Of a stretch of DNA of 59,564 nt, positions 1 through 59,564 are shown in pieces. The position numbers and the translations under genes were made by a program. The stretch's first letter is position 1, and the number at the start of each line of letters is the position of its first letter. Source of the DNA: Acidobacteriota bacterium. GTDB lineage: Bacteria > Acidobacteriota > UBA4820 > DSQY01. The notes beneath the pieces were generated by a model. That model was not told the DNA's origin, made no database searches, and saw only the letters and a list, made by a program, of their open reading frames with translations. The stretch is from NCBI GenBank assembly GCA_037440125.1, contig JBBIUU010000008.1, forward strand, positions 1 to 59,564, read 5' to 3'.

Positions 1-3000
1 CCCGGAACTCCTGCTCCAGGACCTCGATCTTGCGCTTGGTGCGCTCCTCGATCTCGCCGATGCGCCGCTTCTCGTCCTTGAACTTGGCCTGGATCTGGAT
101 CTTCGGCAGGGCCTCGGCGCGGATGGAGGACAGCGCCTGCGCCGTGAGCTCCTCGCCCTTGTCGAGCAGCTCCTCGCCCGTGATGTCGTCGTAGAGCTGG
201 GCGGCGGTGACCGTGCCGACGAGGAGGTCCGTGATCTTCTTCCGGTTCTCCTCGCGGAGGATCCGGATCTGGTCACGGAGGTTCTTGTCCATGCGGTCCA
301 CGTACTCCTGCTCGATGGACTTGGTGCGCTCGTCCTTCTCGCCGCCGCGGCGCGTGAAGATCTTTACGTCCACGACCACGCCGGAGATGCCGGGTGGGCA
401 CCGCAGGGAGGCGTCGCGGTACTCGGCCGACTTCTCGCCGAAGATGGCGCGCAGGAGCTTCTCCTCGGGGGTCATCTGGGTCTCGCCCTTGGGCGTGACC
501 TTGCCCACGAGGATGTCGCCTGGCTTGACGTGGGCGCCGATGCGGATGATGCCGCTCTCGTCCAGGTCGCGGAGGTAGGACTCGGAGATGTTCGGGATGT
601 CCCTGGTGATCTCCTCCTTGCCCAGCTTCGTGTCGCGGGCCTCGATCTCCATCTCTTCGATGTGAATCGAGGTGTAGACGTCCTCCTTGACGAGCTTCTC
701 GCTCAGGAGGATGGCGTCCTCGTAGTTGTAGCCGCGCCAGGGCATGAAGGCCACCAGCACGTTGCGCCCGAGGGCGAGCTCGCCGCCGTCGGTGCAGGGC
801 CCGTCCGCGAGGACGTCGCCGCCGTTGACGCGCTGGCCGACCTTCACGATGGGCTTCTGGTTGATGCACGTGTTCTGGTTGGAGCGCTGGAACTTGGTGA
901 GCGGGTAGACGTCGGCGCCGAAGTCGAAGGCCTCCTGGCCCTCCTCGCCGCCGCCCACGCGCACGATGATGCGGTTGGCGTCCACCAGGTCGACGATGCC
1001 GCCGCGCTTGCAGACCATGGTGGACTCGGAGTCCTTGCCCACCACCAGCTCCATGCCCGTGCCCACGACGGGGGCCTCGGGGCGCAGGAGCGGCACGGCC
1101 TGGCGCTGCATGTTGGAGCCCATCAGCGCGCGGTTCGCGTCGTCGTGCTCCAGGAACGGGATGAGCGCCGCCGCGATGGAGACGAGCTGCTTGGGGTTGA
1201 CGTCGATGTACTCGATGGTCTCGCGCTGGGAGAGGATGAACTCGCCCGCCTTGCGGCACTGGACCTTGTCGTTGACCATGTAGCCCCGCTCGTCGAGCTG
1301 GGCGTTGGCCTGGGCGATGATGTACCGGTCCTCCTCCCAGGCGGTCAGGTAGAAGGCCGCGGGAGTGGCGCGGGGCACCTTCTTGCGGGCCTTCTTGCAG
1401 CGCGCGATCTCGGCTTTGAAGTCCTCCTCCACCACCACGTCGCCGAGGGCGAACCGGCTCTCGCCGGGGTACGTGATGCTGTAGTGGTTCAGGACGCGGC
1501 CGTTCTCGACCTTCTTGTACGGCGACTCGATGAAGCCGTACTCGTTGATCCGCGCGTAGGTGGAGAGCGAGCTGATGAGGCCGATGTTCGGGCCCTCGGG
1601 CGTCTCGATGGGGCAGAGGCGGCCGTAGTGGCTCGTGTGGACGTCACGGACCTCAAACCCGGCGCGCTCGCGGCTCAGGCCGCCGGGGCCCAGGGCGCTC
1701 AGGCGGCGCTTGTGCGTGATCTCGGAGAGGGGGTTCGTCTGGTCCATGAACTGCGACAGCTGGCTGGACCCGAAGAACTCGAGGATGGAGGCCACCACGG
1801 GCTTGGCGTTGAGGAGGTCGCGGGGCATGGCCGTCGCGAGGTTGTGGTAGACGCTCATCTTCTCCTTGGACGCGCGCTCCATGCGGGCCAGGCCGATGCG
1901 GATCTGGTTCTCGAGGAGTTCGCCCACGGAGCGGACGCGGCGGTTACCGAGGTGGTCGATGTCGTCCAGGGCCGTCGGGTTCGTGGGCAGCTTGAGGAGG
2001 TGCTCCACGATCTCGCAGTAGTCCTCGAGGGTGAGCGTGCGGCGGCGGTCCAGCTCCTCCGTGAGCTGCTTCTTGCCCAGGGAGCGGAAGTCCTGCGGGT
2101 GCATCTTCGTGAGGAACTTGAGCGCGCCCACGCGGGAGAAGTCGTAGCGCTTGTCGTCGAAGAACATGAGGTTGAAGAAGTTCTTCGCGCCCTCGGGGGT
2201 GACCGGGTCGCCCGGGCGGACCTTGCGGAAGAAGTCCAGGTAGGCGTCCTCCTGGTTCTTGCACACGTCCCGGGTGATGGTCTCGAGGAGGGACACGCCG
2301 ATGTCGGTGGCCTTGGGCAGGATCACCTCGAGGGAGGTGACGCCGGCCTTGGCCATCTCGAAGACCCTGGCGAAGTCGATGGTCTGCGCGGCCTCGGCGA
2401 GGACGTCGCCGGTCTCGGGGTCCACCACGTCCTTGAAGGCGTAGATGTCCGTGGGCTCGCTGTGGTCGATGAGGACGCTCTCGACGCCCATCTTCTTCAG
2501 GCGCGCGATCTGGCTGCGGCGGATCTTCTTGCCGGCCTCCACCACCGCCTCCCGGCCGTCCTTGACGGTCTGGGCGGCGCTGAAGAGGTGGAGGCGGTCC
2601 GACACCGCCATCAGGATCTTGTCGTCCTTGACCTTGAAGGTGTCCACGGGGTAGAAGCGGCTGAGCAGGGCGCTGTTCTCACCCAGGCCCAGGGCGCGGA
2701 GGAACACGGTCGCCGGGAAGCGGCGCTTGCGGTCGATGCGGACGTGCAGGAGGCCCTTGGCGTCCAGCTCGAGCTCGACCCACGAGCCGCGCGCGGGGAT
2801 GATCTTGGACACCCACTCGGTGCGGTTCTCGTTGGTCTGGAAGAACACTCCCGGGGAGCGGTGGAGCTGGCTCACGACCACGCGCTCGGTGCCGTTGATG
2901 ATGAAGGTCCCCTTGTCGGTCATGAGGGGCATGTTGCCGAAGAAGACCTCCTCCTCCTTGATGTCCAGGACCGAGGGCTGGCCGCCCGCGTCCTTCTGGT

Positions 3001-3509
3001 AGACCTCGAGGCGGACCCTGATCTTCAGCGGCACGCCGAAGGTCATCCCGCGCTCCTGGCACTCGTCCACGCCGGCGTGGACGCGGAGGTTCACGACGTC
3101 GTCGCAGTGCGGGCACTTGGGCAGGTCGAGCTTCTGGATCTGTCCGCAGTGCTGGCACTGCACCTCCCGGACGTGGGTGTCCAGGACGATGACGCGGCCC
3201 TTGCAGTGGGAGCAGGTCTGCCGCAGGTGCTCCAGGCCTTTGACGAAGCCGCACCGGCACTGCCAGTCCCCGAGCGAGTAGTCCACGAAGTGGAGCGCGC
3301 ACTCCCCACGGAAGTCCTTGATGGGGAACACGGAGCGGAAGGCCTCCTGGAGGCCCACGTTCTCGCGCTCCTCGGGAAGGAGCTCCATCTGCAGGAACCG
3401 GCGGTAGGACTCGCGCTGCAGGTCCAGCAGGTTGGGGATGGGAATGGTGGTTTCGATGCGCGAGAACTCGAGCCTCTCTCGCGTCCCGACATCTATGGTC
3501 TTGGGCATC
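1..3509 (-). CDS. rpoB: DNA-directed RNA polymerase beta subunit, about the first 1,169 codons; the 3' end runs off the left edge of the window
   Basis: Absent from the ORF track because no stop codon lies in the window. Hand translation from the ATG at 3509 gives [39 protein letters not shown]... It contains the hallmark motifs [19 protein letters not shown] and [39 protein letters not shown]. It lies downstream of rplL, as in the canonical operon. Confidence 0.95.
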
Positions 3510-3675
3510 GGGCCATCTCCTCAAGATCCCTGATCAAGACTCGCGTCCGGTAAGAAGGGCCGCCTTGGGGTCACGGGCTGCCGGCATCGTGGGGGATCTG
3601 CCGCCCGGCCTCCGGATCGCTCTCTCAGCTCGTCAGCCCCGCCCTTCGGCCCCTCGGGGGCCGGCGGCGGGGAGC

Positions 3676-3724
3676 GAGAAGGAAAAGGCACACGGGCAGG
3701 GTACGCCGGATGCGCCCTGCCCTG
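3676..3724 (-). terminator. rplL-rpoB intergenic hairpin followed by a T-rich tract (attenuator/terminator-like)
   Basis: On the minus strand, GGGCAGGG (loop of about 13 nt) CCCTGCCC is followed by GTGTGCCTTTTCCTTCTC. The position matches the known rplL-rpoB attenuator of other bacteria. Confidence 0.5.
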
Positions 3725-3747
3725 AGGTGCCGAAACGACCAGACGAG

Positions 3748-4125
3748 CTACTTGATCTCGACAGTCGCGCCCTTCTCCTCGAACTTCTTCTTGATGGACT
3801 CGGCCTCGTCCTTGCTGACGGCCTCCTTGAGGGTCTTGGGAGCGCCTTCGACCAGGTCCTTGGCTTCCTTGAGGCCGAGGCTGGTGATCTCGCGGACCAC
3901 CTTGATGACCTCGATCTTCTTGTCGCCGGCGGCCTTGAGGATGACGTCGAACTCGGTCTTCTCCTCGGCCGGGGCGGCGGCGGCGGCGGGGCCGGCCGCG
4001 ACCATCACGGGGGCGGCGGCGGCGGCGGAGACGCCCCACTTCTCTTCAAGCATCTTGCTGAGCTGGGCAGCTTCGAGGACGGAAAGGGCGCTCAGCTGGT
4101 CGACGATCGCATTCAGGTCAGCCAT
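3748..4125 (-). CDS. rplL: 50S ribosomal protein L7/L12
   Basis: 125-aa [25 protein letters not shown]...[42 protein letters not shown] with an Ala/Pro hinge. Synteny supports the call. Confidence 0.97.
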
Positions 4126-4156
4126 TTGGAAACTCCTTCTTCACGACTTTAAGAGG

Positions 4157-4177
4157 TCAGCTTTCAGCTCTCAGCTC
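4157..4177. repeat. Tandem 7-mer array (TCAGCTN x3) in the rplJ-rplL spacer
   Basis: tcagctt tcagctc tcagctc read directly from the sequence. A near-identical array occurs at 5905-5936. Confidence 0.7.
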
Positions 4178-4227
4178 TTCCGGTTTACGACCTGGAGCCT
4201 CAAGCGGTTACCACGACACGTTCAGGT

Positions 4228-4746
4228 TCAACCTTCCGACTGTTTTCCCTTCTCCGACAGGCAGACGGCCACGTTCCTCGCGGGGGTCTGCAGGAGGGTG
4301 GCGAGCTTGGTCGCCGGCGCCTGCAGGAGCGCGATGAGCCCGGCGCGGATCTGGTCGAGGCCGGGGAGCTTGGAGAGCGTCTCCACGCCCGTGGCGTCGA
4401 CCGCCTTGCCGTCCACCACCCCGCCTTTCACCTTGAGGTTGGGGTTCTCCTTCGCGAAGGTGACGAGGGCCTTGGCGAGCGGGATCGGGTCCGAGGGGGA
4501 CCACGCGAGGGCCGTCGGGCCCTCCATCCACTCGTCGGCGCCGGCGAGGCCGGTGCCCTCGGCGGCCTTCTTGAGGAGCGTGTTCTTCACGACCCTGAGG
4601 TGGCCGGAGTTCTCGCGGACCCGGTCGCGCAGCGCGCTGATGTCCTTCACCTTGAGGCCCTTAAAGTCGACGAGGTAGAACGCCCCGTTCTGCTCGATGA
4701 CTTCCTGGATCTCTCTGATGGTTCCCTGTTTCTCGGCGCGGTTCAC
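4228..4746 (-). CDS. rplJ: 50S ribosomal protein L10 (GTG start)
   Basis: 172-aa ORF with an L10-like sequence (FYLVDFKGLKVKDISALRDRVRE..., C-terminal L12-binding helix region). Synteny supports the call. Confidence 0.93.
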   Translation of the reverse strand: MNRAEKQGTIREIQEVIEQNGAFYLVDFKGLKVKDISALRDRVRENSGHLRVVKNTLLKKAAEGTGLAGADEWMEGPTALAWSPSDPIPLAKALVTFAKENPNLKVKGGVVDGKAVDATGVETLSKLPGLDQIRAGLIALLQAPATKLATLLQTPARNVAVCLSEKGKQSEG

Positions 4747-4756
4747 GGCGACCTCC

Positions 4757-5446
4757 CTAGTATCCCGAGACGTCCAGCTTGACGCTGGGGCTCATGGTGG
4801 TGGAGAGGTACGCGCTCTTGAGGTACTTGCCCTTCGCGGCGGAAGGCTTGGCCTTCACCACCGCGTCGATGAGGGCGTGGAGGTTCTCCTCGAGCTTGGC
4901 GTCCTCGAACGATTTCTTGCCCACGGGGCAGTGGATGATGCCGGTCTTGTCGACGCGGAACTCCACCTTGCCCGCCTTCAGGTCGCGTACGGCGGCGGTC
5001 ACGTCGAAGGTGACGGTCCCGAGCTTGGGGTTGGGCATGAGGCCGCGGGGGCCCAGCACCTTACCCAGCTTACCGACCTCCTTCATCATGTCCGGCGTCG
5101 CCACCATGGCGTCGAAGTCGAGCCAGCCGCCCTGGATTTTGGCCACCGCGTCGTCGCCCATGGCGAAGTCCGCGCCGGCCGCCTCGGCCTCCTTGATCTT
5201 CTCGCCCTGCGCCACCACGAGGACGCGGACCGACTTGCCCAGCCCGTTGGGGAGGACCGTCGTGCCGCGGACCATCTGGTCGGCGTACTTGGGGTCGACG
5301 CCCAGGTTCATGGAGACCTCGACGGTCTCGTCGAACTTGGCGAAGGCCGCCTTCTTGACGAGGGTGACCGCCTCGGTCAGGCCGTACTCCTTGCCGGCCT
5401 CGACCATGGCCACCGCCGCCTTGAACTTCTTTCCGATCTTGCCCAT
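4757..5446 (-). CDS. rplA: 50S ribosomal protein L1
   Basis: Internal ATG at 5446 of track ORF 4757..5614. The product [32 protein letters not shown]...[22 protein letters not shown] is typical L1. The upstream part of the track ORF is out of context. Confidence 0.93.
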
Positions 5447-5456
5447 GACCCGCTCC

Positions 5457-5882
5457 TTACTCCACCACGTCCAGGCCCATGCTGCGGGCCGAACCGGCGA
5501 TGATGCGCTCGGCGCTCTCCAAGGATTTGGTGTTGAGGTCGGGGAGCTTCTGCTTCGCGATGTCCGCGACCTGCTTCCTGGTGACCCGGCCCACCTTGGT
5601 CTTGTTGGGCTCACCCGAGCCCTTGGCGATCCCCGCCGCCTTCTTGAGGAGGTCCGAGGCCGGGGGCGTCTTGGTGATGAAGGTGAACGAGCGGTCGGCG
5701 TAGACCGTGATCACCACGGGGATGATGAACCCCTCCTGCCCCTTGGTCTTGGCGTTGAACTCCTTGCAGAACCCCATGATGTTCACGCCGTGCTGGCCCA
5801 GGGCCGGCCCGACGGGCGGCGCGGGGTTGGCGTTCCCGGCCGGGATCTGCAGCTTAACTTCACCGACTACTTTCTTGGCCAT
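5457..5882 (-). CDS. rplK: 50S ribosomal protein L11
   Basis: 141 aa, [46 protein letters not shown]... Confidence 0.97.
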
Positions 5883-5904
5883 AGCGGGAAATCTCCCTAA
5901 TCAA

Positions 5905-5936
5905 AGCTGTCAGCTGTCAGCTCTCAGCCGCCAGCC
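5905..5936. repeat. Tandem 7-mer array (TCAGCTN-type) in the nusG-rplK spacer
   Basis: agctg tcagctg tcagctc tcagccg ccagcc. Same unit and same orientation as 4157-4177. Confidence 0.7.
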
Positions 5937-5946
5937 CAAAGCGCTC

Positions 5947-6564
5947 CTAGAGCTTCTCCACCTGGAGGAAGTTCAGCTCCACCGGGGTGGAGCGGCCGAA
6001 GATCGTGACGAGGACCGTCAACGTGGAGCGGTCCGTGTTGACCTGGTCCACCACGCCCTGGAACGAGGAGAAGGGGCCCTCGATGATCTTGACCTTCTCG
6101 CCCGACTCGAAGGTGTACTTGGGCTTGGGCGCCTCGGTGGCCCGCGTCATATGGCCGAGGATGCGGTCCATCTCCTCGGGGCGCAGGGCTTCCGTGCTCA
6201 CGAAGCCGGTCACCTTGGGCGTGTTGAGGACCACCTGCTGCGTCTCGTCGGTCATGAACATCTTGACGAGCACGTACCCGGGGAAGAACTTCTTGGTGGA
6301 CACCCGCTTCTTGCCGTTGCGGACCTCCACCACGTTCTCCGTGGGGATCATGACCTCGCCGAAGAGCTCGCGGAGCCCGAAGGCCTCGATGCGGTTCAGC
6401 AGGCTCTCCTTGACCCTGTTCTCGAAGCCCGAGTAGGTGTGAATGATGAACCACTGCTTCTCGGGACCGGACGGGACCTCGGCCGCGGCGGAGGCCTCCG
6501 CGGGCGCCTCGGCGGCGCCTTCGGCCGGGATCTGATCCGGGGTCGGGTTCGGGTTCTCGTCCAT
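5947..6564 (-). CDS. nusG: Transcription termination/antitermination factor NusG, with an acidic/Pro-rich N-terminal extension of about 35 aa
   Basis: ATG at 6564 inside track ORF 5947..6846. The product is MDENPNPTPDQ...KQWFIIHTYSGFENRVKESL...FPGYVLVKM...KVKIIEGPFSSFQGVV (NGN plus KOW). Confidence 0.93.
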   Translation of the reverse strand: MDENPNPTPDQIPAEGAAEAPAEASAAAEVPSGPEKQWFIIHTYSGFENRVKESLLNRIEAFGLRELFGEVMIPTENVVEVRNGKKRVSTKKFFPGYVLVKMFMTDETQQVVLNTPKVTGFVSTEALRPEEMDRILGHMTRATEAPKPKYTFESGEKVKIIEGPFSSFQGVVDQVNTDRSTLTVLVTIFGRSTPVELNFLQVEKL

Positions 6565-6572
6565 GGTCTCGC

Positions 6573-6782
6573 TCAACGGAATACCGAGAAGATCTTTTGC
6601 AGGCCGCTGAACACCAACTGGTCCACGATCCAGAGGTACACGCCGAAGATGGCCACGACCACGACGACCACGAGGGTCGTGTTGGTGACCTCCTTGCGGC
6701 TCGGGAAGGAGGTCTTCTTGACCTCCAGCCGGACGTCCCTCAGGAACACCGGAAACCGCTTGAACCAATCGAGAAACTTCAC
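6573..6782 (-). CDS. secE: Preprotein translocase subunit SecE (single-TM form)
   Basis: 69 aa, ...FLRDVRLEVKKTSFPSRKEVTNTTLVVVVVVAIFGVYLWIVD... Located immediately upstream of nusG. Confidence 0.9.
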   Translation of the reverse strand: MKFLDWFKRFPVFLRDVRLEVKKTSFPSRKEVTNTTLVVVVVVAIFGVYLWIVDQLVFSGLQKIFSVFR

Positions 6783-6813
6783 GGGTGCCTCTCCTGGGTA
6801 ATCGGCAAGAAGT

Positions 6814-6890
6814 TGGCAGGCGAGGAGGGATTCGAACCCCCAACATCCGGTTTTGGAGACCGGCGCTCTACCAGTTGGAGCTACTCGCCT
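6814..6890 (-). tRNA. tRNA-Trp (anticodon CCA)
   Basis: Hand-folded cloverleaf: AGGCGAG/CTCGCCT acceptor stem, anticodon arm CCGGT-CTCCAAA-ACCGG, T-loop TTCGAAT, encoded CCA end. Confidence 0.9.
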
Positions 6891-6900
6891 GCATTCCGGA

Positions 6901-7050
6901 CTACTTCACCTCTTTGTGGACCTGGTGAGAACGGCAGAAGGGGCAGTACTTCTTCACTTCCATCTTGCCCTGCTGCTTCTTCTTGTTCTTCGTCGTGCTG
7001 TAGTTGCGCCGCTTACAGGCGCTGCACTGCAGTTGGATGATGTCCCGCAT
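6901..7050 (-). CDS. rpmG: 50S ribosomal protein L33 (Zn-ribbon C+ form), 49 aa; too short for the ORF track
   Basis: Hand translation gives [49 protein letters not shown]. Its position between tuf and tRNA-Trp/secE is common. Confidence 0.88.
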
Positions 7051-7053
7051 CGC

Positions 7054-8247
<1,194 letters not shown>

Positions 8248-8310
8248 CTTCGGCTTCCTACCTTCTTCCGTCTATCGTTCCTCCGGCCTTCCGCCGGCGT
8301 TCGAACCGAG

Positions 8311-8386
<76 letters not shown>

Positions 8387-8399
8387 CTCGTCTGAAGTC

Positions 8400-8503
8400 A
8401 GGAGGTTAGGAAGTTAGGAGGTTAGGAAGGGAGGCCCATGAAACCGCATCGCCTTCCGTCGTCCTTCCTTATTCCTTCCTCACTTCCTCACTTCCTCAAC
8501 TCC
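8400..8503. repeat. Inverted pair of tandem 8-mer arrays (AGGAGGTT/AGGAAGTT-type, then its approximate complement) within the tRNA-Gly/tRNA-Thr spacer
   Basis: Left arm at 8400-8434 is aggaggtt aggaagtt aggaggtt aggaaggg agg. Right arm at 8463-8503 is ccttccttattccttcctcacttcctcacttcctcaactcc. Confidence 0.7.
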
Positions 8504-8504
8504 T

Positions 8505-8537
8505 CGCCGGCTCTCCGGTTCCCCGGCTCTCCGGCTC
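8505..8537. repeat. Tandem 8-mer array of the CCGGCTCN family
   Basis: cgccggct ctccggtt ccccggct ctccggct cg. The same family occurs at 20706-20862 and 41286-41320. Confidence 0.7.
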
Positions 8538-8545
8538 GTTCCATT

Positions 8546-8621
8546 TGGAGCGGGCGACGGGATTCGAACCCGCGACCCTCAGCTTGGAAGGCTGATGCTC
8601 TACCAACTGAGCTACACCCGC
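8546..8621 (-). tRNA. tRNA-Gly (anticodon TCC)
   Basis: GCGGGTGTAGCTCAGTTGGTAGAGCATCAGCCTTCCAAGCTGAGGGTCGCGGGTTCGAATCCCGTCGCCCGCTCCA. Confidence 0.9.
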
Positions 8622-8628
8622 AACATCC

Positions 8629-8707
8629 GTTGAGGGTTGAAAGTTGAGGGTTGAGAGAGGAGGCGCTCGGTCTTCTTCTCCAGACCCTAAACTCTAAACT
8701 CTCATCC
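8629..8707. repeat. Tandem 7-mer array (GTTGAGG-type, 8629-8663) and a partly complementary array (CTAAACT-type, 8684-8707) in the tRNA-Tyr/tRNA-Gly spacer
   Basis: gttgagg gttgaaa gttgagg gttgaga gaggagg ... accctaaactctaaactctcatcc. By-eye pairing on the minus-strand RNA, including G-U pairs, is imperfect. Confidence 0.6.
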
Positions 8708-8717
8708 AATTTGTAAG

Positions 8718-8804
<87 letters not shown>

Positions 8805-8876
8805 ACCTGGAGCGTTATGGGCCGCTTCTGCTGGGCCCGGTCTCCTGTCAGCATGGCCGCGTTGCTAGCTGACTAC

Positions 8877-8951
8877 TGGAGCCGATGAGAGGATTTGAAC
8901 CTCCAACCAACTGATTACAAATCAGCTGCTCTACCGTTGAGCTACATCGGC
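8877..8951 (-). tRNA. tRNA-Thr (anticodon TGT)
   Basis: GCCGATGTAGCTCAACGGTAGAGCAGCTGATTTGTAATCAGTTGGTTGGAGGTTCAAATCCTCTCATCGGCTCCA. Confidence 0.9.
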
Positions 8952-9124
8952 GCCCGCCCGGTCTCCCGGGCAAGCCCGAGAAATCTAACACAATTTTGCC
9001 TGGGGTGCAAGCCCCCCTGGCCTGCTCGCGGAAAGGGGTGTCCGGGCGTATTCCAGCTGGGGGGGGAAAGGGAAGAGCCCCGGGTTTCCCCGGGGCTCCC
9101 CTTGTGACTCTCCTTGCGCCGGAA

Positions 9125-12100
9125 CTAGAAGGTCCAGCGGATGGCCAGACGGATGCGGCGAGCAGCCTGGTGCGCCGTCTCCATCTTGAAGTACGGGTAG
9201 TTCTGGGCGTCCGCCGTGTTGGCGGTGTTGTAGGTCTGGTCGACGCGGGTGGTGACCTGGTTGTTGAAGAGGTTGAAGATGTCCGCGCGCAGAGCGAGGT
9301 TGCTCTTCCAGATCTTGAAGGTGTACTGGGCGCCGAGGTCGAACGTCCAGGTGGTGGGCGTACGGCCGGCGGTGCCGCGAGGCGTGCAGAAGCCCTCGTT
9401 CAGGCCGTAGGCGTCATCCGCGCCCAGCTTGGAGATCGGCGTGCCGCTCTGGAGCTGGAAGTTGCCGGACAGCTCGAGGGGGATGTTCTCGAAGAAGTAG
9501 CCGCCGTACAGCTTCAGCACGTGGGTCCTGTCGTTGGGCAGGAGGCCGTAGCCGTTCACGAGCAGGGAGGGGATGTCGTACTTGGAGGTGATGTTCGGGT
9601 CGAGCTGGCCGTTGTCGTTCGAGAACAGACCCTCGTAGTTTCCTTCGAGGCGGGACAGCACGTAGGAGCCCTGGAACATCCAGTGGTTGGAGAAGCGCTT
9701 CTCGGCGGTGATTTCGAGGGCCTTGTACATACGGACCGGGGTGGGGAAGCGCCAGCGCCAGGGGGAGCCGTCGGGATTGACGCGGCCGAACGGATCGGGC
9801 ACCCAGACGTTGGTCCAGTTGTTGGGGTTGGTCACGATGTACGTGGAGGCGCCGTCCACCGAGATGTCCTCGATGACGCGGCCGAGGTTGCGGTAGATGC
9901 CGCGCACGCCGAGGGTGAAGTCGGGGGCCACTTCGTACTGGAAGCCGAGGATGGTCTCCTCGTTGTAGGAGCCCTTGAGGCCGCCGCCGTTGGGCCCGCT
10001 CGTGATCTGCGTCGGGTAGAGGCCGTAGGTGTAGTGGTACCCAGGGTTCGCCGGCTGGAAGGGCTGAGTGAGGCCGGCGTCCATGAAGTACGAGAAGTGG
10101 AAGTACTCGTCCGTCAGAGCGCGGATGGCCATGTCGTTCGGGATGCGCTCGTAGTACTGGCCCCAGAAGCCGTACAGCTTGCTCTTGTTGTTGTGCGCGA
10201 TGTCCCACGTGAAGCCGATGCGGGGCGCCCACATATCGTTGATGTTGACGGTGCGGGCCTGGCCGTTCGCCATCGAGGGATCGGCGAAGGTCGAGGGGAC
10301 GTTGATGTTGTTGTTGCCGCCCTTCATGTGGATCTGGTCGAGGCGGACGCCGAGCTTGAGCATGAAGTAGTCGGTGAGGTTCCAGTTGTCCTGCGCCCAG
10401 TAGGCGTAGTAGTTCTGGCTGGTCTTCTTGGCGTTGTTGTTCATGAAGCCCTGCGCGCGGTACAGGTAGTGCGAGGGCACGCTGCCGGAGGTGGTGTACT
10501 GCCAGCGGATGACGGCGCCGCCGGGGGTCGTGCGGCCGTAGAAGGGATCCACGGGGGCGAGCTCGGTCCAGCCCGGACCGGTGTAGTTGAAGTCGTAGTC
10601 GTACTTGATGTCGTAGTACTGGAAGCCGTAGGACAGCTCGTGACGGCCGAGGGCGTTGAAGAGGTTCGTGCCCTTGATGCGGACCTGGGTGTTCTCGTCG
10701 TCGGTGTAGCTGTAGGTGCGGCCGCCCAGCGAGGGGGTGAACCCGGACGAGGAGAGGTCGATGGCCCGGGTGATGGGGTTGTAGTAGTAGTAGTTGGTGT
10801 CGCCCTGATCGATGAGCCACTGCCGCGGGATGGACGTCACGCCGTCGACCGGGCGGACCTGGTAGCCGGCGTAGGTGCCCGAGCCGTAGCGGTAGTAGTA
10901 ACCCCAGTTGTCCTGGGCCGCCTGGTTGGTGGAGTAGATGTCCTCGGTCGTGCTGCGTTTGGAGACCACGACCTCGGTGAAGAACTTGGGCGTCCAGGTG
11001 GCGTTCCACTGGAGGCTCAGGGCGTAGTTGTCGAGATTGTCCTGGTACGGCGAGGCGACGGGCCCGGGGTTACCGAGGTTGCGGTAGCCCGTGAACTTGT
11101 CGTTGTTGCCGAAGTACGTGAACGCCAGCTTGTGGTTGGGGTTGATGTTCCAGGTGAGCTTGAGGGCCCACTGGGGATCCGTTTCCTTGTTGGTGTAGCC
11201 GGTGCCGCGGGCCCAGGAGTAGGACTGACCGCCGTTGACGAACACGTTGGCGTCGCCGCCGTTGGCCGTGTTGCCGGTCTCGGTCTTGTTGTAGTCGTAG
11301 GCCACGAAGAACCAGAGCTTGTCCTTCACGAAGTAGCCGCCCAGGCTGGCGCCGATGTCGTACTGCTTGAAGGAGGAGCGGTAGTTCACCACGGTCGGGT
11401 TGTTGACCGCGCGCTCGGCAGCGCCGAGGCTGTCGTCGAAGTAGTAGATGAACAGGCCGCCGTGGAACTCGTTGCCGCCGCTCTTGGTGATGGAGTTGAC
11501 GTTGCCGCCCATGAGGGCGCCGTACTCGGCGTCGAGACCGCCGGTCTTGACCTCGGTGGCCTCGATGAAGTCGAAGTTCAGCGACGTGAGGTTGAGGCCA
11601 TCGCCCGAACCGGTCACGTCTACGCCGTTGACGGTGTAGGAGTTCTCGGGGCCCGACGCGCCGCCGATGGAGGGCGTGCCGGCCAGACCCGAGGTCACGG
11701 CGCTGGGCGCCAGGAAGGCGATGGCGTCGGAACCGCGGGGCAGCGGGATCGAGTTGATCATCTTGTCGGACACGTTCGCGCCCACCTCGGTCTTCTTGAC
11801 GTCGATGAGCGGGGCGGCCGCGGTGACCACGATCTCGGTCTTGCCCTGGCTGAGGACGAAGGGCAGGCTGATGGTCATGCCCAGCGGGATGCTGACGCCC
11901 TTGCGGACCACGCTGTTGTAGCCGGGGGCCTCGACCTTCACCTGGTAGTTAGTGCCGACGGGCAGGAAGGGGATGACGTAGTTGCCCGTCGTGTCCGTGG
12001 CGGCGCCCTGGAAACCCGCGAGGGTCACGCCCGTCACCTGGATCATGGCGCCGATGACCGGCTGGCCAGCCTCATCCGTCACCCGTCCCTGCAGGCCGCC

Positions 12101-12178
12101 GCCCTGCTGCGCGAACGCAGTCATGGACAGAGCGAGCGCCAGCACGAACAGGGCACTCCATTTCACGATATGCCTCAT
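9125..12178 (-). CDS. TonB-dependent-receptor-like outer-membrane protein with an N-terminal carboxypeptidase-regulatory-like domain
   Basis: ATG at 12178 is preceded by GGAGGTGAAGAT. Signal peptide MRHIVKWSALFVLALALSMTAFAQ. CarboxypepD_reg-like segment LQGRVTDEAGQPVIGAMIQV...GNYVIPFLPVGTNYQVKVEAPGY. Plug-like segment present. Long Tyr/Gly/Asn-rich barrel ending in ...RLAIRWTF. Confidence 0.85.
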   Translation of the reverse strand: MRHIVKWSALFVLALALSMTAFAQQGGGLQGRVTDEAGQPVIGAMIQVTGVTLAGFQGAATDTTGNYVIPFLPVGTNYQVKVEAPGYNSVVRKGVSIPLGMTISLPFVLSQGKTEIVVTAAAPLIDVKKTEVGANVSDKMINSIPLPRGSDAIAFLAPSAVTSGLAGTPSIGGASGPENSYTVNGVDVTGSGDGLNLTSLNFDFIEATEVKTGGLDAEYGALMGGNVNSITKSGGNEFHGGLFIYYFDDSLGAAERAVNNPTVVNYRSSFKQYDIGASLGGYFVKDKLWFFVAYDYNKTETGNTANGGDANVFVNGGQSYSWARGTGYTNKETDPQWALKLTWNINPNHKLAFTYFGNNDKFTGYRNLGNPGPVASPYQDNLDNYALSLQWNATWTPKFFTEVVVSKRSTTEDIYSTNQAAQDNWGYYYRYGSGTYAGYQVRPVDGVTSIPRQWLIDQGDTNYYYYNPITRAIDLSSSGFTPSLGGRTYSYTDDENTQVRIKGTNLFNALGRHELSYGFQYYDIKYDYDFNYTGPGWTELAPVDPFYGRTTPGGAVIRWQYTTSGSVPSHYLYRAQGFMNNNAKKTSQNYYAYWAQDNWNLTDYFMLKLGVRLDQIHMKGGNNNINVPSTFADPSMANGQARTVNINDMWAPRIGFTWDIAHNNKSKLYGFWGQYYERIPNDMAIRALTDEYFHFSYFMDAGLTQPFQPANPGYHYTYGLYPTQITSGPNGGGLKGSYNEETILGFQYEVAPDFTLGVRGIYRNLGRVIEDISVDGASTYIVTNPNNWTNVWVPDPFGRVNPDGSPWRWRFPTPVRMYKALEITAEKRFSNHWMFQGSYVLSRLEGNYEGLFSNDNGQLDPNITSKYDIPSLLVNGYGLLPNDRTHVLKLYGGYFFENIPLELSGNFQLQSGTPISKLGADDAYGLNEGFCTPRGTAGRTPTTWTFDLGAQYTFKIWKSNLALRADIFNLFNNQVTTRVDQTYNTANTADAQNYPYFKMETAHQAARRIRLAIRWTF

Positions 12179-12278
12179 ATCTTCACCTCCATAACCTCCG
12201 AAGATTTGCTTTACCTCCCAAGACTTTGCGGTTCTCAAAAGGACGCTATACCACCTCCTTTCGACTCTCACGTCAGGT

Positions 12279-12308
12279 AGGGTAGCAAATGACTTTCCGA
12301 CGTGTCAA
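12279..12308 (-). promoter_or_regulatory. Candidate sigma70-type promoter for the receptor gene
   Basis: On the minus strand, TTGACA, an 18-nt spacer, then TACCCT with TGC just upstream. This would give a leader of about 95 nt. Sequence match only. Confidence 0.3.
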
Positions 12309-12576
12309 CCCCCCCGCGCCCCCTTTGTGTCGCTTCCGCCACGTATCTTGCCGCCTCCCGGGAAGCCTATCCGGCTTAGCCCCGGAGCGTCCTCGCCCAA
12401 CCGGAGGACTGCATTGCTTCCGTGAGGGTTGTGTCTATTTGGACACATCTTTCCCCGGCTGCTGTTTACGGTGAGGAAATGGCCCGCGCATATGACATTT
12501 ATCATGATTGATATCAGGATGTTACGCGCGACGCCGCAGAGAGATTTCGCCCCCAAACCCAACTCAAGCCCGTTAA

Positions 12577-14030
<1,454 letters not shown>

Positions 14031-14037
<7 letters not shown>

Positions 14038-14948
14038 CTTCGTTTGAGCAGGTCCAACCCCTCCTCGACCGCGCGGCGGAGGCTCTCCGGGTCGGCCGTC
14101 CCCAGGCCGGCGATGTCGAAGGCCGGCCCGTGGTCGGGCGCCGTGCGGAGGAAGGGCAGGCCGAGGGTGCAGTTCACGGCGTGCCCCCGGCTCATCATCT
14201 TGGCGGCGATCATGCCCTGGTCGTGGTAGAGCGCCACGGCGATGGCGTCGGGGCCGTCGGAGCGCAGGAAGAGGCTGTCCGCGGGGATGGGACCCTCCAC
14301 CTCGATGCCCTCGGCGATGAGCGCCTCGATGGCCGGCTCGATGGCCTCGCGCTCCTCGCGGCCCAGGAGGCCGCCCTCCCCCGCGTGGGGGTTGAGGCCC
14401 GCCACGCGGAAGCGCGGGCGGGAGTTGAGCTGGCGGTGCCAGGCCTGCGCGAGCCCGCGGATGAAGCCCTCGAGGGCCTCCCGCGTGATGGAGGGCGCGA
14501 TGTCCCGGAACGGCAGGTGGGTGGAGAGGAGCGCCACGGGCGTGGAGCCCGTGAGGAAGACCATGTAGGGCTTGGAGGAGAACATCTGCCCGAGGTACTC
14601 GGTGTGGCCCGAGAAGGGGATGCCGCAGCGGCGGATCGCCTCCTTCGACACGGGCCCCGTCACCAGGAGGTCGCCGTTCTTGGCCTCCATGCGGCGGCAG
14701 GCCTCCTCGAGGGCGAGGAGCGACACGCGGCCGTTGTCCGGGTGCGGGCGCTTGTGAAACCGGAGGGCCGGGAGGTCCACGTCCTCCCACTGGACGCCCT
14801 TGGGCGCCTCGGGGACGGTGCGGAGGGGGCCCATCACGGTGATCTCGGCCATGTCCTGGAGGTCCCCCGGCTGGAGGATGGACCAAAGGATCTCGGGGCC
14901 GATCCCGCCGGGATCGCCCACCGTCATGACGACTTTCGGACGGCTCAT
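14031..14948 (-). CDS. pdxA: 4-hydroxythreonine-4-phosphate dehydrogenase
   Basis: ATG at 14948 inside the track ORF. The product is MSRPKVVMTVGDPGGIGPEI...GHTEYL...NPHAGEGG...YHDQGMIA...RTAPDHGPAFDIAG. Confidence 0.93.
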
Positions 14949-15307
14949 GCCTCGCGCTCCTTGAAGATGTACTTGATGCAGTGCTTGTAGACGAGCAGGT
15001 TGGGTTCGTTGAGGCGGTGGATCTTCAGGCAGTCGCGGTCGTACCACTCGATCCAGCCGTGCAGCTCCTCGCCGTCGGTGAGCACCACCACGAGGGGCGT
15101 CTTGGCCCCCATCTGCTTGAGGTAGTAGAAGTTCTCGGCGTTGGTCTGCTCCGGGGGAACCTGCTTGCGCCGGCTGGGAGATAAGGCGCTGGACCCGGCG
15201 CCGCCGTCCTCGGCCTTCGCCTCGCGCACCTCGCGGACCTCCCGCGGTTCGCGGGGGGCGCCCTTGTAGTCACGCAGGTTGGGCCGGATGAGCTTGCGGT
15301 CTGGCAT
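14945..15307 (-). CDS. Hfq-like (Sm-fold) RNA-binding protein with an N-terminal extension of about 55 aa
   Basis: ATG at 15307 with AGGAG 5 nt upstream. The C-terminal 65 aa align with Hfq architecture: FYYLKQMGAKTPLVVVLTDGEELHGWIEWYDRDCLKIHR...LLVYKHCIKYI (compare the YKHAI Sm2 motif). Its stop overlaps the pdxA start as ATGA. Confidence 0.7.
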   Translation of the reverse strand: MPDRKLIRPNLRDYKGAPREPREVREVREAKAEDGGAGSSALSPSRRKQVPPEQTNAENFYYLKQMGAKTPLVVVLTDGEELHGWIEWYDRDCLKIHRLNEPNLLVYKHCIKYIFKEREA

Positions 15308-15324
15308 GTCGGCTCCTGGGTGGA

Positions 15325-15996
15325 TCAGCCGCCCTGGGGCGCCTGCTGGCCCCCGGCGGGCTTCTTGGAGGGGCACTCGTATTTCAGGCAGCACATGAGG
15401 CGTCCGCACCGGCCGGAGATCTTGGCGGGGTTCAGGCTGAGCCCCTGGTCCTTCGCCATGCGGATGGTGATGGGGTAGAACTGCTGCAAGTAGGAGCCGC
15501 AGCAGAGGGGGCGGCCGCAGTGGCCGTAACCCCCGAGGAGGCGGGACTCGTCCCGCACGCCCACCTGGCGCATCTCGATGCGCATGTGGAAGCGGTGCGC
15601 GAGGTCCCGGACGAGCTCGCGGAAGTCCACGCGGTTCTCGGACGTGTAGATGAAGAGCAGGCGGCTCTCGTCGAAGAAGAGGTGCGCCTGCACGAGCTTC
15701 ATGTCGAGGCGGTGGGCCTTGGCCTGGTCGCGGCAGTAGATGAAAGCCTCGCGCTCCACTGCGCGGTGCTTCTGCCGGCGCTTGAGGTCCTCGTCGCCCG
15801 CGAGCCGGAGCAGCCGGAGCACCTGGCCCTGCGCCGCGCACCCCTGGAGGAAGTTGCGCGCCTCCAGCACCTGGCCGTAGGTCTCCCCCGCTTCGGTCTG
15901 CACGATGCAGGGGGTCTGGCGCATGATCGTGGGGCCCTCCCACGAGGCGTACACGGGCCTTGACTGGCTGTCGATCTGGACTTGGTAGAGGGTCAT
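15325..15996 (-). CDS. ricT: PSP1-domain protein (RicT/YaaT-like)
   Basis: 223 aa, ...LLFIYTSENRVDFRELVRDLAHRFHMRIEMRQVGVRDESRLLGGYGHCGRPLCCGSYL...SGRCGRLMCCLKYE. Confidence 0.88.
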   Translation of the reverse strand: MTLYQVQIDSQSRPVYASWEGPTIMRQTPCIVQTEAGETYGQVLEARNFLQGCAAQGQVLRLLRLAGDEDLKRRQKHRAVEREAFIYCRDQAKAHRLDMKLVQAHLFFDESRLLFIYTSENRVDFRELVRDLAHRFHMRIEMRQVGVRDESRLLGGYGHCGRPLCCGSYLQQFYPITIRMAKDQGLSLNPAKISGRCGRLMCCLKYECPSKKPAGGQQAPQGG

Positions 15997-16036
15997 CGTC
16001 GTTCCGGTCCCCGCCCCCCCGGGCGTCTATGCGCGT

Positions 16037-16065
16037 ACCATAGGTCAGGCACCCGACGCTGTCAA
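16037..16065 (-). promoter_or_regulatory. Candidate sigma70-type promoter for ricT / hfq-like / pdxA
   Basis: On the minus strand, TTGACA, a 17-nt spacer, then TATGGT, about 40 nt upstream of the ricT ATG. Confidence 0.45.
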
Positions 16066-16129
16066 GCTGGAGCGCGGTTCCGGTCCCAAGAAAGGCATCT
16101 GTCGCTGGGGGAGACGGCTCAACGGACGC

Positions 16130-17101
16130 TCACGGCTCCGAAGGCGCCGCCACCTCCTCCGTGAAGGTCCCCATGGCGCGGAACTTCTGGTAGCGCGACT
16201 CGAAGAGGTCCTCGGGCCCCAGCGACGACAGCTCCTCGAGCTCCTCCTGGAGCACCACGTCGAGCGCCGAGAAGACGGCCGAGGGGTCCACGTGCGCGCC
16301 GCCGAGGGGTTCTTCCACGATGCGGTCGATGAGCCCGAGCCTCAACAGGTCGGGCGCGGTGAGCTTGAGCGCCGAGGCCGCCGTCTCGGCCTGCGCGGCG
16401 TCCTTCCACAGGATGGCCGCGCAGCCCTCCGGCGAGATCACCGAATAGATGGAGTACAGGAGCATGTTCACGCGGTCGCCGATGCCGAGCGCGAGCGCCC
16501 CGCCGCTGCCGCCCTCGCCCGTCACGGTCACGATGATGGGCGTGCGGAGTCGGGCCATGACCTCCAGGTTGTACGCGATGGCCTCCGCCTGGCCCCGCTC
16601 CTCGGCGTCCATCCCGGGGTAGGCGCCGGGGGTGTCGATGAGGGTGAGGATGGGCAGGCGGAACTTCTCCGCCATCTGCATGATCCTCAGCGCCTTCCGG
16701 TAGCCCTCCGGCTTGGGCATGCCGAAGTTCCGGTGGATCTTCTGCTTCGTGTCGCGCCCCTTCTGGTGGCCGATGACGCACACGGGCCTGCCGTGGAAGC
16801 GCGCGAACCCCGCGACGATGGCGGGATCGTCGGCGAACCGCCGGTCCCCGTGGAGCTCCTGCCAGTCCGTGAAGAGGCCCGCCACGTAGTCGAGGGCGTA
16901 GGGGCGCTTCGGGTGGCGCGCCACCTGCACGGTCTGCCATGGCGTGAGCTTGGCGAAGACCTCCTTGCGCGTCTTCTCGAGCTTCTTGCGGAGGGAGGCG
17001 AGCTCCTTGTCGCGGTTCTTCCCCTCCCCGAAGAGCGTGAGGTTCTCGATCTGCGCCTCGAGCTCCTGGATGGGGCGTTCGAAATCGCGGGGGTCCTTCA
17101 T
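16130..17101 (-). CDS. accA: Acetyl-CoA carboxylase carboxyltransferase alpha subunit
   Basis: 323 aa, ...[21 protein letters not shown]...[22 protein letters not shown]...[14 protein letters not shown]... Confidence 0.96.
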
Positions 17102-17105
17102 GGCC

Positions 17106-20651
<3,546 letters not shown>

Positions 20652-20705
20652 CCTGTTATCTACCTTACGAGTTTTACTGGGGAGAGCATCGAGCCTTCCC
20701 GATGC

Positions 20706-20862
20706 GAGCCGGGGAGCCGGGGAGCCGGAGAAGGGAGAGAAAAGATCGATGGCAATCCGGATTCTCGTCTTCCATTCCTTGACCCATCTTCGCCTCTCCG
20801 GCTTTCCGAATCACCGGCTCTATCTTCTCGCCGGCTCACCGACTCTCCGGCTCTCCGGCTCG
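20706..20862. repeat. CCGGCTCN-family 8-mer arrays in inverted orientation, flanking a spacer of about 60 nt between guaA and dnaE
   Basis: 20706-20730 is gagccggg gagccggg gagccgga g. 20791-20862 is cgcctctccggctttccgaatcaccggctctatcttctcgccggctcaccgactctccggctctccggctcg. Confidence 0.7.
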
Positions 20863-20876
20863 CGTGCTTTGCCGAG

Positions 20877-22421
20877 CTACTCCCACTCGATCGTGCCCGG
20901 CGGCTTGGACGTGACGTCGTATACGACCCGGTTCACGCCGCGCACCTCGTTGACGATGCGCGAGGCGACGCGGGCGATGAAGTCGGGCTCGAAGCGGTAC
21001 CAGTCGGCGGTCATGAAGTCCTCGGTGGTGACGGCGCGGAGCGCCACCACGCGGTCGTAGGTGCGCTCGTCGCCCATGACGCCGACGGAGCGCACGGGCA
21101 GGAGCACGGCGAAGGCCTGCGCGATCGCGTCGTAGAGGCCCGCGGCGCGGATCTCCTGGAGGAAGACCGCGTCGGCCTCCTGGAGGATGCCCACGTCGTC
21201 GCGCCGCACCTCGCCCAGGATGCGCACGGCGAGGCCCGGGCCGGGGAAGGGCTGGCGCTTCACGAAGGCCTCGTCGAGGCCGAGGAGGCGGCCCACGGCG
21301 CGGACCTCGTCCTTGAAGAGGTCGCGCAGGGGCTCCACCACCTTCATGTGCATGCGCTCGGGGAGGCCGCCCACGTTGTGGTGGCTCTTGATGACCTGCG
21401 CCGCGCCCGAGGTGGCGGCGGACTCGATGCGGTCGGGGTAGATGGTGCCCTGCGCGAGGAAGCGCACGTCGCCGAGCTGTTTCGCCTCGTGCTCGAAGAC
21501 CTCGATGAAGGTGCGGCCCACGGCCTTGCGCTTGTCCTCCGGGTCGCTCAGGTCCTTCAGCGCCGCGAAGAAACGGTCCGAGGCGTCCACCGCCCGGAGC
21601 TTGAGGTGGAACTTGTCCCTGAAGGCCTCCTGCACGAGACGCGACTCGTCCTTGCGCAGGAGCCCGTGGTCGATGAAGAGGAGGTCGAGCTTGTCGCCGA
21701 TGGCCTTGTGGATGAGGAGCGCCATGACGGAGGAGTCCACGCCGCCCGAGATGGCGCAGAGCACGCGCTCCGGCCCCACCTCGGCGCGGATGCGCGCCGC
21801 CGCGGCTTCCACGAAGGAGTCCATGGTCCAGTCGCCGCGCACACCGCAAACGTCGTACAGAAATCGTCTCAGGACTTCGCGGCCCTGGACGGTGTGCGTG
21901 ACCTCGGGGTGGAACTGGATGGCGAAGAGGCGCCGCGCGGGGTTCTCGAAGGACGCCACGGGCGCGTTCGGTGTGGAGCCCGCGATGGCGAACCCCTCGG
22001 GGAGCCCCTCCACACGGTCGCCGTGGCTCATCCAGATGGGCTGGGAGCCGGGCATGCCCCGGAAGAGCGCGCAGGACTCGGCGCCTGTGAAGAATGCGGG
22101 GCCGTACTCGCGGTGGTCCGAGCGCGCCACAGAGGCACCCAGCGCCCACGCCATCCACTGCATGCCGTAGCAGATGCCCAGCACGGCCACGCCCAGCTCC
22201 AGAAGACCCGCGTCGGGACGCGGCGCACCCTCGGCATAGACCGACTGCGGGCCTCCCGAGAGGATGATCCCCGTCGGCCCGAAGGCTTGGATGCGTTCGA
22301 GGGGGAGGCTCCAAGGCTCCACTTCGCAGTAGACCCTCGCCTCGCGGACGCGCCGGGCGATGAGCTGGGTGTACTGCGAGCCGCAGTCCAAGATCAGGAT
22401 CTTTTGCGGGTGGGCGGTCAT
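20877..22421 (-). CDS. guaA: GMP synthase (glutamine-hydrolysing)
   Basis: ATG at 22421. The product is MTAHPQKILILDCGSQYTQLIARRVRE...GICYGMQ...SGGVDSSV...KPPGTIEWE. Confidence 0.96.
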   Translation of the reverse strand: MTAHPQKILILDCGSQYTQLIARRVREARVYCEVEPWSLPLERIQAFGPTGIILSGGPQSVYAEGAPRPDAGLLELGVAVLGICYGMQWMAWALGASVARSDHREYGPAFFTGAESCALFRGMPGSQPIWMSHGDRVEGLPEGFAIAGSTPNAPVASFENPARRLFAIQFHPEVTHTVQGREVLRRFLYDVCGVRGDWTMDSFVEAAAARIRAEVGPERVLCAISGGVDSSVMALLIHKAIGDKLDLLFIDHGLLRKDESRLVQEAFRDKFHLKLRAVDASDRFFAALKDLSDPEDKRKAVGRTFIEVFEHEAKQLGDVRFLAQGTIYPDRIESAATSGAAQVIKSHHNVGGLPERMHMKVVEPLRDLFKDEVRAVGRLLGLDEAFVKRQPFPGPGLAVRILGEVRRDDVGILQEADAVFLQEIRAAGLYDAIAQAFAVLLPVRSVGVMGDERTYDRVVALRAVTTEDFMTADWYRFEPDFIARVASRIVNEVRGVNRVVYDVTSKPPGTIEWE

Positions 22422-22473
22422 CGGTCCCTCGTGCACGGGGGGAAGTATACCGTGGGAAGCCCGATGGAGGAAG

Positions 22474-22503
22474 GCGTGAGGCATGAGGCGTGAGGCGCGA
22501 GCG
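22474..22503. repeat. Tandem 7-mer array (GTGAGGC-type)
   Basis: gcgtgaggc atgaggc gtgaggc gcgagcg. A related array in inverse orientation lies at 23883-23908. Confidence 0.65.
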
Positions 22504-22529
22504 GAAGTGCTGCAGAACAAGGAGAAAGG

Positions 22530-23564
22530 CTATCCGCCCCCAGCTCCCTGCTCCCCGCTCCCGGCTTCCGAAAGCACGCCGGAGGCCCAGATCTCGAACC
22601 CCTCGAGGAGCTCTCCCGGCGTCTTGTACCGTTCGAGCGACCCCCTCAGCGACGAGGAGCCGGGGAGGCCGGCGGTGTACTTGCCGAGGAAGGTCTTCAT
22701 CCGGTGGAGCGCGAGGCCCTGGGGACCGAGGGCCATGAGGTCGGCGAAGTGGTCGCGGATGAGGTCCAGGCGGTCCTTCACGGTGGGCGTGGCGTAGCTT
22801 CCCGTCGTGCGCAGGTCTTCGATCTGGCGGAAGATCCACGGGCTCTTCACCGCGGCGCGCCCCACCATGACCGCGTCGCAGCCCGTCTGGCGCCAGAGCT
22901 CGAGGGCCGCCTCGGGCGTGGTCACGTCGCCGTTGCCGACGACGGGCACGGGGACGGCGGCTTTCAGTTCGGCGATGCGGTCCCAGCTCGCGCGCCCCGA
23001 GTAGCCCTGCTCTTTCGTGCGGCCGTGGAGCGTGAGGCCCGCGACGCCCTCCTCCACGAGGGCGCGGGCCACCTCCACGAAGGTGATCTCCTCATCGCTC
23101 CACCCCAGGCGCATCTTCACCGTCACGGGGACCTTCACGGCCCGCACGACGGCTCCGGTCACAGCCGCCGCGGCGCGCGTGTCCCGGAGGAGCGCCACGC
23201 CGCACATGCCCTTCGTGATCTTGTGCGCGGGGCACCCCATGTTGATGTCCACCGCGTCCGCGCCCTCCTCCACGCAGCGGCGGGCCGCGTCGGCCATGTG
23301 CTCGGGGTCGGAGCCCGAGAGCTGGAGCGCCACGGGGTGCTCGTCGGCGCCGATGCGCAGGTACTCCTCGGAGCGCATGCTGCCGCGCACGAGCCCCTCC
23401 GAGGAGAGGATCTCGGACACCACGAGTCCCACTCCGCCGCAGCGGCGCACGACGCGGCGGAAGGTGACGTCGGTGAGACCCGCCATGGGCGCGAGGACGA
23501 GCGCCGGGCGGATCTCCAGGGCGCCGAGCGCGTAGCCCGACGGGTAGGTGGGGCCCTGACTCAC
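22530..23564 (-). CDS. tRNA-dihydrouridine synthase
   Basis: 344 aa, ...LVLAPMAGLTDVTFRRVVRR...DAVDINMGCPAHKITKGMCGVALL... Confidence 0.9.
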   Translation of the reverse strand: MSQGPTYPSGYALGALEIRPALVLAPMAGLTDVTFRRVVRRCGGVGLVVSEILSSEGLVRGSMRSEEYLRIGADEHPVALQLSGSDPEHMADAARRCVEEGADAVDINMGCPAHKITKGMCGVALLRDTRAAAAVTGAVVRAVKVPVTVKMRLGWSDEEITFVEVARALVEEGVAGLTLHGRTKEQGYSGRASWDRIAELKAAVPVPVVGNGDVTTPEAALELWRQTGCDAVMVGRAAVKSPWIFRQIEDLRTTGSYATPTVKDRLDLIRDHFADLMALGPQGLALHRMKTFLGKYTAGLPGSSSLRGSLERYKTPGELLEGFEIWASGVLSEAGSGEQGAGGG

Positions 23565-23827
23565 GGCCCGGAGCCCCCGCCGAGTCGCTCGAAGAACTCG
23601 GCCTCCCTGCCCTTGGGCACGGGGCGCAGAGCCTCCTGGAGAACTCTCACTCGCTCGGGCGGGCCCTCGTCCTCGTCGAGGATCGTGAGGACGTCGCCGG
23701 GCCTCACGTCGCGCCCGGCCTTGGCCGGGTGCCCGTTGAGGAGGACGCCCCCGCCCGAGGCGGCCTCCTTGGCCGCCGTCCGGCGCTTGATCAGGCGCGT
23801 GTTCTTCAGGAAGACGTCGAGGCGCAT
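23561..23827 (-). CDS. S4-domain RNA-binding protein (HslR/Hsp15-like)
   Basis: 88 aa, MRLDVFLKNTRLIKRRTAAKEAASGGGVLLNGHPAKAGRDVRPGDVLTI. ATGA overlap with dus. Confidence 0.75.
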   Translation of the reverse strand: MRLDVFLKNTRLIKRRTAAKEAASGGGVLLNGHPAKAGRDVRPGDVLTILDEDEGPPERVRVLQEALRPVPKGREAEFFERLGGGSGP

Positions 23828-23882
23828 GGTCTTCGGCCCGGGAAGGCGGATGGCGCGGGCCCGGGAGCCGGCGGCCCGGCCT

Positions 23883-23908
23883 CCCTCACGCCTCGCGCCT
23901 CACGCCTA
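23883..23908. repeat. Tandem 7-mer array (reverse complement of the GTGAGGC type)
   Basis: ccctcac gcctcgc gcctcac gcctac. Confidence 0.6.
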
Positions 23909-24865
23909 CAGATACTTCGGATTCACCCGGACGTAGTTCTGGGCCTTCAGTTCCGCGATGTACTCTTTGTAGGCCGCCTGGAACTTTTCCTCCTTGATGG
24001 CCTGGATGACGGCCTCGCGGGCCTTGTCGAGGGAGGGCACGTCGGGGGTCTTCTTCTCCTCCACGCGGAAGATGTACCAGCCGGCGGAGGTGGCGATGGG
24101 GTCGGTCACGCCCCCGACTTGGAGGGAGGTCACGGCATGGGCGATGTCGGGGCTCAGCTCGCTGACGTTGAACCACCCGGCCTCGCCCTTGTTGTTCTTG
24201 GAGAAGGCCTCGGAGTACTGCGCCGCGAGGTCGCCGAAGGTCTTGCCCGCGGCCATCTCCTTCTTGACCTGCGCCGCGAGCGCCGCGGCGTCCTCCTGCG
24301 TGTGCCCCTTCTTGAGGACGAGGATCTCCTGGAGCTGGACCTGCGGCTTTCCGGAGAGGTCGCCCTTGTGCTTCTCGTAGAAGGCGTTGATCTCGTCGGT
24401 GCTCACGCTGATCCGGGAGCGGATCTCGCGGCTCTTCATGAACTCGGGCACGTAGATGAGGAGGACCTGCTTGCGGAACTCGTCCATGGTCATGCCCTCG
24501 CCGGCGAGGGCCTTGGCCAGGTCGTCCTTGGTGTTGAGCTTGTTCTCCTTCATGAAGTTCTCGATCTGCCCGTCCACGATGGCGTCGACCTGGTAGATCT
24601 GCTTCGCCTTCTCCACGAGGAGGAGCTCGTCCTCCATCTGCTCCAGGAGGAACTGGGGGACCTGCTGGAGGCGCTGCTCGATGTCGGGGCCCTTGTATTC
24701 GCGGCGCATGCCGTCCTGGGTGTTCTTCAGGCGCTTGTCGAACTCGGACTTCGTCACCACGGCGTCGTTCACCTTGATGACGATCTCATCCACGATCTCG
24801 GCCCTGAGGCTCTGGACCGGGGCCGCCATGACGATCGCGAGACTGAGGAAAACCAACCGCTTCAT
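23906..24865 (-). CDS. Periplasmic chaperone / peptidyl-prolyl isomerase, SurA-like (SurA_N plus parvulin domain)
   Basis: 319 aa. Signal peptide MKRLVFLSLAIVMAAPVQSLRA. Parvulin-like segment GEAGWFNVSELSPDIAHAVTSLQVGGVTDPIATSAGWYIFRVEEKK. Confidence 0.85.
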   Translation of the reverse strand: MKRLVFLSLAIVMAAPVQSLRAEIVDEIVIKVNDAVVTKSEFDKRLKNTQDGMRREYKGPDIEQRLQQVPQFLLEQMEDELLLVEKAKQIYQVDAIVDGQIENFMKENKLNTKDDLAKALAGEGMTMDEFRKQVLLIYVPEFMKSREIRSRISVSTDEINAFYEKHKGDLSGKPQVQLQEILVLKKGHTQEDAAALAAQVKKEMAAGKTFGDLAAQYSEAFSKNNKGEAGWFNVSELSPDIAHAVTSLQVGGVTDPIATSAGWYIFRVEEKKTPDVPSLDKAREAVIQAIKEEKFQAAYKEYIAELKAQNYVRVNPKYL

Positions 24866-25719
24866 GGGGACTCCTTCTGGTAATCAAAGGGTAGTTTAGA
24901 CGAAAAGACCACCGTGCGGAAGCGTCCCCTCAGCTTCGCCAGGTAGGCCTCCCGGAGCCGCTGCCCCTCCTCGTCGGTGAGGCGGAGCCGGATCTCCGGC
25001 GCCGCGTCCTCGAGCGGCTCGGCGTAGGTCTTGTACCGGCCCTCGAGGTAGAGGATCTGGTAGGCGCTGTCGGTGACGCGGATGGGCGCGGTGGCCGCCC
25101 CCGGGGGCGTCTTCTCGAGGACGGGCCGGAGGTAGTCCGGCAGCTCCTCGTACTGGAAGTACTGGGGCGCGCCCCGCCGGGGCGAGAGGGAGTAGAGGCG
25201 CGCCACGTCCACGAAGGAGTGGCCCCTCCTGAGGAGCTTCTCCGCGTCGTCGGCCTGCGTGGGGCCCGGGAGGAGCATCTCGCGCACGAGGACGCCGGGG
25301 CCCCGCGCGAACTCGTCGGCGTGGTCGCGGTAATAGGCCTCCACCTGCTCGGGCCCCACCTCCACCTTGGCGTAGACACGTTCCTGGAGGGCCGTCTCCG
25401 CGGCCGCCTCACGGGCCTTGGGGTCCGAGAGGGCGCCCAGGGGCTCGGGTGCCGCGGCGCCGCCGGGGGCCGGCGAGAGGTCGTTGAGGACGAGCACCTG
25501 GTCCACGAGGTCGTCCCATACCCGGCTCTTCACCCACGGGTCCTCGGAGGCTCCGGCCTGGCCGTAGGCGAGGGCCCGATTCAGGTCCGTCGTCGTGAGC
25601 GTGAAGCGTCCCACCACGGCGAGGACGTCGGGGGTGCCCTGCAGGCGCGCCACGGGGTCGCGCCGGCACGAGGCCGCCGCGAGGACGAGCAGGACCGCCG
25701 CCGCGAGCGCGCGCCTCAC
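24862..25719 (-). CDS. Lipoprotein, SurA/PpiC-like (degenerate parvulin-type) protein
   Basis: GTG at 25719 overlaps the mfd stop as GTGA. The product starts (V)[17 protein letters not shown], a lipobox-like signal. The rest resembles SurA/PpiD-type chaperones. It is the in-frame tail of track ORF 24862..28890. Confidence 0.65.
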   Translation of the reverse strand: MRRALAAAVLLVLAAASCRRDPVARLQGTPDVLAVVGRFTLTTTDLNRALAYGQAGASEDPWVKSRVWDDLVDQVLVLNDLSPAPGGAAAPEPLGALSDPKAREAAAETALQERVYAKVEVGPEQVEAYYRDHADEFARGPGVLVREMLLPGPTQADDAEKLLRRGHSFVDVARLYSLSPRRGAPQYFQYEELPDYLRPVLEKTPPGAATAPIRVTDSAYQILYLEGRYKTYAEPLEDAAPEIRLRLTDEEGQRLREAYLAKLRGRFRTVVFSSKLPFDYQKESP

Positions 25720-28700
25720 GCGTGCACCTCCGACGGCGCGGCCGCGTCGAGCACCCTGCCGAAGAGGTGCAGGGGGTCCTCCCCGCGCTCGAGGCCCATC
25801 TCGAGGGAGCCGCTCGGCGAGAGGTGCACGCCCTTCCTCGCGGACAGGAACCGCACGAGCCCCGCCGTGTCTAGGGGCGCCTCGGGGTCGAAGGTGAGGA
25901 CGAGCCGGTCGCCCTTGCGCGCCGCGCTCCGGATGGCGTGGCGCTCCGCGCGCAGCCGGAGCCGGACCGCGTCGAGCATGCGCGACACCACGGACGGCGC
26001 GGGACCGAAGCGGTCCGAGAGGTCCGCCGCGATGCGCGCCACGTCCTGGGCGTCGCCCGCGAGGGAGAGCTCCCGGTAGAGCGCGAGGCGCTGGTTCTGG
26101 TCCTCGATGTAGTCCTCGGGCACGGAGAGGTCGAGCGCGAGGTTCATCTCGCAGCGCACCGGGGCGAGCGCCGTCTCGCCCTTGGCCTCCGCCACGGCCT
26201 CCTCCAGGAGGCGCAGGTAGAGGTCGAAGCCCACGGCCTCGATGTGGCCCGACTGCTCGGCGCCGAGGAGGTTCCCCGCGCCGCGCAGCTCCAGGTCCAC
26301 GGCGGCCACGCGGAAGCCCGCGCCGAGCTCGGAGAACTCCTGCAGGGTCGCGAGGCGCTTCTCCGCGTCGGGGCGCAGGACCATCCCCTCGGGCACGAGG
26401 AGGTAGGCGTAGGCGGGCACGTCGGAGCGGCCGATGCGGCCCCTCAGCTGGTAGAGCTGGCACAGGCCGAAGACGTGGGCGTTGTTCACGACGAGGGTGT
26501 TGGCCCTCGGCAGGTCCACGCCGTTCTCGATGATCGTCGTGCACACGAGCACGTCGTAGTGCCCGTGGAAGAAGGCGAGCATGACCTCCTCGAGGGCGCG
26601 CTCCCCCATCTGCCCGTGGGCGATGGTGACGCGGGCCTCGGGGACCCACTCCTGGATGCGGCGCGCCGCGGCCGCGATGGTCTCCACCTGGTTGTGCACG
26701 TAGTAGACCTGCCCGCCGCGCCCGAGCTCGCGCCGGACGGCGGACTGCACGAGCTCCTTGTCGAACTCGTGCAGGGTGGTCTGGATGGCCAGGCGGTCCT
26801 TGGGCGGCGTCTGGATGAGCGACATGTCGAGGATGCCGCTCAGGCCCATCTGGAGGGTCCTCGGGATGGGCGTGGCCGTGAGCGTGAGCACGTCCACGTG
26901 GGTCTTGAGGGCCTTGATCTTCTCCTTGTGCGTGACGCCGAAGCGCTGCTCCTCGTCCACCACCAGGAGGCCGAGGTTGGGGAGCTTCACGTCCTTCGAG
27001 AGGAGGCGGTGCGTGCCGATGAGGACGTCTACCTTGCCGGCGTTCGCCTCCGCCACCACCGTCTTCTGGTCCTTCGCCGAGACGAAGCGCGACAGCATCC
27101 TCACGGTGACGGGGAAGGGCGCGAACCGCTCGGCGAAGCGCTCCTCGTGCTGGAGCGCGAGGACGGTCGTCGGGCACAGGACCATCACCTGCCGTCCGTC
27201 CTGCACGGCCTTGAAGGCGGCGCGCATGGCCACCTCGGTCTTGCCGAAGCCCACGTCTCCGCACACGAGGCGGTCCATGGGACGGGGCGACTGCATGTCC
27301 TTCTTGATCTCCTCCACGGCGCGGCCCTGGTCGGGCGTCAGGTCGAAGGGGAACTGCCCTTCGAACTCCTCCTGCCACGCGGTGTCGGAGCCGTAGGTCC
27401 AGCCCTCCACGGTGCGCCGCCTCGCGTAGAGCTTGAGGAGGTCGTCGGCGATCTCGCGCACGGCCTTGCGCACCTTGTCCTTGGCCTTCTTCCACGCGGG
27501 GCCGCCGAGGCGGTCGAGGGGCGGGATGACGCCCTCGGGCCCCACGTACTTCTGCACGAGGTCCATCCGCTGGACGGGCACCAGGAGGCGCCCGCCGCCC
27601 GCGTAGAGGAGGCTGAGGTAGTCCTCGCGCAGGCCCTCGCGGACGAGGGTCTCGATGCCCTGGTAGAGGCCCACGCCGTGGTCCACGTGAACCACGGGCT
27701 GGCCGGGCTTGAGGTCCCGGAGGCCCGAGAAGAAGGCCTCGCGGTGCTGGACGCGCGCCTCGGGGAGCGCCGCCCGGCCGCGCCCGAAGAGCTCGCGCTC
27801 GGTGACGGCGAGCCAGCGCGCCGCGGGGAAGACCACGCCCTCCTCGGCGGGCACGAGGGCGGCGTAGAAGCCCGGCGGCAGCTCGCCGCCCGGCGGGGGC
27901 TCGCGCAGGAGGTCGAAGCCCTCGGCCTTGGCCATCTCGGCGAGGCGGTCGAGCGTGCCCTGCCCCTGGAGGAGCGCCACGCAGCGGAATCCGGCCTCCA
28001 CGCGGTCGCGGATGTACCCGAGGAACTTGTAGGGCTCGCCGGGAAAGACCGGCGGGCGCTCGCTCGCGGCGGAGGCGCCCTCGGCGGATGCGGCCCGCAC
28101 GGTGCGCGGGTCCGCCACGAGGGCCTGCACCTCGGCGGCCCTCAGGAAGAGCTTCTCGGGCGCGAGGAAGGCGGGGCGGCGGTGGGTCCGGTGGCTCTCG
28201 TTCCACTGGTCGACGCGCGCCTTCGCCTGCTGGACGCACGCCTCGGGCTCCACGGCGAACCACGCCGCGCCCCCGAGGAACTCCTGCAGGCCGGCGAAGA
28301 ACTCCCGGTCCTGGCGGATCTCCGTGTCGTAGGTCGGGTACGCGCCCACCTGCGAGAGGCCCTCGAGGCGGATGTCCCCGAACTCTCCCTCCCCCCCGAG
28401 CACGGCCCTCAGGCGCGCCTGGAGGCCCTCGTCGCGGATGGCCTCGGACAGGGGCGGGACGAGCACGGGGCGGCCCACGGGGCCGAGGGAGTGCTGGGTC
28501 GAGGGGTCGAAGAAGCGCACCGACTCCACGTCGTCGCCGAAGAGCTCGAGGCGGACGGGCAGGGTCTCGGTGGGCGAGAAGGCGTCGATGACGCCGCCGC
28601 GGAAGGAGGCCTCGCCGGGCTCGCCCACGAGGTCCACCTGGCGGTACCCGAGCTTCCACAGCGAGGCCCGGAAGGCCCGGCGGTCGAGCTGGGACGCCTC

Positions 28701-29108
28701 CTCGACCTGGAGGAGGTGGCGCGTCCACCAGCCGCGCCGCGGCACCCGCCACAGGAGCGACTCGGCCGAGCAGAGGACCGCGGGGCGCGGGGAGAGCGCG
28801 GCCACGGCGAGGGCCTGGGCGCGCTCCAGGAGGATGCCCGGGTGGTTGGGCAGGCCCTCGTAGGGGTCGGCGTCGGGCGCTGGGAGGCACGCGGGGGCGC
28901 CGCGGTCGCCCAGGACGGCGCGGAGGAAGGCGTGCACCTTCTTCGCCGCCGCCTCCGTGGGGACGAGCACCGCCACGGCGCCCTGCCGCTCCGCGAGGTG
29001 CGCCGCGAGGGCGTAGGGCAGGCCTCCGCCGCGGGCCGAGGCGAGGCCCTCGGCGCCGCCGAGCGCGGCGTCGAGCTCGGCGAGGAACCTCCCGAGCACC
29101 GGGTTCAC
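25716..29108 (-). CDS. mfd: Transcription-repair coupling factor
   Basis: GTG at 29108 overlaps the rfaE-II stop. 1130 aa with helicase motifs ([34 protein letters not shown]) and a TRG region. Confidence 0.93.
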
Positions 29109-29584
29109 CCTCCGCCCCCGATCCTGCGCAGGATGCCGCTCGTGGAGCGACCCGGGACCACCGGGATCGTCGTGACGAGGCCGCCGCGGGCCTCCACGAC
29201 GTCCCGCCCCACGATGGCGTCGAGGGCCCAGTCGCCGCCCTTCACCAGGACGTCGGGCTCCACCGCCTCGATGACGCGCAGGGGCGTGTCCTCCGCGAAG
29301 AGGACCACGGCGTCCACGCAGGCCAACGCGGCGAGGATCTCGGCCCGCTCGCCCTCGGGCGTCACGGGACGCGAGGGCCCCTTGAGACGCCGCACGCTGT
29401 CGTCGTCGTTGAGGCCCACCACGAGCCGGTCGCCCAGGCCCCTCGCCGCGTTGAGGTAGCGCACGTGCCCCGCGTGCAGGAGGTCGAAGCACCCGTTCGT
29501 GAAGACCACGCGCTCCCCCGCCGAGCGCCACGCCTCGCGCAGCGCCCGCAGCTCGGGCCAGGTGAGGGCTCCGGCGGGGCTCAT
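29105..29584 (-). CDS. D-glycero-beta-D-manno-heptose-1-phosphate adenylyltransferase (RfaE domain II-type cytidylyltransferase)
   Basis: 159 aa, ...[48 protein letters not shown]... Confidence 0.88.
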
Positions 29585-30774
29585 CGCGCGATCCGCCTCG
29601 CTTCGACCCGCTGCTGGAGGGGCGGGAGGACGCGCTCCACCACCGACCTCAGGGTCACGGCGCGCCCCTTCTCCACGGTGCACACCTGGAAGGGCTGGAT
29701 CACGTCGCCGTTGACGTCGAAGGTCGTGGAGCCCGCGGCCCCGGGGTAGTTGCGCACCGCGAGGAGGGCGCCCCGGATGCCGGCCGCGTCGGGCCCCGCC
29801 TTGGTCATGGCCAGGGCCACCAGGCGCACGGCGTCGTAGGCGTGCGCGGCGTAGATGTCGGGGTCCTCGTGGTAGCGCGCCACGAAGGCCGACGCGAAGA
29901 GCGAGGCCTCGCGGTCCCCGTCGGGATCGTAGGAGGGGCGGGCGAAGACGACGCCCGCGAGCGCCGGGTCCCTGAGGTAGGCGGCCTCGCCCACGGCGCT
30001 CCCGGCGAGAACCGGGGGAAGGTCGGCGGAGGTTCGGAGCTCGCGCAGGGCGAGCAGGAGGTCCCCCGCGTAGCCCGCCAGGACGAGCACCTCGGCGGCC
30101 TTCGCCGCTCCCGCCAGGGCGCGCGCCTGGTCGCGGGCGCCGCCGGCCGGCTCCAGGGCCGCGGTCACGCAGGAGCGCCCCTCGGCCTCGAAACGGTCGC
30201 AGAAGGCCTTCTGGAAGCCCTCGGCGTAGGGGTTGTGCCCCACGAGGACGAGCGCGCGGGAGGCGTGGAGCGTGTAGGCCGCGAACTCCGCCAAGGTCTT
30301 CCCCTCGATCTCGTCGGAGGGCCAGTTTCGGAAGACGAAGGGACCCGTCTGCGTGATGGCCGCGCCCGAGGCGGAGGGGGACAGGAGGACGCGGCGGTAG
30401 CGGTCGGTGAGGGGCGCCATGGCCAGGCACTCGGCCGTGCTCGCGCCGCCCACCACCGCGGGGACGCGGTCCTCCACCACGAGGCGCTGGAAGGCGCGGG
30501 CCGCCTCGGCGGGGTCGGAACCCGTGTCGGCCTGCACCAGCTCGAGGCGCCGCCCCTGGATGCCTCCCGCCCCGTTGATCTGCTCCACGGCGAGCTGGGC
30601 CCCCTGCTGGAGGCTCCTGCCATAGGCCGAAAGGGAGCCCGTGACGGGGAGGGCGAGGCCGATGCGGACGGGGTTCAGGCGGCACGCGAAGGCCCACGCC
30701 AGCCCGGCCAGCGCCGGCGCGCAGGCCAGGAGGCCGAGGCCTCTGCGAAGCGAGCGACTTGCCGTCCTCTCCAT
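29581..30774 (-). CDS. Periplasmic substrate-binding protein, LivK/Peripla_BP_6-like
   Basis: ATG at 30774; the track ORF starts at a TTG at 30789. The product contains a signal-like [30 protein letters not shown] and then [44 protein letters not shown]. Confidence 0.8.
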
Positions 30775-30879
30775 CGGTTCACCCACCAAACTTATTATGT
30801 TAGCGGTGGGGGTCTGGGAGGGTCAAGGTGAAGCCCGGCCGCGGGCCTATGGTACCCTCTGCCGGTGGAGGAAGATGCC

Positions 30880-32907
30880 ATGCCGTTCCGCCGGACGTTC
30901 GTCTGCCTTGCCCTGGCGCTCGCCGCGACGCTCTCGGTCTCGGCCCAGAGCCCCAACATCGTGCTCGTCAGCCTGGACACCTTCCGAGCGGACCGTCTCG
31001 CCGCCTGGGGCGCTCCGCCCGAGCTGGCCCCCAACCTGAACGCCCTCGCGGCCAAGGGCGCGTGCTTCACCGGGTGCTCCGCGCCGGCCCCCGAGACGCT
31101 CCCCTCCCACGCCACGCTCCTGACCGGCGCCTACCCCTCGCTGACGGGGCTGCACGCCAACGGTTTCGGCAGGCTGGCGGCCATCCCCACCCTCGCCGAG
31201 GTCCTCTCGGCGCGCGGCTACGCGACCTGCGCCGTGGTCGCGAGCCCCGTGCTCAACTCCCGCTACGGGCTCTCGAAGGGCTTCGCGGCCTATGACGACG
31301 CCTTGGGCTCGGCGTCCTCGCGGACCGCCAACGACGTCACGGACCGCGCCCTCGCCAAACTCCGCGCCCCGCGCAAGGGGCCCGTCTTCCTCTGGGTGCA
31401 CTACTTCGACGCGCACTTCCCCTACGCGTCTCCCTCGAGCTACGCGAAGCGCACGAAGAACGCCCCCTACGACAGCGCCGTGGCCTTCGTGGACGCGGAG
31501 CTGGGCCGGCTGCTTCGAAACCTGCCGCCCGACACCGTGGTCGCCGTCGTCTCCGACCACGGCGAGGCCCTCGGCGACCACGGGGAGCCCACCCACGGCG
31601 TCTTCCTCTTCCAGCCCACGATCCAGGTGGTGTGCCTCCTTCAGGGCCCCGGCGTCCCGGCGGGGAAGGCCTCGAAGGCCCCCGCGTCCCTCGGCGACGT
31701 GGCCCGGACCCTCGCGTCCCTCGCGGGCGTCCCCGCGTCGTCGCTGAAGGGCGAAGGCGTCGATCTCCTGTCCCGGCTCAAGGGCGACGGGGGCGCGCGC
31801 GTCCTGCCGCTCGAGGCGTGGCTCCCCTTCGCCGAGTTCCGTTGGATGCCCCTCGTGGGCGTCACCGACGGGCGCTTCAAGTGGGTGCGCGGGAAGTCCG
31901 ACCACCTCTACGACCTCTCGGCCGACCCCGGCGAGTCGAAGGACCTCGCGGCCCAGCCTCCCGCCGAGGCGGCCGCGCTGCGAGCCAGGATCCCCGAGCT
32001 CCCCAAGACCGCGCCCTCGGAGGGACAGGTGGACCCGGCCCTCCTCGGCCTCGGATACAGCCCCGCCCCGGGCGGGCACTTCGACCCCGCCGTGCTCCCC
32101 GACCCCTACGACCGCGTGTCGGTCCTCCAGGATGTGGCCCAGGGGCGCCTCGAACGCGCGAGCGGCCAGTTCGACAGGGCCATCGCGCGGCTGCGGTCCG
32201 CCACCGACCGCGACCCGGGCAACCCCTACGCGTGGTTCGAGTACGGCGAGACCCTCCGGAGGGACGGCAAGACGGCGGACGCCGTCAAGGCCCTCGACCG
32301 CGCGGTGTCCATCGCGCCCCAGCTCTACGAGGCCTGGACCGCCAAAGGCCACGCCCTCGCGGCCGAGAAGAAGAGCGACGAGGCGGGCCGATGCTACGAG
32401 AAGGCCGTGGCCCTCCAGCCCGACTACACCCCCGCGGTGGACGCCCTCGCCGCCTACTACCTGGACCTCAACCAGCCCGACAAGGCCGTGGGGCTCATCG
32501 AGCGAGCCGTGTCCACGGGCATCGCGGACTCCGGCACCTACCTCCTGCGCGGGCGCGTCCACCTCGTCCAGAAAAAGAGCGACGAGGCGGCCAAGGACTT
32601 CGAGGCGGCCCTGCGCCTGAGCCTCAAGCCCGAGGAGACCCTCAAGCAGGAGGCGGACTTCTACGTCATCCTGGACCAGGTGGACCAGGGCGAGCGCCTC
32701 TACCAGGAGGGCATCAAGCGCTACCCGGGCTACGCCCCCAACTACCTCACCCTCGGCAGCTACTTCCTCCAGCTCGACCGGCCCGACAAGGCGCTCCCCT
32801 ACTTCAAGGGCGCTCTGGGGTGCGACCTCGAGCCCACGACGCGCCAGCAGGTCCAGGAGATGGTGAAGGAGCTCGAGGCCGCGCAGGGGACGCCCCGCCA
32901 GCCGTGA
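30880..32907 (+). CDS. Sulfatase-like (alkaline-phosphatase superfamily) hydrolase/transferase fused to C-terminal TPR repeats, paralog 1
   Basis: GGAGG lies 9 nt upstream of the ATG. Signal peptide MPFRRTFVCLALALAATLSVSAQ. Motifs NIVLVSLDTFRADRL, ...TLPSHATLLTG..., DHGEALGDHGEPTHG. TPR-like C-terminal half. Confidence 0.85.
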   Translation: MPFRRTFVCLALALAATLSVSAQSPNIVLVSLDTFRADRLAAWGAPPELAPNLNALAAKGACFTGCSAPAPETLPSHATLLTGAYPSLTGLHANGFGRLAAIPTLAEVLSARGYATCAVVASPVLNSRYGLSKGFAAYDDALGSASSRTANDVTDRALAKLRAPRKGPVFLWVHYFDAHFPYASPSSYAKRTKNAPYDSAVAFVDAELGRLLRNLPPDTVVAVVSDHGEALGDHGEPTHGVFLFQPTIQVVCLLQGPGVPAGKASKAPASLGDVARTLASLAGVPASSLKGEGVDLLSRLKGDGGARVLPLEAWLPFAEFRWMPLVGVTDGRFKWVRGKSDHLYDLSADPGESKDLAAQPPAEAAALRARIPELPKTAPSEGQVDPALLGLGYSPAPGGHFDPAVLPDPYDRVSVLQDVAQGRLERASGQFDRAIARLRSATDRDPGNPYAWFEYGETLRRDGKTADAVKALDRAVSIAPQLYEAWTAKGHALAAEKKSDEAGRCYEKAVALQPDYTPAVDALAAYYLDLNQPDKAVGLIERAVSTGIADSGTYLLRGRVHLVQKKSDEAAKDFEAALRLSLKPEETLKQEADFYVILDQVDQGERLYQEGIKRYPGYAPNYLTLGSYFLQLDRPDKALPYFKGALGCDLEPTTRQQVQEMVKELEAAQGTPRQP

Positions 32908-32972
32908 GCGCCGCGAAGTCTGCCACGCCTCCGCGGCGTGTGGTACCCTCTTGGCCCGTCGTGGAGGTATCC

Positions 32973-35006
32973 ATGCCCTTCCGCAGGATGCTCCTGGCCC
33001 TCGCCCTGGCCCTCGCCGCAAGGACCGCGGCGATGGCGCAGAGCCCGAACCTGGTACTCATCAGCCTCGACACGGTCCGGGCCGACCGCCTGGCGCCCTG
33101 GGGCGGGTCGCCGGACCTGGCGCCCAACCTGAACGCGCTCGCCGCGAGAGGGAGCGCCTTCGCGAGCTGCTTCGCACCGGCGCCCCTCACGCTCCCCTCC
33201 CACGCGACCATGCTCACGGGCGTCTTCCCTGAGGTCTCGGGGCTCCGCGACAACGGGTTCGGGACCCTCGCGCCCGGAGTACCCACGCTCGCCGAGGTCC
33301 TGGCGGCCCGCGGCTACACCACCGCGGCCGTCATCGCCGCCCCGGTGCTCGACGACCAGTACGGCCTGAACCGGGGGTTCGGGAGCTACGACGACGACAT
33401 GGGCGCGGCCGTCTACCGCCCGGGCAACGAGGTCACCGACCGCGCCATCGCCCGGATCCGGGCGCCGCGCAAGGGGCCGCTCTTCCTCTTCGTGCACTAC
33501 TTCGACGCCCACTTCCCGTACAACTGGCCCCCCGCCTTCGCCCGCCACACCAAGGACGCCGACTACGACAGCGCCGTGGCCTTCGTGGATTCGGAGGTGG
33601 GCCGGCTGATGAAGGCGCTCCCGCCCGACACCGTGGTGGCCGTCGTGTCCGACCACGGCGAGGGTCTGGGCGACCACGGGGAACCCACGCACGGGGTGTT
33701 CCTCTTCCAAGCCACCGTCCACGTCGTCTGCTTCCTCCAGGGGCCCGGCGTCCCACAGGGAAAGAAGGTTTCTGGGCCGACATCGCTGTGCGACGTGGCA
33801 CGGACGCTCGCGGCTCTGGCGGGTGCGCCCGCGTCGGCGCTCGAGGGCGACGGCGTGGACCTCCTCGCCCTCGCCAGGGGAAGCGCGCCGCCCTTCCGTG
33901 CCTTCCCGCTGGAGTCCTGGGTGCCCTTCTCTCAGTACAGGTGGCACCCCCTCTTCGGCGTTACCGACGGGCGCTACAAGTGGGTGCGGGGGAAGGTGGA
34001 CCGCCTCTACGACTTGGCCTCCGACCCGGGGGAGACGAAGAACCTCGCCGCGGCTCCGCCCCCCGACGCCAAGGCGCTCAAGGGGAAGCTCCCGGCCCAG
34101 CCCGCGGCCGCGCCGTCCCAGGGAAAGGTGGACCCGGCCCTCCTCGGCCTGGGCTACGCGCCCGCGCCGGGAGGCAGCTACGACCCCGCGAGCCTGCCCG
34201 ACCCCTACGACCGGGCCTTCGTCCTCCAGGCCATCACGGAGGCGCGGATCGAGCGCTCCGACGGGGACCTCGGGAAGGCCGTGGCCCGGCTGAAATCGGC
34301 GGCCGAGAAGGACACCGGGGACCCCTCCGTGTGGTTCGAGTACGGCGAGACCCTGCGCCGCGCGGGCAGATACACCGAGGCCGTCGCGGCCCTCGAGCGG
34401 GCGCTGACGATCTCGCCCCAGGTCTACCAGGTGTGGACCTCCAAGGGCCACGCGCTCCTGGCCCTGGAGAAGGGCGAGGAGGCGGCGCGCGCCTACGAGA
34501 AGGCCGTGGCGCTCCAGCCCGACTTCACGCCGGCGGTGAACGCGCTCGCGGCCTACTACCTCGATACGGGAAAGTCCGAGAGGGCCCTCACGCTGGTGGA
34601 GCGCGCCATCGCCGCCGGCACGGGGGACTTCAACACCTACCTCCTGCGGGGCCAGCTCTTCCTCATGGGGCAGCGGACCGGCGACGCCGCGAAGGACTTC
34701 GAGCTGGCCGTTCGGCTGAGCCCTCACCCCGAGGAGACCCTCAAGGAGGAGGCCGACACCTACGTGGCGGTGAAGCGGGAGGCGGAAGGGGAGGCCCTCT
34801 ACGTCGAGGGCACGCGGCGCTTCCCTGCCTACGCGCCCAACTACTTGGCGCTCGGCAGTCTGTCCCTCAAGCGGGGGCACGCCGACGAGGCCCTGGCCCA
34901 GTTCAGGAAGGCCCTGGGGCTCAAGCTCGACGCGCCGACGCGGCGGCAAGTGGAGGGCCTCGTCCGGAAGCTCGAGGCCGGAGCCGGAGGGGCCGCTTCG
35001 AAGTAG
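32973..35006 (+). CDS. Sulfatase-like hydrolase/transferase fused to TPR repeats, paralog 2
   Basis: ATG at 32973 inside track ORF 31632..35006. MPFRRMLLALALALAARTAAMAQSPNLVLISLDTVRADRL...TLPSHATMLTG...DHGEGLGDHGEPTHG. Collinear with paralog 1. Confidence 0.85.
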   Translation: MPFRRMLLALALALAARTAAMAQSPNLVLISLDTVRADRLAPWGGSPDLAPNLNALAARGSAFASCFAPAPLTLPSHATMLTGVFPEVSGLRDNGFGTLAPGVPTLAEVLAARGYTTAAVIAAPVLDDQYGLNRGFGSYDDDMGAAVYRPGNEVTDRAIARIRAPRKGPLFLFVHYFDAHFPYNWPPAFARHTKDADYDSAVAFVDSEVGRLMKALPPDTVVAVVSDHGEGLGDHGEPTHGVFLFQATVHVVCFLQGPGVPQGKKVSGPTSLCDVARTLAALAGAPASALEGDGVDLLALARGSAPPFRAFPLESWVPFSQYRWHPLFGVTDGRYKWVRGKVDRLYDLASDPGETKNLAAAPPPDAKALKGKLPAQPAAAPSQGKVDPALLGLGYAPAPGGSYDPASLPDPYDRAFVLQAITEARIERSDGDLGKAVARLKSAAEKDTGDPSVWFEYGETLRRAGRYTEAVAALERALTISPQVYQVWTSKGHALLALEKGEEAARAYEKAVALQPDFTPAVNALAAYYLDTGKSERALTLVERAIAAGTGDFNTYLLRGQLFLMGQRTGDAAKDFELAVRLSPHPEETLKEEADTYVAVKREAEGEALYVEGTRRFPAYAPNYLALGSLSLKRGHADEALAQFRKALGLKLDAPTRRQVEGLVRKLEAGAGGAASK

Positions 35007-35133
35007 GGCTTGTCTACGCCAGTGGCCCGGCCGGCGCGAGATCCAGCGGCTCGTTGCCCCACAATTTCAACCCCACAGAGGCGATTCGCTTTCGCAGCGA
35101 AGCGGAGAAAGCGGCGTCCCGACGCCCCTCAGC

Positions 35134-35634
35134 CTACTGCCCGAAGCCGATCTTCCTCGTGCTCTCGTCCTGGTCGAGGAACTGCTGGAGCCCCTGGTCG
35201 TAGGACTCCTTCACGGCGCCGAACACGTGGTCCATCACCAGCGCCAGGTCCTGCGGGAAGCCGTCCCGGACCCTCATGTCGTCCCCGTCCTGCCCGAGGC
35301 GCACGAAGAACATCCCGTCGTGGCGCTTCAGGAGCAGCTTGATGAGGACCGCCTGCGGGGGGAAATTGCCCCCCGCGTCCACGAGGTCCACGACCACGCC
35401 CACGTGCCAGTAGGTGTCCTCGTCCAGGTGCATGGCGCTGGAGAGGGTGTACACGGCCTCGGGGTCCGGGTCGCGGCTCACGGGGACGATGCGGATGCGT
35501 CCCTCGGGGACCTGGAGGAAGGTGAAGAGGCCCTCCAGGAGCTCCTGGGCGAAGGCGAAGCAGGCGTTGCGGTAGTCCACGTAGGCCTTGCGGGAATCGG
35601 CGTAGGCCTTGCAGAGCTCGTCGTACTTGGACAT
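35134..35634 (-). CDS. Hypothetical cytoplasmic protein (166 aa), last gene of the OPT/DdpX operon
   Basis: ATG at 35634. MSKYDELCKAYADSRKAYVDYRNACFAFAQELLEG... I recognise no family. Coding-like composition, and only an 11-nt gap to ddpX. Confidence 0.6.
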   Translation of the reverse strand: MSKYDELCKAYADSRKAYVDYRNACFAFAQELLEGLFTFLQVPEGRIRIVPVSRDPDPEAVYTLSSAMHLDEDTYWHVGVVVDLVDAGGNFPPQAVLIKLLLKRHDGMFFVRLGQDGDDMRVRDGFPQDLALVMDHVFGAVKESYDQGLQQFLDQDESTRKIGFGQ

Positions 35635-35645
35635 GGGGCGTGCTC

Positions 35646-36353
35646 CTAAGGGGCGGCCGGCGGCGGCGGCGAGGGCCGCGGCGGGGCGGGAGCCGGCGCG
35701 AGCGAGGTGAAGGGGACGTCCATGACGGGGTACTCCTTCCACCCGCGGTAGTCGAAGTGCCACCACTCCGTGGGGTAGACGGAGAAACCCTGCTTCTCCA
35801 TGGCGGACCTGAGGAGGTCGCGGTTCGCCCGCGCCGCCGGGGCGCCGCCCGCGTATACCGGGCATGAGCGCTCGGTCATCTCGTCGAAGCCCGAGGGCAT
35901 CTCCGCGGGGCGGCCGGCGCGCAGGTCGTAGAGCGTGAGGTCCACGGCGCAGCCGCGGTTGTGCACCGAGCCCCTGGCCGGGTCCGCCACGAATTGCTTC
36001 TTGTCCGCGGGCGTGGCGTCCCAGAAGGCCTTCGTGACGGACCACGGGCGGTAGGCGTCCCAGACGAGGAGGACGTACCCCTTCGGCCGGAGGGTCGCGT
36101 TCACGAGGCCGAGGGCGAGGGCCGCCTCCCGGTTGAGGAGGGCGCGCGCGCCGGCGGGGTACATGGCGCGCCCCATGAAGTTGTCCGTCCCGGCGTACTT
36201 CAGATCCACGCGGATGCTCGCGTCCACGCCCTGCACGGGGACGAGGTCGGGCTTCTTTGTGGCGTGAGGGTCCGCGGGCGGAACCTGCGCCGCGAGGGAG
36301 ATGCCCAGGGCGGCGAGGAGCGGAAGGGCCCATCGACGGGAGGGGCCGAGCAT
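35646..36353 (-). CDS. ddpX: D-alanyl-D-alanine dipeptidase (M15D, VanX/DdpX-type) with a signal peptide and a Pro-rich tail
   Basis: 235 aa, MLGPSRRWALPLLAALGISLAAQ...DLKYAGTDNFMGR...VWDAYRPW...ARGSVHNRGCAVDLTL...EWWHFDY. Confidence 0.88.
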   Translation of the reverse strand: MLGPSRRWALPLLAALGISLAAQVPPADPHATKKPDLVPVQGVDASIRVDLKYAGTDNFMGRAMYPAGARALLNREAALALGLVNATLRPKGYVLLVWDAYRPWSVTKAFWDATPADKKQFVADPARGSVHNRGCAVDLTLYDLRAGRPAEMPSGFDEMTERSCPVYAGGAPAARANRDLLRSAMEKQGFSVYPTEWWHFDYRGWKEYPVMDVPFTSLAPAPAPPRPSPPPPAAP

Positions 36354-36367
36354 CGGGAACCCCGTCC

Positions 36368-36664
36368 TCAGATGCCGAGGCCGCTCAGGGTCTCGATGAC
36401 CTGGCCGAGGGCGTAGGCCAGGGCCGGGTGGTCCTCGCCGACGTGCGCCAGGGCGTCCTTCAGCCTCGACCCCAGCGAGCGGTGGGCGTCGGCCGTGGGC
36501 GCGGCCTCCTCCTCCAGGAGCGTGTCGAGCTGGGCGGAGAGCATGTCCAGCTTGGCCTGGAGGGCGTCGTCGGGCACGCGGGTCCGTTCGAGCTCCTCGC
36601 GGAGCTGGCCGAGCAGGTTCCGGAGCCGCTGGACCTCTTCGGGGGGCATCGCGTCGCTCGTCAT
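36368..36664 (-). CDS. DUF4404-like small helical protein
   Basis: ATG at 36664 with AGGAGG 7 nt upstream. 98 aa ending ...HVGEDHPALAYALGQVIETLSGLGI. Family assignment is from memory of the DUF4404 pattern. Confidence 0.6.
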   Translation of the reverse strand: MTSDAMPPEEVQRLRNLLGQLREELERTRVPDDALQAKLDMLSAQLDTLLEEEAAPTADAHRSLGSRLKDALAHVGEDHPALAYALGQVIETLSGLGI

Positions 36665-36681
36665 GAGGTCGCCTCCTGGAC

Positions 36682-37641
36682 TCATTGTATGCCCTGACCC
36701 ACCTGGGTTCCAGGGTGGCCGTCCGCCGGCGCCTCGCCGAACAGGCCGTTCCAGGGCGCGATGCCGTGGCCGGGCCCCTGGTCCCGCATCAGGGCCACGA
36801 CCTCGTCCACCTGCTGGAGGGCGCGCTCGGGCGTGAGAGGCTTGCCCAGATAGCGGTCCTTCACGGCCCGGACCTTTCCGCCGAGGCTCACCCATCGCGC
36901 CACCTGGGGGGGCATCAGGGACGGCGGGAGGCTGCTCGCGAACTGGCACCCGTCCTCGCGCATCCTCAGTGGCCCGGCGCCCTCGCAGGCGCGCTTCAGC
37001 CCCTCGACGAGCTCCGCGGGCGTGCCCGCCGCGTAGTCGGGGAGGAGGTCGAACCGGTTCACGAGGCCCGCGATCATGGGGTTGTCCCAACCCGTGCCCT
37101 TGTGCGCGCCGCCCGGCAGGAGGCGCGCGTCGTCGCTCTTGTAGAACCACATGGGGCGGCCGTAGGCGTAGGCCACGGAGGCCTCCATGACCGTGCCCGC
37201 GTCGGGGTTCACGGAGCAGTCCGCGAAGTGGTTCAGGTCGCACGCTACGGCGCTGCAATCCTGCAGGAGGCGGTACATGTCCAGGGCGAAGACCGCGACC
37301 ATCATCTCCCGCTTGGCCTGCATGACCTGCGCCGGGGTGCGGCCGCTCTTCTCGAGGGCCTCGAAGAGGATCACGAGCGAGAAGCCGTCGTCGATGGGGA
37401 GGTAGGTCTCGAAGCCCGCCTCGCGCAGGCCCTTCGCCAGGGCGCGCATCTCGTGGAAATCCTTCGGGCCGCCCATGGGCCCCGCGCAGTAGACCTTCAC
37501 CCTGCAGGTCGGCGAGGGCGCGGGTTTCGGCCCGGGCTGCGGGGCGGGGTCCGCCGCGGCGGTTATCAGCGACACGGCGCTCAGACCGGCGGCTGCGAGC
37601 GCCATGCGGACTAGCGCCGCGAGATCGAAGCCGCGCCTCAA
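36682..37641 (-). CDS. Nucleoside 2-deoxyribosyltransferase-like (PF05014-type fold) protein with an N-terminal export signal (possible Tat motif) and a C-terminal extension of about 150 aa
   Basis: TTG at 37641 overlaps the OPT stop as TTGA, with GGAGG upstream. An alternative ATG lies at 37605. The product begins (M)RRGFDLAALVRMALAAAGLSAVSLITAAADPAPQPGPKPAPSP. NDT-like motifs are VYCAGPMGG and DAGTVMEASVAYAYGRPMWFYKSDDAR...NPMIAG. Confidence 0.65.
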   Translation of the reverse strand: MRRGFDLAALVRMALAAAGLSAVSLITAAADPAPQPGPKPAPSPTCRVKVYCAGPMGGPKDFHEMRALAKGLREAGFETYLPIDDGFSLVILFEALEKSGRTPAQVMQAKREMMVAVFALDMYRLLQDCSAVACDLNHFADCSVNPDAGTVMEASVAYAYGRPMWFYKSDDARLLPGGAHKGTGWDNPMIAGLVNRFDLLPDYAAGTPAELVEGLKRACEGAGPLRMREDGCQFASSLPPSLMPPQVARWVSLGGKVRAVKDRYLGKPLTPERALQQVDEVVALMRDQGPGHGIAPWNGLFGEAPADGHPGTQVGQGIQ

Positions 37642-39704
37642 ACATCCCCCTCCGGTTTGGCCCGCCGCGCGTAGAGCACGAGGAAGAGGCAGAGGCCCAC
37701 GAGGCCGATCAGCGCAAGCCACTCGCCGGACGCGCCCTCGAAGGCGGCGTCGCCGAGCAGGTGCACGACCGACTTGGCCTCCATGGTCCCCGTGCTCATC
37801 TTGATGATGGCGTTGATGACCGCGTCCACAACGCCCATGATGGCGCCGCCCGCCATGAGACCCGAGGCGATGAGGATGCCCCGCTCCATCCGCGGCTTCA
37901 CGTCGGAGTCGCTCTCGCCCGCCTTCCGGTGCGCCACGACCCAGCTCAGGATGCCGCCGAGGAGGACCGAGGTGTTGAGCTCCATGGGGAGGTACATGCC
38001 GAGGGCGAAGGCCAGCGCGGGCACGCCCACCATGCGGAGCAGGAGGCTGAGGACCACACCCAGGCCGAAGAGGTACCACTGGAGCGGCGCTGTCGTGGCG
38101 CCGAAGATGCCCACGAGGATCTCCTTCATGGCGGAGGCCTGGGGCGCGGGGATGGCGTTCGTGCCGAAGCCCTGGCTCGGGTCGGCCTGCGCCATGACCC
38201 ACATGGCCAGGCCGCAGAAGGTGGCGGCCACGGCTGTGCCCGCGAACTTGAGGCCGAGCTGCCGCGCCGGCGTGGCGCCGAGCCAGTGGCCGATCTTGAG
38301 GTCCGAGGAGAGGGCGCCGGAGGCCGCGAGCGCCGTGCAGACCACGCCGCCCACCATCATGGTGACGAACATGCCCATGCCGCCGCTGAGGCCCAGCCTG
38401 AGCATGACGAACCCCGTGACGATGAGGGTCAGCATCGTCATGCCCGACACGGGGTTGGTGCCGATGATGGCGATGGCCCGCGCCGCCACGGGCGCGAAGA
38501 GGAAGGCGATGGCCATGACGAGGGCTGTCCCGACGAAGGCCGGGACGACCGAATCTTTCAGCCCGATGCCGAAGGAGAAGAAGGTCAGCGCCGCCACGGC
38601 GAAGACCACGAGCCCCGCCGCCACGAAGGAGCCCGGGAGGGAGCGGTCCACGCGGGGCACCTCGGCCTTGGCGCGCCGGTCCTGGCTCTTGAGGCCCTTC
38701 AGGTTCGCCACGATGGAGCGGACCATGGAGGGCAGGCTGCTCGCCACACCCATGATGCCCGCGCCCGCGATGCCGCCCACGCCGATGATCTTCACGTAGG
38801 CCCGGAAGACCTCGTCGGGACTCATGTCGGCGATGAGCTTGGCGCCCGGCGCCACGACCTCGGGGATGTGCGACCCGAGGGCGTGCACCATCGGCACGAG
38901 CACGAGGTACGAGAGGAAGGACCCCGCGGCGATGATGGCCGAGTAGCGCAGGCCGATGATGTAGCCGATGCCCACGAGGGCCGCGTTGTTCAGGAGGCGG
39001 AAGGTCATGAACTGGCCCGAGAGCACCTTGCCCAGACCCATGGTCTTGAAGGTGATCTGCTCGGCCATGCCGTGGAGCGTGGCGACGACGCCGTCGTAGA
39101 GGGCGCCCACGCCCGCCGCGATGGCGAGGATCTTGGCCTGGCTCCCCACGCGCTCGCCGGAGACGAGGATCTCCGTCGTGGCCGTCCCCTCGGGCCAAGG
39201 GAACTGCCCGTGCATCTCCACCAGGAGGTGGTACCTCAGCGGGATCAGGAAGAGGATGCCCAGGCAGCCGCCCAGGAAGGAGACCACCACCACCTGCCAG
39301 ACGCTCGGCATGGGCACGCCCGAGCCGGCCTGGGCCGCGAGCATGTAGAGCGCGGGGATGGTAAAGACGGCGCCCGCCACCACGTGCGAGGAGTTGGCGC
39401 CGATGGACTGGACGATGACGTTCTCCAGGAGGGAGTTCCTCCTGCTGAAGAACCTCGAGATGCCGATCGTCAGGATGGAGATGGGGATGGCGGCCTCGAT
39501 GCCCTGGCCCACTTTGAGCGCCAGGTACGCCGCCGCCATGGAGAAGATGGCGCAGAAGATGAGGCCCATGGTGACGGAGCGGGCGGTCACCTCGGGGACG
39601 CCCGTCTCGTCGGGGACGACGGGGACGTACTTCTCTCCGGGCTTGAGCGGCCGCCTGGCGTTGTCCGGAAGGCCCGTGATGCGATCGACAGGTTCGTGGC
39701 TCAT
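37638..39704 (-). CDS. OPT-family oligopeptide transporter
   Basis: 688 aa, polytopic. LTARSVTMGLIFCAIFSMAAAYLALKVGQGIEAAIPISIL... and other OPT-typical segments. Confidence 0.88.
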   Translation of the reverse strand: MSHEPVDRITGLPDNARRPLKPGEKYVPVVPDETGVPEVTARSVTMGLIFCAIFSMAAAYLALKVGQGIEAAIPISILTIGISRFFSRRNSLLENVIVQSIGANSSHVVAGAVFTIPALYMLAAQAGSGVPMPSVWQVVVVSFLGGCLGILFLIPLRYHLLVEMHGQFPWPEGTATTEILVSGERVGSQAKILAIAAGVGALYDGVVATLHGMAEQITFKTMGLGKVLSGQFMTFRLLNNAALVGIGYIIGLRYSAIIAAGSFLSYLVLVPMVHALGSHIPEVVAPGAKLIADMSPDEVFRAYVKIIGVGGIAGAGIMGVASSLPSMVRSIVANLKGLKSQDRRAKAEVPRVDRSLPGSFVAAGLVVFAVAALTFFSFGIGLKDSVVPAFVGTALVMAIAFLFAPVAARAIAIIGTNPVSGMTMLTLIVTGFVMLRLGLSGGMGMFVTMMVGGVVCTALAASGALSSDLKIGHWLGATPARQLGLKFAGTAVAATFCGLAMWVMAQADPSQGFGTNAIPAPQASAMKEILVGIFGATTAPLQWYLFGLGVVLSLLLRMVGVPALAFALGMYLPMELNTSVLLGGILSWVVAHRKAGESDSDVKPRMERGILIASGLMAGGAIMGVVDAVINAIIKMSTGTMEAKSVVHLLGDAAFEGASGEWLALIGLVGLCLFLVLYARRAKPEGDV

Positions 39705-39846
39705 GTCCCCTCCCCCATCCGCCGAGAGGAGCAGGCCGTGAGGGCTTGCTCCCCTGGGAATCAGGGAGAGGATATCACGGGCCGGGGCTCGCGCCGCGAG
39801 AGCACCCGCCGCCGGCCGCGACGGTCTTCGTGTCGCTACGGGCGCC

Positions 39847-40038
39847 TCAGCGCTTCTTCCGGGCCCCGTTGCGAAGTCCCGCGGAGGGTTTCTTGGCGGG
39901 GGCGGCTCCCCCGCGATCGAGGCTGTCGAGGGCCGCGTTCTCGTGGGAGAAGGTCAGCTCGACGCGCTCGCTGATATGGCTCTGGCGGTGGGCGTGGCGG
40001 TGATCGTGGCCGTGTCCGTGCTTGTGGGAACCGGTCAT
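39847..40038 (-). CDS. His-rich small protein (63 aa)
   Basis: Strong RBS (AGGAGG, then 5 nt, then ATG). MTGSHKHGHGHDHRHAHRQSHISERVELTFSHENAALDSLDRGG...KKR. No family recognised. Confidence 0.5.
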   Translation of the reverse strand: MTGSHKHGHGHDHRHAHRQSHISERVELTFSHENAALDSLDRGGAAPAKKPSAGLRNGARKKR

Positions 40039-40135
40039 GGAAGCCTCCTCTTCGCCAACTCGTACGAGGGTAACGGAGGCTCCGGAGAGGCTATTCCCGG
40101 CCCCTGCTGGGCTACAATGTGACCGCGAGGTGAGG

Positions 40136-41275
40136 ATGGGCAGGGCCTACCGGCTCGCCATCGTGGCGGGCGAACATTCGGGCGACGCCCACGGGGGAAA
40201 CCTCGTGAGGGCCTTCGGGGAGGCGTGCCCGGGCTCCGCGTGGTTCGGCGCCGGCGGGCCCGTGCTCTCGGCGGCGGGGGCCGAGATCCTCGTCCCCATG
40301 GAGAAGCTCGCCGTGGTGGGCATCAGCGAGGTCCTCGCCCACCTGCCCGACCTCTGGCGCGAGATGGGCCAGCTCAAGGCCGCCCTCGCCGAGCGCCGCC
40401 CCGACGCCCTCGTCCTCGTGGACTTCCCCGACTTCAACTTCCGTCTGGCGCGGTACGCGAAGGGCCTCGGCATCCCGGTGGTCTACTACATCACGCCGCA
40501 GGTCTGGGCCTGGCGCCAGGGCCGCACGGAGTTCCTGAAGCGCTACGTGGACCGGGCACTCGTCATCCTCCCCTTCGAGGAGGCCTTCCTCCGCGAGCGC
40601 GGCGTGGACGCCGTCTTCGTGGGGCATCCCCTCGTGGACACGGCCGTCGCCGGCACACCCCTCGAGGACTTCCTTTCGAGGCACGGGCTGTCCGCTTCCA
40701 CCCCGCGGGTGGCCCTCCTTCCGGGCAGCCGCGCCTCCGAGGTGAAGAGGAACCTCCCCGCCCTCGCGGGTGCCGCCAGGATCCTGGCCGACCGGAAGCC
40801 CGCCCCCGCCCTCCTCGTGCCGTGGGCCGAGGGGCTCCCCGACGTCCTCAGGGAGTCCTTCCAGGACGCGCCCGTGCGCTGGGTCTCGGGCGAGTACCAC
40901 GACGTCCTGGGCCATGCGGACGCCGCCGCCGTGGCTTCGGGGACGGCCACCCTCGAGGCGGCCCTCATGGGCGTGCCCGAGGTCATCGTCTACCGCCTGA
41001 AGGCGATCTCTTACGCCATCGGGAGGAGGCTCGTGAAGCTCGAGCGCGTGGGCCTGCCCAACGTGGTCCTCGGCGAGGCCGTCATCCCCGAGCTCATCCA
41101 GGCCGACTTCACGCCCGAACGCCTGGCTGCGGAACTCTCCGCCCTCCTCGACGACCCCTCGTCCAAGCAGAAGGCAAGGGCGCTCGCACGGAGGCTGCAA
41201 ACGGCCCTGGGCCGAGGTCACGCCTCGGCCCGGGCCGCTTCCGAACTTCTTAAATTCTTAGAGGGATTGAGCTAG
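40136..41275 (+). CDS. lpxB: Lipid-A-disaccharide synthase
   Basis: ATG at 40136 after GAGGTGAGG. MGRAYRLAIVAGEHSGDAHGGNLVRAF...LVDFPDFNFRLARYAKGLGIPVVYYITPQVWAWRQGR... Confidence 0.93.
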   Translation: MGRAYRLAIVAGEHSGDAHGGNLVRAFGEACPGSAWFGAGGPVLSAAGAEILVPMEKLAVVGISEVLAHLPDLWREMGQLKAALAERRPDALVLVDFPDFNFRLARYAKGLGIPVVYYITPQVWAWRQGRTEFLKRYVDRALVILPFEEAFLRERGVDAVFVGHPLVDTAVAGTPLEDFLSRHGLSASTPRVALLPGSRASEVKRNLPALAGAARILADRKPAPALLVPWAEGLPDVLRESFQDAPVRWVSGEYHDVLGHADAAAVASGTATLEAALMGVPEVIVYRLKAISYAIGRRLVKLERVGLPNVVLGEAVIPELIQADFTPERLAAELSALLDDPSSKQKARALARRLQTALGRGHASARAASELLKFLEGLS

Positions 41276-41285
41276 GAGGCTTGTT

Positions 41286-41320
41286 TCTCCGGCTCCCCGG
41301 CTCTCCGGCTCGCCGGCTCT
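41286..41320. repeat. Tandem 8-mer array of the CCGGCTCN family, between the convergent lpxB and rpmB
   Basis: tctccggc tccccggc tctccggc tcgccggc tct. Confidence 0.7.
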
Positions 41321-41328
41321 ATCCCTAC

Positions 41329-41520
41329 TCAGCCTGCCTTCGTGACCTTGCCAGCCTTGATGCACTTGGTGCAGACGCGCATCGTCTTGGTCTGGCCGTT
41401 CACGCTGGCGCGGACCGACTGCAGGTTGGGAAGCCAGCGCCGCTTGGTCTTGTTGTTGGCGTGGCTGACGTTGTTGCCGGTGCTCGGCTTCTTCCCGCAG
41501 ATCTCGCATTCCCTGGCCAT
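41329..41520 (-). CDS. rpmB: 50S ribosomal protein L28 (Cys-containing form)
   Basis: ATG at 41520 inside the track [66 protein letters not shown]. Confidence 0.92.
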
Positions 41521-41610
41521 TGTGAAACTCCTTCCACGAACGCTCAATATACCAGAGGAGCGCCCTTTTTGCAATAACCCCTTGATGGGACTGGAGGTCC
41601 GGCCCGGCCG

Positions 41611-42171
41611 TCAGGGCTTCGGCGGCGCAACCGGCGAGGGGGCCTTGGCGTCCTTCCAGAGCTTCACGAACCGGGCCACGAGCGAGTTGGACAGGGATAC
41701 CAGGTCGCCGGCGGAGACGTTGCTCGTCCTGAGGGATTCGGTCCACACGACGCGCTTGTCCAGGAGGAAGTCGGCCCGGACCTCGCACGCGCGGGAGGCG
41801 TTGGGGGAGTGCTCGTACCGGTGCTCCTTGCCGCTCTCGTCGACGCCCGAGCCGGGCTCGTTAATGGGCGGCGGGGGGCGCCAGTAGTCGAAATCCGCCC
41901 CGCAGTCGGCCTCGATCTTGAAGACCGCCGGCGCCTTCGCGTCGGTCGTGAGCGCGGGGCCGCCCTCCCTCACGAAGGCCACCGCGGCTTCCCGAAGGAC
42001 GTTCTTGTTCGGGCATTCGATGCGCAGGACGCTCACCGCGGCCACACGCCCCGCGTCCGCCGGCGCAAGCCCCGCGGCGGGTTTGGGACCCTCCGCACAT
42101 GCGCCCAGGAGGAGGAGCGCCGCCGCGGCGCGCCACCCCGTCCACATGAACCACCGGGACTCCAGCGCCAT
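41611..42171 (-). CDS. Hypothetical lipoprotein
   Basis: 186 aa with a lipobox-like signal ...AAALLLLGAC. No family recognised. Confidence 0.6.
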   Translation of the reverse strand: MALESRWFMWTGWRAAAALLLLGACAEGPKPAAGLAPADAGRVAAVSVLRIECPNKNVLREAAVAFVREGGPALTTDAKAPAVFKIEADCGADFDYWRPPPPINEPGSGVDESGKEHRYEHSPNASRACEVRADFLLDKRVVWTESLRTSNVSAGDLVSLSNSLVARFVKLWKDAKAPSPVAPPKP

Positions 42172-42314
42172 GGGATCCTCCGAGCAGAATATAGCGCCGT
42201 CGCGGATCCGAGACTATCCCCCTTCCGCCTTCGGCGTGTTATAAGAAATCCGTTCCCCCACCGCGACGTTCTCCCATCTGGAGCCCGCGGCACGGGCCCA
42301 GGTCCGGAGGCCCC

Positions 42315-45300
42315 ATGAACGAACGGTCCGAACAGCTCGTGGAACTCCTGCAGGAGCGCATCGCGGTCCTGGACGGGAGCACGGGCGTGTTCCTGCAGAC
42401 CCAGGGGCTCTCGGCCGCGGACTTCGGCGGGACGGACCTCGAGGGGTGCAACGAGGCGCTCGTCCTGAGCCGCCCCGACGTGGTCCGGGCCGTGCACGAC
42501 GCGTACCTCCGGGCCGGCGCCCACATCGTCGAGACGGACACCTTCGGGGGCACGCCCCTCGTCCTGGCCGAGTACGACCTCGATGAGACCACCGTGGAGA
42601 TCAACCGCGGCGCGGCGCGCATCGCGAGGGAGGCCTGCGCGGCGTGGGCCACGCCCTCGCGCCCCCGCTTCGTGGCGGGGTCCATGGGCCCCACGACGAA
42701 GGCCATCTCGGTCACGGGCGGCGCCACCTTCGAGGAGATGGTGGGGCACTACCGTCTGCAGGCCATCGGCCTCCTCGAGGGCGGCGCGGATCTCCTCCTC
42801 CTCGAGACCATGCAGGACACGCGCAACCTCAAGGCGGGCCTCATCGCCGTCCGCCGGGCCATGGACGAGACGGGGCTCGAGGTGCCCGTGTCGGTCTCGG
42901 TCACCGTGGAACGGAGCGGCACCCTGCTCGCGGGTCAGGGCGTGGAGGCCCTCTACGCCTCGGTCATGCACGCGCCCATGCTCTCCATCGGCCTGAACTG
43001 CGCCACGGGGCCCGACCTCATGGCGAGCCACCTGCGGGCCCTCTCGGGGATCGCGAAGACGAGGATCTCGTGCTACCCGAACGCCGGGCTGCCCGACGAG
43101 AACGGGAGGTACCCGGAGACTCCGACGACGCTGGCCCAGCAGCTCGCGCGCTTCGCGGCGGAGGGCTGGCTCAACCTCGTGGGCGGGTGTTGCGGCACCA
43201 CCCCGGCGCACGTCGAGGCGCTCGCGGACGCCATGGAGGACTTCGCGCCCCGGCGCGTCCCCGACCACCACCGGTGCTTCCTCTCGGGCATCGACTTCCT
43301 CGAGGTGGAGGCGGAGAACCGCCCCGTGCTCGTGGGCGAGCGCACGAACGTCCTGGGGAGCCGCGCCTTCAAGGCCCGCATCGCCTCGGGCGATTTCGAG
43401 GGCGCCGCCGAGGTCGGGAGGGCCCAGGTGCGCTCCGGCGCCCAGGTCGTGGACGTCTGCCTGCAGGACCCCGACCGGGACGAGATGGCTGACGCGACGG
43501 CCTTCTTCGAGCGCGCCGCGAAGATGGTGCGGGCCCCCTTCATGATCGACTCCACGAGCCCCGACGTCATGGAGCGCGCGCTGACGCTGTGTCAGGGAAA
43601 GTCCCTCCTCAATTCGGTGAACCTGGAGGACGGCGAAACGCGCCTCGAGCGCGTGGTGCCCCTGGCGCTGACCTACGGCGCCGCCCTCGTGGTGGGCACC
43701 ATCGACGAGGACCCCGCGCAGGGCATGGCCGTGACGCGGGAGCGCAAGCTCGCCGTGGCCCGCCGCGCCTACGCGCTCCTCACCGAAAAGTACGGCCTGG
43801 CGCCCGAGGACATCGTCTTCGACCCCCTCGTCTTCCCCTGCGGCACGGGCGACGCCGCCTACCGCGGCAGCGCCGTGGAGACCCTCGAGGGCCTGCGCCT
43901 CATCAAGGCGGAGTTCCCCGAAGCCAAGACCGTCCTGGGCATCTCCAACGTCAGCTTCGGCCTGCCGGAGGCGGGGCGCGAGGTCCTCAACAGCGTCTTC
44001 CTGTACCACGCCACGCTCGCGGGGCTGGACCTTGCCATCGTGAACGCGCAGCGCCTCCAGCGCTACCCGTCCATCTCCGAGGAGGACCGGCGCCTCGCCG
44101 AGGACCTCCTCTTCGACCGCGGCGAGGACCCCCTCGGCGCGTTCAGCGCCCACTTCAAGGGCCGCAAGCGCGACGCGAAGCCCGCGGCCCCCGCGGGAAC
44201 GCCCCTCGAGCGCCTCCCGCGCTACATCGTGGAGGGTACGAAGGAGGGGTTGATCGAGGACCTGGAGGCGGTGCGCTCGGGCGGCATGGCGCCCCTGGAC
44301 ATCGTCAACGGCCCCCTCATGGGCGGCATGGCCGAGGTGGGGCGCCTCTTCAACCAGAACCAGCTCATCGTGGCGGAGGTCCTCCAGTCCGCGGAGGCTA
44401 TGAAGGCCGCCGTCGCCCACCTCGAGCGCTTCATGGAGCGCTCCGAGGGCGCCCGCAAGGGCAAGGTCCTCCTCGCCACCGTGAAGGGCGACGTGCACGA
44501 CATCGGCAAGAACCTCGTGGACATCATCTTCTCCAACAACGGCTACGAGGTCGTGAACCTGGGCATCAAGGTGCCCCCCGAAAAGCTCGTGGAGGCCTTC
44601 CGGGAGCACCGCCCCGACGTCATCGGGCTCAGCGGCCTGCTCGTGAAGAGCGCCCACCAGATGGTCACGACGGCGGAGGACTTCACCGCCGCGGGCGTCA
44701 CGCCCCCCATGCTGGTGGGTGGCGCGGCCCTCACGCAGAAGTTCACGGACCTCAAGATCGCCGCGGCCTACGGCGGGTTCGTGGACTACGCCGCCGACGC
44801 CATGGACGGTCTGCGGCTCCTGCTGCGCCTCACGGACCGCGAGGAGCGGGCGCGCTACGAGCTCGAGGTCGCGGCGCGGCGCACGTCCCTGGTCCCGGCG
44901 CCCTTGGACCCCGAGCAGGAGCTCCTCGAGGCGCCCGCCGTGCGCAGCCCGCGCATCGCCCTGGAACCGCCCCTCCCTCCGCCCGACGGCGAGGAGCACC
45001 TCCTCGAGAGCCTGGACCTCGACGAGGTCTGGGCCTACCTCAACGAGCAGATGCTCTACGGCAAGCACCTGGGGCTGAGAGGCAGCTTCCGGAAGCTCCG
45101 CGACGCCGGTGACCCGAGGGCGGTGGAGCTCGAGGCGGTGATGGACGAGGTGAAGTCCTCGGGGTGGTTGAGCGCGAGCGCGCTCTACCGGTTCTTCCCC
45201 GCGGCCTCCGACGGGAACAGACTGTTGATCGGCGCCCACGATCGTCCCTCGGCGGTCTTCACCTTCCCGAGGCAGCGCACGGGCGACCGCGAGTGCATCG

Positions 45301-45740
45301 CGGATTACGTGCACCCGATCGGCGGCGCACCGGACTCCGTCGCCCTCTTCGTCGCGTCGTCAGGGAAAGGCGTCCGCGCGCGCGCCGAGGCGCTCAAGGC
45401 GGAAGGCCGCTACCTCCTCTGCCACGCGCTCCAGGCCCTCGCCCTGGAGACCGCCGAGGCCGCCGCCGAGTGGCTCCACCGGAAGCTGCGCGAGCGGTGG
45501 GGGTTCCCCGACGCCGAGGGCACCACCATGCTCGACCGTTTCCAGGCGCGATACCGCGGGAAGCGTTACAGCTTCGGCTACCCCGCGTGCCCCGACCTCG
45601 CCCTCCAGGAGCCCCTCTTCCGTCTGCTGAGGCCCGAGCGCATCGGCGTGAACCTCACGGACGGCTTCATGATGGACCCGGAGGCCTCCGTCTCCGCCGT
45701 GGTCGTGCACCATTCGCAGGCCAAGTACTTCGGCGTTTAG
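42315..45740 (+). CDS. metH: Cobalamin-dependent methionine synthase
   Basis: 1141 aa with Hcy-binding, pterin-binding, B12-binding (GDVHDIGKNLV) and AdoMet-activation modules. Confidence 0.96.
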   Translation: MNERSEQLVELLQERIAVLDGSTGVFLQTQGLSAADFGGTDLEGCNEALVLSRPDVVRAVHDAYLRAGAHIVETDTFGGTPLVLAEYDLDETTVEINRGAARIAREACAAWATPSRPRFVAGSMGPTTKAISVTGGATFEEMVGHYRLQAIGLLEGGADLLLLETMQDTRNLKAGLIAVRRAMDETGLEVPVSVSVTVERSGTLLAGQGVEALYASVMHAPMLSIGLNCATGPDLMASHLRALSGIAKTRISCYPNAGLPDENGRYPETPTTLAQQLARFAAEGWLNLVGGCCGTTPAHVEALADAMEDFAPRRVPDHHRCFLSGIDFLEVEAENRPVLVGERTNVLGSRAFKARIASGDFEGAAEVGRAQVRSGAQVVDVCLQDPDRDEMADATAFFERAAKMVRAPFMIDSTSPDVMERALTLCQGKSLLNSVNLEDGETRLERVVPLALTYGAALVVGTIDEDPAQGMAVTRERKLAVARRAYALLTEKYGLAPEDIVFDPLVFPCGTGDAAYRGSAVETLEGLRLIKAEFPEAKTVLGISNVSFGLPEAGREVLNSVFLYHATLAGLDLAIVNAQRLQRYPSISEEDRRLAEDLLFDRGEDPLGAFSAHFKGRKRDAKPAAPAGTPLERLPRYIVEGTKEGLIEDLEAVRSGGMAPLDIVNGPLMGGMAEVGRLFNQNQLIVAEVLQSAEAMKAAVAHLERFMERSEGARKGKVLLATVKGDVHDIGKNLVDIIFSNNGYEVVNLGIKVPPEKLVEAFREHRPDVIGLSGLLVKSAHQMVTTAEDFTAAGVTPPMLVGGAALTQKFTDLKIAAAYGGFVDYAADAMDGLRLLLRLTDREERARYELEVAARRTSLVPAPLDPEQELLEAPAVRSPRIALEPPLPPPDGEEHLLESLDLDEVWAYLNEQMLYGKHLGLRGSFRKLRDAGDPRAVELEAVMDEVKSSGWLSASALYRFFPAASDGNRLLIGAHDRPSAVFTFPRQRTGDRECIADYVHPIGGAPDSVALFVASSGKGVRARAEALKAEGRYLLCHALQALALETAEAAAEWLHRKLRERWGFPDAEGTTMLDRFQARYRGKRYSFGYPACPDLALQEPLFRLLRPERIGVNLTDGFMMDPEASVSAVVVHHSQAKYFGV

Positions 45741-45751
45741 CGCCGAAGTAC
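45725..45751 (+). terminator. Perfect 11-bp hairpin enclosing the metH stop codon in its loop
   Basis: GTACTTCGGCG-tttag-CGCCGAAGTAC. There is no downstream T tract, so terminator function is uncertain. Confidence 0.35.
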
Positions 45752-45753
45752 CG

Positions 45754-45872
45754 GGAGTAGGACAGTAGGTGAGTAGGTGAGTAGGAATAAAGAAGGACGA
45801 TCGCGAGGGCTGCGCGCCTGAGTGGCAAGGGACGGTTTTCCTATTCCCCTAATTGCCTACTCCCCTACTCAC
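45754..45872. repeat. Inverted pair of tandem 8-mer arrays (TGAGTAGG-type) between metH and the metF-fusion gene
   Basis: Left arm is ggagtagg acagtagg tgagtagg tgagtagg. Right arm is ctattcccctaattgcctactcccctactcac. Confidence 0.7.
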
Positions 45873-45903
45873 GGCCCACGAAGGGTTCCTTCGGAGATAA
45901 GAC

Positions 45904-47754
45904 ATGACCAAGCGCGAGGCGCTGCTGAGCTGGATGAGGGAGACGGTGATCGTGGCGGACGGCGCCATGGGGACGTTGCTGCACCTGCGCGGGATCCCGC
46001 GGACGCACTGCCTGGAGGAGGCGAACCTCGGTCACGCGGACCTCGTCTTCGCGCTCCATCGCGAGTACGTCCACGCGGGCGCCCACATCCTCACCACCAA
46101 CACCTTCAAGGGCAACCGCCTCGCCCTCGCCAACTTCGACCTCGACGGGCGGCTGAAGGACATCAATGCCCGCGGCGTGGAGATCGCGCGGCGCGCGGCC
46201 CACGGCGCACCGGTCTGGGTCGGCGCGTCCATCGGGCCCCTCAAGGTCATGCTCAAGCCCTACGGCAAAGTTGACGAATCGGAGGCGCGCGACATCTGCC
46301 GCGAGCAGGTCGCGGCCCTCGCCGACGCGGGGCCCGACCTCTTCATCGTCGAGACCCAGCAGTCGGCCCTCGAGGCGGGGTTCTTCATCGACGCGTGCAA
46401 GGAGGTGGCGCCCGACATCCCGATCCTCGCGTCCCTGACCTTCAACCGCGACGGCCGGACCTTCTTCGGCGACAGCCCCGTGGAGGGCTGCCGGCGGCTG
46501 GCCGCGAGCGGCGCTGACGTGGTGGGCATCAACTGCTCGTCGGGCCCCGCGGACACCATGCCCTTCGTGGAGGAGATATGCCGCAACGTGGATCACCCGT
46601 TGACGGTCATGCCCAACGCGGGCTACCCCACGGAGGTGGACGGCCAGCTCCACTACCTCAGCAGCCCCGAGTACGTGGCAGGGTACGTTAAGCGCTACGT
46701 GGATCTGGGCGTCAACATCGTGGGCGGGTGCTGCGGCACCACGCCCGACACGATCCGCGCCATCGCCTCGACCTTGAAGGGCCGCGCGCCCGTGAAGCGC
46801 CAGGTGAGCGCCGAGGGCCACCTCGTCATCGGGGAAGTCGCCGCCGAGCCGCTCACCGCCGCGCACCCCGTCGCCGCGGGCTTCTTCCAGAAGCTCGAGA
46901 AGGGCTTCGCGGTGACGTGCGAAATCGACCCGCCCAAGGGCCCCGACGCCCGCGAGGCGGTGGAGGGCGCGAGGCTCCTCAAGCAGGCGGGTGCCTCGGC
47001 CATCGACATCGCCGACAACCCCATGGCCCGCGTGCGCGTCTCCTCCATGGCGCTCGCGCACTTCATCCAGCAGGAGACGGGTCTCTCCACGATCCTCCAC
47101 ATGACGTGCCGCGACCGGAACCTCCTCGCCCTTCAGTCGGAGCTCCTCGGCGCGGCGCTCCTGGGCGTGGACGGCATCCTCGCGCTCAGCGGCGACCCCA
47201 CCGCCGTGGGCGACTTCCCCGCCGCCACCTCGGTGAACGACGTGAACGTGGCGGGTCTCGTGAGGATCATCGCCTCCCTCAACCGCGGGTTCGATTTTTC
47301 CGACCGCGCCATCGGCGCGCCCAGCAGCTTCGCCATCGGCATCGGCGTGAACCTCGCCGCGAAGGACCCCGACAAAGAGCTCGACAAGCTCAAGGAGCGC
47401 GTGGACGCGGGCGCCACCTTCGCCATGAGCCAGCCCGTCTTCACGGCAGAGCCCGTGAAGCGCTTCTTCGACCGCGCGGGCGGCCGGCTCCCCGTCAGGG
47501 TCCTCCCGGGCCTCCTGCCCGTGGCCAGCCTCCGGCAGGCCCAGTACCTCCACAACGAGGTGCCCGGGATGACCCTGCCCGCAGAGTTCCTCGCCAAGAT
47601 CGAGAGCTACGAGCGCCGCGAGGACCAGCAGGCCTACGGCGTCGAGGTCAGCCGCGCGCTCCTGGGCGAGCTGAAGACCTTCGCCCCCGGAGCGTATCTG
47701 ACGAGCGGGGGACGGAGGGTGCAGCTGCTGGTGGACGTGCTGCAGGGGATCTGA
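45904..47754 (+). CDS. Bifunctional homocysteine S-methyltransferase / 5,10-methylenetetrahydrofolate reductase (YitJ-like fusion)
   Basis: 616 aa. N-terminal S-methyl_trans domain (VIVADGAMGTLL..., GGCCGTTP). C-terminal MTHFR domain (FAVTCEIDPPKG..., LHMTCRDRN). Confidence 0.9.
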   Translation: MTKREALLSWMRETVIVADGAMGTLLHLRGIPRTHCLEEANLGHADLVFALHREYVHAGAHILTTNTFKGNRLALANFDLDGRLKDINARGVEIARRAAHGAPVWVGASIGPLKVMLKPYGKVDESEARDICREQVAALADAGPDLFIVETQQSALEAGFFIDACKEVAPDIPILASLTFNRDGRTFFGDSPVEGCRRLAASGADVVGINCSSGPADTMPFVEEICRNVDHPLTVMPNAGYPTEVDGQLHYLSSPEYVAGYVKRYVDLGVNIVGGCCGTTPDTIRAIASTLKGRAPVKRQVSAEGHLVIGEVAAEPLTAAHPVAAGFFQKLEKGFAVTCEIDPPKGPDAREAVEGARLLKQAGASAIDIADNPMARVRVSSMALAHFIQQETGLSTILHMTCRDRNLLALQSELLGAALLGVDGILALSGDPTAVGDFPAATSVNDVNVAGLVRIIASLNRGFDFSDRAIGAPSSFAIGIGVNLAAKDPDKELDKLKERVDAGATFAMSQPVFTAEPVKRFFDRAGGRLPVRVLPGLLPVASLRQAQYLHNEVPGMTLPAEFLAKIESYERREDQQAYGVEVSRALLGELKTFAPGAYLTSGGRRVQLLVDVLQGI

Positions 47755-47971
47755 GGGGGCACCGCCGGGACGGAGCGCATGGGCTTTGTCAGGCGCTCGG
47801 TCCGAATCCTCAACGGACCTTCCAGGTACGCCTCCGGTTCGTCCCTCGCGCCTTTCGCGCCCCTGCGCCCGTCGCGGCGGGATGCCGCGTTCCGGCAAAG
47901 GGACGCCGGAACGCAAAGTAGATTAAGGAAATGCGCGCGCCGCCTACTAGCCGTCTAGTTCCACCCAGCGC

Positions 47972-49474
47972 TTACCAGACGAAGGACGCGCCGATTCGAA
48001 CCACCTGAAGGATTTGCTCGCCGAAGGAACTTCCAGCGTAGTAGGGATAATACCGATGGTAGTCATAGGCCGCTTCGTAGGATGCCTTCACTTCCCATGA
48101 GGGACTGGGTCTACAGAGGAGGCCGATGGACGCCGTGTAGTGGCTCCACTCGTCTGGGATGGGGCTGAAGTTTCTCAGCGGGTAGATGTTCAAGCTCCCA
48201 TCGAGCTGTAGCGCTCTGCCGACACCGACTGAGATGGCGTTGAGTATCTTCATCTGTGCCACGCCATACCCGACTCCGGCGACCCCTCCCATGAATCGGT
48301 CGGTATAGCGGTATCGGGTCTGCGACCATTCCACCCCGCCATCCCATCGGAACTGCCCCGGGTCGAGGAGCGGGAATCTGAATCCGTTCAGGTCCCTCTT
48401 GAGGGGCTCGCCGGTCCGCGTCGGTCTCGTGATCGCCGTCACCTCTAGAGCCGCCTTCATTTCACCCGCCTGTTCCGGATAGGAAATGGGGACTCCATCG
48501 CTGGAACCGTCCCAGGCCCTCCTCGAGTAACCCAGCACACCGCTGAGCTGCAAAGTCTGTCCCCACCTGCGATGCAGGCTCACGGTCAACGCATCCATCT
48601 GGCTCCACGATTCCTCTACAACCCTCAAAGGTGGATCATATGGGGAGTTGACGCTGACTAGAATCCCAGAACGTGCGTAGGGGTTCGTATGGGAGACGGC
48701 TACCTCGGTTTCCCAATCTCGTGCAAGCCCGTAGCGCCAGCCCAGATCGAAAGAGACGATGTCGTCGGTGTTCACATAGTAGTAGCTGCCGCTATATTGA
48801 GTACCGCTTCGCCCGCCACTCTTCCCGCAGTAATGATTTCGCTCGACGGAAATGGACCCCGCAAGGAGGTTCTGCCCAGGGTCTAGAAGCGGTTTGCTCA
48901 GACCGTTGAGATCGGGGACGAGAAGCTTGTAGCTCTGGGTCGGGCGGGTAAGCCAGCTGAAGGCGAGCACCATCCTGTCGAGGGTGGCTCTGTCGTCATC
49001 GAAGGAACTGTACACAGGATCCCACGGTTCATGACTTCCGGCCGTCCAGCCAGAGAACGATGTCGTATAGCTGAGCGACGCTTCAAATCCCTGCGAAGGG
49101 CGATAGGTCAGGGCCAGCGCCCCGGTGGAGGCGTTCGAATGCCAGAATCCGTTCCCCGTGCGGTAATCGGTGTAGGTGCCGCCGACCGACAGCCTGAGTT
49201 TGTCCGTGAGCCCCACGTCCGTGGACACCATGGGGGTCATGAACCGGACCCCGCTGTAATTTGCCCAGCCGTAATGCCCACTCTTGTACCAGTCGTCGTG
49301 CGTGGAGAGCTCGAAGTTCCACACTGACTGTCCCTTCGCCGGCAAGGGCCTGTACTCCTCGTCCAGGTCTGCCGCTGCGCAGGGTGCTACTACAAGGGCA
49401 GCAAACAGGACCAGCGCCGCCTTGCCACACAGCCATTTCCATCGAGATCTTTCCCGAACTAGGTCTGCCGTCAT
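47972..49474 (-). CDS. Putative outer-membrane beta-barrel protein, in a region of lower GC
   Basis: ATG at 49474; the track ORF starts at a GTG at 49504. Signal-like MTADLVRERSRWKWLCGKAALVLFAALVVAPCAAA. Alternating Tyr/Gly/Ser/Trp-rich strands with an aromatic C-terminus ...RIGASFVW. No family recognised. Confidence 0.7.
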   Translation of the reverse strand: MTADLVRERSRWKWLCGKAALVLFAALVVAPCAAADLDEEYRPLPAKGQSVWNFELSTHDDWYKSGHYGWANYSGVRFMTPMVSTDVGLTDKLRLSVGGTYTDYRTGNGFWHSNASTGALALTYRPSQGFEASLSYTTSFSGWTAGSHEPWDPVYSSFDDDRATLDRMVLAFSWLTRPTQSYKLLVPDLNGLSKPLLDPGQNLLAGSISVERNHYCGKSGGRSGTQYSGSYYYVNTDDIVSFDLGWRYGLARDWETEVAVSHTNPYARSGILVSVNSPYDPPLRVVEESWSQMDALTVSLHRRWGQTLQLSGVLGYSRRAWDGSSDGVPISYPEQAGEMKAALEVTAITRPTRTGEPLKRDLNGFRFPLLDPGQFRWDGGVEWSQTRYRYTDRFMGGVAGVGYGVAQMKILNAISVGVGRALQLDGSLNIYPLRNFSPIPDEWSHYTASIGLLCRPSPSWEVKASYEAAYDYHRYYPYYAGSSFGEQILQVVRIGASFVW

Positions 49475-49669
49475 GAGGTCCCCCAAAGGTCGCCTAAGAG
49501 TCACTGGTCTTCATCGCCGCAGCATCATGCAGCCATGGGTCGAGCGCGAAGACGTTCGATTGGTTCCCCCTCTGTGGTGGTAAGACGGTGCGGGAGAACG
49601 TTTGTCTAGAGGATCAGAATGGTTGAGTTGGTTAATGGCATTGAGAAGAGTGCCGGGTCTGGCAGACGG

Positions 49670-49837
49670 CCGTGCTCGCGTTCCGGCGTCACTGTGCCGG
49701 GACGCGGCGTCCCGACGCCGTTGGGCCTTATGCGCGAAAGGCGAGAGGCCCGAGGCCGACGCGTACTGGGATGTACTCGGAGCGCCTCGGGCCGCGACGC
49801 CTGACAAAGCAGAAGGTCCGACGCCGTCGGCGCACGG
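49670..49837. other. Palindrome-dense GC-rich segment (nested hairpins) upstream of the OMP gene; possible structured RNA or REP-like element
   Basis: CCGTGC...GCACGG closes CGGCGTC[..GGGACGC-g-GCGTCCC]GACGCCG and GGCCCGAGGC(27 nt)GCCTCGGGCC. All read directly from the sequence. The strand is unknown. Confidence 0.3.
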
Positions 49838-49843
49838 TGGTAA

Positions 49844-49853
49844 GGGGGGGGGG
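49844..49853. repeat. G10 homopolymer tract
   Basis: taaGGGGGGGGGGatgg, counted directly. Confidence 0.9.
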
Positions 49854-50014
49854 ATGGTTCTCCACTTCTGATCAAGGGCGGCGAGCCGAAGGCTCGCGGC
49901 GGTGCGGAACAGGGCGGCGGCGGGATGCCTGCTTCCCAGAGCCGCCTTGGACGCGCCGCCGAACGGTGCCCGCAGGGCATCGCCGCCCTTGGCATGGCGA
50001 GTCAATCGCTCCAT

Positions 50015-50047
50015 CCAAACGAAAAGGGCGGCCTCGCGGTCGCCCTT
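50015..50047 (-). terminator. Rho-independent terminator after the V4R-like gene
   Basis: On the minus strand, AAGGGCG (10-nt loop) CGCCCTT followed by TTCGTTTGG, about 40 nt after the stop at 50087. Confidence 0.55.
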
Positions 50048-50086
50048 CGTGCATTCGCTTCATTCCGCCGTCTCGCGGCGCCGTGG

Positions 50087-50770
50087 TCAGCTCCAGCTGA
50101 CTTCAAAGAGGCATACCTTCGAGAGCGCGCCGGGGCCGGCGTTGCACCGGTCGTGGGTGACCACGGGGTCCTTCGCGCCGAGCTTCTCGAGCGCCCCGAA
50201 CAGATATCCCATCTCCGTCGAGCAGTCCATCGGGCTCGCCTTCTCCATCCCGGTGTTGTCCATAGAGATCTTGAACCGCTTCGGCCCGCCCTCCTCCACC
50301 ACGAACTTGTCCGCGAAGGCGTCGCCGTAGCACTTGCGGTTGATCGTCACGAAGGAGATCTTCAGCCAGTCCTCCGGCGTGCGGCGGTCGAAGAGCAGCT
50401 TGAAGATGCCCTCCGCCTGCCGGTGGGCGTTGAACCGCCCCGCCTCGAAGGTGAGGCACGGCGTTTTGGAGGAGCGCGTGAAGAGGGGCGCGCCGGGGCC
50501 CTTGATGGCGATGGTCATGGCTTCCAGGAAGACACGGTCCACCCAGTAGGGCAGGTAGGAGCTCGAGAGGACGGGCCCCGAGAGGAACTTCTTCTCCATG
50601 ATCTCCGCGCGCTCGGTCGACCCCGCGAGCCTCACCGCCTCGGCCCGGATCTTCTCCATGACCTTGGCGTGGTCCAGGCCGTTGTTCTTGCAGTACTCCT
50701 CCACGAAGAGGAGGCGCCCCTTGATGAAGTCGCCGAGCTGGACCTCGTTCCCGTTGCTCGCCATGCTCAT
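50087..50770 (-). CDS. Hypothetical protein, tentatively a V4R-like small-molecule-binding domain protein
   Basis: ATG at 50770 after AGGAGG. 227 aa. The C-terminal ...THDRCNAGPGALSKVCLFEVSWS resembles the Cys..G..C.F end of V4R domains. The assignment is weak. Confidence 0.55.
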   Translation of the reverse strand: MSMASNGNEVQLGDFIKGRLLFVEEYCKNNGLDHAKVMEKIRAEAVRLAGSTERAEIMEKKFLSGPVLSSSYLPYWVDRVFLEAMTIAIKGPGAPLFTRSSKTPCLTFEAGRFNAHRQAEGIFKLLFDRRTPEDWLKISFVTINRKCYGDAFADKFVVEEGGPKRFKISMDNTGMEKASPMDCSTEMGYLFGALEKLGAKDPVVTHDRCNAGPGALSKVCLFEVSWS

Positions 50771-50855
50771 GGATCCTCCTCTAGGCCGGGAGTCTACCGC
50801 CGGCGCAGGAAAAGCGCCAGCCCACCTCTCTGGACTCAGGGGAAGGGGCCAGCCG

Positions 50856-52982
50856 CTACCGCGTGAACGTCGTGACAGCGCTCCCACCGTCGGGGTTCAC
50901 GATGAGGATGGCCACCGGCTGGCCGGCCGCGAACCGGGCCTTCAGGGAAGTCCCGCCCTTGAGGACGAGGAGATTGGCGCTCTTGCGCGTCACGTTGGGC
51001 CACGGCTCCGGGTCGCCTCCGATGTAGACTCTCACCCCCTCTTGGAACTCGCTGCCGGAGATCTTGAGCCGGAAGGGGGCCCTGAGCGCGGCGACGCCCA
51101 GGATGGTGATGGGAGGCGCGGCCGGCCGGACCAGGAGGTCGCCCCCGTGCGTGCAGGTGACGCCCTCGATGGAGACCGTGACGCGCCACGAGTAGGTCCC
51201 AGCCGACGCGTAGGCGTGCGCCGGGCTCGCCCCCGAGCCGTGAGCGCTGCCGTCACCGAAGTCCCAGTCCCAGGAGAGGCTCCCCTCGCATCCCGTGGGC
51301 GTTGCGGTGCACGAGAAGGTCACCTCCTGGCCCACCGTGGCCTGTGACGGCCCCGCGGCAGAGCAAGCGAGCGAGCAGGTCCCCGACGCGCTCGCCTGGA
51401 TCGTCCCCTGCCGAACGCACGTCCGCTGGTCCGCGGAGGCTGTCAGGGCCCACGCGTAGGTCCCCGCCTGGGTGTAGGCGTGCGAAGGGCCCTGCTCGTG
51501 GGAGTCGGCCGAGCCGTCCCCGAAGGACCAGGCGAACGTCACCGCCCCCTGGCAGTCCGAAGCGGTCGCCTCTGCGCCGAATGCGGCCGGGGTGCCGACT
51601 TTGGCCGTGGCCGGTACCGTGGCCGAGCACTCGATGCGGCACGCGCCGTCCCAGCCGGGCTCGAGTTCCACGAGGTAGGTCTCCACCTGCTGGGTGCCCG
51701 TGCGTCCCCAGTTGGTTGTGAAGAGCAGCCTCGTGAAATCGCGGTTGGCGCTCGCCTGCGGTTCGGCGAAATAGTCCTGGCCCGAGGACTGGTCCACGAT
51801 CGAGTGCGTGTGCGCGAGGCGCACGATGCGCCCTTCCGGTCTGAGCTCCATCGCGAAGAGCTCGTCGTCCATCCAGGTGTGGCTCGCCGCATCGCCGTCG
51901 TGGGTGGACACCAGGGCCCAGCCGGGCAGGCGGTAGCCCCGCCCCGAAATGTGGAACCCCATGGGCGTGTGGGAGAAGTCGATGGGCCACAAGTCGGTGC
52001 TCACGCCCGTCTCCAGGTCGACGACGGAGAGGTGGTCGGTATCGAGCTGCTGGTAGACCATGACCTCGCGCCCCTGTGCGTCGATGGCGAGGTCAGAGTG
52101 GCCGATGTTCCGCACGAGCCCCCGTCCATTCTGGAGATTCTGTCCGTACACCATGAGGCCGCAGGGCTGGGCGTCGGTGCCGAGCGAGCCCTCGGGGCAG
52201 TAGCCGAACTGGGCCACGAAGAAGTTCCCCAGCGGGCTGATGGTGACGCTGTCCACGTCGTCGATGCCCGGCGTGCCCCTCACGTCCCGCTTGGCGACGA
52301 CGGTGTCGCCCACGCGGTCGTAAACGAGGAACGCCAGGGTGCGAGACCGCGCGTCCTGGGCCATGAGACCCCAGTACCGGCCGTCGAGGGAGGGGCTGCC
52401 CTCGTACCGCGTCCACACGATCTCGGGGGACATCCCCGGCAGGTCGGGCGCGAAGTCGTGCTGGATCGCCCGCTCGCCGGTGGCCACGAGGAGGACCATG
52501 AGCCGCGTCCCATCCACGTAGTAGAGGAGGTTGGGGTCGGTCGCGTCCCAGCGGGGGTCTACGCTGCCCTGGAGCGCCGTGGCGCCGAGCGGCTGGAGGG
52601 TGTCGGCGCGGTAGATGTACCAGTAAGCCTCCGTGCTCCGGATGAGGATGAGGCTCTCGTCGGCGTTGAAGGACTGCACCCGGGAGTACTCGTTCTTCAG
52701 GCCCTGGGACGGGTCGCCCTGTGCGATGTCCGCGGCCCGGTCGGTGAGGCGCGTGACGCACCTCCCGAAGACGGGGTCGCGGAAGGGCGCGCGCGCCGGG
52801 GGTTCGGGGAGATCGGGCGCCTGGACCACGAGGAGGTCGTCCACGAGGGGCGGCTCGGGCCCCGCACACCTCGTGGCCTGCCGTGCCGCGCCGGGGCCGC
52901 AGACTCCGGCGACGGGGCCCGCGGCGAGGGTGCCCAGCGCGATCGAGGCGAGGAAGACGCCCGTCCCCAGGATTTTCAGCAT
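50856..52982 (-). CDS. Secreted beta-propeller protein with two PKD domains and a C-terminal IPT/TIG-like domain
   Basis: 708 aa with a signal peptide. Propeller-like repeats (DPRWDATDPNLLYYVDG, SPSLDGRYWG, ISPLGNFFV). Two PKD signatures (FAWSFGDGSADS..., WDWDFGDGSAHG...). Confidence 0.8.
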   Translation of the reverse strand: MLKILGTGVFLASIALGTLAAGPVAGVCGPGAARQATRCAGPEPPLVDDLLVVQAPDLPEPPARAPFRDPVFGRCVTRLTDRAADIAQGDPSQGLKNEYSRVQSFNADESLILIRSTEAYWYIYRADTLQPLGATALQGSVDPRWDATDPNLLYYVDGTRLMVLLVATGERAIQHDFAPDLPGMSPEIVWTRYEGSPSLDGRYWGLMAQDARSRTLAFLVYDRVGDTVVAKRDVRGTPGIDDVDSVTISPLGNFFVAQFGYCPEGSLGTDAQPCGLMVYGQNLQNGRGLVRNIGHSDLAIDAQGREVMVYQQLDTDHLSVVDLETGVSTDLWPIDFSHTPMGFHISGRGYRLPGWALVSTHDGDAASHTWMDDELFAMELRPEGRIVRLAHTHSIVDQSSGQDYFAEPQASANRDFTRLLFTTNWGRTGTQQVETYLVELEPGWDGACRIECSATVPATAKVGTPAAFGAEATASDCQGAVTFAWSFGDGSADSHEQGPSHAYTQAGTYAWALTASADQRTCVRQGTIQASASGTCSLACSAAGPSQATVGQEVTFSCTATPTGCEGSLSWDWDFGDGSAHGSGASPAHAYASAGTYSWRVTVSIEGVTCTHGGDLLVRPAAPPITILGVAALRAPFRLKISGSEFQEGVRVYIGGDPEPWPNVTRKSANLLVLKGGTSLKARFAAGQPVAILIVNPDGGSAVTTFTR

Positions 52983-52992
52983 CGCCTCCCCC

Positions 52993-53796
52993 TCACTCGC
53001 ACTTCAGCCCGTAGAGGTCGGGCCTGCGGTCCTGGAAGACGCGCATCCGCCCCCGGGCTCCCTCCACCTCGTCGAGATCGAGGGTCACGGTGAGGAGTTC
53101 CTCCCGCGACTCGCTCCCCTCGGCGAGGACCTCGCCCCACGGCCCGATGGCCATGGAGGTCCCGAAGTAGGTCACGCCGCCCTCCCCCTCGGACCCCACC
53201 TGGTTGACCCCGACGACGAAGCACTGCTCCTCGATGGCCCGGGCCTGGACGAGGACCCTCCAGTGCTCGCGCCGCGGGTAGGGAAAGGCCGTGGGCATCA
53301 GCACGAGGCGCGCCCCCCTGAGCGCGTAAGCCCGGAAGAGCTCGGGGAAGCGGACGTCGTAGCAGATGGCGAGTCCGACCGCACCCCACGGCGTCTGCGC
53401 CACCGTGAGGTCGTCCCCGGGTGCGAGGTGGCGGTCCTCCCCCACGAAGCTGAAGAGGTGGACCTTGCGGTAGAGGGCCCGCCGGTGGCCCAGCGGGTCG
53501 AAGAGGACCGCCGTGTTGGCCGTTCGCCCTTCGGCATCGGGCAAGGGCATGGAGCCGCACAGCCACAGGCCGTGCCGGCGGGCCAGCCCGGCGACGCGCC
53601 CGGCGAGCTCCTCGTGGCGGGTCCTGGATCCTTCGATCCATTCCCAATCGAAGCCCGTGGTCCACATCTCGGGGAAGCAGGCGAGCTGGCTGCCCCGGCC
53701 CGCGGCCGCGGCGAGCAGCGCGTCGGTCTTCGCAAGATTGGCCTCAGGGTCCGAGCGCTCCACGCGCATCTGGGCGAGGGAGAGGACGAGGTTCAC
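52993..53796 (-). CDS. Carbon-nitrogen hydrolase (nitrilase superfamily)
   Basis: GTG at 53796 after GGGAGG. (V)NLVLSLAQMRVERSDPEANL...ACFPEMW...YRKVHLF...GLAICYDVRFPELFR (Glu-Lys-Cys triad context). Confidence 0.85.
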   Translation of the reverse strand: MNLVLSLAQMRVERSDPEANLAKTDALLAAAAGRGSQLACFPEMWTTGFDWEWIEGSRTRHEELAGRVAGLARRHGLWLCGSMPLPDAEGRTANTAVLFDPLGHRRALYRKVHLFSFVGEDRHLAPGDDLTVAQTPWGAVGLAICYDVRFPELFRAYALRGARLVLMPTAFPYPRREHWRVLVQARAIEEQCFVVGVNQVGSEGEGGVTYFGTSMAIGPWGEVLAEGSESREELLTVTLDLDEVEGARGRMRVFQDRRPDLYGLKCE

Positions 53797-54068
53797 CTTG
53801 CGCCTCCCGATGTTTCGTGCCGACGGCTCCCCGCCAGCCTGTCCAGGAGCCATCCCGCCACGAACCCGAGCACGGCATAGAGCACCGTCGTGAAGAGGAC
53901 AGCCTCCGAGTCGGTGACCCCGCGCCCACCGAAGATGAGGGAGGGGAAGAGGAAGAGGACCGTACCCGCGGCCTCCGTGGCGGGGAACTTCATGAGGCCC
54001 CATCCCAGGGCGCCGAACGCCGCTCCGGCCGTGAGGCCGGCCCACCGCAGAAGGCGCGCGCCCCTCAT
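53793..54068 (-). CDS. Small membrane protein (about 3 TM), hypothetical
   Basis: 91 aa with a good RBS (GGAGGAGAACACCC ATG) and hydrophobic segments. GTGA overlap with the hydrolase gene. Confidence 0.6.
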   Translation of the reverse strand: MRGARLLRWAGLTAGAAFGALGWGLMKFPATEAAGTVLFLFPSLIFGGRGVTDSEAVLFTTVLYAVLGFVAGWLLDRLAGSRRHETSGGAR

Positions 54069-54087
54069 GGGTGTTCTCCTCCGCCGG

Positions 54088-54309
54088 TCAGTGACGCTCG
54101 AGGATCCGGTCGCAGCGATCCGAGGCGTTGGGCAGGAGATCGCCGGGGACGGCGCTCCGCCCGAGAGCGCGGTAGACCTGGTACCGGGCGCACGCCTCGA
54201 AGTCGCCCCGGCAGTATTGCTCCTTCATGAGCGACGCGGTGATGGGCAGGTGCCCCATCTTGTCGTTGAAAAATATGCACGTGCTTAGAAGTTCGCATTC
54301 GTTCGCCAT
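54088..54309 (-). CDS. Cys-rich small protein (73 aa), hypothetical
   Basis: MANECELLSTCIFFNDKMGHLPITASLMKEQYCRGDFEACARYQVYRALG... with a C-x6-C ... C-x6-C pattern. The 5' part is locally lower in GC. Confidence 0.6.
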   Translation of the reverse strand: MANECELLSTCIFFNDKMGHLPITASLMKEQYCRGDFEACARYQVYRALGRSAVPGDLLPNASDRCDRILERH

Positions 54310-54376
54310 TGGACCCGTCCGTCCAGATTGAATGTGGTGCCTCGGAGCTGGAGAAACAAGGGCAGGGTGCCCGAAA

Positions 54377-54829
54377 TCACAGGACGCCGAGAGCCTTCCG
54401 CATCCTCACGCGGTCGAAGACGCCGCCGTAGGCGCCCCGCTCGACCGAGACCACCTCGAAGCCCACCCTGCCGAAGAAGCCCGCCACCTCCGGAATGGTC
54501 TGGAGGATCACGGACCGCACGCCGGGCGTCTCTCTGATCCGGTCCATGCGGTACTTTAGCAGGAGGCGGCCGAGGCCGGTGCCGTGCAGGTCCCTTCGCA
54601 CCAAGCCCCAAGAGAGTCCGGCGGTCTCCTCCCCCTCGAGGAACCACCCGCCGCACGCCACCACCCGGCCCCCGTCCTCCACGACCACGTAGCTTCCGGG
54701 ACCCCGGTCGAGGAAGGCCGCGTAGTCCGCCTGGTCGGAGGAAAGGAAGAACTCGGGCGTGTTGCTCCGGAGGATGCCCAGGCACGCCTCCCGGTCCGAG
54801 GGATCGTAGGGCCGGACGAGGGCGCTCAC
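54377..54829 (-). CDS. GNAT-family N-acetyltransferase
   Basis: GTG at 54829 overlaps the YdeI stop. ...VVACGGWFLEG...GLVRRDLHGTGLGRLLLKYRMDRI... Confidence 0.8.
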   Translation of the reverse strand: MSALVRPYDPSDREACLGILRSNTPEFFLSSDQADYAAFLDRGPGSYVVVEDGGRVVACGGWFLEGEETAGLSWGLVRRDLHGTGLGRLLLKYRMDRIRETPGVRSVILQTIPEVAGFFGRVGFEVVSVERGAYGGVFDRVRMRKALGVL

Positions 54830-55416
54830 CTCAGCCCCAGCCTCTCGCCGCGCTCGAGTTTGGCGATGGCCTCGGCGGCTCGGCGCGCCCTCGTCTCGGG
54901 ACGCTTGGCCTCGGCGATCCACCGGACGTAGAGGCGCCGGTAGGAGGGCGCGAGCGACGTGAACGTCGCCCTGGCCGCGGCGTTGCCCTCCAGGCCTGTG
55001 GCCAGTTCCGCCGGGACCTCCGACTCCGAGGCGCACTTCCGTTCGGAGTGCTCGTGGAGGTCGGCGGGGAGGTTGGCGATTCCGGCGGGCGCCATCCGCC
55101 CCTCGGCGAGAAGCCGCTTGGCGTGGGCGCGGTTGACCTCCGACCACCGGCTCCCCGGGCGGCGGGGCGTGAAGCGCTGGGTGAAGCGATCGTCGTCGAG
55201 GCGGCGGCGGACCCCGTCGATCCACCCGAAGCAGAGCGCCTCCTCGAGCGCCTCGGGGTACGTCACGCTCGCCGTGCCCGAACCCTTCTTGAAGTAGACG
55301 ATCCAGACCTCGGCGGCGCTCCCGTGATGGGTCTGGAGCCAGTTGCGCCAGGCCGCCTGATCGCGGAAGGTCAGGGACCTCCCGCCGGCTCTCGGTGGCT
55401 TGCGGGCGACCGTCAC
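54826..55416 (-). CDS. YdeI/OmpD-associated family protein
   Basis: GTG at 55416. ...FRDQAAWRNWLQTHHGSAAEVWIVYFKKGSG...EALCFGWIDGVRRRLDD...RRLYVRWIAEAKRPETRARR. Confidence 0.8.
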   Translation of the reverse strand: MTVARKPPRAGGRSLTFRDQAAWRNWLQTHHGSAAEVWIVYFKKGSGTASVTYPEALEEALCFGWIDGVRRRLDDDRFTQRFTPRRPGSRWSEVNRAHAKRLLAEGRMAPAGIANLPADLHEHSERKCASESEVPAELATGLEGNAAARATFTSLAPSYRRLYVRWIAEAKRPETRARRAAEAIAKLERGERLGLR

Positions 55417-55883
55417 CGGTTCAGCCTCCACAGCGCGACGTTGAGGACGGACGCGAAGGACACCCAGGCCAGGTAGGGGACGAAGAGGAGGCCCGCCGCG
55501 CGGCTCTGGGCCCAGAAGGCCACCAGAGTGGCGGCGATGAGCGCCCATAGGACGAGGATTTCCGCCAGCGCCAGGCCCGGGCGGTGGAGGCCGAAGAAGA
55601 GCCAAGACCACGCGCCGTTGAGGAGGAGCTGGGCGACGAAGAGGCCGAGGGCCACGGGCGCGCCCGCGAAGCCTCCCCGCCGCCAGACGAGCCACGCCGC
55701 CACGGCCATCCCTAGATAGAGCGCGGTCCAGACGGGGGCGAAGATCCACGAGGGCGGGTTGAACGGGGGCTTGTCCAGCTGGGCGTACCACGCGCCGGGC
55801 GGGAACAGGCTCCCCACCGCCGCGGCGGTGAAGCACGCCGCGATCCATCCCCCGAGCCCGGCCCACAGCTTCCACCCCTCCAT
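55413..55883 (-). CDS. tspO: TspO/MBR family tryptophan-rich sensory protein
   Basis: ATG at 55883 after AGGAGG; the track ORF starts at an upstream GTG that lies within the RBS. ...WYAQLDKPPFNPPSWIFAPVWTALYLGMAVAAWLVW...LLNGAWSWLFFG... Confidence 0.9.
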   Translation of the reverse strand: MEGWKLWAGLGGWIAACFTAAAVGSLFPPGAWYAQLDKPPFNPPSWIFAPVWTALYLGMAVAAWLVWRRGGFAGAPVALGLFVAQLLLNGAWSWLFFGLHRPGLALAEILVLWALIAATLVAFWAQSRAAGLLFVPYLAWVSFASVLNVALWRLNR

Positions 55884-55905
55884 GCGCGCCCTCCTCACCG
55901 CCCGG

Positions 55906-56415
55906 TCAGCGCTTCGGGGCCTTGCCGGGCCTGGGGCGCGGGACCTTCGGCACGCATCCCCTTCGGTAGACCATGATGGTGCGTTCGAACGTCATGACCT
56001 CCGCGCCGTCCTGGTTGAAGCCCGTGGTCCTGAAGGTCACGAGGCCCATCTTCGGGCGGGACCTGGAGACGCGCCTCGAGAGCACCTCGCTGCGGGCGTA
56101 GAGCGTGTCCCCGGCAAAGACGGGATGCGTGAGGCGGACGCGGTCCCACCCCAGGTTGACGGCGTTCTGCGAGAGGTCCGAGACGGAGAGCCCCGTCACG
56201 AGCGCGAGGGTGAGCGTGGAGTCCACGAGGGGCCTGCCGAACTCCGTCCGGGCGGCGTAGGCCGCGTCGAAGTGGATGGGGTTGGAGTTGAGGGTGAGGA
56301 GCGTGAACCACGTGTTGTCGGTGTCGGTGAGCGTCCGGCCGAGGGGGTGCTCGTACGCGTCCCCCACCGCGAAGTCCTCGTAGACGCGACCGCTCCAGCC
56401 CTTCTTCACGGCCAT
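55906..56415 (-). CDS. MaoC-like (R)-specific dehydratase
   Basis: 169 aa, ...TDNTWFTLLTLNSNPIHFDAAYAARTEFGRPLV... Confidence 0.85.
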   Translation of the reverse strand: MAVKKGWSGRVYEDFAVGDAYEHPLGRTLTDTDNTWFTLLTLNSNPIHFDAAYAARTEFGRPLVDSTLTLALVTGLSVSDLSQNAVNLGWDRVRLTHPVFAGDTLYARSEVLSRRVSRSRPKMGLVTFRTTGFNQDGAEVMTFERTIMVYRRGCVPKVPRPRPGKAPKR

Positions 56416-56425
56416 CGTGTCGCCC

Positions 56426-57196
56426 TCAGAACCTCAGCGAGAGGCAGCTCAGCCCGCCGTCCATCTTCCGGTACTCGGACATGTCGATGGGGACCGTGGC
56501 GTAGCCGGCCCCGGACAGCGTCCGTTCCAGGCCGGGGAAGCCCGCGGGGAGGAGCACGGCGTCGTTCACGCGGATGCAGTTGGCCGCGTAGGATTCTCCG
56601 TCGGCCACGGGGAGGACGGCGTAACCGCGGAAGGCCTCGTGGGACGCGAGGGCGCCGATGGCCACGATGCGCCCCTCCCCCACGTAGGACACGCCGCTCT
56701 TGAGGTGGAGGATCCCGGGCACGCCGCGGATGTCCACCACGCTCGACGTGTGGCCCAAGCCCTGAAGGATCCTCGCGAGCCCCGCCGCACCGGCCTCGTC
56801 CGTGCGCCCCGAGAGGCCGATGAAGAAGTGCCCGTCGGCGTCGCAGATATCGCCGCCGTCCACGGTGCCCGGCGGCCGGATCATCTCGAGGCGCCCGAAG
56901 TGCCGCACGAGAGCGCGGGCGTTGCCGATCACCTCGCCGACGCGGCTGGGCGCCCCCGGCCGCGTGAGGATGGCGCAGGTGTCCGTGAGCACGGCCGTGT
57001 CCTCGACGAAGGTGGAATCGGGGAAGCGCTCGTCGGGCTCGAGCCGGATGAGCGCCAGGCCGCAACGCTCGAGGGCCTCGCAGTAGCCCTCGTGCTGCGC
57101 CAGGGCGAGGGCGAGGTCGGGCGCACCCAGGCCCGAGGTGGTGAGGCCGTCGGCGAAGGTGGCTCCGGGCGGACGTACGATGGCGTGGCTGAACAT
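56426..57196 (-). CDS. Dimethylarginine dimethylaminohydrolase-type amidinotransferase
   Basis: 256 aa, MFSHAIVRPPGATFADGLTT...DSTFVEDTAV...HLKSGVSYV...MDGGLSCLSLRF. Confidence 0.85.
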   Translation of the reverse strand: MFSHAIVRPPGATFADGLTTSGLGAPDLALALAQHEGYCEALERCGLALIRLEPDERFPDSTFVEDTAVLTDTCAILTRPGAPSRVGEVIGNARALVRHFGRLEMIRPPGTVDGGDICDADGHFFIGLSGRTDEAGAAGLARILQGLGHTSSVVDIRGVPGILHLKSGVSYVGEGRIVAIGALASHEAFRGYAVLPVADGESYAANCIRVNDAVLLPAGFPGLERTLSGAGYATVPIDMSEYRKMDGGLSCLSLRF

Positions 57197-57218
57197 GGCT
57201 CCTCCGCTGAAGGGGTCG

Positions 57219-57698
57219 TCAGGCGCCCAGCTTCTTCTCGAAGCAGGCGCTCATGGTGTTGTCCTTGTAGATGCCGTAGCGGCCGATGCGCGTGTAGCCC
57301 GCTTTCACGTAGAGGTGGATGGCCTCGGGCTGGAGAAGCCCCGTCTCGAGCCGGATGATGGTGTAGCCGTGGTCCTTCGCCAGGCTCTCGAGCTTGGCGA
57401 GGATGGCGCGCGAGACCCCGCGGCCCCGCGCGGTGGGATTCACGTACATCCGCTCGATCTCGGCGATATGGGGCTCCGCTCCGCCGTAGGGCCGGAGCGC
57501 GCCGCACCCCACGGCCTCCCCCTCCATCCGCGCCAGGACGAAGGCGCTGCGGGGCTCATGGGGCCTCTCGGGCACGGTGGCGCCCGCGCCCGGCTCCCCG
57601 TAACGCTCGCCGAGCTCCTCCGATAGCTCCCGGAGGAGCCGGACCGCCTCAGGTCGCGAGGGGTCGGCGTTGACGACCAGAAGTGCGCCCTCTGTCAT
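57219..57698 (-). CDS. GNAT-family N-acetyltransferase
   Basis: ATG at 57698. ...IERMYVNPTARGRGVSRAILAKLESLAKDHGYTIIRLETG... Confidence 0.85.
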   Translation of the reverse strand: MTEGALLVVNADPSRPEAVRLLRELSEELGERYGEPGAGATVPERPHEPRSAFVLARMEGEAVGCGALRPYGGAEPHIAEIERMYVNPTARGRGVSRAILAKLESLAKDHGYTIIRLETGLLQPEAIHLYVKAGYTRIGRYGIYKDNTMSACFEKKLGA

Positions 57699-58207
57699 CG
57701 CGATCGCTCCCTCCCCCCGCTCTCGCCTGCCATCATATCCCCACCGGCGGCCGACAGGTCGAGGTCGAAGACCGCCTGCGTCTTGCAGACCGCGAATCCC
57801 AGGCGGAGGTAGAAGACCCGCGTGCGCTCCCTCACCACGTTGCTCCGCACCCTCACCTTCGCCACGCCGCGGCTCCGGGCCCACGCCACGGAAGCCCGGA
57901 CGAGGGTCTCGCCGATGCCCCGCCCTCGCCACGCCTCCTCCACCACCAGGCCGCGGATCTCGGCGTACGGCTCGGACTCCACGGTCCGCTCCACGCTCGC
58001 GTGGACCCAGCCCGTCACCGCGCCGCGCCCGTCCACCGAGACCATGACCGCGTGCGCCGCGGGCAGGGCGAGCAGGTGCGCCAGGCGCGATCCGACCGCC
58101 TCCTCCGTCGAGGGGTAGCCGAGCTCCCCCGAGAGGCGCGCGAGGAACGGCGCGTCCGCCGGGGTCGCGTCGCGGATCTCGGTGGTGTCCGACACTTCAG
58201 CGGCCAA
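57695..58207 (-). CDS. GNAT-family N-acetyltransferase (start uncertain: TTG at 58207 or GTG four codons downstream)
   Basis: ...IRGLVVEEAWRGRGIGETLVRASVAWARSRGVAKVRVRSNV... Confidence 0.8.
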   Translation of the reverse strand: MAAEVSDTTEIRDATPADAPFLARLSGELGYPSTEEAVGSRLAHLLALPAAHAVMVSVDGRGAVTGWVHASVERTVESEPYAEIRGLVVEEAWRGRGIGETLVRASVAWARSRGVAKVRVRSNVVRERTRVFYLRLGFAVCKTQAVFDLDLSAAGGDMMAGESGGRERSR

Positions 58208-58237
58208 CCCTCGTCTCCTCCGGCACGGGCGCGACGT

Positions 58238-59125
58238 TCATGGGCCCATCCCTGCGGTGTAGTGTCCCATGAACCGCTCGATGGTGAGCGGCGCGCTACC
58301 CTCGAAGTGGTTGTTCACGTTGACGTAGACCGAGACGCCCGCATCCACGAGGGCCGCGGCGCCCTCGGCGATGGCGGCGAGCTCGGCGTCGCGGGGCGAG
58401 ACGATGCGGTCCCAGGCCTTCCCTGTCTCCGCCTCGATGCCCTCGCGGTCGGGCCCGTGGAGCCGCATCACGATGGTGGGGAACCGGTTCAGTCGCTCCC
58501 GCTCCCGCGCCATGAGCTCGTGCACGGGGGGCATCCAGTAGCCCTGGAGGAGGACGGGCGCGTACCGGTGCTCCAGAAGAAAGTCCAGGAGCGGCGCGCC
58601 CACGTAGTTGGGATTTCGCAGCTCGACGGCAACCTCGAGATCTCCAGGCAGGGCGCTCCTGAACGCGGCAAGGCGCTCCATGAGGGTCTTGGCCGAAGGC
58701 ATCTTCTGGCGGTTGAGGTACTCGAACTGGAGGATCACCGGCCCGAGCACGTCGCGGAGCGGCGCCAGGGAGTCCAGGAAATCGCGGGCGAGGTCGGCGG
58801 AGAGGAAGTTCGCGTTGGGGTCGCCGGGGCGCCCCCGCTCGCGGCTGTAGGCGTGGGTGAGCGTCAGGCTGTTGGGCGCCTTCACGGTGAACCGGAACCC
58901 TCCGTCCACCGCGGCGCGGTAGGCCTCCACGTCCCGGGCGTCGGGCAGCTTGACCCTGGCGCCGAAGAGGGACCAGAACCACTGGTCCACCTCGACGGTC
59001 GAGTAGCGCCGCGCGTACTCCGCGAGGTAGTCGATCCCCGCGGGCCGGGAGTAGACGATCCCGCTCCACGACGGGTACTTCCACGAGCACGTGCCGATGC
59101 GGAGGGATCCTGTGCCGCCCGTCAC
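58238..59125 (-). CDS. DUF72-family protein
   Basis: GTG at 59125 overlaps the upstream stop. ...LRIGTCSWKYPSWSGIVYS...YSTVEVDQWFWSL...ILQFEYL...VNVNNHFEGSAPLT. Confidence 0.85.
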   Translation of the reverse strand: MTGGTGSLRIGTCSWKYPSWSGIVYSRPAGIDYLAEYARRYSTVEVDQWFWSLFGARVKLPDARDVEAYRAAVDGGFRFTVKAPNSLTLTHAYSRERGRPGDPNANFLSADLARDFLDSLAPLRDVLGPVILQFEYLNRQKMPSAKTLMERLAAFRSALPGDLEVAVELRNPNYVGAPLLDFLLEHRYAPVLLQGYWMPPVHELMARERERLNRFPTIVMRLHGPDREGIEAETGKAWDRIVSPRDAELAAIAEGAAALVDAGVSVYVNVNNHFEGSAPLTIERFMGHYTAGMGP

Positions 59126-59373
59126 GGGCGCCCCTCCCCGCCCGGGCCCCGGCGCGCTCGGCGCTCGCGGCGGGCGCGCGCCCAGTCCTCGCCCCGCGTG
59201 AGGAGCCGGGCACTCCACGTCCCCACCCCCAGGCGCGTGAGGAAGGCGTCGAGTCTCGAGAGCAGCGCCATCACCCACTGGTCCGCCGTGGCCGTCAAGA
59301 TCACGAGCACGAGAGCGGCCACGAGGGCCACCGCCAGCAGGGCCACCAGCGTCTGGTTCAGGAGGTCGGGCAT
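59122..59373 (-). CDS. Small single-TM protein, hypothetical
   Basis: 83 aa, MPDLLNQTLVALLAVALVAALVLVILTATA... with an Arg-rich tail. Coupled to the DUF72 gene. Confidence 0.45.
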   Translation of the reverse strand: MPDLLNQTLVALLAVALVAALVLVILTATADQWVMALLSRLDAFLTRLGVGTWSARLLTRGEDWARARRERRARRGPGGEGRP

Positions 59374-59564
59374 TCGTCGCAGAAACCCAGCGTGAGGACG
59401 GTTTCGGGCCCGCCGCCGGCGGGCGACAGCCGCACTTCGGCGTAGGAGCCGAGAATCACGAGGTAGGGGTACTCCACGAAGGTGTCCGGTTCGTAGGCCG
59501 CGGCGCCTTCGCCCGAGCCCTCTACGGTAACCGCGTTCTGGTCGAGCCGCACGGAGAGGTGGGG
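59358..59564 (-). CDS. Hypothetical protein, C-terminal fragment; the ORF is open to the right edge
   Basis: The frame remains open to position 59564. ...VRLDQNAVTVEGSGEGAAAYEPDTFVEYPYLVILGSYAEVRLSP... No family recognised. Confidence 0.4.
   Translation of the reverse strand, partial: PHLSVRLDQNAVTVEGSGEGAAAYEPDTFVEYPYLVILGSYAEVRLSPAGGGPETVLTLGFCDECPTS

Follow-up and report, generated by a model that had tools for sequence, protein, structure and literature searches.

Lineage-specific inserts in RNA polymerase (RNAP), such as SI1, SI3 and the actinobacterial β′ insert, have repeatedly proved to be regulatory handles. The β-i4/SI1, β-i9/SI2, β-i11 and BEAN domains are in-frame, lineage-restricted surface insertions of a large RNAP subunit (PMC11515920), and the RpoB insertion of an acidobacterium described here is likewise in frame, lineage-restricted and probably at the surface. 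A 2024 survey of β and β′ insertions gives five sites, none of them at this position, and leaves zinc unmentioned (PMC11515920), whereas the present insertion lies in the N-terminal hairpin of β-uD1 and is predicted to be a Cys-rich two-metal module, with no BEAN hallmark (TGD or TGE) in residues 82-142. Acidobacteria are entered in the Lane and Darst catalogue for β-i4, β-i9 and β-i11, according to Opalka et al. 2010 (PMC2939025). The insert is ordinary in kind, being a lineage-specific RNAP insertion, and unusual in its predicted fold and its site.

Known zinc modules provide further points of comparison. In the zinc-binding domain (ZBD) at the N-terminus of β′, four Cys (C70, C72, C85 and C88 in E. 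coli) bind one zinc. The insert shares with it the arrangement D-W-E-C-x-C-G ... K ... H ... C-x-x-C-G, but lies in the other subunit, has four extra Cys and probably pairs them differently (the CxC with the last CxxC); the ZBD's basic loop is not conserved, Leu, Gly and Glu standing there instead (consensus G-x-L-K-G-L-E-H-L-R). As in classical zinc ribbons (NZF/RanBP2 fingers, LysW, ZitP, the RBR IBR/RING2 halves and the TFIIS/Rpb9 type), insert residues 96-126 are predicted to form two knuckles, each in a β-hairpin, and these structures align to the insert model with an rmsd of 1.9-2.8 Å over 29-43 residues. Unlike them, the ribbon of the insert appears to be nested in a second Cys4 site and sits inside a large enzyme. 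The connective peptide of MetRS is also an inserted module, with an inner knuckle pair nested inside an outer pair, and three MetRS chains align to the whole model (52-62 residues); however, these are very weak matches (Z 2.3-2.5, rmsd 6.5-6.8 Å), an architectural analogy with no sequence relation. A further analogy is offered by Rpb12/RpoP and Rpb10/RpoN of archaeal and eukaryotic RNAPs, zinc-stabilised mini-domains that brace the large subunits; these are separate polypeptides, and no sequence or fold match between them and the insert was detected.

The window analysed covers the opening 59.5 kb of contig C8, in a genome of 3.2 Mb and 194 contigs. The features of rpoB and its insertion are as follows.

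2 to 3508, minus strand: rpoB (RNAP β), N-terminal 1169 codons, recognised from the translation and Pfam Rpb2 domains
3083 to 3265, minus strand: lineage-specific insertion, residues 82-142, seen as a gap against PDB chains, E. coli and insert-less Acidobacteriota
3215 to 3259, minus strand: outer N-terminal element, residues 84-98 (CxCG-x-LKGLEHLR), similar to the β′ ZBD and the first half of a putative clasp
3116 to 3214, minus strand: predicted inner zinc ribbon, residues 99-131 (C99, C102, C118, C121), from the AlphaFold2 (AF2) model, fold matches and natural variants
3083 to 3115, minus strand: outer C-terminal element, residues 132-142 (C132-xx-C135 and a return strand), the second half of the putative clasp

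The stop-free translation (P0001, 1169 aa) contains Pfam Rpb2 domains 1, 2, 3, 45 and 6. Its C-terminus is cut off by the contig start; the full-length RpoB of relatives has 1435-1443 aa. Upstream on the same strand lie the genes for L10, L1, L11, NusG and EF-Tu, and an ORF at 3521-4039, in the position expected for L7/L12, has no Pfam match. The insert profile found no β′ ZBD among all contigs of the source genome (G000), and with rpoB cut at the contig end the start of rpoC is therefore seemingly absent from the assembly. Opposite-strand shadow ORFs that are not genes are widespread, one of 1183 aa (2 to 3553, plus strand) facing rpoB itself; long ones are expected because the genome is G+C-rich.

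The sequence-only reading had placed an insert of about 60 residues at 3066-3266, which corresponds to residues 82-147. The location stands, as a gap appears here against every solved β subunit matched. The extent was corrected to 3083-3265, for residues 143-148, directly before ECQ, belong to the core and are equivalent to PVFDVQ of E. coli. All alignments to β chains in the PDB (E. coli, Pseudomonas, Thermus and others) that take in the N-terminus end at residues 79-81 and restart at 146-148, joining E. coli residue 76 to 82. The flanks align to all PDB β chains matched, and residues 82-145 are covered by no PDB chain among the 54 distinct solved β sequences matched. Depending on whether E. 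coli or insert-less Acidobacteriota serve as the partner, the insertion starts at residue 82 or 84, ends at 141 or 142 and is 59-61 residues long. It runs W82, C84-x-C86, C99-xx-C102, C118-xx-C121 and C132-xx-C135 (the eight Cys are called C1 to C8 below), up to the core E149-C150-Q. A DNA pattern of the W and eight Cys at exact spacing matched the window once, at 3104-3265, and had no match in 100 shuffles. Misassembly, which the sequence-only reading had named as a risk, is ruled out by the recurrence of this in-frame block in hundreds of independent assemblies.

Those eight Cys (one CxC and three CxxC), counted from the start as enough for two Cys4 sites, are invariant in 23 diverse sequences whose 72-column block is free of indels. 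In relatives ranging from the same genus to the same phylum, G80, W82, G91 and G122 are invariant as well. All eight Cys are kept in 155 of 161 database proteins spanning the block; of the six exceptions, at least four are visibly frameshifted calls. The conservation in relatives that had been proposed as a check was borne out. Mean pairwise identity across the phylum is 62-67% for residues 84-98 and 64-67% for the flanking core, against 32-40% for the inner ribbon.

Profile A1, built from the block, found matches in 369 of 401 Acidobacteriota genomes, a set that includes three unpublished genomes (G052, G170 and G076) used for no other claim. In 25 of the 369 the match lay only at E 1e-5 to 1e-3. 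The β′ ZBD alone scores 6.7e-5 to 6.3e-4 with this profile, at about the level of these weak matches, and for this reason they were not counted and the number of carriers was lowered to approximately 344 of 401 genomes (86%, E ≤ 1.6e-8). A closer inspection of three genomes without a match revealed that in all three the N-terminus of rpoB is missing from the assembly; to read every such genome as lacking the insert would be wrong for these three. In a collection of 5.8 billion proteins more than 2278 matched at E ≤ 1e-6, and those that are named are Acidobacteriota or Thermoanaerobaculia, with the exception of one labelled 'Rubrobacter sp.' on a 1.2-kb contig. The exact-spacing pattern matched at least 120 GTDB species representatives, the named matches including Terriglobia (the cultured Bryocella elongata DSM 22489, Granulicella, Solibacter and Bryobacter) as well as Blastocatellia, Vicinamibacteria, Holophagae, Thermoanaerobaculia and Aminicenantia. 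Three pattern matches bear the labels Clostridia, Eubacteriales and Eisenbacteria, which were rejected, the RpoB being of acidobacterial type. A profile search of 1.84 billion representatives found no stand-alone homologue, returning RpoB fragments and repetitive CxxC proteins, the latter treated as composition-driven.

The insertion is therefore a lineage-specific in-frame addition to RpoB that is conserved and near-universal in Acidobacteriota, and it is not peculiar to the source genome. The sequence-only reading had allowed that it might prove both common in the phylum and already described. Common it is, but a full-text literature search found no description; the Lane and Darst 2010 catalogue, beyond the reach of that search, may number the insert. 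In soil, Acidobacteriota rank among the most abundant bacteria, and the exact-spacing eight-Cys block provides a clean marker for the phylum.

RpoB without the insert was found in families f5, f14, f23, f30, f46 and f48. On an RpoB tree (686 columns, insert masked, rooted with E. coli) the insert-less rows require four state changes, and the loss in f48, which left remnants, is nested in a Vicinamibacterales group with 100% support whose other members carry the insert. The deepest branches (f7 and f9) carry it; the insert is therefore of early origin, with several later losses. Traces of the losses persist in some genomes. In two insert-less sequences (G040 and G110) pieces of the return strand survive, in G110 alongside C-G from the first motif. 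Partial decay takes several forms: G105 (L063) has a deletion of the inner segment but keeps C1, C2, C7 and C8; G042 and G074 (L060/L061) have substitutions at each of the four inner Cys with the outer four intact, and the inner Cys are present in P0074, a relative; G116 (L059) lacks C1 and C7 but has the inner four Cys. The outer C-terminal element is thus retained together with C84/C86 where the inner ribbon is lost. On the evidence of this tree the insert is ancient, was lost at least four separate times and appears to be dispensable. The repeated losses supply natural pairs with and without the insert for comparative biochemistry, and the half-decayed inserts (G105, G042, G074 and G116) would be useful as natural mutants for assigning the metal sites.

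AF2 modelled the block with a pLDDT of 88.6 alone and 92-95 within residues 1-269. In block numbering, the model runs through strand 3-6, C7-x-C9, a short helix at 15-18, strand 19-21, C22-xx-C25, strands 28-30 and 38-40, C41-xx-C44, strand 47-49, C55-xx-C58 and strand 63-66. Both middle knuckles are each predicted within a hairpin, the classical zinc-ribbon arrangement, and strands at residues 105-107, 115-117 and 124-126, with knuckle positions to suit, would fit a three-stranded zinc ribbon; the fold matches reach only Z 2.0-2.6. Foldseek against the PDB returned nothing at E ≤ 0.001 (E ≥ 0.47), and across 48,161 chains VIA-align gave a best Z of 2.6, with single-zinc ribbon matches at Z 2.0-2.6, so that neither search found a convincing relative among solved folds. 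The Npl4/TAB2 NZF, RanBP2 fingers, LysW, ZitP and RBR halves align to model residues 12-62, mostly to about 17-52, the part that holds the inner four Cys. The sequence-only reading had proposed comparing the insert alone with zinc-ribbon families. No Pfam family matched it at E ≤ 1. With the whole protein, Zn_ribbon_3 was found at E 0.23 (11.4 bits, cut-off 27), fitting C5-C8 weakly, and the ESM Atlas gave only generic double-zinc-ribbon and rubredoxin-like clusters with scores below 0.9.

The insert probably binds two zinc ions. Nested sites are favoured, with C84, C86, C132 and C135 as a predicted outer site and C99, C102, C118 and C121 as an inner one; two tandem ribbons fit less well. This pairing rests on the AF2 secondary structure, the weak fold matches and three natural variants, which are more simply read as having lost one whole site. 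The 'double Zn-ribbon' topology first proposed for the insert is accordingly probably wrong, these same lines of evidence favouring a clasped single ribbon. The G116 variant is compatible with either pairing, though sequential pairing would leave it with two three-ligand sites.

Two places in RpoB outside the insert bear on its surroundings.

3377 to 3379, minus strand: L44 of RpoB, the only residue outside the insert that clearly tracks its loss
2954 to 2962, minus strand: I183-K184-E185 of RpoB, read from the sequence

Co-variation was examined in 40 full RpoB-RpoC pairs (30 with the insert, 7 without and 3 variants). L44 is kept in 93% of insert-bearing RpoB and altered in three of the four independent loss lineages, and a Lys near RpoB residue 709 tracks loss weakly, being changed in at least three of the four. 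It is possible, as a weak inference, that L44 is a local packing partner of the insert. Across the 40 pairs, no second indel in RpoB or RpoC tracks the insert, and no column of RpoC tracks its loss. Co-evolution with another β or β′ indel was accordingly rejected, and since nothing else co-varies the module seems to be a self-contained one that packs locally. Net charge in the insert varies between -4 and +5 and is not conserved; together with the loss of the basic ZBD loop, this argues against a conserved nucleic-acid finger.

CarD and Mfd dock on β1. We take I183-K184-E185 to be the counterpart of E. coli β I117-K118-E119, presumably the contact of the Mfd/CarD RID on β1. Judged by the predicted succession of strands (70-79, then the insert, 158-171 and 179-194), the sheet would have the insertion site at one end and these residues at the other. 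A CarD_TRCF_RID match (68 bits) was found at 27543-27713 on the minus strand, inside a 1310-aa frame (25716-29531, minus strand) that is presumably Mfd. An overlapping 1342-aa frame (24862-28890, minus strand) has only a C-terminal PPIase (Rotamase_2) match, and gene calling here needs care. A second RID match (46 bits) lies on contig C106 of the source genome (5906-6070, minus strand) within an open frame as long as CarD/CdnL (176 aa). The source acidobacterium thus probably has CarD as well as the β1 insert, and the notion that the insert replaces CarD was rejected, matches of both the CarD-like and the Mfd type being present in the genome.

A likeness that the sequence-only reading did not mention is that of the first half of the insert to the β′ ZBD. 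In five of five relatives the β′ N-terminal ZBD, located about 4 kb downstream, is the best non-self match of the insert profile genome-wide. Over 31 columns hhalign aligned the two with 95.8% probability and E 7e-9, the CxC-x12-CxxC spacing being the same in both. The likeness exceeds the Cys spacing, because the score collapses when the ZBD columns are shuffled with the Cys fixed: 200 shuffles gave 12.7 ± 4.2 with a maximum of 29.6, and none reached the real score of 41.8. The first half of the insert would either descend from the β′ ZBD or have converged on it. This resemblance, the adjacency of rpoB and rpoC and the weak fit of Zn_ribbon_3 to C5-C8 would suit a transplanted ZBD followed by a second small ribbon, with Cys paired sequentially (C1-C4 and C5-C8) and the insert working like another ZBD at the β side of the cleft, in contact with upstream DNA, sigma or nascent RNA. 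As the four Cys of β′ hold one zinc, the likeness of C1-C4 does argue for sequential pairing and conflicts with the nested one. However, the variants lose C3-C6 as a set and retain C1, C2, C7 and C8, the structural neighbours put one ribbon on C3-C6, Leu, Gly and Glu have replaced the basic loop residues, charge varies, and no RpoC site co-varies with loss of the insert; we consider a transplant of this kind distinctly unlikely. A fuller version is a long shot: the module would have begun as a duplicate of the β′ ZBD moved into rpoB, and would act as a second zinc finger beside the upstream DNA path, on its protrusion side, tuning promoter opening through contact with promoter DNA, with sigma or with a factor specific to the phylum. 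If true, this would mean that a domain was duplicated from one subunit into another and has a regulatory role; the half-match to the β′ ZBD may exemplify domain exchange between the two largest RNAP subunits. It is highly improbable that the eight Cys bind iron in the manner of rubredoxin or serve as a redox or metal-availability switch on RNAP. The CxxCG and CPxC knuckles do resemble those of rubredoxin, and a rubredoxin-like cluster appears among the generic zinc-ribbon neighbours in a language-model search (0.85-0.88, below the level that counts), but Pfam, Foldseek against the PDB and VIA-align gave no significant match to any rubredoxin family, and sequence evidence for a redox role is absent. 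To our knowledge, moreover, all known Cys4 sites of RNAP bind zinc, which counts against iron.

The reading we favour, and hold as a whole with moderate confidence, is that of a self-contained, zinc-stabilised and dispensable module of β1 with a structural or docking role. It would be an ancient, Acidobacteriota-specific insertion in the N-terminal β-hairpin of the β1 (protrusion) domain, in which an outer Cys4 clasp (C84, C86, C132 and C135) ties the base of the insertion beside the host hairpin and the inner CxxC pairs (C99, C102, C118 and C121) form an ordinary zinc ribbon projecting from it, the clasp element being as conserved as the enzyme core and the ribbon variable. Such a surface module may brace the N-terminal region of β and perhaps offer a docking surface; it would stand outside catalysis, and would be neither a conserved nucleic-acid finger nor essential. 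Another account makes the insert a functionless decoration that is tolerated, and kept only since a folded zinc module could hardly be removed without harm to the host hairpin. At least four independent losses, clean or partial, with either site decaying in living lineages, the variable ribbon and the lack of a co-evolving partner in RpoB or RpoC all suit that account, but the fixed length and eight invariant Cys across phylum-level divergence do not, nor does a clasp element that is conserved like the RpoB core and unlike neutral sequence. We regard mere decoration as unlikely. The high conservation of the clasp, read from sequence comparison, would also fit a specific functional contact. With a two-metal module predicted on the protrusion, the domain bound by CarD and Mfd, this region is a target for the first structure of an acidobacterial RNAP.

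A resemblance of the insert to one in the neighbouring EF-Tu gene had also been pointed out. The likeness is confined to a generic CxC...CxxC pattern, and kinship was rejected, as even a threshold of E ≤ 1 gave the insert profile no match there. The EF-Tu in question (P0016; 7054-8247, minus strand) has a 13-residue C-x-C-x5-C-xx-C in place of a loop, with a net gain of five residues relative to solved EF-Tu. P0016 is a divergent EF-Tu paralogue in the classical tuf-nusG position; its G4 motif is SKAD, not NKCD, the switch-I 'RGITI' stretch is altered and 'GRGTVVTG' is changed. A second EF-Tu copy, split across the ends of contigs C37 and C42 and 60-63% identical, is free of the Cys motif and has NKCD.
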